The notes under the pieces: model-generated
What the model saw: the letters and a program-made list of their open reading frames with translations, nothing else
The model's database searches: none
What the model was told of the DNA's origin: nothing
Shown here: in pieces, positions 1 through 64,000 of the stretch
How the letters are laid out: each line of letters begins with the position of its first letter
How positions within the stretch are numbered: the stretch's first letter is position 1
Translations under genes and position numbers: made by a program
Assembly: GCA_947585665.1 (NCBI GenBank)
Contig: CANPXE010000008.1
Coordinates: 11,294 to 75,293 of the forward strand
Reading direction: 5' to 3'
Source: an uncultured Bacilli bacterium
Lineage (GTDB): Bacteria > Bacillota_I > Bacilli_A > RF39 > UBA660
Length of the DNA stretch: 64,000 bases

Positions 1-1
1 A

Positions 2-3000
2 AATTTAGACGAACTTCCTGAAAATACAAGAGAAATATATGCTAAATGGCAATCATCTCTTTCAGAAGCACAAAAACAGGCTTATAGAAAGTGGTATGAA
101 CAGATTTGGATAAAATTTTTAAATGAGACAAAGGCATATGGATCAGTTTATTCACACATACCAAAAGAAGCAATTACTGCTGAAATTAATAGATATTGTA
201 TTGATATTAATTTTAGATCTATTGAACTAATGCCATTACCAAAAACACAAGAACAAGTGCAAGAATATCAACAATTACTTATTTATGCTTTAGGAAAAAC
301 ACCTACAATTGACTATAAAGATGATGGGATAACTTATAAGTATGGTGATATGGATATTTTAGAAAATATTCCAAATGAATATATTAATGAAGAAGTTATA
401 AGAGCAGCTATTGAAAAAAGTATAGTTTATTTAGCTTATGCTGATCCTAATGCCGACAACTTTAAAGAATTAGTTGATATAGCATTTAAAAGAAAATTGG
501 CGAGTATTGGTAGAACGGAATTAACTGTTAAAGAACATGAGTTAATTAGGAAATTTGCTATTAACAATGCCGAATTATTTAAAACACTACAATTAGAGAT
601 ATTAGATCCTAAAATAACTGGTGTTATCAGTGAATCTAGTTTAGAAAGAATAATAAGATATACTGATGTTCAACGTTTAGTTTTAAATATTGCTAACGAT
701 GAAGCAGCATTAAAAACATTTGGATTTGCATTAGAAAATCTAAAAATGGATAATATCTTTATAGAACCATTAATTGAGAAATTAAGTCAATCTATTTCTT
801 CTCAAAAAACATATGCAGGGTATAATGCTGAAGAAAAAAAGGAGATATATAGGTCTACATTTTTAGATTTAGTTTCACAAAGAATAGATAGAAAAGATGT
901 GCCATTTACTGATTATGAAAAGGCCATTATTTCCTATTTAGCACTTAATCCACAAGAAGGAAGAAAAATAACAAGTTATGATGATATTTTAACTTTTGTT
1001 GAAAGAAAAAATAGTGAATTAGAAAGCATAGTTAATAATAAAGATTCCACGTTATTAGAAGTTAAAAATGCCTATTTAGAGCGATTGATTGGCTTAAATT
1101 ATGAAACTGTTGCTAACTTAGTGACTATGTATGGAAATGATCCAGAACAATTATTACAAAGCTACAAAAATATTAGTCCTGAATCATTTAAAGAACTTAG
1201 TGAAAAAGAAGCACTTGAAATAATTATAAAATTAAAATCTATTATTGAAACACAAGATATAGATGCCATTAGAAGTGAATTCTTTAAAGCTATCAGTCAA
1301 GAGAAAAAAGAAGAATCATTTTTACGTTATCAAAAATCAACCCTCTTAGAGACTTCATTAAGAAGAGCTTATGGTCGAGATATGGTTAGATCATTATCAA
1401 AAAATACGGATTCTTTACAAACACAAGAATTGGAGTTTGAGGGGGAAAAATATCTTGTAAGAAAAGTAAGTGGAGAATTTTATAGGATGGTTAGTTTATT
1501 AGGCGCATATCGTAAATCAACAACTACTGAAGGTGATATGTATGATAGATGGAATACCAGTAAAATGGCTAGTAACCATGCATTATGTTATAGTTTAATA
1601 AATCAATCTAATCCTGGTACAGCAATGATTAATGATAAAAAGGGTGTCATTATATCAATAAGTGGTTTCAGCCCGGAATCTATATCAGCAGAAGCCCCTT
1701 ATGATTTACGTTCTAATAATAGAAGAAATACAATATTTACTTATCGTCAACAACGTTTCTTTTCTGCTAAAAATATGCCAAATCAAATAAGAGGCAATTA
1801 TTCGGAATATGATATTGAAATTCAAGATGTTTTATCTGAAAGTGATAAATATCAAAAAATTCAACCAGCTACTATAATTTGTTTCGAAGAAGTTGATGAA
1901 GATAGTATTAGAGCCGCTATCGAACTTGGTAAAAAGTTGGGACATCCGGTTCCTATTGAAGTTATTGATAGAAGAGAACTAGCAAGAACAGAAATGGTAC
2001 ATATTATAGAAGCATTAAATAAATTTAAAACTGGCGAAACTATTGATCCTACTTTAGTTGGTGAAATTATTACAAGGTTTATTAATGTTAGAAATGCTCA
2101 TAAATTTTCTAATTTATCAGATGAATTAATAGGCGAAAATGCAGGAAAAGAGAATAAAGATGCACCATTTAATATTGATCATTTAAATAAAATTTTAAAA
2201 GAATGTCTTGCTTCAATTGAACAAAGAATTCGTAATGGACAAGTCGAAGAAGGTTTACAAGCTCTTGAAAGTATAAAAACGATGATTTTTGAGGAAAGAC
2301 AAAAAGCATACTTAATGCCAACAATGTATGAAAAGCAACTATGGATTGGAATTGATACGGATATAGATTATACTTTAGATGAACTACAAAGAACTTATGG
2401 AAAAATAAGTGTTAAACCATTAGAAAAAATTAAAACTTTAGAAATGTTATCACAAATACAAGGACAAGGTTTATCATCAATTACATTTAAAGTAGAAAGA
2501 AAAACTTATATGCCAGAACAATTATCAGTAGATCAAATTATGGAAATAATAGATGTAACAAAAATACAAGAAGGTATTGCTGAAGTACATTCACAAGGAT
2601 TTTATCAAGGTAATAAATCATATGATGAAGAACATATTGCACGAGTAATTTTATATAGTGATGCAATATCTAGAATGGAAGGTTTTGATGACAAAACTAG
2701 AATGTTGTTAATAGAGGCTGCAAAATATTATTCTTGTGGAAGACAATTAGATATTTTAGAAAAGCACGGTCAATATAGTGCAAAATTAGCTGGTAAAGCT
2801 TTAGCGGGTAAGTATTCAGCACAAGATCTTGGTGTAATTCAAGCAACAATTGAATTACAAAATTTTGAATTAACTTATTCGGGATCATTAGATTTTGAAG
2901 AGGAAAAGAAAGAAAAAATTAAGGAATTGTGTAGCAAATATGGTATTTCTGAAGAACAAGCAATTATTATAAATAAAATGGCTAGTTGCATCAGTGATTC

Positions 3001-3580
3001 TATAAAACTTGATCGAACAAGATTTATTGATAAAGCAAATGACAAAACAATAGCAAAATCATTTTATTTTGAAAGTTTGGAATTAGAATCTTCAAAGAAA
3101 ATGATAGAATTTAGTTATTTAATACAAGAACAATTAGCTCAACAGGAATTGGACATATTATTAAGTAGCGTTCAAATTGATTTTGATAAAGAAAAAGAAC
3201 AAATAATGAGTGATTTCTTTACTGAATACCATTTTGGAGGAAGAATTGATATAAAAACTAAAGATGAATCAATTACCAAGTCACCAATTGTAAGACTAGA
3301 ATATTTAAAAACAAAACATCCCGAAATTGTTAGAACAAGTTCTAATTTTTTATCAGAAAAAAAACAAAATAAAGAAGAATTAATAGAAAGGGAAAAAACT
3401 CCTGAAAAATTACAATTAGATGATGTCCAAAGACAAAATTTAATAAGGCAACGAATTGAAACACGAATTTCTGAATTAGGAATACAAACAAGTTCGTCTT
3501 TATCATCTGGTAATTCGTTTGAGCAACATGAATCAGGTCAAGAGATAGAGACAGAAACACATCATGATATAAAAATGTAA
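2..3580 (+). CDS. large hypothetical protein (more than 1190 aa), 5' end outside window
   Basis: Frame 2 is open from base 2 directly into the tracked ORF 230..3580, so the Met at 230 is internal and the true start lies upstream of the window. The protein is helical and E/K/I/L-rich. The segment EEHIARVILYSDAISRMEGFDDKTRMLLIEAAKYYSCGRQ follows the HD-domain pattern (H..RV ... AA..HD.GR), but HD is replaced by YS. No P-loop was seen. Confidence 0.7.
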   Translation, partial: NLDELPENTREIYAKWQSSLSEAQKQAYRKWYEQIWIKFLNETKAYGSVYSHIPKEAITAEINRYCIDINFRSIELMPLPKTQEQVQEYQQLLIYALGKTPTIDYKDDGITYKYGDMDILENIPNEYINEEVIRAAIEKSIVYLAYADPNADNFKELVDIAFKRKLASIGRTELTVKEHELIRKFAINNAELFKTLQLEILDPKITGVISESSLERIIRYTDVQRLVLNIANDEAALKTFGFALENLKMDNIFIEPLIEKLSQSISSQKTYAGYNAEEKKEIYRSTFLDLVSQRIDRKDVPFTDYEKAIISYLALNPQEGRKITSYDDILTFVERKNSELESIVNNKDSTLLEVKNAYLERLIGLNYETVANLVTMYGNDPEQLLQSYKNISPESFKELSEKEALEIIIKLKSIIETQDIDAIRSEFFKAISQEKKEESFLRYQKSTLLETSLRRAYGRDMVRSLSKNTDSLQTQELEFEGEKYLVRKVSGEFYRMVSLLGAYRKSTTTEGDMYDRWNTSKMASNHALCYSLINQSNPGTAMINDKKGVIISISGFSPESISAEAPYDLRSNNRRNTIFTYRQQRFFSAKNMPNQIRGNYSEYDIEIQDVLSESDKYQKIQPATIICFEEVDEDSIRAAIELGKKLGHPVPIEVIDRRELARTEMVHIIEALNKFKTGETIDPTLVGEIITRFINVRNAHKFSNLSDELIGENAGKENKDAPFNIDHLNKILKECLASIEQRIRNGQVEEGLQALESIKTMIFEERQKAYLMPTMYEKQLWIGIDTDIDYTLDELQRTYGKISVKPLEKIKTLEMLSQIQGQGLSSITFKVERKTYMPEQLSVDQIMEIIDVTKIQEGIAEVHSQGFYQGNKSYDEEHIARVILYSDAISRMEGFDDKTRMLLIEAAKYYSCGRQLDILEKHGQYSAKLAGKALAGKYSAQDLGVIQATIELQNFELTYSGSLDFEEEKKEKIKELCSKYGISEEQAIIINKMASCISDSIKLDRTRFIDKANDKTIAKSFYFESLELESSKKMIEFSYLIQEQLAQQELDILLSSVQIDFDKEKEQIMSDFFTEYHFGGRIDIKTKDESITKSPIVRLEYLKTKHPEIVRTSSNFLSEKKQNKEELIEREKTPEKLQLDDVQRQNLIRQRIETRISELGIQTSSSLSSGNSFEQHESGQEIETETHHDIKM

Positions 3581-3623
3581 TTTTACATATTATTTTCATA
3601 CTATTACAAGAATGCTACTGAAC

Positions 3624-3660
3624 AAAAAAAGAACTATCAATTAGATAGTTCTTTACTTTT
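3624..3660. terminator. bidirectional hairpin terminator, copy 1 of a repeated element
   Basis: The sequence is AAAAAAAGAACTATCAATTAGATAGTTCTTTACTTTT: a perfect stem with an A-tract on one side and a T-tract on the other, lying between convergent genes. Confidence 0.6.
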
Positions 3661-3703
3661 AAATAATACTACTAAATATAATTGAACTTAAATATAAAAA
3701 TTT

Positions 3704-4402
3704 TTAAGAATTTAGTATCCATTCAATAATTGCTTTTTTAATTTCATAGTATTCTTCTTCTTCAAACTGCATATTGGCAATACAAAATCTTTTAGAAGCA
3801 ATGTGGGAACAAAATATACACTCGTATAGATTGTAACAGTCTTGAATGAATAGGGAATTACTAACTTTGTTAGAACAAATGACGTTATAACTATTACTAC
3901 AGTCTTTGGAATCATCACATCTTATACAAAAATTACAAGTACCAGATCTTTGAGAAGCTAATAGAAATTCACTATTACCACAAGAATCACAATAAATTAA
4001 ATTTTTAGAATCACTACAATCAGTACAACGATAAATATTTTCAGAGCGATAAATAGTATCGCTTTTTATAACGTTTAATGAGTCATAAACTCTTTCCGTT
4101 GTCGTTAAATTAATACTCTTCCAAATAGTAATTAGTTCTTGTAAGTCATTTATATCTGTTTTGGGTAGCATCCAGCCTGTCGTTTCATCACGTTTTTCCA
4201 TATTTTGGTTAGTTATGAACTTTTCACTACTTATAGAATTGGCCCATGTTACTTCATTAGTAGTTGAGTCATATACTTGTTTTGGTAATTTGACATCAAA
4301 AGCAAACTTTTCAAGAAGAGTGTCCAAATCAAAAGAATTATTTTTATCAAAAACACTTTTAAATATTTTATTTACTATTTCTAATGCTTTATTATCATTC
4401 AT
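3704..4402 (-). CDS. Cys-rich hypothetical protein (CxxC-rich C-terminal module)
   Basis: The ATG overlaps the upstream stop (TAATG) and follows the SD AAGGTGGTGA. The C-terminal ~100 aa hold at least 14 Cys, including CTDC-x9-CDSC and CNFCIRC, with a roughly 12-residue periodicity. I recognise no family. Confidence 0.75.
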   Translation of the reverse strand: MNDNKALEIVNKIFKSVFDKNNSFDLDTLLEKFAFDVKLPKQVYDSTTNEVTWANSISSEKFITNQNMEKRDETTGWMLPKTDINDLQELITIWKSINLTTTERVYDSLNVIKSDTIYRSENIYRCTDCSDSKNLIYCDSCGNSEFLLASQRSGTCNFCIRCDDSKDCSNSYNVICSNKVSNSLFIQDCYNLYECIFCSHIASKRFCIANMQFEEEEYYEIKKAIIEWILNS

Positions 4403-6252
4403 TATCTCACCACCTTCATACTTGTTGAATTAGTAACTAATATTTCATGTAAATCAATATCGGTATTTAATTTAAAGTTGTGTTTCTTGGGTTCCATTTT
4501 CTTTTCCTCTTTACTTTCTATTGGCGTTTCTTTTTTAACTCTTGGAATACTTGTATAATCAATTGTTCTTCCTTTAAAAGCTGGTAATAGAATACCATTT
4601 TCATCTATTCTAGCAATGCATTCACGATTATTTAATTCTGTTAACATTTTAATTTTTCTTTCACGAGTATCATCTAGCGGTATTTTCATATTAAAATTAT
4701 CAACTAAGATGTTGGCATCTAGTTTAGATACTCTAAAAATAAAGTAATTGATGACATTTGCAAAAATAGCATTTTTTAATTCTTCTGATATTTGACTAAA
4801 ATATTGACTTGCTAGAACAAGAGATAAGTTATATTTTCTAGCTTCTGAAAGATATCTTGAAAGAATTGGATTTTCCACAACAGCAACTTCATCAATGATA
4901 AAAATTATATGTTCATCAATTTCTCTTTTTTGCACGATCGTTAAAAGTTGTTGCATGATAAGTCCAGCAATTGTTTTAGTAACTTTATCACCAAGTTTAG
5001 TTCTATCAAGTGAAAATAAAGTTAAAAAGTTATTGTCAATCGTTTTCTTTAAATTGTCCATTTCCATACTGGAACTAAAGACAGGAAGCATTTCCATTTC
5101 ATCAATAAAAGCAATAATAGGGGAAATAGCTTCATTATAAGATTTAGTTTTTAAGTCATTAAAGTCTGATAAAAAGAAATCAATGACACTAATTGGTAAC
5201 TTATCTTTTAGTTTTTTAATTAAGTCATTACGATATTCTAATTCTAAAATTAATTTTCGCAATGTTTTAAAACTAAATGATTCATCAGTTAATAAAATAT
5301 GAATAGAGTGTCTTAATACTCTTTCCAATTTAGAATTGTATTGATCAGCAATCAAAGATTTTAATAGGTCTAATAATAATTCTGTTGCGGAAACGATGTC
5401 ATCACTCTTATTAATGAATAAGTCGATACTATCTAAATTAGTTCTAAAATCAATTACTTTGCCAATCCCACCAATATCATTTTCTAGGGAAGCATGCGGA
5501 TCAATTACAACAACTTTATATTGATCTTTAAAGTCATTATTCTTAGATATGTTATTAATTAAAGAACTGATAAATTTTGATTTTCCACAACCAGATGATC
5601 CAATAATAATGGAATGTTTATCAAAACTAAAACTATTTTGTTTTAGATAAAAATTACCCTGTAAATAAGGAAATGTATCAATTTCTAACAAAGAATTATT
5701 TAAATCAGTGCTCAATAGATGAAGTATTTTATTTATATCTAAATATTTTGGCGCCGTTTTATAAAAGTATCTTTTATTTCCTTCAAAATCAACTGATAAA
5801 AGATTAGTTGGAATAGGAAGAATAATGCGATATTTTTTTATTACTCCATTTTTATTTAAATAGAAATATACTTTAGATTTAATCTTATCTTCATATAATT
5901 TACGAAAATTAATTTCGACAATTCTGAGGGCCCCTTTATTCTTAATTTCGCTATAATTGATTAAATCAATAATACTACTACCAATTTTAGGTAATGATAG
6001 GTATGCATAATTGATTTTTGGTAAGTTTATATCATCAACCTTTTTTAATAAAAAAGAATTTAAATTATTAATAGTTGTTGGCAAATTATATTTTGATTTA
6101 ATAAAATATCTTATTTGATTTTTATCATTGACAATTATTAATTTCCAATTTTTAAGAACACCACAATAAGTAGATATTGTTCTAATGAACTCTAACCATT
6201 CTTCTTTACTGACAAACTTTTTTGTCAAATAAATTTCTTGAAACAACCCCAT
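4402..6252 (-). CDS. FtsK/HerA-superfamily P-loop ATPase (DUF87/HerA-like)
   Basis: Motifs seen are Walker A GSSGCGKSKF, Walker B HIIFIIDEVAVV, and ARKYNLSLVLASQYFSQIS, which resembles the HerA/VirD4 post-Walker-B segment. I prefer the ATG at 6252 (SD GAGGTGA 5 nt upstream) over the tracked GTG at 6261. About 210 aa at the N-terminus are of unknown type. Confidence 0.75.
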   Translation of the reverse strand: MGLFQEIYLTKKFVSKEEWLEFIRTISTYCGVLKNWKLIIVNDKNQIRYFIKSKYNLPTTINNLNSFLLKKVDDINLPKINYAYLSLPKIGSSIIDLINYSEIKNKGALRIVEINFRKLYEDKIKSKVYFYLNKNGVIKKYRIILPIPTNLLSVDFEGNKRYFYKTAPKYLDINKILHLLSTDLNNSLLEIDTFPYLQGNFYLKQNSFSFDKHSIIIGSSGCGKSKFISSLINNISKNNDFKDQYKVVVIDPHASLENDIGGIGKVIDFRTNLDSIDLFINKSDDIVSATELLLDLLKSLIADQYNSKLERVLRHSIHILLTDESFSFKTLRKLILELEYRNDLIKKLKDKLPISVIDFFLSDFNDLKTKSYNEAISPIIAFIDEMEMLPVFSSSMEMDNLKKTIDNNFLTLFSLDRTKLGDKVTKTIAGLIMQQLLTIVQKREIDEHIIFIIDEVAVVENPILSRYLSEARKYNLSLVLASQYFSQISEELKNAIFANVINYFIFRVSKLDANILVDNFNMKIPLDDTRERKIKMLTELNNRECIARIDENGILLPAFKGRTIDYTSIPRVKKETPIESKEEKKMEPKKHNFKLNTDIDLHEILVTNSTSMKVVR

Positions 6253-6326
6253 ATCTTTCACCTCGCGATAAAGTATATCAAAAAAGGCAAATAAAAAACT
6301 GACTTTTTAATAATCAGTTTTGTCAG

Positions 6327-7121
6327 TTAATAGATGGCAACTAAAAAATCAGTTATATCATCGTGATAGTATTCTAATTCCGGTATTTCTTTTAAATTAT
6401 ATTTACAAGATGGTAAAAATTCATTATAAAAGCGATGAGATATATCTTGAATATCTTCCGGACTTTCAGAATTAATACGAAAACGTAGCCATTTACTCTT
6501 AGGAATAGTAATTTGCTCAAAGTCTTTTCCTGGTTTATCAAATAGACAATAATATTTTTGACTTTCTTCATGCCCGATGTCATAAGTAATCATTCCATAC
6601 TTTACAGGACCATATTCAGAAACGTATTTTTTAATTACTTTTTGAAAGAAGATAGGAGCTTCTTGTCCAATTTTTTCATTACTTGTTTCAAAACCAATAC
6701 CATATAGTTTTAATTCATCAAGTTCAATTATTTCATAATCTAGTTCAGTTGTTATTGCAATATCTTCATTAAATACTATTCTTGGGAAGTTTTTAAGTTT
6801 TGTTTCCTTAGTGACAAGACTAGGTTTAATACCATGAAATTTCTCAAAGGCTCTTGAAAAAGAGGTAGCATTATCATATTGGTACTTAATGGCGATGTCC
6901 ATTATTTTTTCTTTGTTTTCATATAAGTCGTAACCAGCATTAGATAGTCTTCTTTTACGAATATATTCAGAGATAGAAAGCCCAGCAATCATCGTAAATA
7001 GTCTTTGCATTGTATAGACATTAACACCAATAAAGTGTGCTAAAACGTTGTAGTCTATTTCTTCTTCTAAATTATCATCAATATATTTAGTTATATCATT
7101 TAGACATTTATATATATTCAA
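6327..7121 (-). CDS. AraC-family transcriptional regulator with GyrI-like effector domain
   Basis: The N-terminal AraC HTH includes ISEYIRKRRLSNAGYDL and YDNATSFSRAFEKFHGIKPS. The C-terminal ~150 aa resemble a GyrI-like small-molecule-binding fold. The start is TTG, preceded by AGGTGATG. Confidence 0.8.
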   Translation of the reverse strand: MNIYKCLNDITKYIDDNLEEEIDYNVLAHFIGVNVYTMQRLFTMIAGLSISEYIRKRRLSNAGYDLYENKEKIMDIAIKYQYDNATSFSRAFEKFHGIKPSLVTKETKLKNFPRIVFNEDIAITTELDYEIIELDELKLYGIGFETSNEKIGQEAPIFFQKVIKKYVSEYGPVKYGMITYDIGHEESQKYYCLFDKPGKDFEQITIPKSKWLRFRINSESPEDIQDISHRFYNEFLPSCKYNLKEIPELEYYHDDITDFLVAIY

Positions 7122-7208
7122 AGGACATCACCTATATATATTCTATCATATAACATTGACTAGCATAAAATAAAAATCTATAATAATTTATTGAAAAGAG
7201 GCGACTTT

Positions 7209-7862
7209 ATGTCAAAAGAACAAAATGTCATAAGTTATTATGTAATATGCAATAGATTAAAAGATATTATTAGAACCGGTTGGAAAAATTGGAATGTTCA
7301 AAGAGAAAGAGTTGAGAGTGTTGCTGAACATATTTTTGGTGTTCAAATGTTAGCAATTGCCATGAAATCAGAGTATGAATATGATGTAGATATTATGAAA
7401 GTAGTGTATATGCTTGCTATTCATGAAATTGGTGAAGCTGTTATTGGTGATTTAACGCAATTTCAAATATCAAAAGAAGAAAAAGAAAAAATTGAACATG
7501 AAGCAGTACATAAAATATTAGGTGACCTATTAGATGGTGACAAAATTGAAGAATTATTTTTAGAATTTGATTCTCATAATACAAAAGAATCAATATTTGC
7601 TTATCAATGTGATAAATTAGAATGCGATTTACAATGTAAGTTATATGATGAAGAAGGGTGCGTTGATATTCAAAAACAAGAGATTGATAATCCAATAAAA
7701 AATGCAAGAGTTCAAGAATTACTCAAAACAGGTTCTTCTTGGTCAACGATGTGGATTAAATTCGGTCAACAAACTTACCCATATGATAAAAATTTTAAAA
7801 CTATTTCAAATTATGCTCTTAATAATGAAATAGGCAAAGTTAAGAATAAGCACCTTGATTAA
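7209..7862 (+). CDS. HD-domain 5'-deoxynucleotidase (YfbR/HDDC2-like)
   Basis: RERVESVAEHIFGVQMLAIAM and LAIHEIGEAVIGDLT match the YfbR-type HD motifs. The ATG at 7209 follows AAGAGG, so the tracked TTG at 7191 is unlikely. Confidence 0.75.
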   Translation: MSKEQNVISYYVICNRLKDIIRTGWKNWNVQRERVESVAEHIFGVQMLAIAMKSEYEYDVDIMKVVYMLAIHEIGEAVIGDLTQFQISKEEKEKIEHEAVHKILGDLLDGDKIEELFLEFDSHNTKESIFAYQCDKLECDLQCKLYDEEGCVDIQKQEIDNPIKNARVQELLKTGSSWSTMWIKFGQQTYPYDKNFKTISNYALNNEIGKVKNKHLD

Positions 7863-7931
7863 AAAAGCTTTAGATTTGATTAATAATATATTTATTTTTA
7901 CTAATTTAAATTTTAATACTAATTACTGAAT

Positions 7932-7966
7932 AAAGAACTATCAATTAGATAGCTCTTTATTTTTAT
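7932..7966. terminator. hairpin terminator, copy 2 of the repeated element
   Basis: AAAGAACTATCAATTAGATAGCTCTTTATTTTTAT lies downstream of the HD gene. It carries the same A.C stem mismatch as copy 3. Confidence 0.55.
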
Positions 7967-8104
7967 ATTAAGCGATAATTTTATTTACATTCAAAAAAAT
8001 TATACTATCAAGTTTGATTAATTATTGCAATTTTAAATGTAAATATGGAAAAATTATTATGATATAGTATAATTAAATTAATAATATGAAATGAGGATTA
8101 GAAA

Positions 8105-8869
8105 ATGGGAAAATTATATCATGGAAGCTTAGAAAGAGGAATTACAAGACTAGAACCTCATAAATCAACACATGGTAAGTATGTTTATGCTACACCATAT
8201 AAAGAATTAGCAATTATTTTTTCAGGAAGATGTGGAGATGATTGTACTTATGCTTTATATAGATATAACAATGATGAAATATGGCAATTGGTAGAAAGAA
8301 TACCAGAAGCATTTAACACAATGTTTAGTAATAGTTCATCAATTTATACTTTAGATGATGCAACATTTAAAGATATACACACTGGTTTCGCAGAAGTTGT
8401 TTCAGAAGTTGGTGTTAATACTGAAAGTGAAGAATTTATTGAAAATGTTTATGATAATATTAAAAGACTAGCAAATGAAGGTAAAATTAAGTTATATATA
8501 TATCCAAATAAACCTAAAGAAATACCACAGGATAGTTCTGATTTAATTGATAAACAAATTAAACAAAATCAAAGAGATAATAATCCTATCACTAAGAAGT
8601 CTTTTGAAAGAATTGTATTATTACATCCGTATTTAATAGATAAAGTTAATCAAAAAATGATTGAATTAGGGTTGGATGTTGAACCATATCAAAAAGATGA
8701 TTTAATCAATTTGTTTTCTAATGCGGTGATTATGCAAGATACCAATCCAAATAATGAACAATATTTAAAATCTATACTTATTTCTATTTCAAATACTTAT
8801 CCTGAATTATTACCTATTTTAAATAAGGAGTATAAATCTAAAGAAGGAAAGAAACACATTAATAGTTGA
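8105..8869 (+). CDS. hypothetical protein with N-terminal LYHGS / YVYAT motifs (possible ADP-ribosyltransferase-like fold)
   Basis: The SD GAGGA lies 7 nt upstream. The N-terminus MGKLYHGSLERGITRLEP...GKYVYATPY resembles the H-G-[ST] plus aromatic-x-[ST] motifs of H-Y-E ART folds and DUF3990-type proteins. This is a recollection-level similarity only. Confidence 0.6.
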   Translation: MGKLYHGSLERGITRLEPHKSTHGKYVYATPYKELAIIFSGRCGDDCTYALYRYNNDEIWQLVERIPEAFNTMFSNSSSIYTLDDATFKDIHTGFAEVVSEVGVNTESEEFIENVYDNIKRLANEGKIKLYIYPNKPKEIPQDSSDLIDKQIKQNQRDNNPITKKSFERIVLLHPYLIDKVNQKMIELGLDVEPYQKDDLINLFSNAVIMQDTNPNNEQYLKSILISISNTYPELLPILNKEYKSKEGKKHINS

Positions 8870-8913
8870 GCTAATTAGTTAATTTGAATCAGAATTTCTA
8901 CAAAAAAAATAAA

Positions 8914-8940
8914 CGTCGCATTAATAATGCGACGATTTTT
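8914..8940. terminator. bidirectional rho-independent terminator
   Basis: The hairpin CGTCGCATTAATAATGCGACG is flanked by an A-run and a T-run, between convergent genes. Confidence 0.65.
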
Positions 8941-9006
8941 ACTTTTGAAGTTGAAAAACTATAATTTACAAACTATGTATTTTTGTAATAAATATATTAA
9001 AAATTA

Positions 9007-9372
9007 TTATTTATTTTTAATTTTTATTTTACTAATTGTATAATTAAAGTTTTGACAGAACTTCATCATTTCTTCGTCTGAAATGCCACTATCTAGCAAA
9101 TTATTGAAATAATCTTTGTATTGACTTTCATTAACGTCTTTTTGTAAAGATATTAAATATAAACATGCTTCAGTAGATGTGTCAAATGATTTAGCAGAAT
9201 AAAAGCCTCTTCTTTCATCAGTTTTCCATACTATCCATTTACCATTTTCTGTTTTAAAAATACATTTATAATATGATGATCTTCCACTTCCTAATAGGGT
9301 ATCTTTAGCAAAATCATATTTTTTTCCAGTTTCGCAATAAGAATGAATTGCAATTATTTCTTTTTTTGTCAA
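9007..9372 (-). CDS. hypothetical protein, possibly the 3' part of a frameshifted gene
   Basis: The only available start is TTG, with no SD. An upstream 41-codon ORF (ATG at 9494) would fuse in frame if the A7 run at 9397..9403 were A8. Confidence 0.45.
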   Translation of the reverse strand: MTKKEIIAIHSYCETGKKYDFAKDTLLGSGRSSYYKCIFKTENGKWIVWKTDERRGFYSAKSFDTSTEACLYLISLQKDVNESQYKDYFNNLLDSGISDEEMMKFCQNFNYTISKIKIKNK

Positions 9373-9592
9373 AGAACGTGTTTCGGATACTTTCCTAAAA
9401 AAATGTGCACATCAAATTTACAATTTTCAAATATATTACCAACATTCCTGTAATACGTACATACTGGTACTTTGTGATTGCCTTCTTCTATCATACTAAT
9501 ACTTCTTTCCCGTTCTTGTTTTTGGGGGTAACTTTAACTTTCCGTTGACCTCAGCATCAACTCTTTCAATAGTTATTGTCTTTTTTTTGCAT
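9373..9592 (-). pseudogene. fragmented reading frames upstream of 9007..9372 (decayed or frameshifted gene?)
   Basis: A strong SD (AGGAAGG) and ATG at 9592 lead to a stop after only 8 codons, directly after an 8-nt homopolymer (9581..9588). A second fragment, MIEEGNHKVPVCTYYRNVGNIFENCKFDVHIF, stops shortly after a 7-nt homopolymer. Confidence 0.3.
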
Positions 9593-9757
9593 TTATATAA
9601 CCTTCCTAATTAATTATAACATATCTAGTTATTTTAATATCAATAAGGTAATAATTTTGTGAGTGTAGTTCATATAAATACAATTGCTTTCTAGAAATAT
9701 AAATGACAACAATACTTTCTAAAATTTAACAACATAAAAATTAATTTTCTATATCTT

Positions 9758-10675
9758 TTATAATTTTTTTAAAATATAAACATAATAAGTATTATTTATA
9801 ATAGTGTAGTAGTTATTCTGATAATTAAAGATATTTATATTATTATTTATGGCTATATTAACTAAATCTTTTAAATTATTTAAATATATAATATTCTTAC
9901 TATTTATATTAGGTTTATTTTGAATAGCTATAATTATATCTTGATATTCTTTTAAAATAACTTCTTCATTATTCTTACTGAATAAAGTTTTACTTACTAT
10001 GAGAATAATAACTATAACGATAAAATCAAAAACTAACATTTCATTAAGACCAATATCTTGTGTATTATTTTCTAAAAAAGTATTATCTTCTTTCATCGTT
10101 ATTTCGATAACATTTTCATTAATAGGAATTGTTAATAAAACATAGGGATTAGTTTGGTCATTAATTTTGATATTAAGCTTAACGTATAAATAAGTTTCTG
10201 TCTTAATATTATAGTATTCTTGAAAAGTTTTAACATAATTGACATAATATTGATAATCTAAATTATAATTTTCTTTTATACTAATTTCTTTTTGCTTTAT
10301 ATTATTTATCTTTTTTAAATTAAAATTCTTAGTCCAAATTAATTTAGTACCATTATCAGCATAGCTTTTTAGAGTAGCTGTAATATCATAAGAATAATTA
10401 ATGTTTTCTTTTGTTTTATTTTTTAAATAGTAATTAAAATAGATATCAATAGTTTTAATAGAATTTGCAATATAATAATTATTAGCTTCTATTTTATTAT
10501 TAAAAAAATAATTATTAGGTTTTAAAGTAACTTCATAATATGTTTTATTCTTTGATTCATATATATTATTATTTTGAATATTTTTACTAAAATATATTAT
10601 CTCTAATAAAAGAATTCCTATTATAATAATACTTAAAATAATTAGTATTTTTATTTTTTTTCTCTTTTTCTGCAT
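9758..10675 (-). CDS. bitopic membrane protein, DUF5305-like partner of SipW-type peptidases
   Basis: The ATG at 10675 lies 8 nt after AAGGAG, which overlaps the upstream stop. The protein has an N-terminal TM, an N/Y/K-rich ~190-aa ectodomain, a second TM (FDFIVIVIILIV) and a ~80-aa tail. The family name is from memory of annotated neighbourhoods. Confidence 0.6.
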   Translation of the reverse strand: MQKKRKKIKILIILSIIIIGILLLEIIYFSKNIQNNNIYESKNKTYYEVTLKPNNYFFNNKIEANNYYIANSIKTIDIYFNYYLKNKTKENINYSYDITATLKSYADNGTKLIWTKNFNLKKINNIKQKEISIKENYNLDYQYYVNYVKTFQEYYNIKTETYLYVKLNIKINDQTNPYVLLTIPINENVIEITMKEDNTFLENNTQDIGLNEMLVFDFIVIVIILIVSKTLFSKNNEEVILKEYQDIIIAIQNKPNINSKNIIYLNNLKDLVNIAINNNINIFNYQNNYYTIINNTYYVYILKKL

Positions 10676-10677
10676 AT

Positions 10678-11769
10678 TCAATTCTCCTTATTAAAAAGCT
10701 CATTTAACCAAATAGAAGGATAGCCTAAATATTTTATATGGAATTGATAAACACCTTTTATATCTTCTTTTTTAATTTTTATATAATCTATGGTATTATT
10801 AGCATCTCCTTTGGTAATATAGTATTCATTTATACTTACAATACGATGAACAATAATTTGATTTTCATATTTAAAAACAATAATATCTCCTGGGAAAATA
10901 TTTTCTTCTCTTTTATAAATGACAACGTCGCCCTTTCTAAAAATAGGATTCATACTATTGGATAGAATGGCTATAGGTTGATAATTAAATACTCCAAGCA
11001 TAAATAGTACTAATAGAATAGAAGTAATAATAGTTAAAGGATAAAGCATTGTAAAGTTTTTGAAATGATATATATTTTTTTTATTAAAAATAAAATATTT
11101 AAACAAATAGTAAATAATTATAACTTTAATAATAGCAAAAGAACCTTCAATAAACCAATTACTATAAGGAATAATTGGTAAAAAGAGTTCAGGTAATTCA
11201 TTAAAAATTCTAATAATAATAGAAACATTATAATGGGAATTTAAAGATAGATATGTAAATAAAATATTTTGCGCGATAATTGGTATAACTATAGAAATTA
11301 AATAATGTAAAAAAGTAATATTATGAGAAAGAAATAAAGCATTAAAATTAATCTCATTCATGATAATAATTATGGTTATTAAAGTCATAATTACAAAATT
11401 GTTTTTATTACTTTTAATAAGTTTATAACGCATTATTTCAATACCACATATAGGTAAGATAATTTTCCACAAACTTTTAAAAGTATAAACTACTGTATGA
11501 TCATAAGGATTCTTATTAAAGCCAACAATAAAACCACTAACTAAATAAAGTATTAAAAAAATAATGGATATAGTTAAAGTGATATTAACTTCTTTTCTAT
11601 TAAGTAACTTTAAATCCTGATGATAAAAAATTATCAAAAAGCATAACCAAAATATTGGATTAAGAAAATAAATATAAAAATTATTATTATATAAAAAGAT
11701 ATGACTTAGTGTATAAAGGATTAAAAGAAAAAATAATTTCTTTCTTTTAAGAATTTTCTTTTTGAACAT
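10678..11769 (-). CDS. polytopic membrane domain fused to SipW-type (ER/archaeal-type) S26 signal peptidase I
   Basis: The C-terminal ~110 aa read ILSNSMNPIFRKGDVV...IIVHRIV...TKGDANN, giving the Ser box, His box and GDxN of SipW-like peptidases. About 250 aa with about 8 hydrophobic helices precede this core. The gene overlaps the upstream gene by 23 nt. Confidence 0.8.
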   Translation of the reverse strand: MFKKKILKRKKLFFLLILYTLSHIFLYNNNFYIYFLNPIFWLCFLIIFYHQDLKLLNRKEVNITLTISIIFLILYLVSGFIVGFNKNPYDHTVVYTFKSLWKIILPICGIEIMRYKLIKSNKNNFVIMTLITIIIIMNEINFNALFLSHNITFLHYLISIVIPIIAQNILFTYLSLNSHYNVSIIIRIFNELPELFLPIIPYSNWFIEGSFAIIKVIIIYYLFKYFIFNKKNIYHFKNFTMLYPLTIITSILLVLFMLGVFNYQPIAILSNSMNPIFRKGDVVIYKREENIFPGDIIVFKYENQIIVHRIVSINEYYITKGDANNTIDYIKIKKEDIKGVYQFHIKYLGYPSIWLNELFNKEN

Positions 11770-12247
11770 ATTGAATTATTCCAACTAACGTTTTTGTTTT
11801 GACACTGGGAATACTTTCGGTATCTTTAACATAGGTTACCATAATATTGAAAGTGGTTGAGTCACCGGCATTTAAGTCTTTCTTAAGTTCCGAAGTAGTA
11901 TAATTAATTTCTTCAATACCATCAATTTCTTCAGTAAATATTATAGTTTGTAATTCAGCATCAATAGTTCCTAAATTTTGTATGGTTACTTCATAAATAA
12001 TTTCATCGCCTGGTTTATTAAGCTTAGCTGAAAAATTAATAGAATCATTAGTGAAAGTAGGTATTCCAGCATCACAGCCATCTGGAACTTGAGTAGCTTT
12101 TATATTTGTTATTCTAACATCCCACTCACCAGTAATTTCTGTAGTTCCATTAATAGTAAAATCTGTAGCAAATGTTGAATAACCAATGGCCATTAAAATA
12201 ATAGTTGCAAGAAAGGCTATAAGAATTATTATTTTATTTTTATGCAA
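11747..12247 (-). CDS. small secreted protein with SipW-cognate-type signal peptide (TasA/BsaA-like candidate substrate)
   Basis: The TTG start lies 5 nt after AGGAGGGAG. The N-terminus is MHKNKIIILIAFLATIILMAIGYSTFATDFT, and the rest is a beta-rich domain with an Ig/CARDB-style motif, PGDEIIYEVTIQNLGTIDAEL. Confidence 0.65.
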   Translation of the reverse strand: MHKNKIIILIAFLATIILMAIGYSTFATDFTINGTTEITGEWDVRITNIKATQVPDGCDAGIPTFTNDSINFSAKLNKPGDEIIYEVTIQNLGTIDAELQTIIFTEEIDGIEEINYTTSELKKDLNAGDSTTFNIMVTYVKDTESIPSVKTKTLVGIIQYVQKENS

Positions 12248-12501
12248 ATTTATCTCCCTCCTTTAGCATTTATGCTATCCTGTTATAATGTATACAGGAT
12301 TAAACAATTTGTATGGTTAATTGGTTTAAGGTTGCAAAGAAAAGTTAATTTTAAATTAAAAATTGTGAAAGTTTGTGTTGCATATGTCTATTATAGTTGT
12401 TTATAAAATTTTTATTTGGTAACTTTGGGCAACAAAAAAAAGAACTATAATAGTTCTAATAAATTCAATATAGAGTAAATATGTGAGAAGTCTACAACTT
12501 T

Positions 12502-13461
12502 TTATTTTGAATAGCCAGTGCTATTGTCTTGCATAAAATGTATATCGATAGGTATGCTCTCGCCATCAACATAACCCATCTTTTTTGCTTTTGTTTGAGT
12601 TAATTCATACATTCTATCAATTTCAAAATAAGAAATGCCTTTACTAACTATCGGACCATATATCGCAATTCCATATTCACTTGTCATATTTGGATCATTA
12701 TATGGACTTCTCGTATTGTCAATAGCAATTCCGATTGATTGTAATAATTCTTTAAAATCAGACAAAGAATCTAATCTTTTTTGTAATTCTTCGCCACTTA
12801 ATTTTCCATCTCTTAATCCTTGAACATCACCAAAGCTTGCTTTGTTATTCATTACATTTTCAAATGGTATTAAATAAATTCTATTTTTACCAGTGCAAAA
12901 GTTACTTGCTAGTCTTTTGGCTCTAAATAACGCTTCATCTTTTCTTTCTAAGGGAAAACCATCAAATTTAGAAATTTGATAATCTAAAACTCTACAATAA
13001 AAGTCTACTTCACTTTCTCCAACATTTGGTTGAATTGGCCAACTGTGATTAGCATAACATTGAAAAACATCTTCAAAAATACCTGCTGGAAAAGTTTGCA
13101 TACCATAATTAAATTCAACTGTTCCTAAAAGTGTTGTATATAAAGTTGATAGATTATTATCTGAGTAATTAATTGTTTTTCCAAAACAAGAAGCAATAAA
13201 TTTCGCATCTTCAATATCTTGGGTAGAAAGTTTTAAATTTGATAACCCATTTTCATTCGCCTGACTATTAAAATAACAGCTCAATCCACATGCTAAAAAG
13301 GGCATTGGTTGAGATAAATTGTATTCTTGTAATAATTTAAGAGTTTCATAATAATCATTTGTATCATATAAATGTTGCAATTGTATATTTAGTCTCACTG
13401 CTGTATTTGCTGATTTTAAAAATTTTGTAATAATTGTTTTTATATAATCTATATTAAACAT
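12502..13461 (-). CDS. hypothetical protein
   Basis: A clean 319-codon ORF with its ATG behind AGGAGG. I recognise no motifs. Confidence 0.7.
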   Translation of the reverse strand: MFNIDYIKTIITKFLKSANTAVRLNIQLQHLYDTNDYYETLKLLQEYNLSQPMPFLACGLSCYFNSQANENGLSNLKLSTQDIEDAKFIASCFGKTINYSDNNLSTLYTTLLGTVEFNYGMQTFPAGIFEDVFQCYANHSWPIQPNVGESEVDFYCRVLDYQISKFDGFPLERKDEALFRAKRLASNFCTGKNRIYLIPFENVMNNKASFGDVQGLRDGKLSGEELQKRLDSLSDFKELLQSIGIAIDNTRSPYNDPNMTSEYGIAIYGPIVSKGISYFEIDRMYELTQTKAKKMGYVDGESIPIDIHFMQDNSTGYSK

Positions 13462-13650
13462 AAAACCTCCTAATATTTCTATATTTGTCCTAATAGAATT
13501 ATAGCATACTTTTAGTTATTTTCCTTTATATTTATTGTAGGTTTTATATTTGATTATTTGAAATGATACATATTTTTGAACAATATAAAATAATTTTATA
13601 AAATTGATAAAAGTAATGCTATAATTATTTATGAAAGGTAGTGATTATAG

Positions 13651-15492
13651 ATGGCTGAGTTTGTATCTATTGAAAAAGATAAATATAAAATTGTTGGAAC
13701 ATTAACTGAAGAAGATGTAAATAGAATAAATGCATTTAAGAATAGGACAACTATAATACTTGATAATACTGCTGGTTTATCAAGTGAATTGGTTTCTAAA
13801 ATAAAATCTGATCGAGTTGTTTTTAGTATTAAAGGTGGATTGGATTATGAAACAAAAGAAAAATATAAAGCTCAATATTATGTTGATAGAACTTTTGTGT
13901 CTCCTAAAGGGTTAAAAAAAATTATTGAATATTTTGAGTATAACGAACGTTTAATTGATCCAAATTGGAATGAATTTGAAAAGGCTATGTTTTTATATAA
14001 TGCTCTTGTCGTAGATATGAAATATGCTGAAGGCTATGAAAAAATGCAATCTAAAGGTACAATTGAAAGAGGTTTAAACGGAATATTATATAGTAAGTTA
14101 GTTTGTAGTGGCTTTGCTCAAGTATACAAAGAAATGCTAGATAGAGTTGGGATAAAGAACTATTACCAAAATCAAAAAGATGTACATTCATTTAATATTA
14201 TTGAAATAGATGGTAAGAAATATGGTGTAGATGTTACATGGGATAATAACGATAAACAGTATCACGATGGTAAATGCATTTTTGGAAGTTTTGGTCATGA
14301 TCCAGAATTTTACAATAGACGTGGACATCAATTATATACTGAAGAAGACGACTTTGATTTCGATCCGGAAAATGAATGGGAAACGAAAATAGTTTATGAT
14401 TCAGATGAAGAAATATTTGATTTATCACTACTAAGTATGGATCAACTAAAGGAATATTATGGAAATATTGTTTCAAGAATTGATAATAGAAAACCATTTA
14501 GATACAATTTACAAGATCAACCTCTTGAAGTTAAAAGTAATTACTTGCCTATTGACGCAGTTGAATTTAGATTAGGACAAGAAGCAAATAGAGAATATCC
14601 TATTGTTTTAATTTTAGACTTTTTGAAAAAAAGAGATGCATTACAAATTGACCCGCAACTAATAAAAGCTTTTTCTAGTAGAATAGGATATGTACTAGAT
14701 ATTGGTGATACAGATAGAAGATATAGTTATGGTGTTAATTTATCATTAATTGGTATTGATAATTATGAGATTGATAGATTTGGAACTATAAGATTTGATG
14801 ATGGTAATGAAAAAAGACATAGTTATATTAGGGGAATTTTTGACAGTTCTTCAAATATGTCTCAAGAGGAATTAAATACATTATATGATAATTTAAACAA
14901 GTATTTAAATGAATATTTTAATAATTATATTTCAGGTATTACTAATAATTTAGATACATTATTAGAAAATTATGAATATAAACCTGATGAATGGGATTCT
15001 GATAGGGCAATTGAAAACTGTAATATATATAGTAAGTTAGCAATAATAGTTAATAGTCGTGATTATTTGATACAATTAGGTATGAGTGAACAAGAAGCTG
15101 ATGATACCATAAAAAGAATAAAAAGCAAATATGATGAGATACATAAACCATATGAAAGTACTATTAGTCAAAGAGAACGTGATTTAGGCTTTTTATCAGC
15201 AGTATTTAGTGATTTTAATATGGGATGGCAAACAATCGAATATGATTTACAAAAACCAATAACTGAAGAAGAATTTGTTTCATTATATGGTAATGCTGAT
15301 TATATGATTCCATTATTTGAGAAATATGTTACAATAGCGGAAGATAAAAAGTTTAAATTTGATGAATATGATGTTTCAAAAGATGATTTACAACAATTAT
15401 TAAATAAAAAAATACAAGATTATCAAGAACAGAAAAAGATGAGTGGATCTACTGAAGTAGAAGAAAAGCAAAATTCAGGAGTGCATATATAA
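13651..15492 (+). CDS. transglutaminase-like (papain-fold) domain protein
   Basis: LVCSGFAQVYKEMLDRVGIKNYYQNQKDVHSFNIIEIDGKKYGVDVTWDN shows the spacing of the transglutaminase-core Cys-His-Asp triad. It is followed by a long helical C-terminal region. Confidence 0.65.
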   Translation: MAEFVSIEKDKYKIVGTLTEEDVNRINAFKNRTTIILDNTAGLSSELVSKIKSDRVVFSIKGGLDYETKEKYKAQYYVDRTFVSPKGLKKIIEYFEYNERLIDPNWNEFEKAMFLYNALVVDMKYAEGYEKMQSKGTIERGLNGILYSKLVCSGFAQVYKEMLDRVGIKNYYQNQKDVHSFNIIEIDGKKYGVDVTWDNNDKQYHDGKCIFGSFGHDPEFYNRRGHQLYTEEDDFDFDPENEWETKIVYDSDEEIFDLSLLSMDQLKEYYGNIVSRIDNRKPFRYNLQDQPLEVKSNYLPIDAVEFRLGQEANREYPIVLILDFLKKRDALQIDPQLIKAFSSRIGYVLDIGDTDRRYSYGVNLSLIGIDNYEIDRFGTIRFDDGNEKRHSYIRGIFDSSSNMSQEELNTLYDNLNKYLNEYFNNYISGITNNLDTLLENYEYKPDEWDSDRAIENCNIYSKLAIIVNSRDYLIQLGMSEQEADDTIKRIKSKYDEIHKPYESTISQRERDLGFLSAVFSDFNMGWQTIEYDLQKPITEEEFVSLYGNADYMIPLFEKYVTIAEDKKFKFDEYDVSKDDLQQLLNKKIQDYQEQKKMSGSTEVEEKQNSGVHI

Positions 15493-15677
15493 AAGATGAT
15501 GGCTAAAGTTCAAAACTATCGTCTTTCTTTGTATGGGAAGTAGCTACACAAAAAACTAATCCAAATTGAGTTGGTTTATATTAAAAAAGTAAAAATATGA
15601 TAAAATGTTGATGATGAAAAATTTAAAATAAATGAGCAACTATCTAGTGGTATTAGTAAAATTGAAAGGAGTAACTA

Positions 15678-16316
15678 ATGGATACGATTAAATGCCCTAA
15701 TTGTGGATATGAAAATAAAAATACAAATATTAGATGTGTATCATGTGGTACAGAATTAAATTATATTGAACAAAGTAGCAATTTCCCAAATAATAATAAT
15801 TATTCTCAAATAAATGTAAAAACAATTGATTTAGGAAGTAAAAAAGCAAAACTTATAACTACTGCAATTTTGATGTTTATACTTGCTCCATGGTTTATTG
15901 CTGGTGTAGCTTTTATTGCTGTAAGTTCGTATTCAAATATAACTGATAACAATAAATCTAAAAATTATTTAGAAACAGAAGGAAAACTTGTTGATTATGA
16001 AAATTGTCAATACGATGATGAGGGTGATGAGATATGTAGTGGTGTATACGAATATACAGTAAATGGTGTTACCTATAAAGGATCACCAAACATGTTGAGT
16101 ACTCGTTCAGGATTTAAAAAAACGACAATTGTAAAATATAACCCTAATAATCCTAATGAATATGTTATGGATTCAGGATGGAATGGGTTATTAATCGCAG
16201 GAATTATAATAGTTATTGTAGTTGTGATAATATTTATTTCAGTTAAGATTTATGTGAAAAAGTTATCAAAAAAAGTAAATGACATTGGAAAAGACAATCA
16301 GGTATCTAGTACCTAA
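15678..16316 (+). CDS. zinc-ribbon / DUF3592-type membrane protein
   Basis: The N-terminus has CPNCGYEN...CVSCG. A beta-rich domain (GKLVDYENC...YEYTVNGVTYKGS) is flanked by TM helices. The SD is AAAGGAG. Confidence 0.7.
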   Translation: MDTIKCPNCGYENKNTNIRCVSCGTELNYIEQSSNFPNNNNYSQINVKTIDLGSKKAKLITTAILMFILAPWFIAGVAFIAVSSYSNITDNNKSKNYLETEGKLVDYENCQYDDEGDEICSGVYEYTVNGVTYKGSPNMLSTRSGFKKTTIVKYNPNNPNEYVMDSGWNGLLIAGIIIVIVVVIIFISVKIYVKKLSKKVNDIGKDNQVSST

Positions 16317-16399
16317 AATTGTCTTTTTCTTTCGGATATCTTTATCAAAATTATTAAGATTATTTTGTATATCTTTAACTGTTGTTGACTATTTAACAC

Positions 16400-16437
16400 A
16401 AAAAAAGAACTATCAATTGATAGCTCTTTATTTTTAT
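16400..16437. terminator. hairpin terminator, copy 3 of the repeated element
   Basis: AAAAAAAGAACTATCAATTGATAGCTCTTTATTTTTAT lies between a plus-strand CDS end and the 3' end of tRNA-Gly. Confidence 0.55.
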
Positions 16438-16438
16438 A

Positions 16439-16512
16439 TGGAGCAGATGATGGGAATCGGACCCACGCAGTCAGCTTGGAAGGCTGAGGTTCTACCATTA
16501 AACTACATCTGC
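16439..16512 (-). tRNA. tRNA-Gly (anticodon UCC), CCA encoded
   Basis: The manual cloverleaf has acceptor GCAGATG/CATCTGC, D stem GTTT/GAAC, anticodon stem TCAGC/GCTGA with loop CTTCCAA, and T arm GTGGG-TCCGATT-CCCAT. The T loop reads TCC where TTC is expected. Confidence 0.85.
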
Positions 16513-16529
16513 ACCAGTAGACATTTTTA

Positions 16530-16557
16530 ATTATAACATAAATATTTTAGTTGTCAA
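16530..16557 (-). promoter_or_regulatory. sigma-A-type promoter for tRNA-Gly
   Basis: On the minus strand, TTGACA is followed by 16 nt and then TGtTATAAT (an extended -10), ending 17 nt upstream of the tRNA 5' end. Confidence 0.6.
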
Positions 16558-16656
16558 CAAAAATGTACAATAAATTTTTTTTAATAAATTTTATTGACTT
16601 GGTGCTTACTCTAATATGTATTATATAATTATATTATATGTGAAAGGGAGAATTTT

Positions 16657-16971
16657 ATGAATATTTATAAATTATCGACTAAAGAGTTGAAAAGTAAAAA
16701 GAAAGATTTTTATAAAACGGCATATGGAAAAAGAGTAGTTTGGATTTATTTTGTTATACCATTTGTAGGTATGTTAATAACAGTGGAACTAACAATTCAA
16801 ACAATTCTATTATATTTCTTATTAGAGTGTGATTGCTTTAAACCATTTTTTATGATGGGATTAATAATACCTTTAGTAATAGTAGCTACTTTTACTTTGA
16901 TTTCTTATGTTTTAGCTTATAAATCTTATTATAAAGAATTTAAAGAGTATTTATTAAGTCTAAAGAAATAA
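16657..16971 (+). CDS. small membrane protein (3 TM), hypothetical
   Basis: The SD is AAAGGGAG, and the 104-aa product has hydrophobic helices. Confidence 0.6.
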   Translation: MNIYKLSTKELKSKKKDFYKTAYGKRVVWIYFVIPFVGMLITVELTIQTILLYFLLECDCFKPFFMMGLIIPLVIVATFTLISYVLAYKSYYKEFKEYLLSLKK

Positions 16972-17040
16972 TTATTAACTATTGAATTTCAATAGTTTTT
17001 TTGTGCTATAATTTTATTATGACTATGATTGGGGGATATT

Positions 17041-17793
17041 ATGATTGAAGGAGTAAGAAAAGAAGTTATTAAAATTTTAGTTGAAGATCATTCTGGACAT
17101 AACATTAAACACATTGATAGAGTTTTATCTTTATCATTAGAATTTGCGGAAAAAATGGATGTTGCTGTCGATAAAGAATTAGTTGTTTTAATCGCTTTAT
17201 TACATGATGTTGATGATTATAAATTGGTTGGTAAAGAAAAATCTTTAAAGCTAACAAATACTAATATGATTATGGATAAAGTAGGAGTAGATGACGTAAG
17301 GAAAAAGAAAATCATTCAAACTTTAAATTCGTTTGGTTATAGTAAGTCTTTAAAAGGTATTCGTCCAACTATTTTAGAGGGTATGATTGTATCTGATGCT
17401 GATATGTGTGATGGACTAGGAGCTAATGGAATATTAAGAGTATATGCTTATAGTACTAAACACAATCGTCCTTTCTTTGATCGTGATACTTTTCCTAATC
17501 TCAACATGAGCCAAGAAGAATATATGAGTAAACCAGCAAGTAGTAGTGTTTGTCACATCTTTGAAAAAATTTTAAAATTAAAAGATATGATGCTTACTGA
17601 TCCAGGAAAAGAAGAAGCCTTAAAACGTCACAATACAGTCGTTCAATTTTTATATAGTTTATTTGCTGAAGAACGTGCACTAGAATGGTCTAGTTATTTA
17701 ACCAAATACTTGAATGGAGAAGTTGATTATGAAAGTAATAACAATCAAACAGCCATGGGCAAGTCTAATAACCAAAAAGTTAAAAGAATATGA
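17041..17793 (+). CDS. HD-domain phosphohydrolase (YedJ-like)
   Basis: GHNIKHIDRV and ALLHDVDDYK supply the H...HD motifs. The ATG at 17041 follows GGGGGA, so I prefer it to the tracked TTG at 17029. Confidence 0.75.
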   Translation: MIEGVRKEVIKILVEDHSGHNIKHIDRVLSLSLEFAEKMDVAVDKELVVLIALLHDVDDYKLVGKEKSLKLTNTNMIMDKVGVDDVRKKKIIQTLNSFGYSKSLKGIRPTILEGMIVSDADMCDGLGANGILRVYAYSTKHNRPFFDRDTFPNLNMSQEEYMSKPASSSVCHIFEKILKLKDMMLTDPGKEEALKRHNTVVQFLYSLFAEERALEWSSYLTKYLNGEVDYESNNNQTAMGKSNNQKVKRI

Positions 17794-18130
17794 ATTTCGT
17801 ACTTGGAAGACAAATTATCGTGGTGAAATCTTAATTCATGCTGGTAAAGAAATTGATAAAACAGCAATGAAGCGCTTTGAATATTTAAATTTAGAATATC
17901 CAAGAGGATGTATTATTGCTAAAGCAACTATTACCAATTGTCTTTTTGTTGATGATAAGATGAGAAAGAATTTATTAGAAAAGGATTCCAATGTCTATCA
18001 TAATCTTCATACTAAAGATGATATCTATGGCTTTAAAATAGAAGATGTTAAAGAAATAAAACCTGTTTATATAAAGGGTCAACTGGGCCTATGGAATTAT
18101 GATTTAGATGATGGTTTGACAAAAAAATAA
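17729..18130 (+). CDS. ASCH-domain protein
   Basis: MKVITIKQPWASLI...EFRTW is the usual ASCH N-terminus. The ATG at 17729 lies 7 nt after GGAGAAG. The gene overlaps the end of the upstream HD gene. Confidence 0.65.
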   Translation: MKVITIKQPWASLITKKLKEYEFRTWKTNYRGEILIHAGKEIDKTAMKRFEYLNLEYPRGCIIAKATITNCLFVDDKMRKNLLEKDSNVYHNLHTKDDIYGFKIEDVKEIKPVYIKGQLGLWNYDLDDGLTKK

Positions 18131-18202
18131 AAAGTTCTATAATAATGTTTAAGTTTAATATTATTAAACGGAGATTGATATAATATATCAATAGGAGAGG
18201 GT

Positions 18203-19207
18203 ATGGAAAACATAAAAAACCTGAAGATAAATATGGAACAAAAGATACTTGAATCAGAAAGAGTTGTCATTGTTCCACACAATAACGTCGATTTTGACGC
18301 TATTGGATCAGCAATAGGTTTATCGTTAATAACGAGAAAATTAAAAAAGCCATCAGTCATTGTCGTTGATGATCCAATCTATAAAATAGATCATGGCATT
18401 CAATTGGTGATGGATGAGGCCAAAAAAGATTTTACGATTATTAATCGTGAAAAATATTTAGAAGAAATAAAAGAAGGGGAATTATTCATATTAACTGACG
18501 TCAATAAGACTTATTTAATCAGTCTCAATGACAAGTTACCTTCAAAAGAACGAGTTATTATAATTGATCATCATGCGGAAGATGATAAAACAGTTCCCGC
18601 CGAAATAAAATTCATTGATCCAAGTATATCTAGTGCTTCAGAAATAGTTACAAAGTTAATTGGTTTACATAAAATTAAGTTACCACCTGAAGTAGCTAAT
18701 TATTTGTTGGCGGGAATTTATCTTGATACGAATAAATTGAGTAAGAATGCTTCATCTGAAACGATGCACGTTGTAGCAAAACTCATGGAAAGTGGAGCTA
18801 ATTTGAATGTCGTTACGGACTTATTTACAGAGGACTTCATAAGTGATAGACGTGTTCAAGAATTAGTTAGTCGAGCTAAAATGACTAGCTTTAGTGTCGC
18901 AACTGTCAGTGCTTCAGAAGATGCTGAATACACGCGTGAAGAACTTGCGAAGGCCGCAGACTACTTACTAAAATATAAAGTTGATGCTTCATTTGTCATT
19001 GGTAATATTGGTGATCACATCATATCAATAAGTGCAAGATCCAAAGAAAAAGTAGATGTTGGTTCCGTTATGCAACAACTAGAGGGTGGTGGAAATCAAT
19101 TTTCTGGTGCTACTAAATTGACTGATTGTTCAATTGAAGATGCGACAAAAAGACTTATGAAAATTATTCAACCAACTTATTATGTCAAACAACAGGCAAA
19201 TCAATAA
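18203..19207 (+). CDS. DHH/DHHA1-family phosphoesterase (stand-alone GdpP/NrnA-like)
   Basis: Motifs seen are VPHNNVDFDAIGSAIG, IIIDHH and a DHHA1-like GGGNQFSGA. The SD is AGGAGAGGG. Confidence 0.8.
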   Translation: MENIKNLKINMEQKILESERVVIVPHNNVDFDAIGSAIGLSLITRKLKKPSVIVVDDPIYKIDHGIQLVMDEAKKDFTIINREKYLEEIKEGELFILTDVNKTYLISLNDKLPSKERVIIIDHHAEDDKTVPAEIKFIDPSISSASEIVTKLIGLHKIKLPPEVANYLLAGIYLDTNKLSKNASSETMHVVAKLMESGANLNVVTDLFTEDFISDRRVQELVSRAKMTSFSVATVSASEDAEYTREELAKAADYLLKYKVDASFVIGNIGDHIISISARSKEKVDVGSVMQQLEGGGNQFSGATKLTDCSIEDATKRLMKIIQPTYYVKQQANQ

Positions 19208-19236
19208 ACAAATATTTGATTTGTCTTTTTTTATTA

Positions 19237-19265
19237 TTGACTATACCCCTAGGGAGTATTATAAT
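19237..19265 (+). promoter_or_regulatory. csoR-copA promoter with embedded CsoR operator
   Basis: TTGACT is followed by a 17-nt spacer and TATAAT. The spacer is the GC-rich pseudo-palindrome ATACCCCTAGGGAGTAT, of the type described for Firmicute CsoR operators. Confidence 0.65.
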
Positions 19266-19275
19266 TTATTTGGTG

Positions 19276-19560
19276 ATGAATATGGAAAAAACTAAAAAAA
19301 GAAGTGAAATGGAAAAGAAATATTTAACGCGAAGACTTAAAATAATTGAGGGCCAGGTTCGTGGTCTAATTAGTATGGTTGATAATGACCGTTATTGTGG
19401 TGATTTATTAATACAAATATCAGCTGTTGATCAATCTCTAAAAAGTTTAGGATCACGAATTCTAAAAAATCATTTAGAGACTTGTGTCGTTAATGATATA
19501 AAAAATGATAAGTTAGAAATAATTGATGAAGTAATGGATTTAATTAGTAAATTGGATTAA
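19276..19560 (+). CDS. csoR: copper-sensing transcriptional repressor CsoR
   Basis: LKIIEGQVRGLISMVDNDRYCGDLLIQISAVDQSL...HLETCV is the CsoR/RcnR signature, with the Cys-His-Cys ligands. The start is ATG 19276 or 19282. The tracked TTG at 19216 runs through the promoter. Confidence 0.85.
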   Translation: MNMEKTKKRSEMEKKYLTRRLKIIEGQVRGLISMVDNDRYCGDLLIQISAVDQSLKSLGSRILKNHLETCVVNDIKNDKLEIIDEVMDLISKLD

Positions 19561-19605
19561 TAATATTAATTTTTAATTTGTGTATTATACTATTAGAGGT
19601 GAATT

Positions 19606-21813
19606 ATGAAAAAAGTTATTTTAAAAATAGATGGTATGAGTTGTAGTGCTTGTTCTTCAGGATTAGAAAAATATTTAAATAAACAAAAGGGTGTTGTAAA
19701 GGCAAGTGTCAATCTCGTTTTAGCTCAAGCTTTAATTGAATATGATGAATCCTTAACGATTGCTGATTTGGAACGTTTTGTTTCAGAAGCTGGTTTTGAA
19801 AGTCTTGGAATTTTTGATGGTAAAGAAGAAAAAAAGAGTCAAAGAAAGACCAAAACTTTAATTGCTTTTGGTATTCTTGCTTGTGTTGTCTTATATGTTT
19901 CTATGGCTGATATGCTTCATCTACCAGTTATTCCTTTTTTAGATATGATGAAATATCCTGTTAATTATGCCGTAACATTATTTGTTTTAGTTATTCCTTT
20001 TTTAGTTTTTGGATTTGATATTTTTAAAAGTGGTATTAAAAATCTTCTTCATAAAACACCCAATATGGATACTTTAGTATCTCTTGGTGTGTTTGCAAGT
20101 TTCTTTTATAGTCTATTTAGTATGATTATGATTTTACTAAATAAGAGACCGATGTTTTATGTTGAAAATCTCTATTTTGAATCTTGTGCCATTATTATTT
20201 TCTTTATTAAATTAGGACGTTATATTGATGGAAGAAGCAAAGAAAAAACGAAAGAAGCTTTACAAGAATTAGTTCAAATTACTCCTAGTATGGCTCTTTT
20301 AAAAGATAAAAATGTGGAAAAAGAAGTAACGATTGATGAAGTTAAAAAGAAAGATATTTTAATATGTAAAGCTGGAATGAAAGTCGCTGTTGACGGGGTT
20401 ATTGTTAAAGGCGAAACACATGTTGATGAAGCTTTTATTACCGGTGAATCAATTCCCAGTAAAAAGGGAAAAGGGGATAAAGTTGTCGCCGGAAGTATTG
20501 TTCTTGATGGTTACATAGAATATGAAGCAGAGCGCATTGGAAAAGATTCAACCATTTCGGAAATTGTTCATTTAGTTGTTGAAGCAACTAATACTAAAGC
20601 TCCTATTCAACGTCTTGCGGACATCGTTAGTGGTTATTTTGTACCCAGTATTATTTTGATTGCTGTTTTAACGCTTGTTGGTTATCTTCTTTTAGGACAT
20701 CCATTTAGTGAAGCAATTATATCATTTGTCACTGTTTTAGTTGTTGCTTGTCCTTGTGCTTTGGGTCTTGCAACACCACTTGCTATCGTTGTAAGTGAAG
20801 GATCTTGTGCTAAAAATGGACTTTTAGTAAAAAATAGTACCACTTTGGAAAATGCTCATAAAGTTGACGTTGTCGTTTTTGATAAAACAGGAACTTTGAC
20901 ATATGGTAATTTAAAGATATCTAAAATCTTTAATTATAGTAAATATAGTGACGATGAACTTATTGCTTTAGTTACTAGTCTTGAAAAGAATACAACGCAC
21001 CCAATTGCTAAAGCTTTTGTTAGTTATGCAACCGATAAAAAATTAAAACTTAGTGATGTTAGTGATTTTGAAAACCTATCTGGTTTAGGACTAAGGGCAA
21101 CTGTAAATAAAAAAGAAATATTAGTTGGTAATAGAAAGATATTAAACAAATTAAAAATAAAAGTAGATTTGCAAGATGAAGAAGCCTTAGCAAAAGATGG
21201 TAATAGTATCATTTATGTCATTGAAAATAAAAAAGTTATTGGTTTGATTGGTGTTAATGACATTGTAAGAGATAGTGCTAAAAAAGCAGTATCACGCCTA
21301 CAAAAAATGGGTAAAGAAGTTATTATGTTAACAGGGGATAATGAAAAGACGGCTAATATTATTGCTTCATCTCTAAATATTAAAAAGGTTATTGCAAATG
21401 TCTTACCTAAAGAGAAGACTAAGACGATTAAAGATTTAATTTCAGAAGGTAAAAAAGTTATGATGGTAGGTGATGGTATAAATGATGCGCCATCTCTTGC
21501 TAGTGCCACCATTGGTGTTAGTGTTAATAGTGGGACCGATATTGCTGCTGACTCTAGTGACGTCATCATAATAAATGATAATTTAGAAAAAATTCCTACT
21601 TTGTTGTCAATTAGTCGCAAGACACTTCGTAATATTAAACAAAACTTATTTTGGGCCTTTTTTTACAATGTTTGTATGATACCGATTGCCATTGGTTTAT
21701 TAAAACCATTAGGTATAAGTATGAACCCAATGTTTGGTGGATTAGCTATGACAATTAGTAGTTTAACAGTTGTTTTAAATTCATTGCGCTTAAGAAATAT
21801 TAAGGAAAAATAA
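19606..21813 (+). CDS. copA: copper-translocating P1B-type ATPase
   Basis: The protein has an HMA domain (GMSCSACSSGLEK), the CPC motif (ACPCALGLATP), DKTGTLT and GDGINDAP. Confidence 0.95.
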   Translation: MKKVILKIDGMSCSACSSGLEKYLNKQKGVVKASVNLVLAQALIEYDESLTIADLERFVSEAGFESLGIFDGKEEKKSQRKTKTLIAFGILACVVLYVSMADMLHLPVIPFLDMMKYPVNYAVTLFVLVIPFLVFGFDIFKSGIKNLLHKTPNMDTLVSLGVFASFFYSLFSMIMILLNKRPMFYVENLYFESCAIIIFFIKLGRYIDGRSKEKTKEALQELVQITPSMALLKDKNVEKEVTIDEVKKKDILICKAGMKVAVDGVIVKGETHVDEAFITGESIPSKKGKGDKVVAGSIVLDGYIEYEAERIGKDSTISEIVHLVVEATNTKAPIQRLADIVSGYFVPSIILIAVLTLVGYLLLGHPFSEAIISFVTVLVVACPCALGLATPLAIVVSEGSCAKNGLLVKNSTTLENAHKVDVVVFDKTGTLTYGNLKISKIFNYSKYSDDELIALVTSLEKNTTHPIAKAFVSYATDKKLKLSDVSDFENLSGLGLRATVNKKEILVGNRKILNKLKIKVDLQDEEALAKDGNSIIYVIENKKVIGLIGVNDIVRDSAKKAVSRLQKMGKEVIMLTGDNEKTANIIASSLNIKKVIANVLPKEKTKTIKDLISEGKKVMMVGDGINDAPSLASATIGVSVNSGTDIAADSSDVIIINDNLEKIPTLLSISRKTLRNIKQNLFWAFFYNVCMIPIAIGLLKPLGISMNPMFGGLAMTISSLTVVLNSLRLRNIKEK

Positions 21814-21880
21814 ATCTTTTTCCTTTTTCTTTACAAACTATTTTTTTAGTGCTTAAATAAAATTATGGAGGGTTAGGTAA

Positions 21881-22345
21881 ATGGATAGAAAGAATAGAAA
21901 AAAATCAAGTTTTAGTCCTAGAAAATATTTGGATGGAAAGATTGATTGTCAATGTTGTAATCACGAATTAGTGACTACTAGTCCTTTTGATGATGGGATG
22001 TATGGTTTTCATTATGATTGCTTAATTTGTGGTGAACATATTCATACACCTGGTGGTTCTTTCCCATATAGTGAGGATAATCATTTTATTTATTATTCTT
22101 GTCTTTCAAAGTATGACACTAAATTAATGAAAACACTATTACGTTTTGTTTGTGAAAGGTTTAAAGGTGAAGATGAAATTGATATCGTTACAATCTTTCA
22201 AAAAATGCAAAAAAGTATTCAAGAAATCGATGGTGTTCTTTGGCCACCAACAGATAAAGAAAGAAAAGCAACTTTAGAATATTACGATAGGTTAAGTAAA
22301 GGTTCTAGTTCTGATAAAGTTGCTGTTAAAAAGAAAATAAATTAA
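21881..22345 (+). CDS. hypothetical zinc-ribbon protein
   Basis: CQCC...CLICGEH are paired Cys motifs. The SD is GGAGGG. Confidence 0.6.
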   Translation: MDRKNRKKSSFSPRKYLDGKIDCQCCNHELVTTSPFDDGMYGFHYDCLICGEHIHTPGGSFPYSEDNHFIYYSCLSKYDTKLMKTLLRFVCERFKGEDEIDIVTIFQKMQKSIQEIDGVLWPPTDKERKATLEYYDRLSKGSSSDKVAVKKKIN

Positions 22346-22360
22346 AATGGAGGAGATAAA

Positions 22361-22669
22361 ATGGGTGTTGTTGAAATAAAAGAACAAGATTTTGTTAAAA
22401 AAACACAAGTAAAAGATAAAAAAGTCCTAGTCGATTGCTACGCTACATGGTGTGGTCCTTGTCGAATGCTTTCACCAATCATCGATGAATTGTCAGAAGA
22501 AATTACTAACTATGATTTTTACAAATTAGATGTCGATGAAGCTGAAGAGATAGCCAAAAAATATGATATTAGTGCCATTCCGGCTTTGTTAATATTTATT
22601 GATGGCGAATTAGAAGAAAAGATAATAGGCTTTAAAACTAAAGAAGAATTAAAAGAAAGATTAAAATAG
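22361..22669 (+). CDS. trxA: thioredoxin
   Basis: The product is 102 aa with the WCGPC active site. The SD is GGAGGAG. Confidence 0.9.
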   Translation: MGVVEIKEQDFVKKTQVKDKKVLVDCYATWCGPCRMLSPIIDELSEEITNYDFYKLDVDEAEEIAKKYDISAIPALLIFIDGELEEKIIGFKTKEELKERLK

Positions 22670-22677
22670 GTGGAAAA

Positions 22678-23139
22678 ATGGAAAAGAAAAATAAAAATGA
22701 AAAAGAAAACACTTGGAAGATAGTTGCAATTTGTATGACCGTTGTCATTGTCTTTCTAATCATTCTAGTAATGTTTTTAATAGATCATTTAGAAGATCGT
22801 TATGATGATAAGGAAGAAAATGTTCCTAATGTTGTAGATAAGAGCGATAATGTTGATTCTAGTTTAAATGATAATAAAGACAATACTACTGAAGAAGAAA
22901 GCAACAATAAAACGGAAACTACTAATAATTACATTGGTAAAGAAAAGGCTTTAGATATAGTTTTAGATCATGCTAAAGTTGAACAAAAAAACATCTATGA
23001 TTTAGATATTGAACTTGAATATAAATATGGTAGTAATGTTTATGAAATAGACTTCAATTATAATCATTATGATTATGAATATTATGTTGATGCTAAAAGT
23101 GGAGAAATCCTTCATTCTTTTAAAGAATTTGACTATTAA
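22678..23139 (+). CDS. membrane-anchored PepSY-domain protein
   Basis: The protein has an N-terminal TM, a D/N/E-rich linker and a PepSY-like C-terminus (KEKALDIVLDHAKV...YEIDF...YYVDAKSGEIL). Confidence 0.65.
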   Translation: MEKKNKNEKENTWKIVAICMTVVIVFLIILVMFLIDHLEDRYDDKEENVPNVVDKSDNVDSSLNDNKDNTTEEESNNKTETTNNYIGKEKALDIVLDHAKVEQKNIYDLDIELEYKYGSNVYEIDFNYNHYDYEYYVDAKSGEILHSFKEFDY

Positions 23140-23163
23140 AAAAAGGCAACGTTTGTTGTCTTT

Positions 23164-23676
23164 TTAAATGATTAAATCTAAAATACCATACGAGAAAATA
23201 GCCATTATGACACCAGCTAGAACAACACCAAGTGTTGCTGCTAAGAATGCTTTCTTCTTATTCATATCTAACATTGCCGCAATCAAACTACCTGTCCAAG
23301 CCCCTGTTCCTGGAAGCGGTATTCCCACAAAGAGGACTATGCCCCAAAAACCATATTTCTCAATTTGTCCTTTTTTCTTTTCAACTTTATCGTCTAACCA
23401 AAGAACTATTTTTTTAAAGCATTTTACATTGCACATCCAATTTAAAATAGCTCTAATGAACCAAAGAATAAATGGTATTGGTAAAATATTACCAATGAAA
23501 CAAATTATAAAGGCTTTCCAAAGTGAAAGATGAAGTAGGGCAGCAGCAATCATCCCACCACGAAGTTCAATAATTGGTAACATTGATATTATAAAGATGG
23601 TAATGCTTTTTCCAAGTTCTGTTGTTGTCATGCCACTAAATACACTCAAAAAAAAGTTTACTAAACTCTCGGTCAT
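23164..23676 (-). CDS. small multidrug-export-like membrane protein (COG2426 type)
   Basis: LPIIELRGGMIAA and GIPLPGTGAWTGSLIAAML are motifs I recall from that family. The SD is AGGAGG. Confidence 0.6.
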   Translation of the reverse strand: MTESLVNFFLSVFSGMTTTELGKSITIFIISMLPIIELRGGMIAAALLHLSLWKAFIICFIGNILPIPFILWFIRAILNWMCNVKCFKKIVLWLDDKVEKKKGQIEKYGFWGIVLFVGIPLPGTGAWTGSLIAAMLDMNKKKAFLAATLGVVLAGVIMAIFSYGILDLII

Positions 23677-23786
23677 AAATACCTCCTAATCATCTTAGAC
23701 TTATTTAATTATATTCTATTACATTTAATAGGTCAAATCATTTTCATAATAAATATATTCATAAATATAATTAAATAGGTGAAAAA

Positions 23787-24395
23787 ATGGACAATTTTGT
23801 ATTAGATCTCATTAATCATTATGGTTATATTGGTATGTTTTTAGGAATGGTTTTAGAAGCCGTAATAATCATCATTCCAAGTGAATTAATTTTAGCAACC
23901 GGAGGCATATTAGCGAGTAAAAAAATCTTTACTTTTTGGGGCACTTTTTTTACAGGTTTAATCGGTAGTGTTTTTTGTGCTATCGTCATATATCTCATGG
24001 GTTATTTCGGTGGTAGTGCTTTTTCTAAAAAGTATGGAAAATATTTTTTTATGAAAGAAGAAGAAGTCGATAAAAGTAATAATTGGTTTAATAAATATGG
24101 TCTTTTAGCATCCTGTATTGGTCGTAATTTTCCCATTATTCGTACTCTAATTTCTCTACCTGTAGGGGTTGCTCGTCTTTCTTTTACAAAGTTTTTAATC
24201 TATACCACCCTTGGTAGTATTCCTTGGACTTTTGTCTTTGTCTATTTTGGCTATGCTTTAGGTAATAATTGGACCATTTTAAAAGAATTTACTAATCGCC
24301 TTAAAGTACCTATTAAAATTCTTCTTTTCATCTTAATCATTTCTCTTATTTATACAAAAATAATTAAAAAATTTATCAAATCTAAAAATAAATAA
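23787..24395 (+). CDS. DedA-family membrane protein
   Basis: The 202-aa product has FLGMVLEAVIIIIPSELILATGG and 4-5 TM helices. Confidence 0.75.
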   Translation: MDNFVLDLINHYGYIGMFLGMVLEAVIIIIPSELILATGGILASKKIFTFWGTFFTGLIGSVFCAIVIYLMGYFGGSAFSKKYGKYFFMKEEEVDKSNNWFNKYGLLASCIGRNFPIIRTLISLPVGVARLSFTKFLIYTTLGSIPWTFVFVYFGYALGNNWTILKEFTNRLKVPIKILLFILIISLIYTKIIKKFIKSKNK

Positions 24396-24430
24396 TTTTT
24401 ATATGTTATACTTCTATTAGAGGTAATGCT

Positions 24431-25765
24431 ATGAAACATATAATTACATTTATAAAAGAAAAGTCATTATTTTTTTATCTTTTTATTTTCTTTTTATTCT
24501 TATTAAGTTTTATTACTATAAATAATTTTATTATGGATAATTATTGGAATTATGGATTTTCTTATAACATTGCGAATGGTTTAATCCCATATCGTGATTT
24601 TAATATGGTTCTATTTCCCTTATTTCCTTTACTATGTGCTTTAGTTATAAAAATATTTGGTAGTAAATTGATCATATATTATATAGTTAGTAGTTTAATT
24701 GCTACTTTAACGATTTCTTTTATCAAAAAATTAAATGGTGGTAAGAGTCTAATATTATTAATTATTTATTTTTTTCTTCTCTTTCAAACAGGGGGATATA
24801 ATTTATTAAGTATATTATTATTTTTTATTCTTTTATATTTAGAATTAACAAAGAAAAATGATTATTTAATAGGGTTGGTTCTAAGCTTAATTGTTCTAAA
24901 TAATCAAAAGATGCTTGTTTTATTGCTTCCAACTATGTTATTAAAAGACTATAAAAGAATTTTAAAGCGTTTGATGATTTTTATAATACCTTTTCAGTTA
25001 TTATTGTTGTATTTATCTTTTAATAATGCTTTATATTCTTTCTTTGATTATACTATTTTTGGTCTCTTTGATTTTGGAAATAAAAATGGTCATATGACAA
25101 TATGGTTTGTTTTAGAATTATTAATGATTTTCTATTTATTATATAAATATTTTAAAACAAAAGATATAAGTAGTTTATATTGTTTATGTTTTCAAATAAT
25201 TGTTTTTCCTATCTTTGATCCATATCATTTTGTTTTAGGTTTAATTCCTTTTTCTTTTTATGTTTTTAGTGGAGTAGGTAATATTAAAAAATTAAATATA
25301 TTGTTTTTATTTCTCATTCTTTTTAATTTCACTTTTAAAACAATTCAACTTTTTGATAATGATTCCATTTCTTTCAATACCAATATTAATCATAATTTTT
25401 TCCTTACTACTTCTTCACAAAATCTTAATTCTGGTAGTGAGATGTTATATAAATTTTACAAAGAACATAATTCGGAAAATATTCACTTCTTTACGGGAGA
25501 ATCTTATTACTATAAACTTGATCATAAACTTAAGATTGACAGTTATGATTTATTATTAGATGGTAATAATGGTTATAATGGTCATAAAAAAATAATGAAT
25601 ATGCTTAAAAGTGAAAAAGATGCATTATTCATTATTTATGATGAACCTAATAGAGATACATTATATGATCAATTTGATTGTCAATTAATTGATTACATCA
25701 TGGATAATTATGAAAAAGTTACTTATTTAGGAAATAATTTTTATGTCTATCGAATAGTAAATTAA
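24431..25765 (+). CDS. polytopic membrane protein (GT-C-like glycosyltransferase candidate)
   Basis: About 10 TM helices are followed by a soluble C-terminal ~130 aa. I found no defining motif. Confidence 0.5.
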   Translation: MKHIITFIKEKSLFFYLFIFFLFLLSFITINNFIMDNYWNYGFSYNIANGLIPYRDFNMVLFPLFPLLCALVIKIFGSKLIIYYIVSSLIATLTISFIKKLNGGKSLILLIIYFFLLFQTGGYNLLSILLFFILLYLELTKKNDYLIGLVLSLIVLNNQKMLVLLLPTMLLKDYKRILKRLMIFIIPFQLLLLYLSFNNALYSFFDYTIFGLFDFGNKNGHMTIWFVLELLMIFYLLYKYFKTKDISSLYCLCFQIIVFPIFDPYHFVLGLIPFSFYVFSGVGNIKKLNILFLFLILFNFTFKTIQLFDNDSISFNTNINHNFFLTTSSQNLNSGSEMLYKFYKEHNSENIHFFTGESYYYKLDHKLKIDSYDLLLDGNNGYNGHKKIMNMLKSEKDALFIIYDEPNRDTLYDQFDCQLIDYIMDNYEKVTYLGNNFYVYRIVN

Positions 25766-27228
25766 TTTTTACTATTTTTTATTTTTATATCTTCAACGCT
25801 TGGACCATAGATTATATTTCCATCGACGTCAAATCTAGAACCATGACAAGGACAATCCCAAGTATTAGTTTGATAGTTGAAAGATAAATTACATTTCATA
25901 TGAGGACATTGATTATAGACTTTGTGAACATTTTTATTTTCATCAATATATATTCCATAATAAATACCATTTTCTTTAATTATTTTGACATCTTTACGAT
26001 AAAAAAGACGATTTTTATTAAGCTTTGTATTTACAAAAGAAAGACCATTCATCAAGTTAAATTTGATGATGTTAGGAATGTTTTTTTCATCACGTCTTGG
26101 ATTAAATAAATCTTTATAAATACTATCATTATTTTGAATTAGATCACTTATTACTTTTCCCGCTATGATGCCATTAGTCATTCCCCAAGTATTATACCCT
26201 GTGGCAATATATAAATTTTCTTCTAACTCACCAATAAAGGGAAGATGGTCACTCGTCATGATGTCATAATTACTCCAACAATATTTAATTTCAGGAGTAA
26301 AGTTACTACGTGCTTTCCAAATGGCATCATCTTGTTTTTTGATGTTATCAACATTACTATTTAAACTTCCATTTTCACTAACTAAAATAATATAGTTTTT
26401 ATAACTCTTATAATATCTAATAGATGTTACTTTTTTATTTACGTTAATGGCAGAAAAAGGACGAGTTCGATTAACTTCCCCAGCAACGAGAAAAGATTTT
26501 TCGATACTCGTTTTAAAAGGAAAGAAAAAGGGATTAATAAAGAAAGGATAGTGTAGTGCTAAAATAATTCGTTTTGCTTTGATGTTGCCATTAGGAGTCT
26601 GGGCAATAAAATAATTATCTTGTTTGTCTATTTGCGTTACTCTTGTCCTTTCATAAATATCAATTTTATCTTTAACTATTTCGCTAAGTCCTAAAACAAA
26701 TTTCACAGGATGAAAGACAAAAGTGTCATTTGCTTCTAAGGATTTATGACAAACTGTTTTTATTGGTAATTTTCTTTTTAATTTGACACTTGAATTATTT
26801 TTTAACAATTTATAAGTCTTTTTTATGACCTTACTCTTTAGCAAATTCTCCGAAAAAATATAAGAGTTAACGGGTTCTAAATCACATCTTATTTTATTCT
26901 CTAAAATAATTTTTTTCGCAAGACTAATTGCTCCTTTTTGGGATTCGACATATTTTAAGTAGGTATCATCATCATATATGTCTTTTATTTTTGTAATTAA
27001 ATCTTCTTGTAAATAAGTTAGTTTTCCTGTTGATTTAGATGTCGCACCATTAGCTATTTTATTACTTTCAACTAAAACTATTTTTTCTTTACTATTTCTT
27101 AAAAAATAAGCACAACTAAAACCGGTTATGCCACCACCAATAATTAATGTATCACATTCGATATTAACACTTAGAGTTGGAAATTTAGTCTTGACGATGT
27201 TTTCTTGCCAAATAGATTTATTTTTCAT
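25762..27228 (-). CDS. FAD-dependent oxidoreductase with C-terminal Rieske [2Fe-2S] domain (YhfW-like)
   Basis: DTLIIGGGITGFSCAYFL is a dinucleotide-binding fold, and CPHMKC...CPCHGSRF is the Rieske motif. The ATG at 27228 follows AAGGGTGA, so I prefer it to the tracked TTG at 27285. Confidence 0.8.
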   Translation of the reverse strand: MKNKSIWQENIVKTKFPTLSVNIECDTLIIGGGITGFSCAYFLRNSKEKIVLVESNKIANGATSKSTGKLTYLQEDLITKIKDIYDDDTYLKYVESQKGAISLAKKIILENKIRCDLEPVNSYIFSENLLKSKVIKKTYKLLKNNSSVKLKRKLPIKTVCHKSLEANDTFVFHPVKFVLGLSEIVKDKIDIYERTRVTQIDKQDNYFIAQTPNGNIKAKRIILALHYPFFINPFFFPFKTSIEKSFLVAGEVNRTRPFSAINVNKKVTSIRYYKSYKNYIILVSENGSLNSNVDNIKKQDDAIWKARSNFTPEIKYCWSNYDIMTSDHLPFIGELEENLYIATGYNTWGMTNGIIAGKVISDLIQNNDSIYKDLFNPRRDEKNIPNIIKFNLMNGLSFVNTKLNKNRLFYRKDVKIIKENGIYYGIYIDENKNVHKVYNQCPHMKCNLSFNYQTNTWDCPCHGSRFDVDGNIIYGPSVEDIKIKNSKN

Positions 27229-27304
27229 ATTATCACCCTTAATTTCTTTTATTATTATGTGAGAATCTTTCTTTTTTAAACCCAAATAAAAAGATTGACT
27301 TTTG

Positions 27305-28801
27305 TCAATCTAATTTTCTTTCATAGAGGGTGAAATATTTGTCGTAATATATGTTTTTATAAGCATTATCTTTTTTTAATTGTCTATCAAGCATGGAATT
27401 TTTAATTATTAGTATATGTGTAACATCATAATAATTAAAGACTTCTTGATAATTTAAATTGTCAACGACATCATAGTAGTCATTAAAAATATCACGTTTT
27501 AACTTATTGAATGGTTTTGTGTATAAGTCTGATCTTGAATCGATGAAAACGGGAATATCGTTATAGAGTAGATAACTTCCAATGTAGTATTCATTAAAGA
27601 TTCTTGCTTTTTCAAGATTGATATTTTCTTTTATATAATTAATGGCATCACTTGGATATTTTTCATTTGTGATATCGTTAGTACTTAGATTTCTAATTGT
27701 GAATAGACCTGTTCCAACAACTAAAAAGCATAAAAGAATAGTTATTAATTCACTTTTGCGATTAAAGATGATATCTAGTTTATGAACAGTTTTGGAAGAT
27801 AACCTTTTATTTACTTTATATAGATAATTACTTACGACAAAGGAACCAATTAATAGTAAATAAGCAAAGTTTCTTATGGCAATTAAACTCATTAAAATAA
27901 GACCTAAAGTTAAGAAGACATCTTCTAGATCAATATCTTCTTTAGTTATCAAGAATAGAACTAATAGAACGAATAGATATTGATAAAAACTAAAACCATT
28001 ACTAATATTAATATTTTGATATTCTAAGATGGAAGCAAAAGTATCTCCTGCGAATTGATTAAAAATATATGTATAGGGAGTAGTACCAAGAGGTGTCAAA
28101 AAACCTGTCAATAGACAAATAATGATAATGGGAAAGAGTTTCTTAGTATTTTCATTCGTCTTAAAATTAATTCTTCCTATTGTGAAATCTTTTTTATTTT
28201 TCCTTATCTTCTTCAATAAAAGACTTAAATAGTGACTAGCAATAGGTGGAAGAAATAAGACAAAAAAGAAGATCCAGGTCGCTAGATGGATATTTATTAA
28301 AATAATTGATAAAAGAATTAAGATAAGACCATTTTTGACTTTACCATCTTCTAAGAATTTGTCTAAAAAATGCTTTTCCAATAAGAAAATTATAAAACTT
28401 ACTATTTGGGCACGAGCGGTGATAAAAGCCATCATGAAACCAATAGTCATTATGGTTAAAATGAAGGAAAAAAGATAGTTCTTCGTCTTTTGATTAGAAA
28501 AGTAATATATTAAAATCCCGATTGTTGAGTAAAGAACAATGTTCATTACGTAGATGGCATTAAAGCCTTGAAACTTAAAAATGATACTCATAAAACAATC
28601 ATATAACCAATGGGGATAAGTATAGGGAAGGCCTTTAATCCAAGAAAAGTGATCCATCATATCAATACCATTTTTTAAAATATAATCACCAATCTTTAAA
28701 GTATAAAACGTATCGTTTGGTATTGCTATAACCGTTAATCCAACACAGAGAAAGATGATTGATAAAACGGCTACTAAATGAAATGCTTTATTTTTTTTCA
28801 T
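27305..28801 (-). CDS. polytopic membrane protein (GT-C-like glycosyltransferase candidate)
   Basis: The protein has at least 11 TM helices and a soluble C-terminal domain. The N-terminal loop reads DTFYTLKIGDYILKNG. I prefer the ATG at 28801 (MKKNKAF). Confidence 0.5.
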   Translation of the reverse strand: MKKNKAFHLVAVLSIIFLCVGLTVIAIPNDTFYTLKIGDYILKNGIDMMDHFSWIKGLPYTYPHWLYDCFMSIIFKFQGFNAIYVMNIVLYSTIGILIYYFSNQKTKNYLFSFILTIMTIGFMMAFITARAQIVSFIIFLLEKHFLDKFLEDGKVKNGLILILLSIILINIHLATWIFFFVLFLPPIASHYLSLLLKKIRKNKKDFTIGRINFKTNENTKKLFPIIIICLLTGFLTPLGTTPYTYIFNQFAGDTFASILEYQNINISNGFSFYQYLFVLLVLFLITKEDIDLEDVFLTLGLILMSLIAIRNFAYLLLIGSFVVSNYLYKVNKRLSSKTVHKLDIIFNRKSELITILLCFLVVGTGLFTIRNLSTNDITNEKYPSDAINYIKENINLEKARIFNEYYIGSYLLYNDIPVFIDSRSDLYTKPFNKLKRDIFNDYYDVVDNLNYQEVFNYYDVTHILIIKNSMLDRQLKKDNAYKNIYYDKYFTLYERKLD

Positions 28802-28928
28802 ATGATCACATCCTAAATTGATTATAACAAAGTTATATTTTTTCAGCAATATTACTTGTAATTAGTACTTGTTTTTCTTTTGTTTTGTGGTATAATTGTA
28901 AAAGTTTGTGTAGGAAGTGGGTTATATT

Positions 28929-30737
28929 ATGGAAAAAAGAAATGTTGCGATTATTGCACACGTCGACCATGGTAAGACAACTTTGGTTGATGATATATTA
29001 AAATCAAGTGGAACTTTTCGTGAGAATGAGGACTTGTCTAATGTGTCAATGGACTCTAACCAATTGGAAAAAGAGCGTGGAATAACAATTCTTGCGAAGA
29101 CGACAGCGGTTGACTATAAAGGATATCGTATCAATATTTTAGATACGCCAGGACATGCCGATTTTGGTGGCGAAGTTGAACGTATAATGAATATGGTTGA
29201 TGGTGTTTTATTAGTTGTTGATGCTTATGAAGGAACAATGCCTCAAACGCGTTTTGTTTTGAAAAAAGCACTAGAGGCTAAGACAAAACCCATTGTTGTC
29301 ATTAATAAAGTTGACAAAGAGAGTGCGAGATGTGCCGAAGTTGTTGATGAAGTTTTAGATTTATTTATTGAATTGGGAGCTGATGATGATCAATTAGATT
29401 TCCCTGTTGTCTATGCATCCGCTATTAATGGAACTTGTAGTTTGAGTGATGATTTGTCAACACAAACGCCTGGTTTTAATGAATTGTTAGATTTAATTAT
29501 TTCAGAAATACCTTCACCTAGTGGAAGTAAAGATGAAGATTTACAGTTCCAACCAGCTCTACTTGATTATAATGATTATGTTGGTCGTATTGGTGTTGGT
29601 CGTGTTCACAATGGTAAAATTAAAACGGGACAAATGGTTTCTTGTCATCGCCTTGATGGTTCTATTAAACAGTTCCGTGTTCAAAAGTTATTTGGTTATC
29701 TTGGTCTAAAACGAATTGAAATTGAAGAAGCGGAAGCGGGAGACATCGTTGCGGTTGCTGGTCTTCCTGATATTTCAGTAGGTGAAACACTTTGCGAAGT
29801 GGGAAAAGACAAACCATTACCAATTTTACATATTGATGAACCAACTTTACAGATGACGATTGGAACTAACTCTTCACCATTCTGCGGTAAGGATGGAACT
29901 TTGTTGACAGCTCGTAAAATCGAAGAACGTTTGATGAAGGAAACCCAAAGAGACGTCAGTTTACGTGTTGCTCCTAACGATACAGAGAGTTGGATTGTAT
30001 CAGGTCGTGGGGAACTTCATTTAAGTATTTTAATTGAAAATATGCGTCGTGAAGGATACGAAATAGAAGTATCAAAACCCGCTGTTATAATTAAAGAAGA
30101 GAATGGTCAAAAATTAGAACCATATGAAGAATTACAAATTGAATGTCCTGATGATACTGTCGGTACAGTCATTGAACAACTAGGACTTCGTGGTGCCAAT
30201 ATGGAAAATATGACTTCTGTCAATGGTCAAACAAGACTTCTATATACCATTCCTTCTCGTGGCCTAATAGGGTTTACAACTGATTTCTTAACAATGACTA
30301 AAGGATATGGTATTATCAATCATACTTTTAAAGAATATTGTCCAATGGCTAGTGTTGAAATTGGTGAACGTAAGCTTGGTGTTTTAGTTTCAATGGAAAA
30401 TGGTAAGACGACGGCTTATGCTTTAGGTGCTTTAGAAGATCGTGGTGTCATGTTTGTTGAACCTGGAGTTGAAGTATATGAAGGAATGATTGTTGGTGAA
30501 CACACTCGTGAAAACGATTTAGCTGTCAATGCTGTTCGTGGTAAAAACTTAACTAACGTAAGAGCATCCGGAAGTGATCATACCGTTGTTTTAAAAAGAC
30601 CGCGTCCTATTACTTTGGAATATGCTCTTGACTATATCAACTCTGATGAACTAGTTGAAGTTACTCCACACAACATTAGGTTGCGTAAGCGAATATTAAA
30701 TACTGAACAAAGAAAGAAATTCGATGCTAAAAAGTAA
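28929..30737 (+). CDS. typA: translational GTPase TypA/BipA
   Basis: [29 protein letters not shown] and NKVD are present, and the length and C-terminal domain are typical of BipA. An extended -10 (TGgTATAAT) lies upstream. Confidence 0.95.
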
Positions 30738-30794
30738 TTTCTTTTTTTCTTTTTCTTTGATATAATGTAATTAGATAGGAAGAAGAGTGATAAT

Positions 30795-31355
30795 ATGAAT
30801 TCTAAAAAGAGTAGTCATAATGAAAATAGTAAAGTAACTAATCGCAAGGTAAGTTTAAAGAATTATATCATTTTATTCGTAATATTTATCTTGACAGTTA
30901 TTGTTGTCTTTGGGTTGCGCAACTGGTATGTATCATATCAAAAATATCAGTTGACAGTTCCTATTTTAAAAGGTGAGTTAAAAGAAGTAACTGTTGAAGC
31001 ACTCGACAACTATTTAATAGAAAACGATGATGCCATCATTTATATTGAAGTTAGTGATGATGAAAATTCACGTGATGTAGCCAAAGATTTATTGGATGTT
31101 TTGAAAAAACGTGATTTGACAGAGAAAGTTGTGTATTTAAACTTAAAGGACGTCAAAGATAAAGATGCTTTCTTCAATTCCTTCAATAGTAAATATATGG
31201 TTGATGGAAAAATAGATAATTATCCAGCTTTAGTTTTATTTAGAGAAGGAAAAGTTTATGCATCAACTTATAGAAAATCAAAACAATATCTAGATATTGG
31301 TAATATTGAACAGATTTTTGATGAGTACGAATTAGAAGGCGAGTTAGATGAATAA
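30795..31355 (+). CDS. membrane-anchored hypothetical protein (thioredoxin-fold-like, no CxxC)
   Basis: The protein has a single N-terminal TM. Its 3' end overlaps the trmL start. Confidence 0.55.
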   Translation: MNSKKSSHNENSKVTNRKVSLKNYIILFVIFILTVIVVFGLRNWYVSYQKYQLTVPILKGELKEVTVEALDNYLIENDDAIIYIEVSDDENSRDVAKDLLDVLKKRDLTEKVVYLNLKDVKDKDAFFNSFNSKYMVDGKIDNYPALVLFREGKVYASTYRKSKQYLDIGNIEQIFDEYELEGELDE

Positions 31356-31857
31356 TATTGTTTTATATGAACCTGAGATACCTGGAAATACTGGTAACAT
31401 CATGCGTACTTGTGTTGCGACAGGAACGCGACTTCATTTGATTGAACCATTGGGCTTTAAACTAGATGAGAGTAGTATTAGAAGAAGTGGTGTTAATTAC
31501 ATCGATAAATTAGATTATACTGTTTATAAAAATTGGGAAGATTTCAAAAGTAAAAATAAAGGAACGTATTATTATTTTACGCGTTATGGTCATAAACCGC
31601 ATAGTAGTTTTGATTATTCCAATCAAGATGAAGAAATATATCTAATCTTTGGTAAAGAGTCAACGGGAATTCCCAAAGAGATACTTCGTGAAGATTTAGA
31701 CCATTGTATGCGTATTCCCATGACGAGTAACGTTCGCGCTTTAAATTTATCCAATTGTGCCGCTTTAGTTTTATATGAAGTTCTTCGCCAACAAGACTAT
31801 CGTGATTTGCTTCGTGAAGAGCCACACAAGGACAAAGATTTTCTCATAAAAGACTAA
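31348..31857 (+). CDS. trmL: tRNA (cytidine/uridine34-2'-O)-methyltransferase TrmL (SpoU family)
   Basis: IVLYEPEIPGNTGNIMRTC, LIFGKESTGIP and IPM...RALNLSN are SPOUT TrmL motifs. Confidence 0.85.
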   Translation: MNNIVLYEPEIPGNTGNIMRTCVATGTRLHLIEPLGFKLDESSIRRSGVNYIDKLDYTVYKNWEDFKSKNKGTYYYFTRYGHKPHSSFDYSNQDEEIYLIFGKESTGIPKEILREDLDHCMRIPMTSNVRALNLSNCAALVLYEVLRQQDYRDLLREEPHKDKDFLIKD

Positions 31858-31873
31858 AAATAACAAAATTTTG

Positions 31874-31902
31874 TTGACAAAAAGCAACTGATACAATATA
31901 CT
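31874..31902 (+). promoter_or_regulatory. sigma-A-type promoter for tRNA-Ala
   Basis: TTGACA is followed by 17 nt and TATACT, about 21 nt upstream of the tRNA. Confidence 0.6.
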
Positions 31903-31923
31903 TTTATTTGTCGGTTGAATTTT

Positions 31924-31999
31924 GGGGCATTAGCTCAGCTGGGAGAGCGCCACGTTTGCACCGTGGAGGTCAGGAGTTCGATCCTCCTATGCTCCACCA
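31924..31999 (+). tRNA. tRNA-Ala (anticodon UGC), CCA encoded
   Basis: The acceptor GGGGCAT/ATGCTCC includes the G3:U70 Ala identity pair. The anticodon loop is TTTGCAC and the T loop is the canonical TTCGATC. Confidence 0.95.
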
Positions 32000-32012
32000 T
32001 ATTGGTTTTTAA

Positions 32013-32040
32013 CTCGAACTTTATAGTTCGGGTTTTATTA
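32013..32040 (+). terminator. rho-independent terminator after tRNA-Ala
   Basis: The stem CTCGAACT-TTAT-AGTTCGGG is followed by TTTT. Confidence 0.7.
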
Positions 32041-32085
32041 TTGCCTAATTTTATGTTACAATGTTAGAGTATAAGGAGTTAGCTT

Positions 32086-32706
32086 ATGACGGATTTAGTT
32101 GTTGAAGTTGGAATAAAGTTAAAAAAAGATTTAGCTTGCTATGAAAACATTTTAAAAAAGGCCGGAGCTATTAATACTTATAATTGTGAAACAATTGACC
32201 TTTACTATACAGATAAAAATCTTGATGGTATGAGTGAAAAACAAATGAAGGATGCCTGTGTACGCTATAGAATGTCAAGAGGAATTAGTGGAGAAGACTT
32301 TAATGGTGATGAGAATTGGAAATGTTACTTCCAAAATTATCAAATTTTTGATCATAATCATTGTGACGAGTTTCCACTAGATCATTCGCATTTAGGTGAA
32401 TATGAAGAAAAATTTAGTGAGTCTAAATTTGGAAAAATATTTGCTACTTCTAAAATGGATTATCAATATCGCATTGGTGATATGAAAAGTAGAATTCAAC
32501 TACAAGACATTAAAGATGTTGGACTCCTTTTATACTATGACAATCCTGATTATTATGGACAAGAATTAGAAGAACAAAGGAAAAATTTAATTGCTGAATT
32601 ACGCCTTTATGGTTTTGAAGAGATTGATGATAATACCTTAGGGTTAGATAAACTTCGAACTTTATATTATAAAAAAGAGTGTTATAGTAAAAACCAAAAT
32701 GCTTAA
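32086..32706 (+). CDS. hypothetical protein
   Basis: The SD is TAAGGAG. The 206-aa soluble product belongs to no family I recognise. Confidence 0.65.
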   Translation: MTDLVVEVGIKLKKDLACYENILKKAGAINTYNCETIDLYYTDKNLDGMSEKQMKDACVRYRMSRGISGEDFNGDENWKCYFQNYQIFDHNHCDEFPLDHSHLGEYEEKFSESKFGKIFATSKMDYQYRIGDMKSRIQLQDIKDVGLLLYYDNPDYYGQELEEQRKNLIAELRLYGFEEIDDNTLGLDKLRTLYYKKECYSKNQNA

Positions 32707-32777
32707 AAATAAGATTTTGTTGTGAAAAAAACTATGTTATAATTATGATAATTAGGTTAGAATGATAGGTGAGGAAC

Positions 32778-33023
32778 ATGTATGATGATATTGGACGTAT
32801 TGTAACATTTAATGATGGTGAATATGTTTTAGTTAGTCGTATTAATGATGATGAAGATACTTATGTCTATTTGATGAGTGTTTTTAGTCCCATCAACGTT
32901 TTAATCGCCAAAGAAAAAGAACTTTCTTCTTCCGTTGTGGAATTAGTTGTTGTTGAAGAAGAGGAAGAAAGAAAGAGAATCTATAATCAATTTGTTAAAG
33001 TTGCTAGTTTAGGATTATTATAA
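32778..33023 (+). CDS. small hypothetical protein
   Basis: The ORF is 81-84 codons. The start could be ATG 32778 or GTG 32769. Confidence 0.5.
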   Translation: MYDDIGRIVTFNDGEYVLVSRINDDEDTYVYLMSVFSPINVLIAKEKELSSSVVELVVVEEEEERKRIYNQFVKVASLGLL

Positions 33024-33084
33024 GTAAGGTTTTAAGATGTGTAAAAACATATCTTTTTTTATTGTAAAATGTTATAATTTGAAT

Positions 33085-34119
33085 ATGGTGATTGATGTGG
33101 AAAATATATATAGTAAATCTTTTGACGAATTAGTTACCTTTTTTGAAGGAATCGGTGAAAAAAAGTTTAAGGCAACACAAGTCTTTGATTGGTTATACGT
33201 TAAAAGAGTAAAAACTTTTGATGAAATGAGTAATATTAAGAAAAACATTATTGATGAATTAAAGAAAAAATTTGTCATTGGTGATATAAAATTAGATAGT
33301 GTAGAAAGAGATGTTGAAGTTAATAAATACTTATTTACATTAGCGGATGGTAATCATATTGAGTCGGTTTTGATGCGCCATGATTACGGTACGAGTATTT
33401 GTATATCAAGTCAGGTTGGATGTAATATGGGATGCCATTTCTGTGAGAGTGGACGATTGAAAAAGGTTCGTAATTTGACGACTGGGGAAATGATTGAACA
33501 AATTCTAAAAGTTGAAGAAGATATCAAGATGCGCATAACGCATGTTGTCATTATGGGAATTGGGGAACCTTTTGATAACTTTGATAACTTTAAACGCTTT
33601 GTCGAAATTGTTAATTATCAAAAAGGAATCAATATTGGAAGCCGTCACATAACGGTTTCAACGAGTGGCCTAATTCCTAAAATTAGAGAGTTTGCATCTT
33701 TTCCATATCAAGTTAATTTAGCAATTAGTCTTCATGCTCCCAATGATGAAATTCGTAATAAATTAATGCCCATCAATAAAGTCTATCCTCTTGAAGATTT
33801 GATGAAAGAGATTAAAAACTATATTAAAACGACTAATAGACGTGTCACTTTTGAATATATTTTGTTAGATGGCATTAATGATAGTGAAGAGTGCGCGCAA
33901 GAATTATGTGATTTAGTTAAGGGTATTAATTGTTATATAAATTTGATTCCTTATAACGAAACGAACAATTTAGGTTATAAAAGGAGTAAAAAAGATACTA
34001 TTTCTAAATTTTATGATATAATTAAGAAAAGAAAAATAAATGTGACGATAAGAAGGGAATTTGGAACAAATATAAGTGCGGCATGTGGACAACTAAGAAG
34101 TAAGAAGGAGGATATATGA
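33085..34119 (+). CDS. rlmN: 23S rRNA/tRNA adenine-C2 methyltransferase RlmN (radical SAM)
   Basis: CNMGCHFCESG is the radical SAM cluster motif, and the C-terminus has GQL. The start is uncertain: ATG 33085 or GTG 33097. The tracked ATG at 33037 runs through a TGtTATAAT promoter. Confidence 0.85.
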   Translation: MVIDVENIYSKSFDELVTFFEGIGEKKFKATQVFDWLYVKRVKTFDEMSNIKKNIIDELKKKFVIGDIKLDSVERDVEVNKYLFTLADGNHIESVLMRHDYGTSICISSQVGCNMGCHFCESGRLKKVRNLTTGEMIEQILKVEEDIKMRITHVVIMGIGEPFDNFDNFKRFVEIVNYQKGINIGSRHITVSTSGLIPKIREFASFPYQVNLAISLHAPNDEIRNKLMPINKVYPLEDLMKEIKNYIKTTNRRVTFEYILLDGINDSEECAQELCDLVKGINCYINLIPYNETNNLGYKRSKKDTISKFYDIIKKRKINVTIRREFGTNISAACGQLRSKKEDI

Positions 34120-34856
34120 AATCATTTTATTTGACCGATACAGGAAAAGTACGAGATCATAATGAAGATAGTTTGATTATTTTAGAGAATGAAAACAAAG
34201 AATACTTACTTGCGGTAGCTGATGGTATGGGTGGTCATTCTGCTGGTGAAGTTGCGAGTAGTATTGCTATTACGCATTTGAGTAATATGTTCAAAAAGAA
34301 CTTTTTGGATTTAGAAAAAGTACAAGCTGTCAATTGGTTAAGAGATACCGTTATTGAAATCAATGATTTGATCTTTGATTATGCTGATAAACATCCTGAG
34401 AGTAAAGGAATGGGGACAACTTTGGTCGTTGCTCTTGTAACTAAGAATTATGTTTTATTCGGAAATATTGGTGATTCTTCTGGTTTTGTTATGAAAGAAG
34501 GAAAATTGCACAAAGTAACTTATGATCACACTCTTGTCAATTTGCTTTTAAAAGCGGGAGAATTAACGGAGGAAGAAGCTAAAGATCATCCTAAAAAGAA
34601 TGTCTTGATGAAAGCTCTTGGCGCTAATAATCCGATTGATATCGATATTTTTGATTGTGATATGGATATTGATTCCATTCTTCTATGTAGTGATGGACTT
34701 ACATCAATGCTTGATAGTGAACAAATTGAAAAAGTACTATTGAGTGATTCTGATATCGAAGATAAAGTTATTAAATTGATTAGAAAAAGCAATAACCGTG
34801 GTGGGAACGATAATATTTCGGTTGCTTATTTAGACTTACGAGAAAGCGGTGAATGA
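34116..34856 (+). CDS. stp: PP2C-family Ser/Thr phosphatase Stp/PrpC
   Basis: RDHNEDS, ADGMGGH and a C-terminal DNIS are present. The gene overlaps rlmN and prkC by 4 nt on each side. Confidence 0.9.
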   Translation: MKSFYLTDTGKVRDHNEDSLIILENENKEYLLAVADGMGGHSAGEVASSIAITHLSNMFKKNFLDLEKVQAVNWLRDTVIEINDLIFDYADKHPESKGMGTTLVVALVTKNYVLFGNIGDSSGFVMKEGKLHKVTYDHTLVNLLLKAGELTEEEAKDHPKKNVLMKALGANNPIDIDIFDCDMDIDSILLCSDGLTSMLDSEQIEKVLLSDSDIEDKVIKLIRKSNNRGGNDNISVAYLDLRESGE

Positions 34857-36703
34857 AATTGATAACAAAGGGGCAAAAAATAAATGATAGATATGAGGTC
34901 ATCAAAAGTATTGGTGAAGGTGGAATGGCTAATGTCTACCTAGCTAAAGATACTATTCTTGACCGTAAAGTAGCAGTTAAAGTTTTAAGAGGTGATTTGG
35001 CAAACGATGAGAAGTTTGTTCGTCGTTTTCAAAGAGAAGCCTTATCAGCATCTTCCTTATCACATCCTAATATTGTTGAAATGTATGATGTCGGAGAAGA
35101 TGAAGGAAACCATTATATTGTCATGGAGTATGTTGAAGGTAAAACTTTAAAACAACTCCTAAAAAAGCGTGGTAACTTAACCGTTAGTGAAGCTGTTGAC
35201 ATTATGCTTCAATTAGCCGATGGAATTGCGCATGCCCATGATAGTTATATAATCCATCGTGACATAAAGCCACAAAATATTCTCATTCAAGAAGATGGTC
35301 AAATAAAAATTACGGATTTTGGTATTGCGATGGCTCTTAATTCAACGCAGTTGACCCAAACTAACTCCGTAATGGGAAGTGTGCATTATTTACCACCAGA
35401 ACAAGCTAATGGTAAAGGTTCAACCATTAAATGTGACATTTACTCAATGGGTATTTTGTTCTATGAACTTTTAACTGGGGTTTTACCATTTAAAGGGGAT
35501 AATGCTGTTGAAATTGCTTTAAAACATATGAAAGATCCGATTCCAAGTGTTAGAAAACAAAATTCTAATATTCCTCAAAGTATTGAAAACATCATTTTGA
35601 AATCAACGGCTAAAAATCCTAAAAATAGATATAATGACGTTAAAGAAATGTATCAAGATTTAAAAACGTGTTTAGATCCTGATGTTATGGATCAACCACG
35701 ATACGTTTATAAATATCCTGAACATGAAACGGAAGACAAAGAACAAATTCCAACGATTAGACCTAAGAAAAAAGAAGTAGAAAAGAAAAGAGAACCAATT
35801 AAAGAAGAACCAAAAGAGGAAGAAGAAGTCATTGAAGAATTAGAAGATGATGAAGAACCTAAAAATAGTAAGAAAATGAATATTATTATTTGGTCATTAT
35901 TTGGTATTCTTGTCGTTTTAGTTGGTGTTGTTTCAGCTATTTTCTTGCCTAGTTTCTTTGGTAAAGAAAAAGAAATGGAAATACCTGATGTTTCAGGAAT
36001 GAGTGTTGTCGATGCTGAATCTGTTCTTCGAGATAGTGGCTTTGAAGTAAAGGCGGAAACCGAAAAGATGGCTAGTGCTGAATATGAAGTAGGGCAAGTT
36101 GTTAAAACTGATCCGATTGCGGGTCGTACCGTTAAAGAAGGAACAGAAATAACGCTATATGAATCAATTGGTGAAGAAACATATACTGTTGAAAACTTCA
36201 CTGGTGAAAAAATTGATGTCATTCAAGAACGCCTTCGTCCTTATGGTATAACCATTGAGACAAAGTCTAAGAGCATTGAAGGTGTTGAATCTATTGATGG
36301 TATCGATGACATGGAAAATCTTGATAAAGAAACAATTATTGATCAAAATCCAAAAGAAGGAACAGTTCTTAAAAAAGGTGATAAAGTAACTCTTTATTAT
36401 CCAGAAATATATAACAAATATCCTGACTTTGTTAATGAGGGATGGACTCTTGAAGAAGTAAAAGAATTCTGTGAACAATATAGTGTTACAGTAAAGGTTC
36501 AAGAGACTGTTTCGCAAATTAAAGAACCAGGAACAATTCTTCGTCAATCACGTCCTGCTGGTAGTGAAATCGTTGAAAAAGCTGAAATAATTATTACGAT
36601 TGCTAAAAAGGAAGAAGTGCAAACTACACCGCCTACTAGTAGTGATGATAATACGGACCAAAGTGATAGTTCAAGTACTGATGGAACAACGCAGTCACCA
36701 TAA
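34853..36703 (+). CDS. prkC: Ser/Thr kinase PrkC with three PASTA domains
   Basis: The kinase motifs HRDIKPQNIL and DFGIA are followed by a K/E-rich linker, a TM (IIIWSLFGILVVLVGVV), three PASTA-like repeats and an S/T/D-rich tail. Confidence 0.92.
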   Translation: MKLITKGQKINDRYEVIKSIGEGGMANVYLAKDTILDRKVAVKVLRGDLANDEKFVRRFQREALSASSLSHPNIVEMYDVGEDEGNHYIVMEYVEGKTLKQLLKKRGNLTVSEAVDIMLQLADGIAHAHDSYIIHRDIKPQNILIQEDGQIKITDFGIAMALNSTQLTQTNSVMGSVHYLPPEQANGKGSTIKCDIYSMGILFYELLTGVLPFKGDNAVEIALKHMKDPIPSVRKQNSNIPQSIENIILKSTAKNPKNRYNDVKEMYQDLKTCLDPDVMDQPRYVYKYPEHETEDKEQIPTIRPKKKEVEKKREPIKEEPKEEEEVIEELEDDEEPKNSKKMNIIIWSLFGILVVLVGVVSAIFLPSFFGKEKEMEIPDVSGMSVVDAESVLRDSGFEVKAETEKMASAEYEVGQVVKTDPIAGRTVKEGTEITLYESIGEETYTVENFTGEKIDVIQERLRPYGITIETKSKSIEGVESIDGIDDMENLDKETIIDQNPKEGTVLKKGDKVTLYYPEIYNKYPDFVNEGWTLEEVKEFCEQYSVTVKVQETVSQIKEPGTILRQSRPAGSEIVEKAEIIITIAKKEEVQTTPPTSSDDNTDQSDSSSTDGTTQSP

Positions 36704-36714
36704 AAGAGGTTTTA

Positions 36715-37536
36715 ATGAGAGGACAAATAATAAAAATAATTAGTAATTTATATACTGTTAATTGTAATGGCAAAATTTATGAGTGTCACAGTCGTGGTAA
36801 ATTCCGTAAGGACAATATTACCCCCGTTGTTGGTGATTACGTTACAATTGATGAAAAAGATAAATATATTTTAGAAATAGAAGAAAGAAAGAATCGTTTA
36901 ATAAGACCAATGGTCAGTAATATTGACCAAGGTCTTATTATAACGAGTGTTAAAATACCAGATTTTTCAACTAATCTTTTAGATAAATTATTAACTTTAA
37001 TGGAAATAAATAATGTTGAAGCCATTATTTGTTTTACGAAATTAGATTTGTTGAATGAAGAAGAAAAAGAGAAAATTGAAAAGTACATTGCTTATTATCA
37101 AAAAATAGGTTATCGTGTTTATAAAAATGATCAAATAGATGATATAAAACAAATATTTAAAGATAAAGTAACAGTTTTTACAGGGCAAACAGGAGCTGGT
37201 AAAAGTACCTTATTAAATCGTTTGGATACTAAGTTGAACTTGGAAACGGGTGAGGTATCTAAAGCCTTAGGTCGTGGCAAACATACGACGCGTCACGTTG
37301 AATTAGTTGAATTATTTGGTGGAAAAGTTTTAGATACGCCAGGTTTTTCTAGTTTAGAGTTTACAAGTGTTGATAAAACAGCCATTCGTGATGCCTTTGT
37401 TGAATTTCAAGACTATCCATGTAAGTTTAAAGATTGTATGCATCTAAATGAAAAAGAATGTGCTGTTAGAGATGCTGTTCAAGAAGGGAAAATTTTAGAA
37501 TCACGTTATAATAATTATAAAAGAATAGTACAGTAG
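36715..37536 (+). CDS. rsgA: ribosome small-subunit-dependent GTPase RsgA (CpgA/YjeQ)
   Basis: The G domain is circularly permuted, with TKLD before GQTGAGKSTLLN. The C-terminus has the zinc knuckle CKFKDCMHLNEKEC. Confidence 0.9.
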   Translation: MRGQIIKIISNLYTVNCNGKIYECHSRGKFRKDNITPVVGDYVTIDEKDKYILEIEERKNRLIRPMVSNIDQGLIITSVKIPDFSTNLLDKLLTLMEINNVEAIICFTKLDLLNEEEKEKIEKYIAYYQKIGYRVYKNDQIDDIKQIFKDKVTVFTGQTGAGKSTLLNRLDTKLNLETGEVSKALGRGKHTTRHVELVELFGGKVLDTPGFSSLEFTSVDKTAIRDAFVEFQDYPCKFKDCMHLNEKECAVRDAVQEGKILESRYNNYKRIVQ

Positions 37537-37544
37537 GTGATAAA

Positions 37545-38168
37545 ATGTCAAAGAAAGTTTCAGTTTCTTTTTTTACGAGTAAAAATATTGAAGATGATTT
37601 GATGAATTTGTGTGCAACTTCAGCTGATTATATTCACGTTGATGTAGGCGATGGAAAATTCATTGAACGAAAATTTAATCCGGTCAAAGAACTAAAAGAA
37701 CTTCAAGGCGCTTTGACGAAAAGACTAGATGTTCATTTTATGGTTGAAGATCCCCAAAAATATATTGAAGAATATAGTGAATTAGATTGTGAATACATTA
37801 CTATTCATTGTGAGATAAAAAAAGATATTTTAAATCTTTTAAATTTGATTAAGTCTTATGGTATTAAGTGTGGACTTGCTATAAGTCCTGATACCGATTT
37901 ATGTTTTCTTGAACCTTTTCTTGATGATATAGATACCATTTTAATTATGAGTGTTGTTCCAGGAAAAGGTGGACAAAGTTTTATTTATAATACGGTTGAA
38001 AGAATAAAACAGGTCCGTAAGTTAATAGGAAAGAGAAATATTGTCATTAATGTTGATGGTGGTATTAATAGTGAGACTGCAAAGTTAGTGGATAGTGATA
38101 TTGTAGTTAGTGGAAGCTTTGTTTTAAACAGTGATGATTGGGAAAAAAATATAAATGCAGTAAGGTGA
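37545..38168 (+). CDS. rpe: ribulose-phosphate 3-epimerase-like protein
   Basis: HVDVGDGKF and LDVHFMVEDP match the Rpe barrel motifs (HVDVMDG, DVHLMV). The synteny after rsgA matches B. subtilis. The sequence is divergent. Confidence 0.7.
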   Translation: MSKKVSVSFFTSKNIEDDLMNLCATSADYIHVDVGDGKFIERKFNPVKELKELQGALTKRLDVHFMVEDPQKYIEEYSELDCEYITIHCEIKKDILNLLNLIKSYGIKCGLAISPDTDLCFLEPFLDDIDTILIMSVVPGKGGQSFIYNTVERIKQVRKLIGKRNIVINVDGGINSETAKLVDSDIVVSGSFVLNSDDWEKNINAVR

Positions 38169-38172
38169 TAAT

Positions 38173-38814
38173 GTGAAGAAAGTTTTAATGTTATTAATTT
38201 TATTCTTATCTTTTAGTTTAACAGCTTGTACTATAAAACTAGGAGAAGAAGAGAAAAAAGAAAAACCATTAGAGGAAGAAAGTCCATCTAGTGAAGAACA
38301 AAAAGAACCTGAAGAGAAAGAAAATACTGAAAATGTTGGTAAGAAGTCTAGTAAAGATTATCCTTTAAGTGTTGGAACTATTGGTTTATCTAGTAAGCAC
38401 AATGCTTTATTGGATACTTATCAAGATGTTGATATAAGTATTAAAGAAGTTAGTAAGGATCCAATTAAAATTATTGGTGAATATAATACTAATAATCCTG
38501 ATAAGATGTTAGTGGCAACCAAAGGGTATAAGTTTGTTGTTTTAGATTACGAAGTAACGTTGAACAACTTTGAAACGGAGTCTTTTGGTACTGATGTAAG
38601 AGTTGATGTTGATATAACTGATACTTCTGATAAACCATTTGTCGTAGGCGGTGTAAAACAAATCGTTGATGTTCACATCTTGAAAGAAGATGTTGGGGTA
38701 GTCGAAGGCGACAAAGGAACGGTTCAAATTGCTTTTGAGATACCTGAAAATGTTAGTAATTATTTAATTAAGTTAGGGACCAAAGGACATACAATAGCGT
38801 ATTATAAATTGTAG
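38173..38814 (+). CDS. lipoprotein (DUF4352-like beta-sandwich)
   Basis: The GTG start follows AAGGTGA. The lipobox is LSFSLTAC, followed by an E/K-rich linker. Confidence 0.7.
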   Translation: MKKVLMLLILFLSFSLTACTIKLGEEEKKEKPLEEESPSSEEQKEPEEKENTENVGKKSSKDYPLSVGTIGLSSKHNALLDTYQDVDISIKEVSKDPIKIIGEYNTNNPDKMLVATKGYKFVVLDYEVTLNNFETESFGTDVRVDVDITDTSDKPFVVGGVKQIVDVHILKEDVGVVEGDKGTVQIAFEIPENVSNYLIKLGTKGHTIAYYKL

Positions 38815-38828
38815 ATTGGAGTGTTAAT

Positions 38829-39956
38829 ATGATTTATTTAGACTATTCAGCAACAACTCCTGTTGATAGTGAAGTAATAAAAACTTTTTCTAAGGCTTGT
38901 GAGAGTTATTGGGCTAATCCTAATTCTCTTCATAAAGAAGGGGTCAAAGCCAATGCTTTGATAAATGCTAGTACCGAGCAGATTGCTGAAATATTAGGGG
39001 TTAAACCTAGCGAAATTATTTATACGAGTGGTGCTAGTGAAAGTAATAATCTAGCCATTAAAGGCATTTGTGAAAAATATCAAAATCGTGGTAAACATAT
39101 TATTACAACTAATTTTGAGCATTCATCTATTTATGGTCCCATTGGCTATTTACAAAAAAAGGGTTTTGATGTTGATTTTGTTAAAACATTGGATGATGGT
39201 AAAGTTGATTTAGAAGACTTAAAACGTTTAATTCGTGATGATACTATTTTAGTTAGTGTTACAGCGGTTAATAGTGAGATTGGAATAATTGAACCGATTG
39301 AAGAAATAGGGAAACTTTTAAAAAATTATCCTAAAATTTTCTATCATGTCGATTTGACGCAGAGTATTGGTAAACAAAAGATTGATTTAACGAACATTGA
39401 TCTTGCTAGTTTTTCAGCTCATAAATTTTTTGGTGTAAAGGGTGTCGGTGTTTTATATAAAAAAGAAAACATTAATATTGAACCATTGATTCATGGTGGT
39501 AAGAGTACGACTATTTATCGTAGTGGTACTCCAGCAACCCCTTTAATAGCGTCTTTAGCGAAAGCTTTACGTCTTGTTTATAAAGATTATGATGAGCACA
39601 ATGCATATGTTCAAAAGATTAATTCAAAGGTACGTCAAGCATTGTCAAAATATGATAAGGTCTATATTAATAGTCCTGATGATGCTCTTCCTTATATATT
39701 AAATATTAGCGTTATAGGCGTTAAACCAGAAGTATTACTACATGCTTTAGAAGAAGATGAAGTCTATATTTCAACACAGACAGCTTGTAGTAATAAAACG
39801 GATGAATCCAAAGCTGTATTAGCTTTAACTAATGATCCAGAACGTAGTAAATCAAGCGTTCGTATTAGTCTTTCTTATAAAACAACAAATGAAGAAATAG
39901 AAGAATTTTTAAAAATATTTGATAAATGTTATAATAAACTTACTACGTTGAGGTGA
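38829..39956 (+). CDS. cysteine desulfurase (NifS/IscS class V aminotransferase)
   Basis: The PLP lysine motif SAHKFFGVKGVG is present, with the catalytic loop TQTACSNK. Confidence 0.88.
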   Translation: MIYLDYSATTPVDSEVIKTFSKACESYWANPNSLHKEGVKANALINASTEQIAEILGVKPSEIIYTSGASESNNLAIKGICEKYQNRGKHIITTNFEHSSIYGPIGYLQKKGFDVDFVKTLDDGKVDLEDLKRLIRDDTILVSVTAVNSEIGIIEPIEEIGKLLKNYPKIFYHVDLTQSIGKQKIDLTNIDLASFSAHKFFGVKGVGVLYKKENINIEPLIHGGKSTTIYRSGTPATPLIASLAKALRLVYKDYDEHNAYVQKINSKVRQALSKYDKVYINSPDDALPYILNISVIGVKPEVLLHALEEDEVYISTQTACSNKTDESKAVLALTNDPERSKSSVRISLSYKTTNEEIEEFLKIFDKCYNKLTTLR

Positions 39957-39961
39957 TATTT

Positions 39962-40222
39962 GTGAAAATCATAAAAATAAATGCTGTATGGTGTCCGGCT
40001 TGTATTTTAACTAATAAAATATGGAAAAAAGTCAAAGAAGATTATAAAGATTTAGATATAGAAGAATTAGATTTCGATTTTGATGAAGATGAAGTAAAAA
40101 AATATGATGTTGGTAAAGTTTTACCAGTAGTTATTTTTATGAATGATGATCAAGAAATTGAACGTTTAGTTGGTGAGAAAACAGAGAAAGAAATATATGA
40201 TGCTGTAGAAAGAAATAGGTAA
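39962..40222 (+). CDS. small thioredoxin-like protein (WCPAC)
   Basis: The GTG at 39962 lies 6 nt after GAGGTGA. The active-site-like motif is WCPAC. Confidence 0.7.
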   Translation: MKIIKINAVWCPACILTNKIWKKVKEDYKDLDIEELDFDFDEDEVKKYDVGKVLPVVIFMNDDQEIERLVGEKTEKEIYDAVERNR

Positions 40223-40269
40223 TAGTTATGAAAAAGTATTTGTTATTATTATTTAGTTTATTTATTTTT
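40191..40269 (+). repeat. 79-bp direct repeat, copy A
   Basis: Copy A covers the last 30 nt of the trx-like gene, the 5-nt spacer and the first 42 nt of the lipoprotein gene. It matches 40802..40880 at 76 of 79 positions. Confidence 0.9.
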
Positions 40270-40794
40270 ATTTTAATTACTGGATGCAGCATTAAAGAAA
40301 AAGATACAACAGATGATTATGAGCACTATGATTTAAAAGGTAAAGATTTGATAAATCATTCTTGTTATGATGATGAAGGACATAAATGTGAATATGCACT
40401 TGCTGATATTGCACCAGAAAAATCTGAGATGACTAACTATGGTTTGTTTTATAAATTATCAGATGACGATTATATCTTAATTGATACAATAACTCCAGGT
40501 CTATATGCTGAAGATGTAAGTGCATTTGTTGAAAATAGAATGTTTTTAGCAAATGGTGCAATTATTGAGTATTCTTTAAATAGAGAAAATGTTACAAAAA
40601 AGAAACTAAATTTTTATTATAATGATAAAGATATTGGAAGTTTGGTAACACAAATACACTATATAGAAAAAGGTAATATTTATTTTACTATTTTAACAGA
40701 CGATGAAGAAGGAAAGCACATTATTCATGTTAATCTTGAATGTTCGTTATCAAATTATAAGTGTGAAAAGTTAGATGATTATTATTTTTATTAA
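40228..40794 (+). CDS. lipoprotein, hypothetical
   Basis: The lipobox is LITGCS. The first 14 codons are shared with the next gene through the direct repeat. Confidence 0.7.
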   Translation: MKKYLLLLFSLFIFILITGCSIKEKDTTDDYEHYDLKGKDLINHSCYDDEGHKCEYALADIAPEKSEMTNYGLFYKLSDDDYILIDTITPGLYAEDVSAFVENRMFLANGAIIEYSLNRENVTKKKLNFYYNDKDIGSLVTQIHYIEKGNIYFTILTDDEEGKHIIHVNLECSLSNYKCEKLDDYYFY

Positions 40795-40801
40795 TTAAAA
40801 A

Positions 40802-40880
40802 AAATATATGATGCTATAGAAAGAAATAGGTAATAGTTATGAAAAAATATTTGTTGTTATTATTTAGTTTATTTATTTTT
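40802..40880 (+). repeat. 79-bp direct repeat, copy B
   Basis: Copy B carries a relic of the trx-like gene 3' end (..YDAIERNR-stop), the same SD/spacer and the same signal-peptide start, MKKYLLLLFSLFIF. Confidence 0.9.
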
Positions 40881-42035
40881 CTTCCAATTAATTGCTTTGC
40901 TCTTGCTGATGATTATGAAGATGTTTTGTATGAAAAGTTAGAAGTTGAAAAGAAAGAAGATGTTGTCAATATCTATCTTTTTTATAGTAATGTTTGTCCT
41001 CATTGTGCTAGGGAAGAGAAAGTTCTTAATCAATTAGAAGAAGAATATGGTGATAAAATAAAAGTATTCCGTTATGAAGTTAATGATGATGCTGATAATC
41101 TTTTACTCATGTATGATGTTAAGGAACTTTTGAATGTTGAAGGATCAAAAACGGGTGTTCCTTTTACAGTCATTGGTAAAGAATACTATCTCGGTTATTC
41201 GGAATGGGTTGGTAATGATTTAGAAAAACAAATTCGTCATGATTTAGAACTTGATACTCAAGAAGAGACCGTTGTTGAAAAAGGTAAAGTTAACTTACCA
41301 CTACTAGGAGAAGTTAGCGCAACTGATACTGCGGTTGGTGTCGCTGCTGTTATTTTAGGTTTTGTTGATGGTTTTAATCCTTGTGCGATGTGGGTTCTAT
41401 TATTCATCATAAGTATGCTTTTTGGAATGAAAGATCGTCGTAAAATGTTTATTTTGGGATTTGCTTTTCTTTTTACGTCAGCACTATTCTATTTTCTTTC
41501 AATGTTAGGAATCAATCTCATTTTAGATTTTATTACAACAGATCAGATTAGAGATTTAATTGGAATAGTTGCTATTATCTTTGGTATTTACAATTTATAT
41601 ATTTATTTCCGTGATCGAAAACTAGAAGATGGTTGTCAAATAGTTGATGAGAAAAAACGAAAAACAATTATGGCCAAAGTTAAAAAAATCAAAAATGCGC
41701 GTAACTTTTTTATTGCCCTTGGTGGAATAATTGTTCTAGCTATTTCTGTCAATATGGTAGAACTTGCTTGTAGTGCTGGTTTTCCAATGGTTTTCAATGA
41801 GATTTTAGTGGCGAATGAAATTGGTGGTTTCATGCGTATCATCTATTTACTTCTTTATGTGTTCTTCTACATGATTGATGATATGGTTGTCTTTACTATT
41901 TCCATGTGTACATTATCAATTGCTGGAATGACAACTAAGTACAATAAGTTAATAAAGATTATTGGTGGTATTTTAATGCTCATAATGGGACTATTACTCA
42001 TATTTAAACCAGAATGGATCATGTTAAATTTTTAA
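40839..42035 (+). CDS. exported thioredoxin-fold domain (CPHC) fused to a 6-TM Cys-containing membrane domain
   Basis: After the signal peptide comes VNIYLFYSNVCPHCAREEKVL, which resembles a Trx/Grx fold. The TM domain carries GFVDGFNPCAMWVLLF and VELACSAGFPMVF. Confidence 0.7.
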   Translation: MKKYLLLLFSLFIFLPINCFALADDYEDVLYEKLEVEKKEDVVNIYLFYSNVCPHCAREEKVLNQLEEEYGDKIKVFRYEVNDDADNLLLMYDVKELLNVEGSKTGVPFTVIGKEYYLGYSEWVGNDLEKQIRHDLELDTQEETVVEKGKVNLPLLGEVSATDTAVGVAAVILGFVDGFNPCAMWVLLFIISMLFGMKDRRKMFILGFAFLFTSALFYFLSMLGINLILDFITTDQIRDLIGIVAIIFGIYNLYIYFRDRKLEDGCQIVDEKKRKTIMAKVKKIKNARNFFIALGGIIVLAISVNMVELACSAGFPMVFNEILVANEIGGFMRIIYLLLYVFFYMIDDMVVFTISMCTLSIAGMTTKYNKLIKIIGGILMLIMGLLLIFKPEWIMLNF

Positions 42036-42058
42036 GAGTAGATTTACTCTTTTTCTTT
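42035..42058 (+). terminator. rho-independent terminator
   Basis: AGAGTA-GATT-TACTCT is followed by TTTTCTTT. Confidence 0.5.
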
Positions 42059-42123
42059 GCTTTTGTATAGATATTTTGTTTTTGATATTATATAATAATA
42101 ATATATTTTGAAGGAGTGATAAA

Positions 42124-43548
42124 ATGGCAAATGAAGTAAAAGAGATTACAAGTCGTGATGTTGACTTTGCTAAATGGTATACGGATGTCGTTAAAAAAGC
42201 TGACTTAGTTGACTATTCTAGTGTTAAGGGAAGTATGATAATTCGACCTTATGGGTATGCTATTTGGGAAAATATGCAAAAGATATTGGATGCTGAATTT
42301 AAGAAAACGAAACATGAGAATGTTCAAATGCCGATGTTCATTCCAGAAAGTTTATTAAATGTTGAGAAAGAACACGTTGAAGGATTTGCTCCTGAAGTTG
42401 CTTGGGTAACATATGGTGGTAATGATTTGTTAGAAGAGAGAATGTGTGTTCGTCCAACCAGTGAAGTATTATTTTGTGATCACTTTAAGAAAATAATTAA
42501 ATCTTATCGTGATTTACCAATTCTATATAATCAATGGTGTACAATTGTGCGTTGGGAAAAGACGACGCGTCCTTTTTTGCGCAGTCGTGAAATATTGTGG
42601 CAAGAAGGACACACGATGCATGCAACTGAAGAAGAAGCTCGTGAAGAGACTTTACGCATGTTAAAAGTCTATGAAGATTTTCAAAGAAATATTTTAGCTC
42701 TTCCTGTCATCGTTGGTAAGAAAACCGATAAAGAAAAGTTTGCTGGTGCTGAAGAAAGTTATACCCTTGAAGCCATGATGTATGATGGAGTAGCTTTACA
42801 AAACGGAACGAGTCATTACTTTGGTAATGGGTTTGCTCGTGCTTTTGGAATTGAGTACTTAGATAAAGAAAATAAATTGGTTAATCCTTATCAAACTTCT
42901 TGGGGTGTAACGACAAGAATGATTGGAGCCATCATTATGACACATGGTGATGATAATGGTTTGGTTTTACCACCTAATATTGCTCCAATTAAAGCTATTG
43001 TGATACCTATTGGTAAAGATGAAAAAGTTCTTGAAACAGCTAATTCACTAATGGAAACTTTAAACGATAGTGATATAATAACTAAAATTGATTTATCTGA
43101 TAAGACTCCAGGATTTAAATTTGCTGAAGCTGAAGTTAAAGGTTATCCAGTAAGAATTGAAGTGGGACCAAGAGATTTAGCTAACAACCTTGTGACATTA
43201 GTTCGAAGAGATACTCTTGAAAAAAGACAAGTTCCTCTTGAAGATGTACCTTTGGAAGTAAGTTCCCTTCTTGTCGATATTCAAAGAAATCTTTATGATC
43301 GTGCTCTAAAACGTCGTGATTCCATGATTTATGAAGCAAAAGACTATGCTGAATTTACGGATATTGCTTTACATAAACCCGGATTTATCAAAGTTAATTG
43401 GTGTGGCGATGTCGCTTGTGAAAATAAAATAAAAGATGATTTTGGTATTAAATCAAGATGTTTAATTGAAGGTGAAGAAGTAACTGGTCCTTGTGTTTGT
43501 TGCGGTAAAAAAGCCAAACATCGTATTTACTTTGGACGTCAATATTAA
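42124..43548 (+). CDS. proS: prolyl-tRNA synthetase (archaeal/eukaryote-like type, no INS domain)
   Basis: The protein has the N-terminus FAKWYTDVVKKADL, class II motifs, a C-terminal zinc-binding domain (CGDVACENK...CVCCGKKA) and a terminal Tyr. The SD is GAAGGAG. Confidence 0.92.
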   Translation: MANEVKEITSRDVDFAKWYTDVVKKADLVDYSSVKGSMIIRPYGYAIWENMQKILDAEFKKTKHENVQMPMFIPESLLNVEKEHVEGFAPEVAWVTYGGNDLLEERMCVRPTSEVLFCDHFKKIIKSYRDLPILYNQWCTIVRWEKTTRPFLRSREILWQEGHTMHATEEEAREETLRMLKVYEDFQRNILALPVIVGKKTDKEKFAGAEESYTLEAMMYDGVALQNGTSHYFGNGFARAFGIEYLDKENKLVNPYQTSWGVTTRMIGAIIMTHGDDNGLVLPPNIAPIKAIVIPIGKDEKVLETANSLMETLNDSDIITKIDLSDKTPGFKFAEAEVKGYPVRIEVGPRDLANNLVTLVRRDTLEKRQVPLEDVPLEVSSLLVDIQRNLYDRALKRRDSMIYEAKDYAEFTDIALHKPGFIKVNWCGDVACENKIKDDFGIKSRCLIEGEEVTGPCVCCGKKAKHRIYFGRQY

Positions 43549-43552
43549 ATTT

Positions 43553-43580
43553 GAAGAAAGTTTTAAACTTTCTTTTTTTT
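43553..43580 (+). terminator. rho-independent terminator after proS
   Basis: The hairpin GAAGAAAGT...ACTTTCTTT is followed by a T8 run. Confidence 0.7.
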
Positions 43581-43628
43581 CGACATTTTTTTACATTGTC
43601 TTCTTGTACCATATAAATAGGTGATAGT

Positions 43629-44093
43629 ATGAAGAAAAAAATAGTTAAAAGTGTCATTATTCCATTGTTGTTCGCGATAACCATTGGGTTTTATGGTGCC
43701 CATATCGCATATCAGTTTTATCAAGTAAAAAAAGAAATAGATAAGCGCAGTTTTAATACTTATGCCATTCAATATGGAGTTTATACTGATGAAAAAATTT
43801 TAAAGGATAAACTAAAAGAATTAGATGATTATGTCGTAAGTGTTGAAGATGGTAAATATTATGTCTATTTAGGTTTTACAACTGATTATGACAACCTAGG
43901 AAAAATGCGTCGTATTTATAAAAATAATGATGTCCAAGTCTACACTAAATATATGTATATAGATAATCAAGAATTTGTTAATAGTCTTGAACAATTTGAT
44001 GTTTTAATGGCCAATACTGATAAAGAGGAAGATATTATTTCTGTCAATGAAGCTATTTTATCGAGTTATGAAGAAATAATTTTAGGAAATTAG
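43629..44093 (+). CDS. membrane-anchored SPOR-like domain protein
   Basis: An N-terminal TM is followed by YAIQYGVYTDEKILKDKLKEL...YYVYLGFTTDYDNL, which fits the SPOR beta-alpha-beta-beta pattern. Confidence 0.6.
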   Translation: MKKKIVKSVIIPLLFAITIGFYGAHIAYQFYQVKKEIDKRSFNTYAIQYGVYTDEKILKDKLKELDDYVVSVEDGKYYVYLGFTTDYDNLGKMRRIYKNNDVQVYTKYMYIDNQEFVNSLEQFDVLMANTDKEEDIISVNEAILSSYEEIILGN

Positions 44094-44127
44094 GTAATAA
44101 TAGTTAATAATACTATTGGTGAAGAAA

Positions 44128-44799
44128 ATGATAAGAGATATTCCATATGATGAACGACCGCGCGAAAGAGCTATCAATAATGGTGTTGCCAATTTATCCA
44201 ATAGTGAGTTATTAGCGATTCTTTTACGATGTGGTACTAAAGATAAAAGTGTTAAAGATCTATCCTTAGAAATATTAAATAAAATAGGGGATATATCTAA
44301 CTTTCAAGATTTGACTCTAAATAAACTTTTAGAAATTAAAGGAATAGGAAAAACGAAAGCCATTGAACTTTTAAGTGTCATAGAACTTGGTAAAAGAATC
44401 TATTTCAATCAAAAAAGAACTACTCTTAAAATTAGTAGTTCTAAAGATGTTTTTCAAAATTATCGTTCACTTTTTTTAAACTCTAAACAAGAAATGTTTT
44501 ATTGCCTTTATCTTGATAATAAAAATGTTGTTATTGAAAGGAAGTTATTATTTATGGGAACAATTAATCATAGTGTTGTCCATCCCCGTGAAATATTTAA
44601 AAATGCTTATTTGACGTCCGCATCTGGAATAATTTGTCTTCATAATCATCCTAGTGGTGATATTAATCCATCTTTGGAGGATAAAAGACTTACTAAAGCT
44701 TTAGTTGATATTGGTCGTCTTCAAAATATCCCGGTTTTAGATCATATCATTATTGGGGAAGATAATTATTTCAGTTTTATGGAGAACGATTTATTATGA
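44128..44799 (+). CDS. radC: RadC-like JAB-domain protein (UPF0758)
   Basis: PRERAI..G...LSNSELLAILL and an HhH region are followed by the JAMM motif HNHPSGD. I prefer the ATG at 44128 to the tracked TTG at 44116. Confidence 0.88.
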   Translation: MIRDIPYDERPRERAINNGVANLSNSELLAILLRCGTKDKSVKDLSLEILNKIGDISNFQDLTLNKLLEIKGIGKTKAIELLSVIELGKRIYFNQKRTTLKISSSKDVFQNYRSLFLNSKQEMFYCLYLDNKNVVIERKLLFMGTINHSVVHPREIFKNAYLTSASGIICLHNHPSGDINPSLEDKRLTKALVDIGRLQNIPVLDHIIIGEDNYFSFMENDLL

Positions 44800-45551
44800 A
44801 GAAAAAACGTAAGAAATATAAATATAATCGACATATCGATTTGCGTTACAAAATAATTATGGGAATGGCAATTATTGTTTTAGGAATAGTTTTACTAAGT
44901 TTTTCTTTTAATTCAAAATATTTATATGTCGAAAAATTTTTAAATAGTCTTTTTTATTATCCATTTAGTAATTTAAAAAATGATCAAGATATTATTGGGA
45001 AAAATATTAATGATGAATTAGAAAAAGAAATAGAAGACTTAAAAAAACTAACTAAAATATCCCAAGTTTTAAGTGAGTTTGAAAAAGTGAATGCGGTTGT
45101 TGTATCAAGAGATGTTTCTTATTGGCTTGATGAAATAATTATTAATTGTGGATCAAAACAAGGTCTTAAAGAAGGAATGGCTGTTGTGACAAATAATGGG
45201 GTAGTTGGTTACATAAAAGAAGTATATGAAACGTCTTCTAGAGTTACTCTAATTACTAATAGTACTTATAATAATACTTCTGTAAGAATTGGTGATAAGT
45301 ATCTCGTTTTAGAATATGATCAAAACAATGATTTAATCATCAATCAACTAGATAATACGGATACTATTAAAGAAAAGGATGTTGTCTATACTAGTGGTCT
45401 AACGGATAAATTTCCCGCTGGCTTAACAATTGGTTACATATCTAAAATAGAAGATAATATTTATGGTAATGGTAAAAAATTATATGTATCACTTTATTAT
45501 GACATTAATTCTTTACGTTATGTCAGCGTCTTAAAGAGGAAAATAAAATGA
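44796..45551 (+). CDS. mreC: rod-shape-determining protein MreC
   Basis: The protein has an N-terminal TM, a coiled coil and the beta-barrel motif VVTNNGVVGYIKEVYETSSRVTLITN. It overlaps radC and mreD by 4 nt on each side. Confidence 0.85.
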   Translation: MKKKRKKYKYNRHIDLRYKIIMGMAIIVLGIVLLSFSFNSKYLYVEKFLNSLFYYPFSNLKNDQDIIGKNINDELEKEIEDLKKLTKISQVLSEFEKVNAVVVSRDVSYWLDEIIINCGSKQGLKEGMAVVTNNGVVGYIKEVYETSSRVTLITNSTYNNTSVRIGDKYLVLEYDQNNDLIINQLDNTDTIKEKDVVYTSGLTDKFPAGLTIGYISKIEDNIYGNGKKLYVSLYYDINSLRYVSVLKRKIK

Positions 45552-46009
45552 ATATTTTAATTGTTATTTCTCTTTTTGGATCTTTTATTTTAGAATTTTT
45601 TCTTTTCTTTTTAATACCTTTTTCTTTTAACAATATAACTTTTGTCTATCCAATGCTTTTTCTATCTACTAATGTTCTTCTTTTTCCTTATTTAAATAAA
45701 AATAATTTTTATCAGTACTTATTATTCATTATTATTTATTCTGCCTTATGTTTAAATAATGTCGTTCTTGGTCTAGAACTTTTTTCCCTTATTTATTTCT
45801 TTAATAGTGTCTTAAAAAAAGTACCTATCTTTTTAAGATTAATTTTATCAATTATGATTTATGATTTATTTATTTATCTTTCGCTAGTTCTATTTAATAA
45901 TGCATCTTTTTCTTTTTATCTTTATTTTTATAAAATATTTTATTCTCTTCTTTTTAATGTAATTTATGTTCTCATATTTAATTTGGTTCTAAAAAAAGTA
46001 GAACCTTAA
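45548..46009 (+). CDS. mreD: rod-shape-determining protein MreD
   Basis: The product is a 153-aa, 5-TM protein positioned after mreC. Confidence 0.7.
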   Translation: MNILIVISLFGSFILEFFLFFLIPFSFNNITFVYPMLFLSTNVLLFPYLNKNNFYQYLLFIIIYSALCLNNVVLGLELFSLIYFFNSVLKKVPIFLRLILSIMIYDLFIYLSLVLFNNASFSFYLYFYKIFYSLLFNVIYVLIFNLVLKKVEP

Positions 46010-46031
46010 TATTTTATATTGAGGTGTTGAT

Positions 46032-46616
46032 ATGGATTATACTAGTAGTAAGTTTTTAAAGAATACTAATAATAGGAAGAATCATTTCAAATCTTTTTTC
46101 AACAAGATCCTCATCTGTATAATTATCTTTTTAACATTATTAATTGTTGTTAAAAGTAATCCTAAACTAAAAGAAAAAGTTAAAGATTTTCTTTATGAAA
46201 ACAATATTTCTTTTTCTAAATTTCATGATTTTCTTGATAAGCATTTTGGAGGTGTATTACCTTTTGATAATGCTTTAGTAGATGATAGTGTCGCTGTTTT
46301 TAATGAGAAGATGGAGTATAAGGAGAAAAGTGATTATAACAACGGTGTCAAACTAAAAGTTGATAATAATTATTTAGTTCCTGTTTTAGAGAGTGGTATT
46401 GTTGTTTATATTGGTGAAAAAGATAGTTATGGAAGTACTGTTATCATTCAACAAATAGATGGTGTTGATGCTTGGTATAGTAATGTCAACACTAATGTTA
46501 AACTTTATGATTATGTTGAAAAAGGAAGTCTCTTAGGTAATTGTCTAGATACCCAACTATATTTACATTTCCAAAAGAATGGTGAATTTATTGACTATAA
46601 AGAATATATTCAATAA
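46032..46616 (+). CDS. degenerate M23/LytM-domain membrane protein (SpoIVFA-like)
   Basis: An N-terminal TM is followed by a C-terminal LytM-like fold (GIVVYIGEKDSYGSTVIIQQIDG...LYLHFQKNGEFIDY) that lacks the full zinc-ligand set. The gene lies directly upstream of spoIVFB. Confidence 0.65.
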   Translation: MDYTSSKFLKNTNNRKNHFKSFFNKILICIIIFLTLLIVVKSNPKLKEKVKDFLYENNISFSKFHDFLDKHFGGVLPFDNALVDDSVAVFNEKMEYKEKSDYNNGVKLKVDNNYLVPVLESGIVVYIGEKDSYGSTVIIQQIDGVDAWYSNVNTNVKLYDYVEKGSLLGNCLDTQLYLHFQKNGEFIDYKEYIQ

Positions 46617-47349
46617 ATTATACTTAGATCCTTTCTTTTATTTTTTTATGCTTGTTTCGTGTCTATCCGCATCTTTTCAAAACTTCTTTTTCTTTTTATC
46701 AATCATCGTAATTCATGAAATGGGTCATTTAGTAATGGGTTTGATTCTAGGATGGAATGTTGATAAAGTATGCTTATATGCCTATGGTGGTGTAACTAAG
46801 TTTAATGAAGATATCAATCGTCATCTATTAGAAGAATTATTAATTTTATTATTTGGTCCAATTGTTCAAATAATTTATTTAATAATTGGTCATTTTTTAT
46901 TTTTAAATAGTACTTTTGATCATTATAATATAGCTATTTTAATATTTAATTTATTGCCCATCTATCCATTAGATGGTGGTCGTATTTTAAATATCATATT
47001 TAATTATTTTTTTTCTTTTCAACTTAGTTATTATTTATCAATAATTATTTCTTTTGTCATGTCTTTTTTATTTATAGTAATTTCTTTTATCAACAATTAT
47101 ACAATAAACATTTTCTTAATGTTTTTAATTGTTCTAAGTAAAGTTATTGAAGAGTTAAGAAAAAGAAAATATTATTTTAATAAATTTATTTTGGAAAGAT
47201 ATTTAAATAATTATCATTTTAAAAAAAGAAAATGCATTAATTCTTTAAAAAAGATGAAAAGAGACTATCAACATATCATATTTAATAAGAAGAGATATTA
47301 CACCGAAAAAGAATATTTGAATAAAATATATAAGAATTATAATGAGTAG
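46579..47349 (+). CDS. spoIVFB: M50 site-2 metalloprotease SpoIVFB (pro-sigma-K processing enzyme)
   Basis: HEMGH sits in a TM helix (IIVIHEMGHLVMG), with NLLPIYPLDGGRIL. The N-terminus aligns with B. subtilis SpoIVFB. The gene overlaps the upstream gene by 38 nt. Confidence 0.8.
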   Translation: MVNLLTIKNIFNKLYLDPFFYFFMLVSCLSASFQNFFFFLSIIVIHEMGHLVMGLILGWNVDKVCLYAYGGVTKFNEDINRHLLEELLILLFGPIVQIIYLIIGHFLFLNSTFDHYNIAILIFNLLPIYPLDGGRILNIIFNYFFSFQLSYYLSIIISFVMSFLFIVISFINNYTINIFLMFLIVLSKVIEELRKRKYYFNKFILERYLNNYHFKKRKCINSLKKMKRDYQHIIFNKKRYYTEKEYLNKIYKNYNE

Positions 47350-47359
47350 GTGAAGTATC

Positions 47360-48757
47360 TTGAAAAATATAAAAGAGTTATATGATACGGAATATGACTT
47401 TTTAGTTAAAGATATAAAGACTTCTTCTAAAGATATTGAAAAAGGTGATTTATTCGTTTGTATAAAAGGTGTTGTTGATCGTCACGATTTTATCCAAGAA
47501 GCTATTGAAAAAGGGTGTAGTGGTCTCATTGTTGAAAGAGGAAATAATTATCCTGTTCCTTTTATTAAGGTGAAGAATACTAATGAAGAGCTAGGACGCA
47601 TTTCAAAGAAATTTTATGATTACCAAAATACTCTAAAAATAATAGGAGTGACAGGAACTGATGGTAAGACAACGACATCTCTAATAATTAGAGATATGTT
47701 AGAAAGTTGTGGTTATATTGGAACAAATGGTGTTAAGAGCAATAAGATTAATTTAAATACGCAAAATACGACTCCAGAATTAAATCTAATTTATAAATAT
47801 TTAAAGATGTTTGAAGAAGAAGGTCTAAAGTATTCCAGTATGGAAGTATCAAGTGAAGGCCTTTTACACAATCGTGTTAAAGGTATTAAGTATGATATTG
47901 GGATATTAACTAATATTAGTGAAGATCATTTAAATGTCCATAAGACCCTTTCTAATTATATTAATACTAAAATAAAGATGTTTAAAAACATAAAAAAAGA
48001 AGGATATGCAGTTCTTAACCGTGATGACCGTTTCTATGATAAATTCTTAGAAAACTGTCAATGTCATACTTTTAGTTATGGATATGATGAAAAAAGTGAT
48101 TTGATTCTAAAAAAAGTCACTTTAAAAGAAGAAAATTCGCTTGTTTTGATAGAGTATAAGAAGAAAGAATACGAGATATTGTCTTCGTTAAAAGGCGAAT
48201 ACAATGCCTATAATCTTTTAGCGGGAATTGGCGCATTACTCTGTTTAGGTTTTGACATCGAAGATATTATAAAAAGAGTAAATAATATTAAACAAGTTAT
48301 GGGTCGTTGTGAAATAATTAATGTTGGAGATTTTAAAGTTGTATTAGACTATGCCCATACAGCTAATGGTTTAAAAAGTATTTTGAGTTATTTAGAAAAA
48401 ATTAAAAAAGGAAAGATAATTACTGTTACAGGTAGTGCAGGAGGACGCGAACGAGAAAAACGCAAAGAAATGGGAAGAGTTGTTCAAGAAAAGTCGGATT
48501 TAGTTATTTATACAATGGATGACCCTAGATTCGAAAGAGTTATTGATATCATTAATGAAATGAAGAATCCTGAAAAAAATAATTATTTAATTATTGAGAA
48601 CAGGAAAGATGCGATTGCCAAAGCATTGGAAATTGCTAGAAAAGATGATTTAGTTTTAGTTGCTGGTAAAGGACGAGATAACTACATGGCGATTGAAGAT
48701 AAGTATGTTAAATATTCAGATTATGACACAATAATGTCTTTACTTTCTAAGAATTAA
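47360..48757 (+). CDS. murE: UDP-MurNAc-L-Ala-D-Glu:diamino-acid ligase MurE
   Basis: The TTG start follows AGGTGAAG. GVTGTDGKTTT is present, and DDPR occupies the position of the DNPR motif, which suggests meso-DAP specificity. Confidence 0.88.
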   Translation: MKNIKELYDTEYDFLVKDIKTSSKDIEKGDLFVCIKGVVDRHDFIQEAIEKGCSGLIVERGNNYPVPFIKVKNTNEELGRISKKFYDYQNTLKIIGVTGTDGKTTTSLIIRDMLESCGYIGTNGVKSNKINLNTQNTTPELNLIYKYLKMFEEEGLKYSSMEVSSEGLLHNRVKGIKYDIGILTNISEDHLNVHKTLSNYINTKIKMFKNIKKEGYAVLNRDDRFYDKFLENCQCHTFSYGYDEKSDLILKKVTLKEENSLVLIEYKKKEYEILSSLKGEYNAYNLLAGIGALLCLGFDIEDIIKRVNNIKQVMGRCEIINVGDFKVVLDYAHTANGLKSILSYLEKIKKGKIITVTGSAGGREREKRKEMGRVVQEKSDLVIYTMDDPRFERVIDIINEMKNPEKNNYLIIENRKDAIAKALEIARKDDLVLVAGKGRDNYMAIEDKYVKYSDYDTIMSLLSKN

Positions 48758-48782
48758 TTCATATAATGATACTGGTGATAAT

Positions 48783-49316
48783 ATGGAATTAAAAGAAGCA
48801 ATTTATAATCGTAGAAGTATTCGTAAATACAAAGAGGGAAAAGTTCCTAAAGAAACAATTTTAGAAATAATAAAAGATGCGACTTGTGCACCATCAGGGC
48901 ATAATCTTCAACCTTGGAAATTTAAAATACTTGATGATGAAACGAAAAATAAATTGGCGACTACGCTATACGAAAAGTACAAAGACAAAAAAGGTTATAC
49001 AGCACCTTTTACTGCAGAAGTTATAAAAAGTCTTTCTACTTTAGTCGTTGTCTATTTGGATAGCGAAGAAAAAGATGAATTCAGTCGAACAATCAATCTT
49101 TTATCAATTGGTGGCATGATTGATGAAATTCTTTTATTAGCTGAAGAAAGAGGATTAGGTACTCTTTGGATAGCGGATACTAATAACATTATGGAAGAAA
49201 TAAAAGAAATAACGAGTGTCAATTTAGAGAGCATTTCGTGCATAGGTTTTGGATATAAAGATCAAAGTCCTAATAAGCGACCAAGAAAGAGTTTAGAAGA
49301 GATAATCATTGAATGA
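48783..49316 (+). CDS. nitroreductase-family protein
   Basis: The N-terminus has RRSIRKY, with PSGHNLQPW. Confidence 0.8.
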   Translation: MELKEAIYNRRSIRKYKEGKVPKETILEIIKDATCAPSGHNLQPWKFKILDDETKNKLATTLYEKYKDKKGYTAPFTAEVIKSLSTLVVVYLDSEEKDEFSRTINLLSIGGMIDEILLLAEERGLGTLWIADTNNIMEEIKEITSVNLESISCIGFGYKDQSPNKRPRKSLEEIIIE

Positions 49317-49328
49317 TTATCTTTTTTT
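49301..49328 (+). terminator. rho-independent terminator overlapping the stop codon
   Basis: GATAATCA-TTGAA-TGATTATC is followed by a T7 run. Confidence 0.7.
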
Positions 49329-49437
49329 ATAGAAATGTATTTGACACTTGAATAAAACAATTTATGTAAAGTTAACATTTTGCAGTTTGTAAATATTTAC
49401 ATATAGATTTATACTTATAATAGGTTAGGAGGCAATT

Positions 49438-49995
49438 ATGAAAAAAAAGAAAAAAATATCCGCATTAATGATTTTTTTAGCTCTTGTTTTAATAGTGACA
49501 GGATATTCTATTTTATTTATTAATGATTATACAGCTGATGCGGAAGAAACTATCTTTTCTGCCTCTATAATAAAAAACAACTATAAACCAAATAATATTG
49601 ATTTAGAAAAAATATCTCGTGAAATTAAAGATGTTGGAATATTTGATGTTAAGTATTACAATCAAGTTAAAAAAAATTATAATAAAAACATAGAAGAATT
49701 AAGAATAATTGAAAAACATATTCAAAATGTTGAATCAACTTCAAAAAATATCTTGTATCAATGTGACATTATGGATTATAATAATTATGATATCGATAAT
49801 AAGTGCGACACGATTGCCTACAATTATGAATCCATTATTAATGCCTATGTTTCAATGGTTAACAAATATAATGAAGTAATTGATGGTTATAATGAGTGGA
49901 ATACGAAAGATGCTTTAGAAAAATATAAACCATCAAATTATAGTGATTATGTTGATATAAAGTTAGATGGTGTCTTTTCTGGGGTGATCAAGTAA
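49438..49995 (+). CDS. membrane-anchored hypothetical protein
   Basis: The SD is TAGGAGG. The protein has an N-terminal TM and an N/Y/K-rich helical ectodomain. Confidence 0.6.
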   Translation: MKKKKKISALMIFLALVLIVTGYSILFINDYTADAEETIFSASIIKNNYKPNNIDLEKISREIKDVGIFDVKYYNQVKKNYNKNIEELRIIEKHIQNVESTSKNILYQCDIMDYNNYDIDNKCDTIAYNYESIINAYVSMVNKYNEVIDGYNEWNTKDALEKYKPSNYSDYVDIKLDGVFSGVIK

Positions 49996-50008
49996 AAGGA
50001 GGACGTTT

Positions 50009-51424
50009 ATGAACAAAGATGATCAAGACATCGAAATAATTGATGCTTTTGAAAATACAATGACTGTTTTTCATAAGACGCCTCATAACTACAATAATCA
50101 AGAAAAGAAAAAAGAAACAAATAAAAAGAAAATAAGTTTGGTAAAGAAAAAGAAGAACGCTAATCGAGTTAGCGTTTTTAAGGGTGAAGTAGAACCTAAT
50201 CGCATACTTCAAGTATCATTTATATTATTACCAATAGTTTGTTTGGTGTATGTCATATCTCTTCATAGTAATAGTTTGATAAATGAAAGAATTAGTATTT
50301 TTTCATTAGTTCTTATTGGTATATTATCAGTTTGTTTTATTATTGGATTAATTAAATTTTTTAAAACGAAACAAAAAATTAGTTCTATTATATTAAAAAC
50401 ATCTTTTGCTGGTGTGTATGTGTTAACATTTGTTGCTTCAGGTTTTTTACTATATGGAAGTGATAGTACAATTCGTGATTATATAATTGATAAGGCAATG
50501 ATGACGAGTAAGCATCAATATCTAGCTTTTTGGTTGTTTGATGATAATACTATTAGTGAAAGTTTAACACAGTTAAAACAAGCTACTAAAGTAGAATTAG
50601 ATGGTAGTGATAGGATAGAGTTTGAAGACATAACTTATAATCCAGCTATTTACGCTAACAAATATGAAGAAGATATTCTAAAAAAAGATAATGAAAATGA
50701 TTTGTATAAAATAATTAAAATTTCTGGTAAAACAATAGGTGCTGATCACAAATATCGCGGTTATTTGGTAGCTGTCTATGATCCATCGCGTGTTAAGATT
50801 GCAACTTCAACAGGTGCAGGTACTTATGAAGGATCTTATGGAGAAATTTTATCAATTATTGCTAAAAAGAATAAGGCTAAGATTGCTATGAATGCCGGGG
50901 GATTCTATGATCCTTTTTGGAACAGTAATGGTGGTATTCCCCATGGTGTTGTAATCAAAGATGGTGTTGTTCAAAGTGAGTTCCGCCGTGGTATTTCTAC
51001 TGGTGGAATGGTTGCTTTTACTAACGATAATAAGTTAATTCTTAAACGTATGACAGCTGAAGAAGCTCTTGCTATGGGAGTTAGAGATGCAGTTGATTGG
51101 GGACCATTCTTAATTGTCAATGGTAAAAATCAATTTGCAAATGTAAATTACTATTCTTGGGCAACATCAAGAACGGCAATTGGACAAAGAAAAGACGGAA
51201 TTGTATTACTTCTTGTCATTGATGGTGGAAACCAACCAGGAAGTTTTGGAGCAAGCTATGCTGATGTTGCTAAGATAATGGAAAATTATGGTGCTGTTAA
51301 TGCTGCTAATATGGATGGTGGAACATCAACAGCTCTTGTTGAAGACAACAAATACGTAAATACGCCTTGGAATGGACAACAAAGAACAATTCGTAGTCTT
51401 CCTAATGCTTGGATTGTTAAATAG
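50009..51424 (+). CDS. membrane-anchored phosphodiester glycosidase-family protein (DUF2233/NAGPA-like)
   Basis: AMNAGGFYDP, TAIGQRKDGIVLLLVIDGG and AANMDGGTSTAL are motifs I recall from that family. The N-terminal region has 3 TM helices. Confidence 0.7.
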   Translation: MNKDDQDIEIIDAFENTMTVFHKTPHNYNNQEKKKETNKKKISLVKKKKNANRVSVFKGEVEPNRILQVSFILLPIVCLVYVISLHSNSLINERISIFSLVLIGILSVCFIIGLIKFFKTKQKISSIILKTSFAGVYVLTFVASGFLLYGSDSTIRDYIIDKAMMTSKHQYLAFWLFDDNTISESLTQLKQATKVELDGSDRIEFEDITYNPAIYANKYEEDILKKDNENDLYKIIKISGKTIGADHKYRGYLVAVYDPSRVKIATSTGAGTYEGSYGEILSIIAKKNKAKIAMNAGGFYDPFWNSNGGIPHGVVIKDGVVQSEFRRGISTGGMVAFTNDNKLILKRMTAEEALAMGVRDAVDWGPFLIVNGKNQFANVNYYSWATSRTAIGQRKDGIVLLLVIDGGNQPGSFGASYADVAKIMENYGAVNAANMDGGTSTALVEDNKYVNTPWNGQQRTIRSLPNAWIVK

Positions 51425-51485
51425 ATTAGTCGTTTATTGACGTATTTTGTAAAATGAAAACATATAATTGATTGAGGTCGATTAT

Positions 51486-52181
51486 ATGTTTTTTAAATTA
51501 CTTGATTTACTTAAAACTTTCTTTATGTTTACAGGAAGTTATTCTAACAATGTTTTTTATGATCCGTTATCTCCAGAAGAAGAGGAAAAATATATTAAAC
51601 TTTTACAAATGGGCGATAAAGAAGCCCGTAATAAATTAATTGAACACAATCTTCGTCTAGTTGCTCATATCGTTAAGAAGTTTGATAGCAAGAATGCTGA
51701 TCAAGATGATTTGATTAGTATTGGAACTATTGGCTTAATAAAAGGTGTGGACTCTTATTCACCGTCCCGTGGTACTAAAATAACTACTTATTGTGCTCGT
51801 TGCATTGAAAATGAGATCTTGATGTTCTTTCGCAGTAACAATAAAAATGATAAGAATATCTCTTTAAATGAACCGATTGGTTTTGATAAAGATGGGAACG
51901 AAATAACGGTTATGGATGTCTTAAAGTTACCAAGTCCAGATTTTATTGATGATATTCAAACTAAAGATAATATAAAATTGTTAAAAAAATATATAAATGT
52001 TTTAACTGATCGCGAAAAAGAAATAATTATTAAAAGATATGGTCTTGATAATAATCTAGAACAGACGCAAAGAGCGATTGCTAAAGAATTAAAAATATCA
52101 AGAAGTTATGTATCAAGAATTGAAAAGAGAGCTCTTACTAAAATATTTAGGGAATTTATAAAAGAAAATAATTCCAAATAG
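51486..52181 (+). CDS. sigK: sporulation sigma factor pro-sigma-K, uninterrupted
   Basis: LIEHNLRLVAHIVKKF, DLISIGTIGLIKGVDSY, TYCARCIENEILMFFR and ISRSYVSRIEKRAL are near-identical in pattern to B. subtilis SigK. The N-terminal pro-sequence MFFKLLDLLKTFFMFTGS/YSNNVFYDPL aligns with the B. subtilis cleavage site. The ATG at 51486 follows GAGG. Confidence 0.9.
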   Translation: MFFKLLDLLKTFFMFTGSYSNNVFYDPLSPEEEEKYIKLLQMGDKEARNKLIEHNLRLVAHIVKKFDSKNADQDDLISIGTIGLIKGVDSYSPSRGTKITTYCARCIENEILMFFRSNNKNDKNISLNEPIGFDKDGNEITVMDVLKLPSPDFIDDIQTKDNIKLLKKYINVLTDREKEIIIKRYGLDNNLEQTQRAIAKELKISRSYVSRIEKRALTKIFREFIKENNSK

Positions 52182-52203
52182 AGATGAATATCATCTCTTT
52201 TTC
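52181..52203 (+). terminator. rho-independent terminator after sigK
   Basis: GAGATGA-ATA-TCATCTC is followed by TTTTT. Confidence 0.7.
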
Positions 52204-52268
52204 TTTACAAAATGCCTAAAAATAACTATACTATAATTAAGATAGTATAGATAATAGAAGGTGATAAG

Positions 52269-53657
52269 ATGAATAAGAAACTTATCAAAATATTGATTGG
52301 TATAGGTTGCTTTGTCATTGTTATTGTAGTTGGTAGTATTTTCTTTTTTAAGAATTTAATATCTTTAAAAGGTGATGAAGTTGTTCAAGTTGCCTTAAAT
52401 AGTAACTATGAAGAAAAGGGTGCAAAAACTAATTTTATAGATGATGATAATATTAAGATAACGGGTGAAGTTAACAACAAGAAAGTTGGAACTTATAAGA
52501 TAAAATATGAAGTTAAATTTTTAGGAATTAAAGTTGATAAGTATCGTACTGTTGAAGTAGTTGATCGTGAAGCTCCGGAATTGACCTTAAAAGGTGGCGA
52601 AACAGTTAATGTTTGTGGGGATGCTAAATACGAAGAAGAAGGTTATACTGCAACTGATGCTTATGATGGTGATTTAACCGATAAAGTTAAAATTGAAGAA
52701 AAAGATAACATTATCTTTTACACTGTTGAAGATAAGAGTGGTAATAAGACAACCGTTCGTAGATACATAAATCGTGATGATAAAGAAGCCCCTAAACTCA
52801 CATTAGTTGGTAGTGAAACTGATTCGGTTGTATTAAATTCTAAATATAGTGATCCAGGATACAAAGTTAGTGATAATTGTAGTGAAAAAGTTGATGTTAA
52901 AGTCGAAGGAAAAGTTGATACCAGTAAAGTTGGAAGTTATACTTTAACATATACGGCAACGGATGGTGTTGGTAATACGACAACCGTTAAAAGATATGTT
53001 AAGGTAACCAATAATACTAATAAATGTGTCATCTATTTAACTTTTGATGATGGACCATCTAAAACATCAACACCAAAGATCTTGGAAATATTAAAAAAGA
53101 AAAATGTTAAAGCAACATTCTTTGTCATAAATCATAGTTCTAGTCTAGATTATTTGATTAAACAAGAATACAATGAAGGACATACGGTGGCACTACACAG
53201 TTATACGCATAATTATAAAACTGTTTATTCTTCTAAAACAGCTTTCTATAACGATTTAGAAAAAATTCAAGATAAAGTTGAAAAACTAACAGGCGTTAAA
53301 CAAATGATTACCCGTTTCCCTGGTGGTAGTAGTAATACTGTTAGTAGAAATTATCAAAAAGGAATTATGAGTGAGTTAACAAAAGAGATGAAAGAAAAAG
53401 GATATCACTATTTTGACTGGAATGTTAGTAGTGGTGATGCTGGTGGTGCTAAAACAAGTAATGATGTCTATAAAAATGTTACAAAAGGTATAAGTACTAA
53501 ACGAAGTAATAATGTTGTCCTAATGCATGACTTTGAAAATAATAATAAAACAGTAAATGCTTTAGAGCGAATTATTGACTATGGACTTGCAAAAGGATGT
53601 AGATTTGATAAAATAGATATGACAACACCAATGGTTACACACGGAGTAAACAATTAA
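52269..53657 (+). CDS. membrane-anchored polysaccharide deacetylase (NodB) with two Ig-like (DUF5011-type) repeats
   Basis: There are two EAP(E/K)LTL.G....V repeats, then the NodB motifs LTFDDGPS and HSYTH. Confidence 0.85.
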   Translation: MNKKLIKILIGIGCFVIVIVVGSIFFFKNLISLKGDEVVQVALNSNYEEKGAKTNFIDDDNIKITGEVNNKKVGTYKIKYEVKFLGIKVDKYRTVEVVDREAPELTLKGGETVNVCGDAKYEEEGYTATDAYDGDLTDKVKIEEKDNIIFYTVEDKSGNKTTVRRYINRDDKEAPKLTLVGSETDSVVLNSKYSDPGYKVSDNCSEKVDVKVEGKVDTSKVGSYTLTYTATDGVGNTTTVKRYVKVTNNTNKCVIYLTFDDGPSKTSTPKILEILKKKNVKATFFVINHSSSLDYLIKQEYNEGHTVALHSYTHNYKTVYSSKTAFYNDLEKIQDKVEKLTGVKQMITRFPGGSSNTVSRNYQKGIMSELTKEMKEKGYHYFDWNVSSGDAGGAKTSNDVYKNVTKGISTKRSNNVVLMHDFENNNKTVNALERIIDYGLAKGCRFDKIDMTTPMVTHGVNN

Positions 53658-53667
53658 GGAGTAATTT

Positions 53668-55347
53668 ATGAAAAAGAATAATGGAATAAAATTATGGGGT
53701 TTATTAATTAGTTTATTAGCATTTCTTTTAATTCCTATGAATATTTATGCTGAGGGCAATGATAAAGTTGTAGTAAGTGGTGATAGTACAGTTGCAGCAG
53801 GAGCAAAAAATGTAAAATATACTGTAACTTTTACTCCTGATACAGCTAATGCTGATAAAAATTGGACTAAATTTAAAGCTGATGTAAGTTATAGTAGTTC
53901 AATTTTAAAGTTTGAATCAGTTGAAGTAGGAAAAGGATGGAGCGGAATTAAAAAAGATAATGGGATTGAACTTAGTGTTTCTGATGGTACTGCTGCTACT
54001 GGGAATATAGTTGCTACATTAGTATTTAGTGTTTTAGATAGTCCTAAAACAAAAAATGATACTATAACATTAAAAAATGTAATGGTTTCTTATTCTAATG
54101 AAGTAGAAGAAAGTCCAGATACATCATTAAGCATTTCTAAGGTAACAGGTCAATCAATTCGTTTAAAAGAAACTGATAATACTTTAAAAAGTTTAAAAGT
54201 TAATGGAACAGCTGTTGATGGCTTTAAGTCAGATACATTTGAATACGATGTAAATGTTGAATCTTCTGTAAGTACTGCTAAAATAGTTGCGACAGTCAAT
54301 GAAAGCCATGCTAAATTAAAAGATGGTAGTGGTAATCGTACTGTCAATTTAGATTATGGTAGTAATACTATTAAAGTAATAGTTGTTAGTGAAAGTGGTA
54401 AAGAACAAACTTATACTTTAAATGTTACAAGAGAAGATACACGTAGTACGGATGCCACTTTATCTAGTATTACAGTTGATGGTGAACCAATTGAAAATTT
54501 TAGTAGTACAACTTATAAATATGCTTTAAAGAAATATAAACTTACGGCATTGGCTAAAGTTGATGCTAAAACGACTGATGAAAAAGCAAAATTTGTTGTA
54601 ACACCACCTAAATCTTTAGTTGTTGGTGAAAATACTTATACAATTACTGTTACATCTGAAAAAGGTGATACATCTATTTATACAGTTGTTGTTAACAATG
54701 TTGAGAATGCTATTAATAAAAAGTTAAAGACTTTATCTGTTAAAGGATATGATATCAACTTTGATTGTAATAATAATCGTTATGAGATTCGTTATAACAA
54801 AAGTAAATTTAAAAAATTACATATTTATTACACGACGATGGGCGCAAGTGATGAAGTTGTCGCAACACTTTCACCTGATATCAATAATGATGAAGAAGCT
54901 CTTAAAGATTTAACAGTCGGTGATGAAATAACAATAACAGTAACTGGTATTGATGGTGAAAAAGTTGAATACACTATTGTTGTTGTCAAAGATAATCGTA
55001 TCAGTTTCTTCCTCGTTTTAGAGATTTTCTTAATCATTGTTATCGCCGGTGTCATCATTGTTCTTGTCATTAAAAGAAAAAAAGATAATGAACAAAAGAG
55101 TAAAAGAAAACCTAGTAATTATAAGACAACTAAGGTAGCTAAAAAAGAAGAAAAAGAACCAGAAGAAGAAAGAGAAGAGACTACTCCAAGAAGAAGATCA
55201 AGAAGTGCTGTCGAGATAGTTGAAAGTGATCGCCCTAAACGTCGTCGTTTCTCAATTTATGAAGATGAATATGAAGAGGTTGAAGTAGAAGTTGATGATG
55301 AAGACGAAGATGACGACCTTTCTTCAACAAAAGAGTTCCGTCGTTAA
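53668..55347 (+). CDS. surface protein: cohesin-like domain plus cadherin-like beta-sandwich repeats, C-terminal TM and charged tail
   Basis: After the signal peptide, at least three repeats have the pattern LKSLKVNG...F..DTFEYDVNV / LSSITVDGEPIENFSSTTYKY / LKTLSVKGYDINF. A TM (FFLVLEIFLIIVIAGVIIVLVI) is followed by a K/R/E/D-rich ~90-aa tail. Confidence 0.7.
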   Translation: MKKNNGIKLWGLLISLLAFLLIPMNIYAEGNDKVVVSGDSTVAAGAKNVKYTVTFTPDTANADKNWTKFKADVSYSSSILKFESVEVGKGWSGIKKDNGIELSVSDGTAATGNIVATLVFSVLDSPKTKNDTITLKNVMVSYSNEVEESPDTSLSISKVTGQSIRLKETDNTLKSLKVNGTAVDGFKSDTFEYDVNVESSVSTAKIVATVNESHAKLKDGSGNRTVNLDYGSNTIKVIVVSESGKEQTYTLNVTREDTRSTDATLSSITVDGEPIENFSSTTYKYALKKYKLTALAKVDAKTTDEKAKFVVTPPKSLVVGENTYTITVTSEKGDTSIYTVVVNNVENAINKKLKTLSVKGYDINFDCNNNRYEIRYNKSKFKKLHIYYTTMGASDEVVATLSPDINNDEEALKDLTVGDEITITVTGIDGEKVEYTIVVVKDNRISFFLVLEIFLIIVIAGVIIVLVIKRKKDNEQKSKRKPSNYKTTKVAKKEEKEPEEEREETTPRRRSRSAVEIVESDRPKRRRFSIYEDEYEEVEVEVDDEDEDDDLSSTKEFRR

Positions 55348-55360
55348 ATATTAAATAAAA

Positions 55361-55393
55361 TTAGAAATAAACAGGTGTTTATTTCTAATTTTT
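55361..55393 (+). terminator. rho-independent terminator
   Basis: The 12-bp stem TTAGAAATAAAC-AGGT-GTTTATTTCTAA is followed by TTTTT. The tracked GTG start at 55375 lies inside this stem. Confidence 0.75.
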
Positions 55394-55407
55394 CTAAGGA
55401 GATTTTT

Positions 55408-55926
55408 ATGAAAAAATTAATTCCTAATAGTTATTATAAAAGTATTTATGATATTGATTATGATAAGTTAAAGAAGATGGGTATTAAATGTCTAATGTTT
55501 GATTTAGATAATACGCTTGCTTTAATCGATGAGGGTGTTCCACCTGAAAAAGTCTTAAAATTGATTAAAAAGCTGAATAAAAATTTTGATACTTATATTC
55601 TTTCTAATAATACTCATGAACGCATTTCTAAGTTTTGTGAACCTTTCGCAGCAGAATTTGTTTCTTTTGCTTTAAAACCTCTTTCGCGTGGTTTCAAAAA
55701 AATAGCTGAAAAGAAAAAGTATCAACATGCTGAGATGTGCGTCATAGGGGATCAATTGATGACAGATGTTCTTGGCGGAAATCGTTTTGGGTGTTATACT
55801 ATATTGGTCGATCCCCTTAGTGAAAAAGATTTGAAATGGACGACATTGAACCGCTTTGTAGAAAATCTTTGTTTGAAAAGACTAAAGAAAAAGCAGATTT
55901 TAGAAAGAGGCAAATATTATGAGTGA
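55408..55926 (+). CDS. yqeG: YqeG-family HAD phosphatase
   Basis: The HAD motif I MFDLDNTL is present. The ATG follows TAAGGAG. The synteny with yqeH matches B. subtilis. Confidence 0.8.
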   Translation: MKKLIPNSYYKSIYDIDYDKLKKMGIKCLMFDLDNTLALIDEGVPPEKVLKLIKKLNKNFDTYILSNNTHERISKFCEPFAAEFVSFALKPLSRGFKKIAEKKKYQHAEMCVIGDQLMTDVLGGNRFGCYTILVDPLSEKDLKWTTLNRFVENLCLKRLKKKQILERGKYYE

Positions 55927-56923
55927 TAAATTCTGTATTGGTTGTGGTATCAAATTACAAGATGAAAATATCAGTCAATTAGGATATACTACTAATCTTG
56001 AAAATGATATATGTAGTCGTTGTTTTAGAATGAAAAATTATGGTGAATATCAAATTGTTACTAATTCTAATGATGATTATATAAATATTTTAAAAGAAGT
56101 TAATAAGAAAAAAGATTTAGTTCTATACATAGTTGATTGTCTAAATTTTGGAGAAGATATCGCAAGTATTAGAAAATATCTTTCTAATAAAATGCTTTTA
56201 GTTTTGAATAAGCGTGACGTTTTGCCTAAAAGTGTTAAAGATGAAAAGATAATTTCTTATATTAAAAATTTGAATTGTGATTTTGAAGATATCATAGTAG
56301 TAAGTGCTTTAAAAAATTATAATATTGATCTTTTAATGCAGAAGATAGATAAGTACAAAACGAGTAAAAATGTTTATGTCGTTGGTAATACTAATGTTGG
56401 TAAGAGTAGTTTGATTAATAAAATCATTAAGAATTATTCCGAACAAGAAGGTGCCTTGACGATATCACCACTTCCTTCAACAACCTTAAATAAAATAAGT
56501 ATAAAGTTGAATGAAAAATTAACTTTAATAGATACTCCAGGATTAGTCAATCGTGGAAACTTAATTAATTATATAGGAAATGACTTAGTTAAAAAAGTTA
56601 ATCCACGCAAAGAAATTAAACCTAAAACTTATCAAATTAGAAATAATCAATGTTTAGTTATTGGTGATTTATTCAGAATTGATTATTTAGAAGGGGAAAA
56701 GAATAGTTTTACTGTTTTTTGTTCAAATGATATTAAAGTAAAGCGTTATAATCGTCAAAAATGTGAACTATTAAAGAATCTTTCCCAAAAGAGTTTTGAT
56801 GTTTCTTATCATCAAGATTTAGTTGTTGATGGCTTAGGATTTATAAAAATAGTATCTAAGGCCAAAGTCGATGTTTATGTCGATATAAATGTTAGTGTTT
56901 TTATACGAGATTCAATAATCTAA
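55919..56923 (+). CDS. yqeH: ribosome-biogenesis GTPase YqeH
   Basis: The N-terminal zinc finger is CIGCG...CSRCF. The G domain is circularly permuted, with LNKRD before GNTNVGKSSLIN. Confidence 0.88.
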   Translation: MSDKFCIGCGIKLQDENISQLGYTTNLENDICSRCFRMKNYGEYQIVTNSNDDYINILKEVNKKKDLVLYIVDCLNFGEDIASIRKYLSNKMLLVLNKRDVLPKSVKDEKIISYIKNLNCDFEDIIVVSALKNYNIDLLMQKIDKYKTSKNVYVVGNTNVGKSSLINKIIKNYSEQEGALTISPLPSTTLNKISIKLNEKLTLIDTPGLVNRGNLINYIGNDLVKKVNPRKEIKPKTYQIRNNQCLVIGDLFRIDYLEGEKNSFTVFCSNDIKVKRYNRQKCELLKNLSQKSFDVSYHQDLVVDGLGFIKIVSKAKVDVYVDINVSVFIRDSII

Positions 56924-56935
56924 TAAAAAAATATA

Positions 56936-56973
56936 AAAAGACCGCAAAAAGTTTGTATTTTGGTCTTTTTTTT
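56936..56973 (+). terminator. probable terminator after yqeH
   Basis: AAAAGACC...GGTCTTTT is followed by a T-run. The tracked TTG start at 56953 lies inside it. Confidence 0.5.
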
Positions 56974-56997
56974 ATTATAATTAATATGGGTGTAAAT

Positions 56998-57717
56998 ATG
57001 AGAATAACTGTTAAAGATACCGAAGTGAATTACATACAATATGGTAAGGGAAAAGATATCATTTTACTTCATGGTTGGGGACAAAATATTGAAATGATGA
57101 AACCTTTAGGTGATAAGTTAGAGGACAAATATCGCATAACTATCATTGATTTCCCGGGTTTCGGTGATAGTCCAGAGCCAAAAGAAGTCTTTAAAGTAGA
57201 AGATTATTGTGAAGTTGTAGAAGAACTTGTCAAAGCTTTAAAGATAAAAAAACCAACTTTGGTTGGTCATTCTTTTGGTGGACGCGTCAGTATAATGTTT
57301 GCTTCGCATAATGAAGTCGATAAATTGATTCTTTTTGGTAGTCCTTGCTTTCATAAAGAGGAAAAGTCTTTAAAATTACAAGCTCTTAGAACTTTGAAAA
57401 AAGTTCCTGGAATTAATAAACTAGAGGGCTTTGCGAAAAAACATATTGGAAGTCGTGATTATAAAAATGCGAGTGAAATGATGCGTAAAATATTAGTTGA
57501 AGTAATCAATGAAGACTTAGAGGAATATGCAAAAAGAATAAAATGTCCAACCCTTCTCATGTGGGGTGATAATGATTTAGAAGTTTCCGTTGAAGATGCC
57601 CGTAAGATGGAAAAGATTATTGATGATGCGGCTTTGATTGTTTTTCCTAATTCTAGTCATTATGCTTATTTAGAAAATTTAAATCAAGTTGTTAAGATAA
57701 TTAAAGAATTTGTTTAG
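56998..57717 (+). CDS. alpha/beta-fold hydrolase
   Basis: HGWG, the nucleophile elbow GHSFGG and a C-terminal SSHY are present. The start is ATG 56998 or 56986. Confidence 0.8.
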   Translation: MRITVKDTEVNYIQYGKGKDIILLHGWGQNIEMMKPLGDKLEDKYRITIIDFPGFGDSPEPKEVFKVEDYCEVVEELVKALKIKKPTLVGHSFGGRVSIMFASHNEVDKLILFGSPCFHKEEKSLKLQALRTLKKVPGINKLEGFAKKHIGSRDYKNASEMMRKILVEVINEDLEEYAKRIKCPTLLMWGDNDLEVSVEDARKMEKIIDDAALIVFPNSSHYAYLENLNQVVKIIKEFV

Positions 57718-57734
57718 ATAAAATGGAGGTAATT

Positions 57735-59372
57735 ATGGAAGAGTTATTAATGAATGTATCACTATTTGGAGCTTATGTTGTCATGGCTTGTATCTTTGTT
57801 TATTCTCTTTATAAATCAAAGAGAAGTTTACAAATGGCCCAACAAAACCTTTATAATGAGAATAATCGTTATTTGAAATGGGTTAAGAAGAATCGTAAAG
57901 AAATATTTACTAATATTGATATTTATGGAATGTTGTTGACTTTTGGTCTTGCTTGGTCATTTACGACATATGTTTCTTTTTACTTTATTATCTTGATTTT
58001 AGCCTTATATGTTGTTGCGACAATCTTTTATAAGAAAGCTCGTCAAAAAGATCAAAATAAAAAACCATTAGTTTTTACAGGACGTATTAAAAGATTATTT
58101 ACAACTGATTTTATCTTATATCTATTAGTATGTTTATGGGGAATCTTTGTTAAAGCACATTTATGTGATGCTATTTTCATTTTATCAATTATGGCGGTAT
58201 TAAATTACTATGTTGTTTATGTTGCTTTGTTAATAAATAAACCAATCGAAAAATTAATTTATCGTCATTATGAGAAAAACGCAAAAAAAAAATTAAAAAA
58301 TCTCGCTAATCTCAAAGTCATTGGTATAACAGGAAGCTATGGAAAGACTAGCTGTAAGAATGTTTTAGCTGATGTTTTAAGTTCTAAATACAATACCTTA
58401 GCTACTCCTAAAAGTCTAAATACTTTTAATGGTTTAATGATTACTGTCAATAATGATTTAACTAAATTTGATGATTGTTTTATTGCTGAAATGGGGGCTT
58501 ATGTTAAAGGAGAAATAAATGGTTTATGCGATTTAGTTAATCCTAAATATGGAATTATCACGAGTATTGGAACAGCACATTTGGAAACATTTGGAAGTGA
58601 AGAAAATATCATTGAAGGTAAAATGGAATTGATTGAACACTTACCAAAAGATGGTGTGGGAATATTAAATCGTGATGATGTAAAGCAAAAAAATTATAAA
58701 ATAAAGAAGAAAGATCATTGTAAAATTCTTTGGATTGGAATTGATACTAAAGACGAAGTTGATGTTCTAGCATCCAAAATAAAATGTAGTAATGAAGGAA
58801 CAAGTTTTGAATGTCATTTTAAAGGTGATAAGAAAAAATATTCCTTTACGACTAAACTTCTTGGTAAACACAATGTTTATAACATCATTTCAGCTTTAGC
58901 ACTTGGTAAAGAATTTGGTATTGAAATTGAAAAGATGCAACAAGCGGTAAAGAAGATTAAACCTGTTGAGCATCGTCTCGAAATAAAGAACTTTAATACT
59001 TTTTATCAATTAGATGATGCATATAACTCTAATCCAGTGGGTGCCAAATCAGCACTAGACGTTCTTGATATGATGGATGGTATGAAAGTAGTTGTTACGC
59101 CAGGAATGGTTGAATTAGGTGAAAAAGAAGAATATTACAACAAAGAATTTGGTAAACAAATAGCTAAGGTTGCTGATAAAGTTATTCTTGTTGGTAAAAA
59201 GAAAACAAAACCAATTTTAGAAGGCTTGAAAGAGGAAAAATATAGTGAAAAGAACATTGAAATAATTAATGATGTTCGTGAAGCATATCAATTATTAAAT
59301 AAGATTAATTCAAAGAAAAAAGTTTATGCACTTTTTGAAAATGATTTACCTGATACATATAATGAAAAGTAG
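57735..59372 (+). CDS. murF: MurF-type Mur ligase (UDP-MurNAc-tripeptide:D-Ala-D-Ala ligase core) with polytopic membrane N-terminal domain
   Basis: The core motifs are IGITGSYGKTSCK, AEMGAYVKGEI, SIGTAHLETFGS, HRLE and DDAYNSNP. The first ~190 aa hold 4-5 hydrophobic helices instead of the usual soluble N-domain. The ATG at 57735 lies 6 nt after GGAGG. Confidence 0.75.
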   Translation: MEELLMNVSLFGAYVVMACIFVYSLYKSKRSLQMAQQNLYNENNRYLKWVKKNRKEIFTNIDIYGMLLTFGLAWSFTTYVSFYFIILILALYVVATIFYKKARQKDQNKKPLVFTGRIKRLFTTDFILYLLVCLWGIFVKAHLCDAIFILSIMAVLNYYVVYVALLINKPIEKLIYRHYEKNAKKKLKNLANLKVIGITGSYGKTSCKNVLADVLSSKYNTLATPKSLNTFNGLMITVNNDLTKFDDCFIAEMGAYVKGEINGLCDLVNPKYGIITSIGTAHLETFGSEENIIEGKMELIEHLPKDGVGILNRDDVKQKNYKIKKKDHCKILWIGIDTKDEVDVLASKIKCSNEGTSFECHFKGDKKKYSFTTKLLGKHNVYNIISALALGKEFGIEIEKMQQAVKKIKPVEHRLEIKNFNTFYQLDDAYNSNPVGAKSALDVLDMMDGMKVVVTPGMVELGEKEEYYNKEFGKQIAKVADKVILVGKKKTKPILEGLKEEKYSEKNIEIINDVREAYQLLNKINSKKKVYALFENDLPDTYNEK

Positions 59373-60816
59373 GAGATGACTAACTATAATAAGTCAAGTC
59401 ATTTTTTCTCAAAAATCTTTGTAAGATTTTTGTTCCACGCAAAAAGATTTTAAAAATATTGATTTTTAAAATTTTATGTCGCGGTATATATAATATAAAT
59501 TAAACACCAATTAATTTATATTTGATTTAAAAGTAATATTTTCAGATTCTAATTTATAAATAATTCTGACAAGTTTTTTAGCAATATGCGTTAAAGCAAC
59601 TCTGTGAGTTTTACCTTCGGAACGTTTTTTATAATAGAATTCTGTGAATATAGGTTCATGCATAAAAACATAGTCTGCGGCATTCATAAGAAAATATCTT
59701 AAATGACTAGATCCATGTTTAACCATGTGACCAGTGTGAGATTCAGTTCCGGACTCTGATATACTAGGCTCAATACCAGCAAAAGCAACACAAGCATCAG
59801 CTGATTTAAATCTAGATAAATCACCAAATTCGGAAATGATTCCAGCACAAGAAATAATACCAATTCCTTTAATGGATAGAGTTGGTGGATTAAGTTCTTT
59901 GATAATAGACTCAATTTTATCTTCAAGTTTATTAATTTCAACTTCAATTTGAGAATGAAGAACAAGTAAAGATTCTAATTCAGTTTCAAAAATATCATTT
60001 GAAATACCGATAGAATTTTTAGCAAGTTCTTTAAGTTTAATAAAATTAGCAGAAGTGAATTTACCATGAGAAACTTTTTTAATTGAATCAAAATCTTTCA
60101 TATTTTTGATTTTATCTGGAGTTTTATATTTATTTAAAATATATAAAGCGGTTTTAGAAAAATCATTATTAAAGAAAGGTTTAAATTCAGGGAAAATAAT
60201 ATCTAAGGTATTAGTAATTTGAACTTCATAATAAGAACGTTGTTTAACTAACTTTTCTCTCATTCTAGATAGAGACTTTAATGAATATTTATGGTAAAAT
60301 TGTTTCGGATGGGGTTTGTAATCTACAGATATAAGATACTTAGTGATTAACATGGCATCTTTCTTATCTGTTTTAGTTCTTCTAAGAGTTTGAGTTGAAA
60401 TAAATCTTTTAACAAGAGCAGGATTAAATTCCATAAAAGAATAATTGTTCTTTTCAAGGAAAAGCTTAAGGTTCATCCCATAATGACCAGTAGCTTCAAA
60501 TCCTATCCTTATTTCTTGACTATTATCTAAAGATTTTAATAAATTAAGTAATTGAATAAATCCTTCATTGGTGTTTGTGAAAGATAAATTTTCTTCAATT
60601 ACTTCACCTGTTTCAGAACAAATGAAACAGTCATGTTTGTATTTTGAAATATCAATACCAACAAAATACATAAAAAAAACACCTCCAATTAGTTTTTAAT
60701 GCACTGCATGTTTTACACAAGACTTCTATTTATGTATTCACGTAGGATATAAAACGTCAAAGCGTTAACTAACTAATTACCAATAAAAATAAAAGCCTGT
60801 GGTAGTTGTCATCTCC
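59372..60816 (-). mobile_element. IS110-family insertion sequence (about 1.45 kb)
   Basis: The element has a single DEDD-type transposase ORF flanked by non-coding ends of about 140 nt each. The boundaries are proposed from the imperfect inverted repeat GGAGATGAC(T)AACTA at 59372..59386 and 60803..60816. The exact ends are uncertain. Confidence 0.7.
59511..60671 (-). CDS. IS110-family transposase/recombinase
   Basis: MYFVGIDISKYKHD is the start of the DEDD RuvC-like domain. The C-terminal Transposase_20-like region includes SIKGIGIISCAGIISEFGD. The SD is GGAGGTG. Confidence 0.9.
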   Translation of the reverse strand: MYFVGIDISKYKHDCFICSETGEVIEENLSFTNTNEGFIQLLNLLKSLDNSQEIRIGFEATGHYGMNLKLFLEKNNYSFMEFNPALVKRFISTQTLRRTKTDKKDAMLITKYLISVDYKPHPKQFYHKYSLKSLSRMREKLVKQRSYYEVQITNTLDIIFPEFKPFFNNDFSKTALYILNKYKTPDKIKNMKDFDSIKKVSHGKFTSANFIKLKELAKNSIGISNDIFETELESLLVLHSQIEVEINKLEDKIESIIKELNPPTLSIKGIGIISCAGIISEFGDLSRFKSADACVAFAGIEPSISESGTESHTGHMVKHGSSHLRYFLMNAADYVFMHEPIFTEFYYKKRSEGKTHRVALTHIAKKLVRIIYKLESENITFKSNIN

Positions 60817-60965
60817 AACCAGTCAAAGCCGTAATAAAATAGAAACAAATCCACAGTGCTTAAATATTATATCTCGTTTCAGATGTAATAAAAAAATATT
60901 ATAGAAAGGAGAATCTAATATAGTGATTAATAAAAAAATCACATAATTAGATTATACGTGATTAA

Positions 60966-62162
60966 ATGATAAAAGTTGGTGTTATTTTTGGTGGAGAAAG
61001 TGTTGAACATGAAGTAAGTATTATTTCAGCTGTTCAAGCTATGAATAAGATGGATAGTGAAAAATATGAAATAGTACCTATTTATGTTACTAAGAATGGT
61101 GAATGGTGTACAGGAGATTTCTTAAAAGAGATTGAAACCTATCAAGATATGCATTTATTGAAGAAGTATGCTAAAAACGTTGTGTTATATAAAAGACATG
61201 GAAGTTTTATTCTTCAGAGTAAAGGTTTCTTTAGAAGAATTGTTAAGGAAATAGATATTGCTTTTCCAATTGTTCATGGAACAAATATGGAAGATGGTGT
61301 TTTACAAGGATATTTAAAGACAATAGGTATTCCTTTTGTTGGAAGTGATGTTTGTGCTTCAGCTTTAGGACAAGACAAAATATTCCAAAAACAAATTTGG
61401 GATAGTGAAGGATTACCAATTCCTGAATATACTTGGTTCTATGATAGTGAATATGAAGAAAATCCTGAAGAAGTAATTAAGAAAGTAGAAAAAATTAAAT
61501 ATCCTGTCATCGTTAAACCAGCTACTTTAGGAAGTAGTGTTGGTATTAAGGTTGCTCATAAGAAAGATGAACTTATTGAAGCAATTGAAGATGCTATTAA
61601 TTATGACAATAAGATCTTAGTTGAAGAAGTAATCGATAATCTTGTTGAAGTAAATGTTAGTGTTGTAGGAAATCATGATAGTCAAGATACGAGTGTCATT
61701 GAACAAGTTTTGACAGGAAATGATTTACTTACTTATGAAGATAAGTATATTGGTGGAAGTAAAAAAGCTAGTGGTAGTAAAGGAATGCTTTCTGCTAGTC
61801 GTAAAATTCCTGCTGATATAGGCGATAAGTTGACTAATGAAGTTCAAGAACTTGCTGTTCGTGCTTTTAAATCGTTGAATTTAAGTGGGGATACAAGAGT
61901 TGATTTCTTAATTAATTCTAAAAAGAAAAAAGTTTATTTAAATGAAGTTAATACCATTCCTGGTTCTTTAGCATTCTACTTATGGGAACCAATTGGTAAA
62001 GATTATACGGAATTATTAGATGAACTAATTAATATTGCCATTAAAGATTATAAGAAGAGAATGAATAAGACACATTCTTTTGAAACAAATATTTTAAGTG
62101 GTTATGCTGCTCAAGGTTTAAAAGGAGCAAAAGGGGCAAAGGGTGTTAAACCTTTGAAATAA
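60966..62162 (+). CDS. ddl: D-alanine--D-alanine ligase (long form)
   Basis: The N-terminus MIKVGVIFGGESVEHEVSIISA and the ATP-grasp motifs (IVKPATLGSSVGI, EVNTIPG) are present. The protein has a G/K-rich C-terminal tail. No SD lies close to the ATG. Confidence 0.9.
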   Translation: MIKVGVIFGGESVEHEVSIISAVQAMNKMDSEKYEIVPIYVTKNGEWCTGDFLKEIETYQDMHLLKKYAKNVVLYKRHGSFILQSKGFFRRIVKEIDIAFPIVHGTNMEDGVLQGYLKTIGIPFVGSDVCASALGQDKIFQKQIWDSEGLPIPEYTWFYDSEYEENPEEVIKKVEKIKYPVIVKPATLGSSVGIKVAHKKDELIEAIEDAINYDNKILVEEVIDNLVEVNVSVVGNHDSQDTSVIEQVLTGNDLLTYEDKYIGGSKKASGSKGMLSASRKIPADIGDKLTNEVQELAVRAFKSLNLSGDTRVDFLINSKKKKVYLNEVNTIPGSLAFYLWEPIGKDYTELLDELINIAIKDYKKRMNKTHSFETNILSGYAAQGLKGAKGAKGVKPLK

Positions 62163-62197
62163 AAACAATATTATTCATTCACAGGGGGTGAAAAGTA

Positions 62198-63334
62198 TTG
62201 GACAATCATTTTGAAGAAGATTTGGATAGTTTAAGTGATGAAGCACTTAAATATATAGGTGTTACTAATCTCGACTTTCGAACCCATCTATCACAAGATG
62301 AACTTGACGAAGTTCAAAAGATGCTCTTTTCCATTAATACCTTACTTCAAATAACCTTTAAAGATGGAACGGAAGTTATAGATATTGAAAACTTAAAACA
62401 TCTATTAGAACTTTCACCAATGTGTGATGATCGTAAAGTTGAAAAAATGATTCTTCGTCATAATTCAAAAGAAGAAGTAAAAAAAATTTTAATGATGCCT
62501 TACGATAATCCTGATACATGGAAGATTGCTTATGACATTAAAGATGAAACATATCTAATAACGACAATCCCCAATTATCGTTTAATTGAAGAATATATTA
62601 GTATTGTTTTATCTTGTATAAAGAGTGATATGAGTCCTTTAGAAAAAATAAAAGAAGTATATGATTTTGTAAAATTATTAGAGTATGATAAAAAAAGTAG
62701 TAGTCGTCTTCCTGATATAGTTAGAACTCGTAAAACAAATAATTTTGGTTATAGTGTTCTTTTTACGAAGTTGTTGGAAAGACTTGATATTAAATCTTTC
62801 GTTGGCGAAGTTGAACGCGAAGGAGAAAAAGAATATTTAACTTTAATTTCTATTAAAGATGAAAAATATGATGTTGATGGTATATATGCTTTTGATCCAG
62901 CAAGTGATTCCATTCCTAAAGGACTTTATAAAAGTGATGCCATTAGGAAAATTAATTACAACTTTTTTGCATTACCTGTAAAAAAAATAGTTGATACACT
63001 TGATGATAGTAAACTAATTGGAACGATGTCATTAATTACATCTTCATCATTTGATTATTTTAATCGTCATTTAGACAGTAGTGATAAAGATACTTTAGAA
63101 AAGACATTTGATGATAATATTGAAAATATTTATCAACGTCTTCAAAAAACAAAAGTTATTCCAGATGACAAAGTTATTTCTTTATGTCTTGATACTATTC
63201 ATCAAGAAGACTTTCTTGGCTTAAGTAATAATGTCAATAATTTATTATCTAATAATTATCATTTACGAAAAAAAGAAATATTTTGTGAAGAAGAATCTAA
63301 AGAATTACAAACAGTAAATATTCATGATGTATAA
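62198..63334 (+). CDS. hypothetical protein, degenerate paralogue of the 13651..15492 transglutaminase-like protein
   Basis: The TTG start follows GGGGGTGA. The segment KTNNFGYSVLFTKLLERLDIKSF...YLTLISIKDEKYDVDGIYAFD aligns with the Cys-His-Asp core of the 613-aa protein, but the Cys and His are replaced. Confidence 0.6.
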   Translation: MDNHFEEDLDSLSDEALKYIGVTNLDFRTHLSQDELDEVQKMLFSINTLLQITFKDGTEVIDIENLKHLLELSPMCDDRKVEKMILRHNSKEEVKKILMMPYDNPDTWKIAYDIKDETYLITTIPNYRLIEEYISIVLSCIKSDMSPLEKIKEVYDFVKLLEYDKKSSSRLPDIVRTRKTNNFGYSVLFTKLLERLDIKSFVGEVEREGEKEYLTLISIKDEKYDVDGIYAFDPASDSIPKGLYKSDAIRKINYNFFALPVKKIVDTLDDSKLIGTMSLITSSSFDYFNRHLDSSDKDTLEKTFDDNIENIYQRLQKTKVIPDDKVISLCLDTIHQEDFLGLSNNVNNLLSNNYHLRKKEIFCEEESKELQTVNIHDV

Positions 63335-63450
63335 TGTAAATAAAGTGTATATTAAAGAGTTTTATGTGTAAAGTGCATGAAATCTCTTTTTTTATTTTGA
63401 AATATTTAATAATATAATATATACTTATATTAGGATAGGGGTTGATTAGT

Positions 63451-64000
63451 ATGGTATTTAGGAAACCATATGCCTTCTTGATTAAGAATTTTAAAATCAT
63501 ACATCTTATATTATTTGGTTTAATGACATGGTTCTTTCTTAAGATTCGTAATATTGTCAGTTTTTTAAATGATTATATTGATAAAAAAACTTATAGTCAA
63601 ATAACAGGTGTAGTTGATGAATATTTTGGTAGTTGGACTGTTTTATTGCCACTTTTAATTATAGGGATAATTATTGCCATTATAGCCCTTTTAAAACAAA
63701 AGAAAAAGCCTATAAAATATTATGTTTTCGCATTGATAACAATCATTATCCAAATAGTATTAATCAGTCTTACTCGTTCTGTTTTTAATGATATCCAAAT
63801 GGGAGAGGCAACTTCAGTTTTTACACAAGTAATATGCGATTTATCCTCTGTATTGTCATTGCTGATAATTCCTTTTGCTTTAATTGCACTAATACGTGCG
63901 GTTGGATTTAATGTAAAACAATTTAATTTCAAAAAAGATTTAATAGAATTAGACATAAATGAATCAGACCGTGAAGAAGTAGAATTTGAAGTCGAAGTCG
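63451..64000 (+). CDS. membrane protein, 3' end outside window (absent from the ORF track)
   Basis: The ATG at 63451 is followed by an open frame to the window edge (183 codons): MVFRKPYAFLIKNFKIIHLILFGLMTWFF..., with at least 4 hydrophobic helices. Confidence 0.6.
   Translation, partial: MVFRKPYAFLIKNFKIIHLILFGLMTWFFLKIRNIVSFLNDYIDKKTYSQITGVVDEYFGSWTVLLPLLIIGIIIAIIALLKQKKKPIKYYVFALITIIIQIVLISLTRSVFNDIQMGEATSVFTQVICDLSSVLSLLIIPFALIALIRAVGFNVKQFNFKKDLIELDINESDREEVEFEVEV

What the first reader, a model, noticed from the sequence alone, without database searches (positions are those of the whole stretch)
3704..6252. Translationally coupled FtsK/HerA-like ATPase and Cys-rich protein pair (candidate conflict or defence module)
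A 616-aa P-loop NTPase carries Walker A GSSGCGKS, Walker B IIFIIDE and a HerA/VirD4-like ARKYNLSLVLASQ segment, with an unassigned 210-aa N-domain. Its stop overlaps (TAATG) the start of a 232-aa protein. The C-terminal ~100 aa of that partner contain at least 14 cysteines in CxxC-type pairs with a roughly 12-residue periodicity. HerA-like ATPases usually work with a partner effector, such as NurA, or Sir2 or DUF4297 in anti-phage systems. Here the partner has no nuclease or Sir2 motif that I can see. The pair sits alone in an accessory region between a giant orphan ORF and an AraC regulator, with no integrase, relaxase or T4SS genes nearby.
Basis: partly seen in the sequence, partly recalled or inferred. 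Interest (0 to 1): 0.7.

Follow-up and report, generated by a model that had tools for sequence, protein, structure and literature searches.

The report
Conserved motor ATPase with beta-solenoid partner
The two overlapping genes are real and belong to an undescribed module, a DNA-pump-like ATPase plus a new beta-solenoid protein, that is kept together in reduced-genome gut Bacilli, Patescibacteria and one DPANN archaeal locus; it looks more like conserved cell machinery than an anti-phage system, and its function is still unknown.

Summary
On the minus strand, a 616-aa FtsK/HerA-superfamily ATPase (4402-6252) overlaps by one base (TAATG) a 232-aa partner (3704-4402). The partner has 13 cysteines, not 14 or more.

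- **Partner fold.** With a deep alignment AlphaFold gives pLDDT 93.5: an N-terminal alpha/beta domain, a hexad-repeat beta-solenoid and a C-terminal helix. It has no Pfam, NCBIfam or PADLOC family and no significant structural neighbour.
- **Cysteines.** Most occupy positions that are Ser, Ile or Val in relatives, so they are solenoid residues rather than CxxC metal knuckles. Only C198 and C207 are conserved family-wide.
- **Linkage.** In every bacterial locus with upstream DNA, and in one of three archaeal loci, the ATPase lies directly upstream. This covers 311 matches in species-representative gut Bacilli genomes, Saccharibacteria (48% and 40% identity), other Patescibacteria and a Micrarchaeota locus.
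- **Against defence.** No phage, plasmid or viral copies, no effector domain, and the partner is more conserved than flanking genes.
- **Against strictly core.** One cultured saccharibacterium lacks the pair at the syntenic site.

The DNA-handling mechanism is inferred, not shown.

The parts
4402..6252 (-). 616-aa soluble, basic (pI 9.0) FtsK/HerA-superfamily P-loop ATPase of the TrwB_AAD_bind/DUF87 type. Stop codon TAA is at 4402-4404.
   Evidence: ORF. Pfam PF10412 at 33.9 bits (cut-off 20.5) and PF01935 at 29.7 bits (cut-off 23.2). No TM segment, maximum Kyte-Doolittle(19) 1.25. Homologues over the full length. Invariant motifs across phyla.
5623..6252 (-). Family-specific N-terminal domain of the ATPase (residues 1-210), with no known family.
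   Evidence: No Pfam, NCBIfam or PADLOC hit starts before residue 176. Full-length alignments start at residue 6 for Saccharibacteria (40% identity) and Daviesbacteria (35%) and at residues 2-3 for Micrarchaeota and the GC-46% lineage.
5578..5601 (-). Walker A motif GSSGCGKS (residues 218-225).
   Evidence: G218, S220, G221, G223, K224 and S225 are invariant in alignment A3.
5488..5508 (-). VIDPHAS motif (residues 249-255), the I-D-P-H strand after Walker A.
   Evidence: I250, D251, P252 and H253 are invariant in A3. That this motif is typical of HerA/DUF87-type ATPases is my own knowledge.
4888..4908 (-). Walker B motif IIFIIDE (residues 449-455).
   Evidence: D454 and E455 are invariant in A3.
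4804..4842 (-). ARKYNLSLVLASQ segment (residues 471-483), a candidate arginine-finger and sensor region.
   Evidence: R472, K473 and Q483 are invariant in A3. The functional assignment is by analogy with HerA/FtsK and is inferred.
3704..4402 (-). 232-aa acidic (pI 4.7) partner protein. Its ATG at 4400-4402 overlaps the ATPase stop by one base (TAATG).
   Evidence: 1062 homologue clusters and 541 representatives at 50% identity. AlphaFold2 pLDDT 93.5 and pTM 0.86 with a 55-sequence alignment.
4103..4402 (-). Partner N-terminal alpha/beta domain (residues 1-100). Proposed docking domain (inferred).
   Evidence: Secondary structure. The conserved FAFD..LP..V.D..T.E.TW signature is retained in distant relatives.
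3767..4090 (-). Hexad-repeat beta-solenoid (residues 105-212): 4-residue strands joined by 2-residue turns, with Ser or Cys at every sixth position. It contains all 13 cysteines.
   Evidence: DSSP string. Column composition. Cysteine positions. Best Foldseek matches are left-handed beta-helix proteins, but E>1e-3 and TM<=0.23.
3749..3838 (-). Family signature at the solenoid cap and helix start (residues 189-218): C-x5-C-x2-C-x-H-x6-C-I-A-N-M-Q-F-x3-E-Y. A possible single metal site (C195, C198, H200, C207).
   Evidence: N210 is invariant; C198, C207, F197, I208 and Y218 are at least 90% conserved across 55 diverse sequences. In the 42-sequence alignment C195 is in 32 sequences and H200 in 24. 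Metal binding is not tested.
3710..3760 (-). C-terminal alpha-helix of the partner (residues 215-231).
6327..7121 (-). 264-aa AraC-type HTH plus GyrI-like/Cass2 effector-binding regulator, co-conserved with the pair.
   Evidence: Pfam HTH_18, Cass2 and GyrI-like. Directly upstream in 63 of 79 related loci and one gene further away in 6 more. The same architecture sits upstream of the pair in an unrelated GC-46% lineage.
6289..6327 (-). Near-invariant inverted repeat ACTGAC-N18-GTCAGT followed by a T-run, immediately after the AraC stop codon. Candidate araC terminator and/or operator.
   Evidence: Sequence. Conserved in 63 species loci, more than the flanking proteins. RNA fold -8.1 kcal/mol, z = -2.5. 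No Rfam match.
6258..6280 (-). Candidate extended -10 promoter TGaTATACT (6272-6280) and Shine-Dalgarno GAGGTGA (6258-6264) of the ATPase-partner operon.
   Evidence: Read, where both are conserved across species. Function is inferred; the consensus scan did not list this site because it requires a -35 hexamer.
3628..3654 (.). Bidirectional terminator-like hairpin (11-bp stem) between the partner gene and the convergent 1116-aa ORF.
   Evidence: both strands; T-run on the minus strand. Sequence.

Best explanation
This is a member of an undescribed, widely distributed two-gene machine.

**Motor.** A soluble, basic FtsK/HerA-superfamily ATPase. It is presumed to form a hexameric ring like its relatives and carries a family-specific 210-aa N-domain.

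**Partner.** The motor is made together with, and probably binds stoichiometrically to, an acidic 232-aa non-enzymatic partner. The partner has an N-terminal alpha/beta domain, a rigid ~110-residue hexad-repeat beta-solenoid and a C-terminal helix.

**Cysteines.** At most one conserved Cys/His site caps it.

**Regulation.** In the window's clade the operon is probably controlled by the upstream AraC/GyrI-like small-molecule sensor through a near-invariant promoter region.

**Proposed mechanism (inferred).** After induction by a xenobiotic or stress ligand, the ring uses ATP to move along or pump nucleic acid, most likely DNA. The solenoid partner, docked on the N-domains, acts as the adaptor or clamp that selects or holds the substrate. 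The precedent is NurA, Sir2 or DUF4297 sitting on HerA, but here the partner has no catalytic domain.

**What is shown and what is inferred.** Shown: the anatomy, the coupling, the co-conservation, the distribution and the absence from mobile-element collections. Inferred: complex formation, the substrate and the regulatory link.
For: - Gene structure and motifs.
- Superfamily membership: Pfam hits above cut-off. Walker A, IDPH, Walker B and RK...Q are invariant from Bacilli to Micrarchaeota.
- Partner fold: pLDDT 93.5, with no significant structural neighbour and no family.
- Cysteines are Ser, Ile or Val in relatives.
- Tight linkage: the ATPase is directly upstream in 89 of 90 loci, with the stop-to-start distance between -11 and +5 nt in the 86 Bacilli loci. 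The same holds in Saccharibacteria, Daviesbacteria, other Patescibacteria and Micrarchaeota.
- Cross-phylum identity of 48% (partner) and 40% (ATPase) to Saccharibacteria.
- The partner is more conserved than the flanking genes of the same genome pairs, 78.6% against 56.9%, n = 529.
- The AraC/GyrI-like gene is co-conserved and the control region is near-invariant.
- Basic ATPase (pI 9.0), acidic partner (pI 4.7), no TM segment.
- No copies in phage, plasmid or IMG/VR collections.
Against: - No experiment or complex model supports a physical interaction or a DNA substrate.
- The ATPase matches known DNA motors only around the P-loop and Walker B regions.
- The solenoid is not strongly charged (mean net charge about -2), so it is neither an obvious DNA binder nor a DNA mimic.
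- Some archaeal loci carry tandem partner paralogues with no ATPase nearby, so the partner can act without this motor.
- Southlakia epibionticum ML1 lacks the pair at the syntenic site, so it is dispensable in at least one saccharibacterium.
- In most Patescibacteria loci no regulator is attached.
Confidence: 0.4

Rival explanations
1. An anti-phage or anti-mobile-element defence system of the 'HerA-like ATPase plus effector' kind. The solenoid partner would be a new, non-canonical effector or sensor that the ATPase ring activates on infection.
For: - The closest ATPase matches are defence-associated: PADLOC mad8 at 2.7e-16 and several HerA models, and PDB antiphage HerA chains 8wiv, 8xau and 8j4u.
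- It is a two-gene, translationally coupled operon.
- The genes flanking the trio differ in almost every species.
- There is a presence/absence polymorphism in Saccharibacteria.
- 40-48% identity across phyla suggests horizontal spread.
- An integrase and a Rep gene lie next to the trio in L001.
Against: - The partner has no nuclease, Sir2, TIR, protease or pore-forming domain and no PADLOC hit.
- The ATPase similarity is confined to generic P-loop regions, with NCBIfam antiphage HerA scores of 19-27 bits against cut-offs of 800-850.
- 311 matches in species-representative genomes, and the partner is more conserved than neighbouring genes. That is the opposite of typical defence genes.
- Housekeeping neighbours in Patescibacteria.
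- No defence genes nearby in the window.
- Regulation by a small-molecule sensor is unusual for such systems (own knowledge).
Confidence: 0.2
2. A cytoplasmic coupling or adaptor unit for a type IV secretion, type IV pilus or DNA-uptake apparatus encoded elsewhere. The ATPase would be a TM-less T4CP-like receptor and the partner its substrate adaptor or chaperone.
For: - The best Pfam matches are TrwB_AAD_bind and TraG-D_C.
- Patescibacteria depend on T4SS and T4P (PMC12857230, PMC10633639).
- Pilin-like genes lie near the pair in L093.
- T4CPs are known to work with small adaptor proteins such as the DotL complex (PMC12857230).
Against: - No TM anchor.
- No VirB4, VirB6, relaxase or pilus-assembly genes are adjacent in about 100 loci.
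- The recognisable T4CP of Southlakia (SEML1_0293, 921 aa) is a different protein with no such partner, and that organism lacks the pair at the syntenic site.
Confidence: 0.15
3. A structural or cytoskeletal system. The beta-solenoid partner would polymerise or act as a scaffold, by analogy with bactofilin or with the MinC C-terminal beta-helix. The ATPase would assemble, remodel or position it.
For: - The partner has a rigid repeat solenoid with a terminal helix and a separate N-domain.
- Surface conservation is very high, as expected for a protein with large interaction surfaces.
- Tandem multi-domain paralogues without an ATPase occur in archaea.
- The comparison with bactofilin and MinC is from my own knowledge.
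Against: - Foldseek did not return bactofilin or MinC among the listed PDB matches.
- I know of no FtsK/HerA-type ATPase that remodels such polymers (own knowledge).
- Nothing in the neighbourhoods points to division or shape genes; ParAB next to the pair in L096 is divergent and also present where the pair is absent.
Confidence: 0.1
4. A metal or redox protein. The Cys-rich partner would bind Zn or Fe-S clusters, and the ATPase would serve as its metallochaperone or use it as a redox sensor.
For: - 13 Cys with four CxxC pairs.
- 11 of them are at least 90% conserved within the gut clade.
- The family-wide C-x2-C-x-H-x6-C motif at the solenoid cap.
Against: - Nine of the 13 Cys positions have a different majority residue in relatives (Ser, Ile, Val, or Trp at 176), and two more (C159, C168) are Cys in only about half.
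- Whole family members have 3-5 Cys.
- Median Cys count is 7 in the mostly Patescibacteria-type set against 13 here.
- The CxxC pairs fall on consecutive repeat positions of the solenoid rather than in knuckle loops.
- No zinc-ribbon or Fe-S family hit.
Confidence: 0.07

Closest known systems
HerA-partner modules (HerA-NurA end resection; Sir2-HerA and DUF4297-HerA anti-phage systems)
   Same: A FtsK/HerA-superfamily P-loop ATPase encoded in a tight operon with one dedicated partner. Walker A, IDPH, Walker B and RK..Q motifs are present. The best PDB sequence matches are antiphage HerA chains.
   Different: The partner is not NurA, Sir2 or DUF4297 and has no catalytic motif. NCBIfam HerA models score 19-27 bits against cut-offs of 800-850. 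The N-domain has no detectable relation to known domains. The distribution is core-like in one clade rather than island-like.
Type IV coupling proteins (TrwB/VirD4, Pfam TrwB_AAD_bind and TraG-D_C)
   Same: This is the best Pfam match, spanning the NTPase domain including the region between Walker A and B (residues 214-513).
   Different: No N-terminal TM anchor. No T4SS or relaxase genes in any neighbourhood. Not found on plasmids except for three remote partial hits.
MADS defence system, component mad8 (PADLOC PDLC04140)
   Same: The strongest defence-library hit for the ATPase core (2.7e-16, residues 214-499).
   Different: MADS is an eight-gene operon (bioRxiv 10.1101/2023.03.30.534895). 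None of the other seven genes is present here, and the partner has no PADLOC hit.
Hexapeptide-repeat left-handed beta-helix proteins (gamma-carbonic anhydrase, LpxD, GlmU) and the 12-residue beta-helix of Tenebrio antifreeze protein
   Same: A six-residue repeat of short strands and tight turns. These are the top Foldseek matches. The Tenebrio protein 1ezg appears in the profile search, with a similar Cys/Ser spacing.
   Different: None of the matches is significant: Foldseek E>=2.6e-3 with TM<=0.23, and 1ezg at E = 0.48. There is no Pfam Hexapep hit. The repeat register (small residue at i, aliphatic at i+3) differs from the canonical hexapeptide motif (the motif is own knowledge). The protein is cytoplasmic and paired with an ATPase.
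AraC/Rob-type regulators with a GyrI-like effector domain
   Same: The upstream gene has HTH_18 plus GyrI-like/Cass2 domains above their cut-offs. Such regulators sense small molecules (own knowledge).
   Different: The ligand and the operator are unknown. The association with an FtsK/HerA ATPase operon was not found in the literature searched.

Membership tests
FtsK/HerA superfamily of P-loop ATPases | Walker A (GxxGxGKS/T) and Walker B (hhhhDE) motifs | tested here: met
   GSSGCGKS at 218-225 and IIFIIDE at 449-455. Both are invariant across an 11-sequence alignment from four distant lineages.
FtsK/HerA superfamily of P-loop ATPases | Profile match above the curated threshold to a superfamily domain | tested here: met
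   PF10412 at 33.9 bits (cut-off 20.5), PF01935 at 29.7 (23.2) and PF12696 at 22.8 (22).
FtsK/HerA superfamily of P-loop ATPases | Conserved Arg (finger) and Gln after Walker B; hexameric ring | tested here: inconclusive
HerA proper (HerA-NurA or antiphage HerA) | Match to HerA equivalog models | tested here: not met
   NF042944 at 26.9 bits (cut-off 850) and NF042943 at 18.9 bits (cut-off 800). PDB HerA matches cover only about 60 residues around Walker A.
HerA proper (HerA-NurA or antiphage HerA) | N-terminal HAS-barrel domain | not tested
   The N-domain (1-210) has no sequence-family hit.
HerA proper (HerA-NurA or antiphage HerA) | Partner is NurA, Sir2, DUF4297 or another recognised effector | tested here: not met
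   The partner has no Pfam, NCBIfam or PADLOC hit and no significant fold match.
Type IV coupling protein (VirD4/TrwB) | N-terminal transmembrane anchor | tested here: not met
   Maximum Kyte-Doolittle(19) hydropathy is 1.25, so no TM-like segment.
Type IV coupling protein (VirD4/TrwB) | Encoded with T4SS (VirB4/VirB6) and/or relaxase genes | tested here: not met
   None in the window near the pair nor in about 100 related loci.
MADS defence system | Eight-gene mad1-mad8 operon | tested here: not met
   Only a mad8-like ATPase core hit. The neighbours are an AraC regulator, an HD protein and an orphan ORF.
CxxC zinc-ribbon or Fe-S cluster protein | Ligand cysteines conserved across the family | tested here: not met
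   Only C198 and C207 are at least 90% conserved. Positions 126, 138 and 156 are mostly Ser; 129, 141 and 162 are mostly Ile or Val. Some members have 3-5 Cys.
CxxC zinc-ribbon or Fe-S cluster protein | Bound metal | not testable with these tools
   Needs ICP-MS or spectroscopy. A single site formed by C195, C198, H200 and C207 remains possible.
Hexapeptide-repeat left-handed beta-helix (Pfam Hexapep) | Profile match and structural superposition on a left-handed beta-helix | tested here: not met
   No Hexapep hit at E<=0.1. These are the best Foldseek hits, but E>=2.6e-3, TM<=0.23 and rmsd about 10 A.
Phage- or plasmid-borne module | Presence on phage, plasmid or viral contigs | tested here: not met
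   tblastn against 50,697 phage and 72,556 plasmid records found nothing for the partner and only three remote partial ATPase hits. No relative in IMG/VR. The weak PHROG hits align in a shifting repeat register.

The most novel reading that the evidence does not exclude
The pair is a previously unrecognised class of FtsK/HerA motor with a new beta-solenoid fold as obligate co-factor. It is shared by bacteria and archaea with reduced genomes: Patescibacteria, DPANN and gut 'Tenericutes-like' Bacilli. In the gut clade it is switched on by a GyrI-like xenobiotic sensor. Its job would be a basic DNA transaction for which these organisms lack the standard machinery. Examples are clearing drug- or protein-DNA adducts, or processing imported DNA for repair or nucleotide salvage.
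Probability: 0.12. Interest if true: 0.8.

Novelty: new variant of a known kind. Interest (0 to 1): 0.6.

Why it matters
- Patescibacteria and DPANN archaea are rich in conserved proteins of unknown function.
- A two-gene ATP-driven machine is a concrete, testable piece of that dark matter. Between a gut Bacilli clade and Saccharibacteria it keeps 40-48% identity, and more distant relatives reach a DPANN archaeon.
- The partner defines a new protein family, and probably a new solenoid geometry.
- The gut Bacilli version comes with a ligand-sensing regulator and a near-invariant control region. That gives experimenters a handle: find the inducer and the function may follow.
- The case also warns against two shortcuts. 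'HerA-like ATPase plus unknown partner' does not automatically mean defence. A run of CxxC does not automatically mean a metal site.

Tried and rejected
1. AlphaFold2 of the partner with 24 close homologues failed (pLDDT 36). Only the 55-sequence alignment with distant relatives worked.
2. Foldseek against PDB and BFVD gave no match at E<=1e-3.
3. Profile and sequence searches of PDB: nothing significant for the partner, nothing for the single ATPase sequence, and only P-loop-region HerA hits for the ATPase profile.
4. Pfam on 20 distant relatives and apparent fusion proteins gave no informative domain. The apparent fusions (P0243, P0271) look like assembly or gene-call chimeras.
5. PHROG hits (phrog_15341, phrog_5156) could not be followed up. 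tblastn against phages was empty and the partner hit slides along the repeat.
6. DNA-mimic idea (pentapeptide-repeat-like): rejected, because the solenoid has a mean net charge of only about -2.
7. His-Me/HNH-like reading of the C-terminal beta-beta-alpha (H200, N210, E217): rejected as a general function, because H200 is Asn in a third of the family.
8. CedD and the Ced system: only a 28-bit similarity against a cut-off of 600, and CedD has a TM domain.
9. I looked for Tn-seq evidence in Southlakia epibionticum. The organism lacks the pair at the syntenic site, so there are no fitness data.
10. Literature searches for DUF87 with GyrI-like, and for DUF87 with Patescibacteria, returned nothing.
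11. The taxonomy of the GC-46% lineage (L089-L091) could not be established.
12. Rfam on 3400-7400 found nothing.

Full report
**1. The observation**

Both genes lie on the minus strand.

- The ATPase ORF runs 4402-6252. It is 616 aa from an ATG preceded by GAGGTGA. The alternative GTG at 6261 lies inside that Shine-Dalgarno sequence.
- Walker A GSSGCGKS (residues 218-225), Walker B IIFIIDE (449-455) and ARKYNLSLVLASQ (471-483) are all present.
- The stop TAA shares its last A with the ATG of the 232-aa partner (TAATG).
- The partner has 13 cysteines between residues 126 and 207, with four CxxC pairs.
- A bidirectional terminator-like hairpin at 3628-3654 closes the operon against the convergent 1116-aa orphan ORF.
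- The window is about 27% G+C. Its closest relative is a rabbit-gut 'uncultured Bacilli' MAG with 96-98% protein identity.

**2. What the two proteins are**

*The ATPase.*
- It passes the Pfam thresholds for TrwB_AAD_bind, DUF87 and, marginally, TraG-D_C.
- It scores far below the cut-offs of every NCBIfam equivalog, including antiphage HerA, CedD, TraD and EccC.
- It touches PADLOC only through generic ATPase-core models: mad8 at 2.7e-16 and HerA models.
- It has no TM segment and is basic, with pI 9.0.
- Its first 210 residues match nothing. They are nevertheless conserved over the full length in relatives from Saccharibacteria (40% identity), Daviesbacteria (35%), a GC-46% lineage and a Micrarchaeota archaeon.

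*The partner.*
- It has no Pfam, NCBIfam or PADLOC family.
- With 24 close homologues AlphaFold failed (pLDDT 36).
- With 55 sequences reaching 22% identity the best of five models had pLDDT 93.5 and pTM 0.86. The other four models ranged from 61 to 75.
- The best model shows an N-terminal alpha/beta domain (1-100), a run of 4-residue strands joined by 2-residue turns (105-212), and a C-terminal helix (215-231).
- Foldseek finds only left-handed beta-helix proteins, none significant (E>=2.6e-3, TM<=0.23).
- I read this as a beta-solenoid of undescribed geometry. I could not inspect coordinates.

**3. The cysteines**

- A 42-sequence alignment of about 240-aa family members shows Ser or Cys at every sixth position from about 108 to 195.
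- The window's C126, C138 and C156 are Ser in most relatives. C129, C141 and C162 are Ile or Val. C176 is Trp.
- Only C198 and C207 are at least 90% conserved. C195 is present in 32 of 42 sequences and H200 in 24 of 42.
- Family members carry between 3 and 35 Cys.
- The gut clade has a median of 13 Cys. The 119 best hits to a profile of distant relatives, whose few named members are all Patescibacteria, have a median of 7.
- So the 'CxxC pairs' are consecutive repeat positions of a solenoid that this anaerobic clade fills with Cys. At most one capping site (C195, C198, H200, C207) could be a conserved metal site.
- The solenoid is only weakly acidic (mean net charge about -2), which argues against DNA mimicry.

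**4. Co-conservation and distribution**

- The partner has 1062 clusters at 90% identity and 541 representatives at 50% identity.
- The scan of species-representative genomes returned 311 matches. All 80 listed are uncultured gut or rumen MAGs labelled Bacilli, Tenericutes, Mollicutes or Erysipelotrichaceae (a few carry other labels such as Muribaculaceae), including Candidatus Coprovivens, Candidatus Ventrenecus and CAG:582.
- In 89 of 90 loci with upstream DNA the ATPase is the adjacent gene. The stop-to-start distance is -11 to +5 nt in the 86 Bacilli loci.
- The AraC/GyrI-like gene is directly upstream in 63 of 79 loci and one gene removed in 6 more. Everything else around the trio differs from species to species.
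- Outside this clade the same ATPase-partner pair, with overlapping or abutting genes, occurs in:
  - Saccharibacteria (L096-98);
  - Daviesbacteria (L099);
  - other Patescibacteria (L093, where the ATPase is split; L101-104);
  - a GC-46% organism that again has an AraC/GyrI-like gene directly upstream (L089-91);
  - a Micrarchaeota contig, where the ATPase is followed by a two-domain 525-aa paralogue and two single-domain paralogues (L086).
- Two archaeal contigs carry tandem two-domain paralogues without an ATPase (L088 and L095).
- In Patescibacteria the neighbours are housekeeping genes: rplU, parAB, ileS, secDF, miaA, tpiA.

**5. Core or accessory?**

*Core-like evidence.*
- For 529 comparisons of genome pairs, the partner averages 78.6% identity, the ATPase 67.7% and the AraC gene 71.2%. 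Flanking genes shared by the same pairs average 56.9%.
- The partner is 48% identical between the gut Bacilli and Saccharibacteria.
- No copy exists in 50,697 phage records, 72,556 plasmid records or IMG/VR. The only exceptions are three remote partial ATPase hits on plasmids.

*Accessory-like evidence.*
- The cultured saccharibacterium Southlakia epibionticum ML1 has the same gene order as L096: VKOR, ileS, NTP-transferase, rplU, parA, parB, signal peptidase.
- In ML1 only 79 nt separate the NTP-transferase (SEML1_0181) from rplU (SEML1_0182). In L096-98 the pair sits at exactly that spot (PMC10633639 Table S1).
- So the pair is gained or lost within Saccharibacteria. The cross-phylum similarity may partly reflect transfer.

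**6. Regulation**

- The 74-nt spacer between the AraC stop and the ATPase ATG is almost invariant in 63 species, more so than the proteins on either side.
- It reads TAA-ACTGAC-N18-GTCAGT-T-run, then TGaTATACT (an extended -10), then GAGGTGA and the ATG.
- The inverted repeat folds weakly as RNA (-8.1 kcal/mol, z = -2.5) and matches no Rfam family.
- I take it as an araC terminator and/or an operator sitting at the -35 position of the operon promoter. This is inference.

**7. Mechanism**

What is established from the families:
- FtsK/HerA/VirD4-type ATPases are hexameric rings that translocate nucleic acid or, more rarely, protein (PMC12857230).
- HerA-type rings carry their partner on the N-terminal face (own knowledge).
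- GyrI-like domains bind small molecules (own knowledge).

From the anatomy I propose a ligand-induced, ATP-driven nucleic-acid-handling ring. Its family-specific N-domains would dock a non-catalytic solenoid adaptor. Confidence in this mechanism is about 0.4. The anatomy and the conservation are far more secure than that.

Rivals:
- a new HerA-type defence system (0.2);
- a TM-less coupling or adaptor unit for T4SS, T4P or DNA uptake (0.15);
- a scaffold or polymer system (0.1);
- a metal or redox protein (0.07).

**8. Comparison with known systems, and verdict**

- The pair works most like the HerA-partner modules. It fails their membership tests: the equivalog models, the partner identity, and the island-like distribution.
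- It fails the T4CP tests: no TM anchor and no T4SS context.
- It fails the MADS test: one of eight genes.
- Literature searches found no description of it.
- I therefore classify it as a new variant of a known kind, a superfamily ATPase plus dedicated partner, built around a new protein family.
The 'Cys-rich metal protein in a defence island' reading is largely not supported.
- Interest 0.6: a clean, widespread and experimentally tractable unknown, but without a demonstrated function.

Noticed in passing
window 6258-6327 (minus strand): The spacer between the AraC/GyrI gene and the ATPase is almost invariant at the DNA level in 63 species loci, more conserved than the flanking proteins. It holds ACTGAC-N18-GTCAGT plus a T-run, then an extended -10 (TGaTATACT) and the Shine-Dalgarno sequence. 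Two alternative hairpins are possible because ACTGA occurs twice.
   Followed up: partly
window 230-3580 (+): A 1116-aa ORF convergent with the operon has no Pfam, NCBIfam, PADLOC or PHROG hit. It has no counterpart in any of the ~90 related loci analysed (singleton cluster), and the exact sequence is not in the protein collection.
   Followed up: partly
window 9758-12247 (minus strand); also L009, L018, L041, L060: A three-gene cluster recurs within a few genes of the module in several related genomes. It comprises a DUF5305 membrane protein, a multi-TM signal-peptidase S26/S24-like protein and a small DUF7507-like secreted protein. It looks like a dedicated signal-peptidase and substrate set.
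   Followed up: no
L086 2545-7351; L088 2259-5445; L095 3900-7092: The archaeal (DPANN) versions of the partner are duplicated. They are ~525-540-aa proteins with two solenoid modules, often in tandem pairs. In L086 the order is ATPase, a two-domain paralogue, then two single-domain paralogues. In L088 and L095 no ATPase is adjacent. Cys content ranges from 3 to 35 per protein.
   Followed up: partly
L096-L098 4908-7699, compared with Southlakia epibionticum ML1 SEML1_0181/0182: In Saccharibacteria the pair sits between an NTP-transferase gene and rplU. The cultured strain ML1 has the same synteny but only a 79-nt gap there. This is a clean presence/absence polymorphism with no visible mobile-element scars in the gene tables.
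   Followed up: partly
L001 2923-5727: In one 1.03-Mb contig a tyrosine integrase and a Rep (REP_ORF2-G2P/RepSA-like) gene lie about 1.5 kb upstream of the AraC-ATPase-partner trio, so a small integrated element abuts the module.
   Followed up: no
L093 7285-8991 and L094 50-1756: In a Patescibacteria genome (GCA_026004435.1) the ATPase is called as two genes of 354 and 210 aa, 9 nt apart, in two independent assemblies. It is either a genuine split or a shared frameshift.
   Followed up: no
L089-L091 5268-8732: An unidentified GC-46% organism (449-kb contig) has the full AraC/GyrI, ATPase and partner trio, although its proteins are only 24-31% identical to the window's. Its taxonomy could not be established.
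   Followed up: partly
window 8105-8869 (+) and 9007-9372 (-): Two further ORFs (254 and 121 aa) beside the HD-domain gene have no family hit and no counterpart in the related loci.
   Followed up: no

Follow-up and report, generated by a model that had tools for sequence, protein, structure and literature searches.

The Mur ligases, which are antibiotic targets, are described in textbooks as soluble enzymes of the cytoplasm. Canonical MurF (TIGR01143; PDB 1gg4, 3zl8, 4cvm and 4qf5) is cytosolic, and its UDP-binding domain 1 is a soluble domain of about 80–100 amino acids; at its other end, the E. coli enzyme finishes in a strand and helix that carry the sequence ...KGSR.... MurT, a component of the MurT/GatD lipid II amidotransferase, is a member of the Mur-ligase family that has no domain 1 and acts on a lipid-linked substrate at the membrane; it has no TM helices, carries a DUF1727-type C-terminal domain and has GatD as an obligatory partner, in all of which it differs from the protein described here. 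PgsB/CapB has a Mur-ligase-type ATP-binding domain that a hydrophobic segment at its N-terminus holds at the membrane, and PgsB, with this single anchor and its partners PgsC and PgsA, polymerises glutamate. Natural fusions of Mur proteins (MurE-MurF, MurC-Ddl and MurD-FtsW) support the view that Mur ligases are organised near each other and near the membrane steps of the pathway, and the paper that discusses them makes no mention of a MurF bearing a TM domain of its own: “transmembrane” occurs in it 0 times (PMC10214165).

The window, by which we mean the whole stretch of 64,000 nucleotides that was analysed, encodes a MurF-type ligase predicted to be embedded in the membrane, which we call TM-MurF (Table 1). 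Unlike the natural fusions, which join complete enzymes, TM-MurF combines the ligase with a dedicated TM domain, and the order of its parts is membrane domain, linker helix, Mur-ligase central domain and C-terminal domain. The open frame around it spans 57723..59372 (+) and closes with a TAG codon at 59370-59372. The ATG at 57735 is likely to be the start, and the closest homologue of TM-MurF, P0001, also begins with MEELLMN. A search for RNA-seq runs containing the TM-MurF sequence found none, the matches being DNA metagenome runs from the guts of rabbits and other hosts. An earlier note on this DNA had claimed a single continuous frame with a good Shine-Dalgarno sequence, encoding a MurF in which a TM domain of four to five helices replaces domain 1; the frame is indeed intact and the Shine-Dalgarno sequence in place, and the one frame accommodates five predicted TM helices together with the MurF central and C-terminal domains.

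Table 1. Features of the TM-MurF locus, in positions of the window
Feature	Position	Strand	Details or basis
Alpha/beta-fold hydrolase	56998..57717	+	239 aa from ATG at 56998; Pfam Abhydrolase_1/6, Hydrolase_4
Shine-Dalgarno GGAGG	57726..57730	+	Read from the sequence, 4 nt 5′ of the ATG at 57735
TM-MurF, predicted membrane-embedded MurF-type ligase	57735..59372	+	545 aa, one continuous ORF
N-terminal membrane domain, residues 1-167	57735..58235	+	Hydropathy, AF2, K/R pattern
Cytoplasmic motif 1, residues 33-49, (H/Q)MxQQNxYxxxxRYxxW	57831..57881	+	Alignments A1, A2, A3
Cytoplasmic motif 2, residues 106-121, DQNKKPLVxTxRxKRL	58050..58097	+	Profile-derived sets A2, A3
Linker helix, residues 168-192, INxPxE...AKxKL	58236..58310	+	AF2 helix 157-189, conservation
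Mur ligase central (ATP-binding) domain, residues 198-390	58326..58904	+	PF08245 (Mur_ligase_M), E = 2.5e-39
Mur ligase C-terminal domain, residues 413-526	58971..59312	+	PF02875 (Mur_ligase_C), E = 1.4e-10
C-terminal tail motif F-E-N-D-L-P-D-x-Y, residues 534-542, family-specific	59334..59360	+	Conservation
Insertion of ~1.58 kb with IS110-family transposase	59380..60959	-	Pfam DEDD_Tnp_IS110, Transposase_20
D-alanine--D-alanine ligase (ddl)	60966..62162	+	398 aa; Pfam Dala_Dala_lig_N and _C

The ligase part shares with canonical MurF the central and C-terminal domains, the P-loop and the catalytic residues. The central domain carries the P-loop GITGSYGKTS, E252 and K296, the last of which occupies the position of E. 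coli MurF K202 in an alignment to 1gg4, and the C-terminal domain carries HRLE and DDAYNSNP. All of the motifs that had been picked out at the start (GITGSYGKTS, AEMG, GTAHLE, HRLE and DDAYNSNP) are present and near-invariant across the family, and the P-loop, E252, K296, H282, R414 and DDxYNxNP are each conserved in at least 95% of its members. Where E. coli MurF has its terminal strand and helix, TM-MurF has FENDLPDxY instead; E535-D540 of this tail are at least 95% conserved (n = 125 TM-MurF sequences), while residues 538-545 are modelled by AlphaFold2 (AF2) with a pLDDT below 50.

Profile and structure searches place these domains closest to MurF. The best NCBIfam model is TIGR01143 murF at 238.3 bits, as compared with 83 for murC, 81 for murE and 67 for murD, and with at most 83 for every other Mur ligase type in a comparison that took in Mpl, MurT, CphA and FolC as well; the murF score lies under the curated cutoff of 288.6 because the protein has no counterpart of profile positions 1-63, the match covering positions 64-392 only and beginning at the linker. 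The nearest PDB sequences are the MurF entries 1gg4, 4ziy/4qdi, 3zl8 and 4cvk, each matching from about query residue 190; MurF entries make up all seven of the best PDB matches by sequence and all of the top 10 Foldseek matches (E = 1e-25 to 1e-19, about 370 aligned columns). TM-MurF falls outside the other families considered, scoring 20.3 and 16.5 bits with the MurT models NF045635 and NF052464, each against a cutoff of 800, and 25 bits with the cyanophycin synthetase model NF010623 against a cutoff of 877, and no PgsB/CapB model appears among its 25 NCBIfam matches. No gatD lies beside TM-MurF, whose neighbours are a hydrolase gene and ddl, unlike PgsB with its PgsC and PgsA. The protein thus has a P-loop central domain, a C-terminal domain, a closest relationship to MurF and a gene context of peptidoglycan-precursor synthesis, and departs from MurF in scoring below the curated TIGR01143 cutoff and in having no soluble UDP-binding domain 1.

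In place of that domain, TM-MurF has about 170 residues with five predicted TM helices and invariant motifs of its own. Residues 1-190 give no real Pfam match, and PF01225 is absent from them; the same holds throughout a diverse set of 47 family members, every one of which has Mur_ligase_M and Mur_ligase_C and none of which has PF01225, as the proposed lack of a canonical N-domain would predict. AF2 models the first 190 residues as an all-helical bundle (mean pLDDT 91-92) within a full-length model of mean pLDDT 91.3 and pTM 0.83, with helices at residues 2-37, 60-75, 82-104, 116-138 and 140-155/157-189 (pLDDT 84-97), and by hydropathy the hydrophobic segments precede residue 168. Across 125 family members, Lys and Arg are concentrated in loops 26-59 and 105-120, and their median number in loops 76-81 and 139-144 is zero. 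Taken together, the AF2 helices and this positive-inside pattern point to five TM helices, an external N-terminus and a cytoplasmic ligase, and it is this combination that was adopted when a crude count of hydropathy peaks, which gave 3-9 peaks among members, was dropped. As modelled, the membrane domain, N-terminus out and C-terminus in, would take the place of MurF domain 1. Searches of the PDB with the N-domain found no relative by sequence and none by fold (Foldseek best E-value 1.7, TM-score ~0.3), and we found no Pfam model or solved structure for it.

The AF2 helix 157-189 runs unbroken from TM5 through the linker and into the P-loop strand, and the linker residues P170, E172 and A183 are 98-100% conserved. 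There is accordingly nothing to suggest that the TM region is made as a product of its own: the helix joins TM5 to the ligase, and the fusion is kept across phyla.

Two cytoplasmic motifs stand out in the membrane domain. In the model, motif 1 occupies that end of the long helix 2-37 which faces the cytoplasm, together with the turn that follows, and its Q36 and Y40 are 100% conserved (n = 125 sequences). Motif 2 spans loop 3 and the beginning of TM4, and its T115, R117 and R120 are invariant in sets A2 and A3; these sets were used instead of the 125 sequences, in which conservation of motif 2 is biased, the loci having been retrieved by that very motif. The retrieval used a back-translated DNA pattern for KKPLVxTxRxKRL, the diverse N-domain alignment having no sufficiently conserved stretch. 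The invariant cytoplasmic residues Q36, Y40, T115, R117, R120 and E172 probably take over substrate binding. The nucleotide-diphosphate end of the substrate would be bound at a replacement site made up of Q36, Y40 and W49, which follow TM1, of K109, K110, T115, R117 and R120, which lie on the membrane face of TM4, and of the linker residues P170 and E172. The (S/T)-D-(S/T)-R loop found in domain 1 of canonical MurE/MurF could survive as a vestige in T115-x-R117.

The genes on either side of TM-MurF recur with it. The hydrolase has a GHSFGG nucleophile elbow, the triad's Asp and His are likewise in place, and its best NCBIfam match is to EstV family lipase (139 bits, under the cutoff of 300). 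For comparison of neighbourhoods, a locus was defined as the match plus up to 10 kb on either side; of the 92 loci that could be tested, 79 have a hydrolase homologue immediately 5′ of the TM-ligase, the dcw cluster of Poribacteria included, a co-conservation that sets TM-MurF apart from the canonical enzyme. The Ddl passes the curated cutoffs of NF002528 (316 against 262) and TIGR01205 (275 against 245.65), and does not pass those of the Van-type D-Ala-D-Lac and D-Ala-D-Ser ligase models; of the 100 loci that could be tested, 89 have a ddl that shares the strand of the TM-ligase and comes directly after it where the order is listed. Judged by gene order, the alpha/beta-hydrolase, TM-murF and ddl form a conserved module. 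In the window, the murF-ddl junction is split by the IS110 insertion, whose boundaries are approximate and whose transposase ORF occupies 59511..60671 on the minus strand; comparison with loci L002, L005 and L001 indicates that it parts ddl from its Shine-Dalgarno sequence.

The linkage to ddl is as for canonical MurF, and so is the position between murE and mraY in Poribacteria, where 28 loci have the order rsmH-ftsI-murE-hydrolase-TMmurF-ddl-mraY-murD-ftsW-murG-murC and no other murF in the dcw cluster. The hydrolase-TMmurF-ddl module fills the murF slot of this cluster. The TM-ligase adjoins mraY in Poribacteria and in Ancillula; a “mraY” neighbour at locus L101 scored 49 bits only, may be another GT4 enzyme and was left out of the dcw linkage. 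Elsewhere, the TM-ligases of Balneolaceae (L072), Kordiimonas (L158) and Rickettsiales (L160) are remote from dcw genes, the first of them alone among unrelated genes, and each may be a second copy. Across 161 loci, no ORF other than the family member itself has MurF as its best match, as assessed by length and alignment span. The same is true of the window, where the only other Mur ligase is MurE (47402..48754), which bears out the earlier statement that no second murF is visible there. Since the window also encodes this mDAP-type MurE, MreC/D-region genes and a valid Ddl, the organism makes peptidoglycan.

A profile search with the N-domain recovered 1006 protein clusters, 332 of them at E <= 1e-10; the full-length hits are all 511-559 aa, with the membrane domain at residues 1-185 and the same architecture, and at least 120 clusters, at 61-95% identity, span 93-100% of the TM-MurF query. 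Carriers are found in the Clostridia, uncultured Bacilli, Erysipelotrichaceae, Poribacteria and a few other phyla. Cultured organisms are represented among them, for example by [Clostridium] ultunense DSM 10521 and Mediannikovella massiliensis. On this sequence evidence, among gut Clostridia, Bacilli and the Poribacteria of sponges, many have TM-MurF as their standard form. A reading of the architecture as unique to this organism has therefore been given up in favour of a large multi-phylum family that is the standard MurF of its clade; the family-wide departure from textbook MurF remains despite this. In a literature search for transmembrane or membrane-bound MurF, or MurF in Poribacteria, which lay outside most subscription journals, we found no earlier description of a five-TM MurF family.

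We consider it probable, at about 0.7, that TM-MurF is the housekeeping MurF of the bacterium, integral to the membrane and adding D-Ala-D-Ala to UDP-MurNAc-tripeptide. Of the two readings that the earlier note had offered, a membrane-tethered MurF and a ligase acting on a different acceptor, this is the better supported, by the MurF profile, the MurF fold, the linkage to ddl and the murF position in Poribacteria. Ordinary MurF ATP-binding central and C-terminal domains would face the cytoplasm, a five-helix bundle with its N-terminus outside would substitute for the soluble domain 1 that holds the UDP end of the substrate, and a single rigid helix would couple the bundle to the ligase. Anchoring would set the last soluble step beside MraY, such that UDP-MurNAc-pentapeptide is made at the membrane, with the dipeptide supplied by the Ddl encoded next door.

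It is conceivable, if unlikely, that D-Ala-D-Ala is added instead to an acceptor carried on lipid, namely undecaprenyl-PP-MurNAc-tripeptide (lipid I or lipid II tripeptide), in which case the membrane domain would bind polyprenyl-diphosphate where domain 1 binds UDP, and MraY would transfer the precursor beforehand, at the tripeptide stage. None of the 47 members tested has the UDP-binding domain 1, the most strongly conserved basic residues of the bundle in its place (K109, K110, R117, K119 and R120) lie at the membrane-cytoplasm boundary and would suit a diphosphate head group, and MurT provides the precedent of a Mur-ligase homologue that works on lipid II, also in the absence of domain 1. 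However, the ligase domains are closest to MurF, with the MurT models at 16-20 bits against cutoffs of 800; motif 1 (QQNxY) lies in the AF2 model some 10 residues past the membrane boundary, at the end of its helix, and its Gln, Asn and Tyr side chains suit a uracil nucleotide equally. Adjacency to mraY in Poribacteria and Ancillula is compatible with either order of steps, but a pathway that is conserved universally is, a priori, unlikely to have been reordered, and MraY and MurG would need to use tripeptide substrates efficiently. That the membrane domain binds the undecaprenyl-diphosphate carrier itself, the pentapeptide stem being completed on lipid I or lipid II and not on the UDP precursor, seems to us rather doubtful; the co-conserved alpha/beta-hydrolase might then be a lipid- or ester-directed accessory enzyme, and, if true, the order of the last cytoplasmic and the first membrane step would be inverted in much of the Clostridia, RF39-like Bacilli and Poribacteria.

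A still less probable reading sees in the hydrolase, TM-ligase and Ddl a portable module, with the ligase as an accessory paralogue, that would attach a dipeptide to another acceptor or serve as a back-up or resistance route, and expects a canonical murF elsewhere in the genome. The sporadic occurrence of the three genes outside Bacillota (Kordiimonas, Rickettsiales, Zetaproteobacteria, Methylobacter, Anaerolineae and Limnocylindrales) suggests horizontal transfer and would fit such a module, as would the alpha-proteobacterial loci away from dcw genes, the solitary ligase of Balneolaceae and the unexplained function of the hydrolase partner. Against this stand the 28 Poribacteria loci in which the module replaces murF within the dcw cluster, the 161 loci without a MurF-type ligase ORF from outside the family, and a partner Ddl that passes D-Ala--D-Ala ligase cutoffs and not those of Van-type enzymes; moreover, two MurF/Ddl sets would be unexpected in a reduced Bacilli lineage (the chromosome of a relative is 1.31 Mb). 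Finally, a small membrane protein and a truncated murF might have been read as one through an error of annotation or assembly, or an internal start might yield a soluble ligase. Such an artefact, which has its a priori possibility alone in its favour, is hardly credible given the continuous reading frame, the same fusion in more than 100 independent assemblies from several phyla, the AF2 helix 157-189 that crosses the supposed junction uninterrupted, and the region from the last TM helix to the P-loop, which holds no in-frame Met with a Shine-Dalgarno sequence.

A housekeeping TM-MurF would mean that MurF is an integral membrane protein in many abundant gut anaerobes and in Poribacteria, with a membrane fold that is confidently modelled and has no relative among solved structures. 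It also defines a conserved hydrolase-murF-ddl module that includes a hydrolase of no assigned role. Because TM-MurF falls under the curated murF cutoff, annotation pipelines may call MurF missing, which bears on the genome-based prediction of cell-wall capacity; published reconstructions of RF39, RFN20 and ML615J-28 report missing steps (PMC10868615). More broadly, the family bears on how substrate recognition may be rebuilt after loss of the UDP-binding domain, and on the long-debated membrane-proximal assembly of Mur enzymes that would feed MraY.

TM-MurF, the 545-aa product of the window gene listed in the table and the family sharing its architecture, is most likely translated from ATG 57735, since a GGAGG read from the sequence lies 4 nt ahead of this codon and the closest homologue begins with the same MEELLMN. 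Among NCBIfam models, TIGR01143 (murF) is the top match by far at 238 bits, followed by murC (83), murE (81) and murD (67); the score lies below the curated cutoff of 288.6 because only positions 64–392 of the profile are matched. The closest PDB sequences are the MurF of E. coli, A. baumannii, T. maritima, P. aeruginosa and S. pneumoniae, in alignments that begin at about query residue 190 (E. coli residue 99), and the top 10 Foldseek matches are all MurF over ~370 aligned columns. Hardly any variation occurs in the family at the P-loop, E252, H282, K296 (the counterpart of E. coli K202 in the alignment), R414 or DDxYNxNP. The catalytic domains are those of a MurF, and the protein, whose nearest relative is MurF, is predicted from its sequence to work in a MurF-like manner. 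It falls outside MurF by two tests of membership, since it scores below the curated cutoff and has no domain 1 (the soluble UDP-binding N-terminal domain, PF01225).

Features of the TM-murF region in window numbering and in residues of the 545-aa product
Feature	Window position (strand)	Residues	Remark
Two surface proteins	52269..55347		Upstream
YqeG-like HAD phosphatase and YqeH-like GTPase	55375..56923		Ahead of the hydrolase-murF-ddl module
Alpha/beta-hydrolase	56998..57717		Ser-Asp-His triad intact
TM-murF reading frame	57723..59372 (+)		
GGAGG	57726-57730		
Membrane domain		1-167	
(H/Q)MxQQNxY...W			Conserved element directly after TM1
KKPLVxTxRxKRL			Conserved element, cytoplasmic start of TM4
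INxPxE			Conserved element, start of linker helix
Mur_ligase_M		198-390	Pfam, E = 2.5e-39
Mur_ligase_C		413-526	Pfam, E = 1.4e-10
FENDLPDxY	59334..59360	534-542	C-terminal signature of the family
IS110-family insertion	59380..60959		~1.58 kb; boundaries approximate
Transposase ORF	59511..60671 (minus)		Within the insertion
ddl	60966..62162 (+)		
380-aa ORF	62192..63331		Directly after ddl

Residues 1-190 give no credible Pfam match, and strongly hydrophobic segments lie ahead of residue 168. The AlphaFold2 model, built on a 47-sequence alignment (mean pLDDT 91.3, pTM 0.83), is all helical in its N-terminal part (residues 2-37, 39-52, 62-74, 81-105, 116-138, 140-155 and 157-189), the last helix running unbroken from the membrane to the strand that opens the ligase domain; modelled by itself, the membrane domain reaches a pLDDT of 92.1. 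Across 125 family members, Lys and Arg are concentrated in loop 26-59, loop 105-116 and the start of TM4, and their median number in the short loops 76-81 and 139-144 is zero, a distribution that gives five TM helices, an external N-terminus and a cytoplasmic ligase. Pfam, hydropathy, AlphaFold2 and this charge pattern bear out the earlier note, which had described MurF ligase domains behind a transmembrane domain. A PDB sequence search returned no relative of the membrane domain, a fold search returned none either (best Foldseek E = 1.7), and neither Pfam nor NCBIfam has a model for it.

The TM helices vary in sequence; members share a median of 25% identity with the window protein over the membrane domain and 45% over the ligase. 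Because the 125 loci had been retrieved by the TM4 motif, conservation there was read from profile-derived sets: even in divergent ones, cytoplasmic Q36, Y40, R117, R120, P170, E172 and A183 are invariant, T115 never varies in the membrane-domain set and is kept in at least 90% of the full-length sequences, and for K109/K110 conservation is 90% or more. That a few cytoplasmic positions are fixed while the helices vary indicates, at the level of sequence, a probable role besides anchoring. At the other end, the signature FENDLPDxY (at least 95% conserved) presumably replaces the strand and helix in which a typical MurF ends. AlphaFold2 confidence is low for the end of the signature, residues 538-545, and this tail may serve to dock a partner protein.

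TM-MurF is not unique to the window genome. In a 90%-clustered protein collection, 120 or more clusters match at 61-95% identity and 93-100% query coverage, with lengths of 510-546 aa; the single source name among them is MurF. A profile of the membrane domain only, run against 1.84 billion representatives, matched 1006 clusters (332 at E <= 1e-10) in several phyla; full-length matches all measure 511-559 aa and carry the domain at residues 1-185, and the remainder are fragments. Mur_ligase_M and Mur_ligase_C occur in 47/47 diverse members tested and PF01225 in 0/47, so that the check for a canonical MurF N-domain came out negative. A back-translated loop-motif pattern matched at least 120 genome loci, in Clostridia (Ruminococcus, Oscillospiraceae, Acutalibacteraceae, Christensenellales, Limiplasma, Lachnospiraceae, Peptococcaceae and Tissierellia, including [Clostridium] ultunense DSM 10521), in uncultured Bacilli, 'Tenericutes' and Erysipelotrichaceae, and in a few other phyla (Poribacteria, Balneolaceae, Rhodothermales, Anaerolineae, Limnocylindrales, Ancillula); members in Kordiimonas, Rickettsiales, Zetaproteobacteria and Methylobacter came to light in another search. 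The window lineage consists of uncultured Bacilli from rabbit gut, and the circular chromosome of a relative measures 1.31 Mb.

The strongest functional evidence is genomic context. Among 114 TM-ligase loci examined for neighbours, a ddl homologue lies on the TM-ligase strand in 89 of the 100 testable, directly after the ligase wherever gene order is listed, and a homologue of the window hydrolase lies immediately upstream in 79 of the 92 testable for it, across phyla. In Poribacteria, 28 loci viewed with 10 kb on either side carry the three genes within the dcw cell-wall cluster (rsmH-ftsL-ftsI-murE-[hydrolase-TMmurF-ddl]-mraY-murD-ftsW-murG-murC), from which canonical murF is absent; the TM form therefore fills the murF slot. 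In Ancillula the TM-ligase is also just upstream of mraY. The window ddl scores above curated D-Ala--D-Ala ligase cutoffs and not above Van-type ones, and the window also encodes an mDAP-type MurE. The hydrolase matches no curated family, an EstV lipase model being best, below cutoff.

In two relatives the stop codon of murF and the Shine-Dalgarno of ddl overlap (...TAGGAGATGATTTAAATG), with a gap of 3-16 bp. In the window an IS110 element, present there in one copy, lies exactly within this junction, its transposase on the strand opposite to murF and ddl, and separates ddl from its Shine-Dalgarno; a 95%-identical MAG contig has the left junction in common with the window and breaks off within the element. 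The 380-aa ORF, without a Pfam or NCBIfam match, keeps its position in close relatives (L002-L006). The YqeG-YqeH-module order is retained in seven Bacilli loci (L001-L006, L075) and not in Clostridia or Poribacteria. One surface protein combines Ig-like repeats with a polysaccharide deacetylase domain and is a candidate peptidoglycan deacetylase; in the other, a cadherin-like domain is accompanied by a TM segment at the C-terminus and a tail rich in charged residues.

The best-supported reading, to which we give a probability of roughly 0.7, is that TM-MurF is a membrane-anchored housekeeping MurF; the MurF-type catalytic domains, the ddl linkage and the Poribacteria murF slot all favour the membrane-tethered MurF that the earlier note had proposed as one of two readings. 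The invariant loop residues would rebuild a pocket for the nucleotide-diphosphate end of UDP-MurNAc-tripeptide, with Gln, Asn and Tyr suited to uracil and Thr, Arg and Lys on the membrane face suited to the diphosphate, and anchoring would allow the pentapeptide precursor to be handed over beside MraY. MurT, which acts on lipid II and is without domain 1, is a precedent for the main rival reading, in which the membrane domain would bind undecaprenyl-diphosphate and the stem peptide would be completed on lipid I or lipid II; by analogy this is conceivable, though unlikely.

That the protein is an accessory paralogue in the window genome is more doubtful still. In some lineages outside Bacillota and Poribacteria, the ligase stands away from dcw genes: in Balneolaceae (Gracilimonas and two further loci) it lies among unrelated genes without a hydrolase or ddl neighbour, in ORFs of 598-630 aa with a longer N-terminal extension, and the module of Kordiimonas and Rickettsiales is likewise remote from dcw genes. 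This suggests horizontal spread to these lineages, where the gene may be an acquired extra copy, perhaps with a second, non-housekeeping role. An artefact, or an internal start that makes the TM region a separate product, is very unlikely, because the helix is continuous from membrane to ligase and the fusion is kept across phyla.

TM-MurF is a widespread MurF subfamily, marked by its new membrane domain and by the hydrolase conserved as its partner. No paper describing the domain or the subfamily appeared in the literature searched, which mostly lay outside subscription journals, and a survey of natural Mur chimeras does not mention it (PMC10214165). For RF39, RFN20 and ML615J-28, one study reports a pathway of the mDAP type 'with steps missing' (PMC10868615); sub-threshold proteins such as TM-MurF could escape notice in pathway reconstructions of this type.
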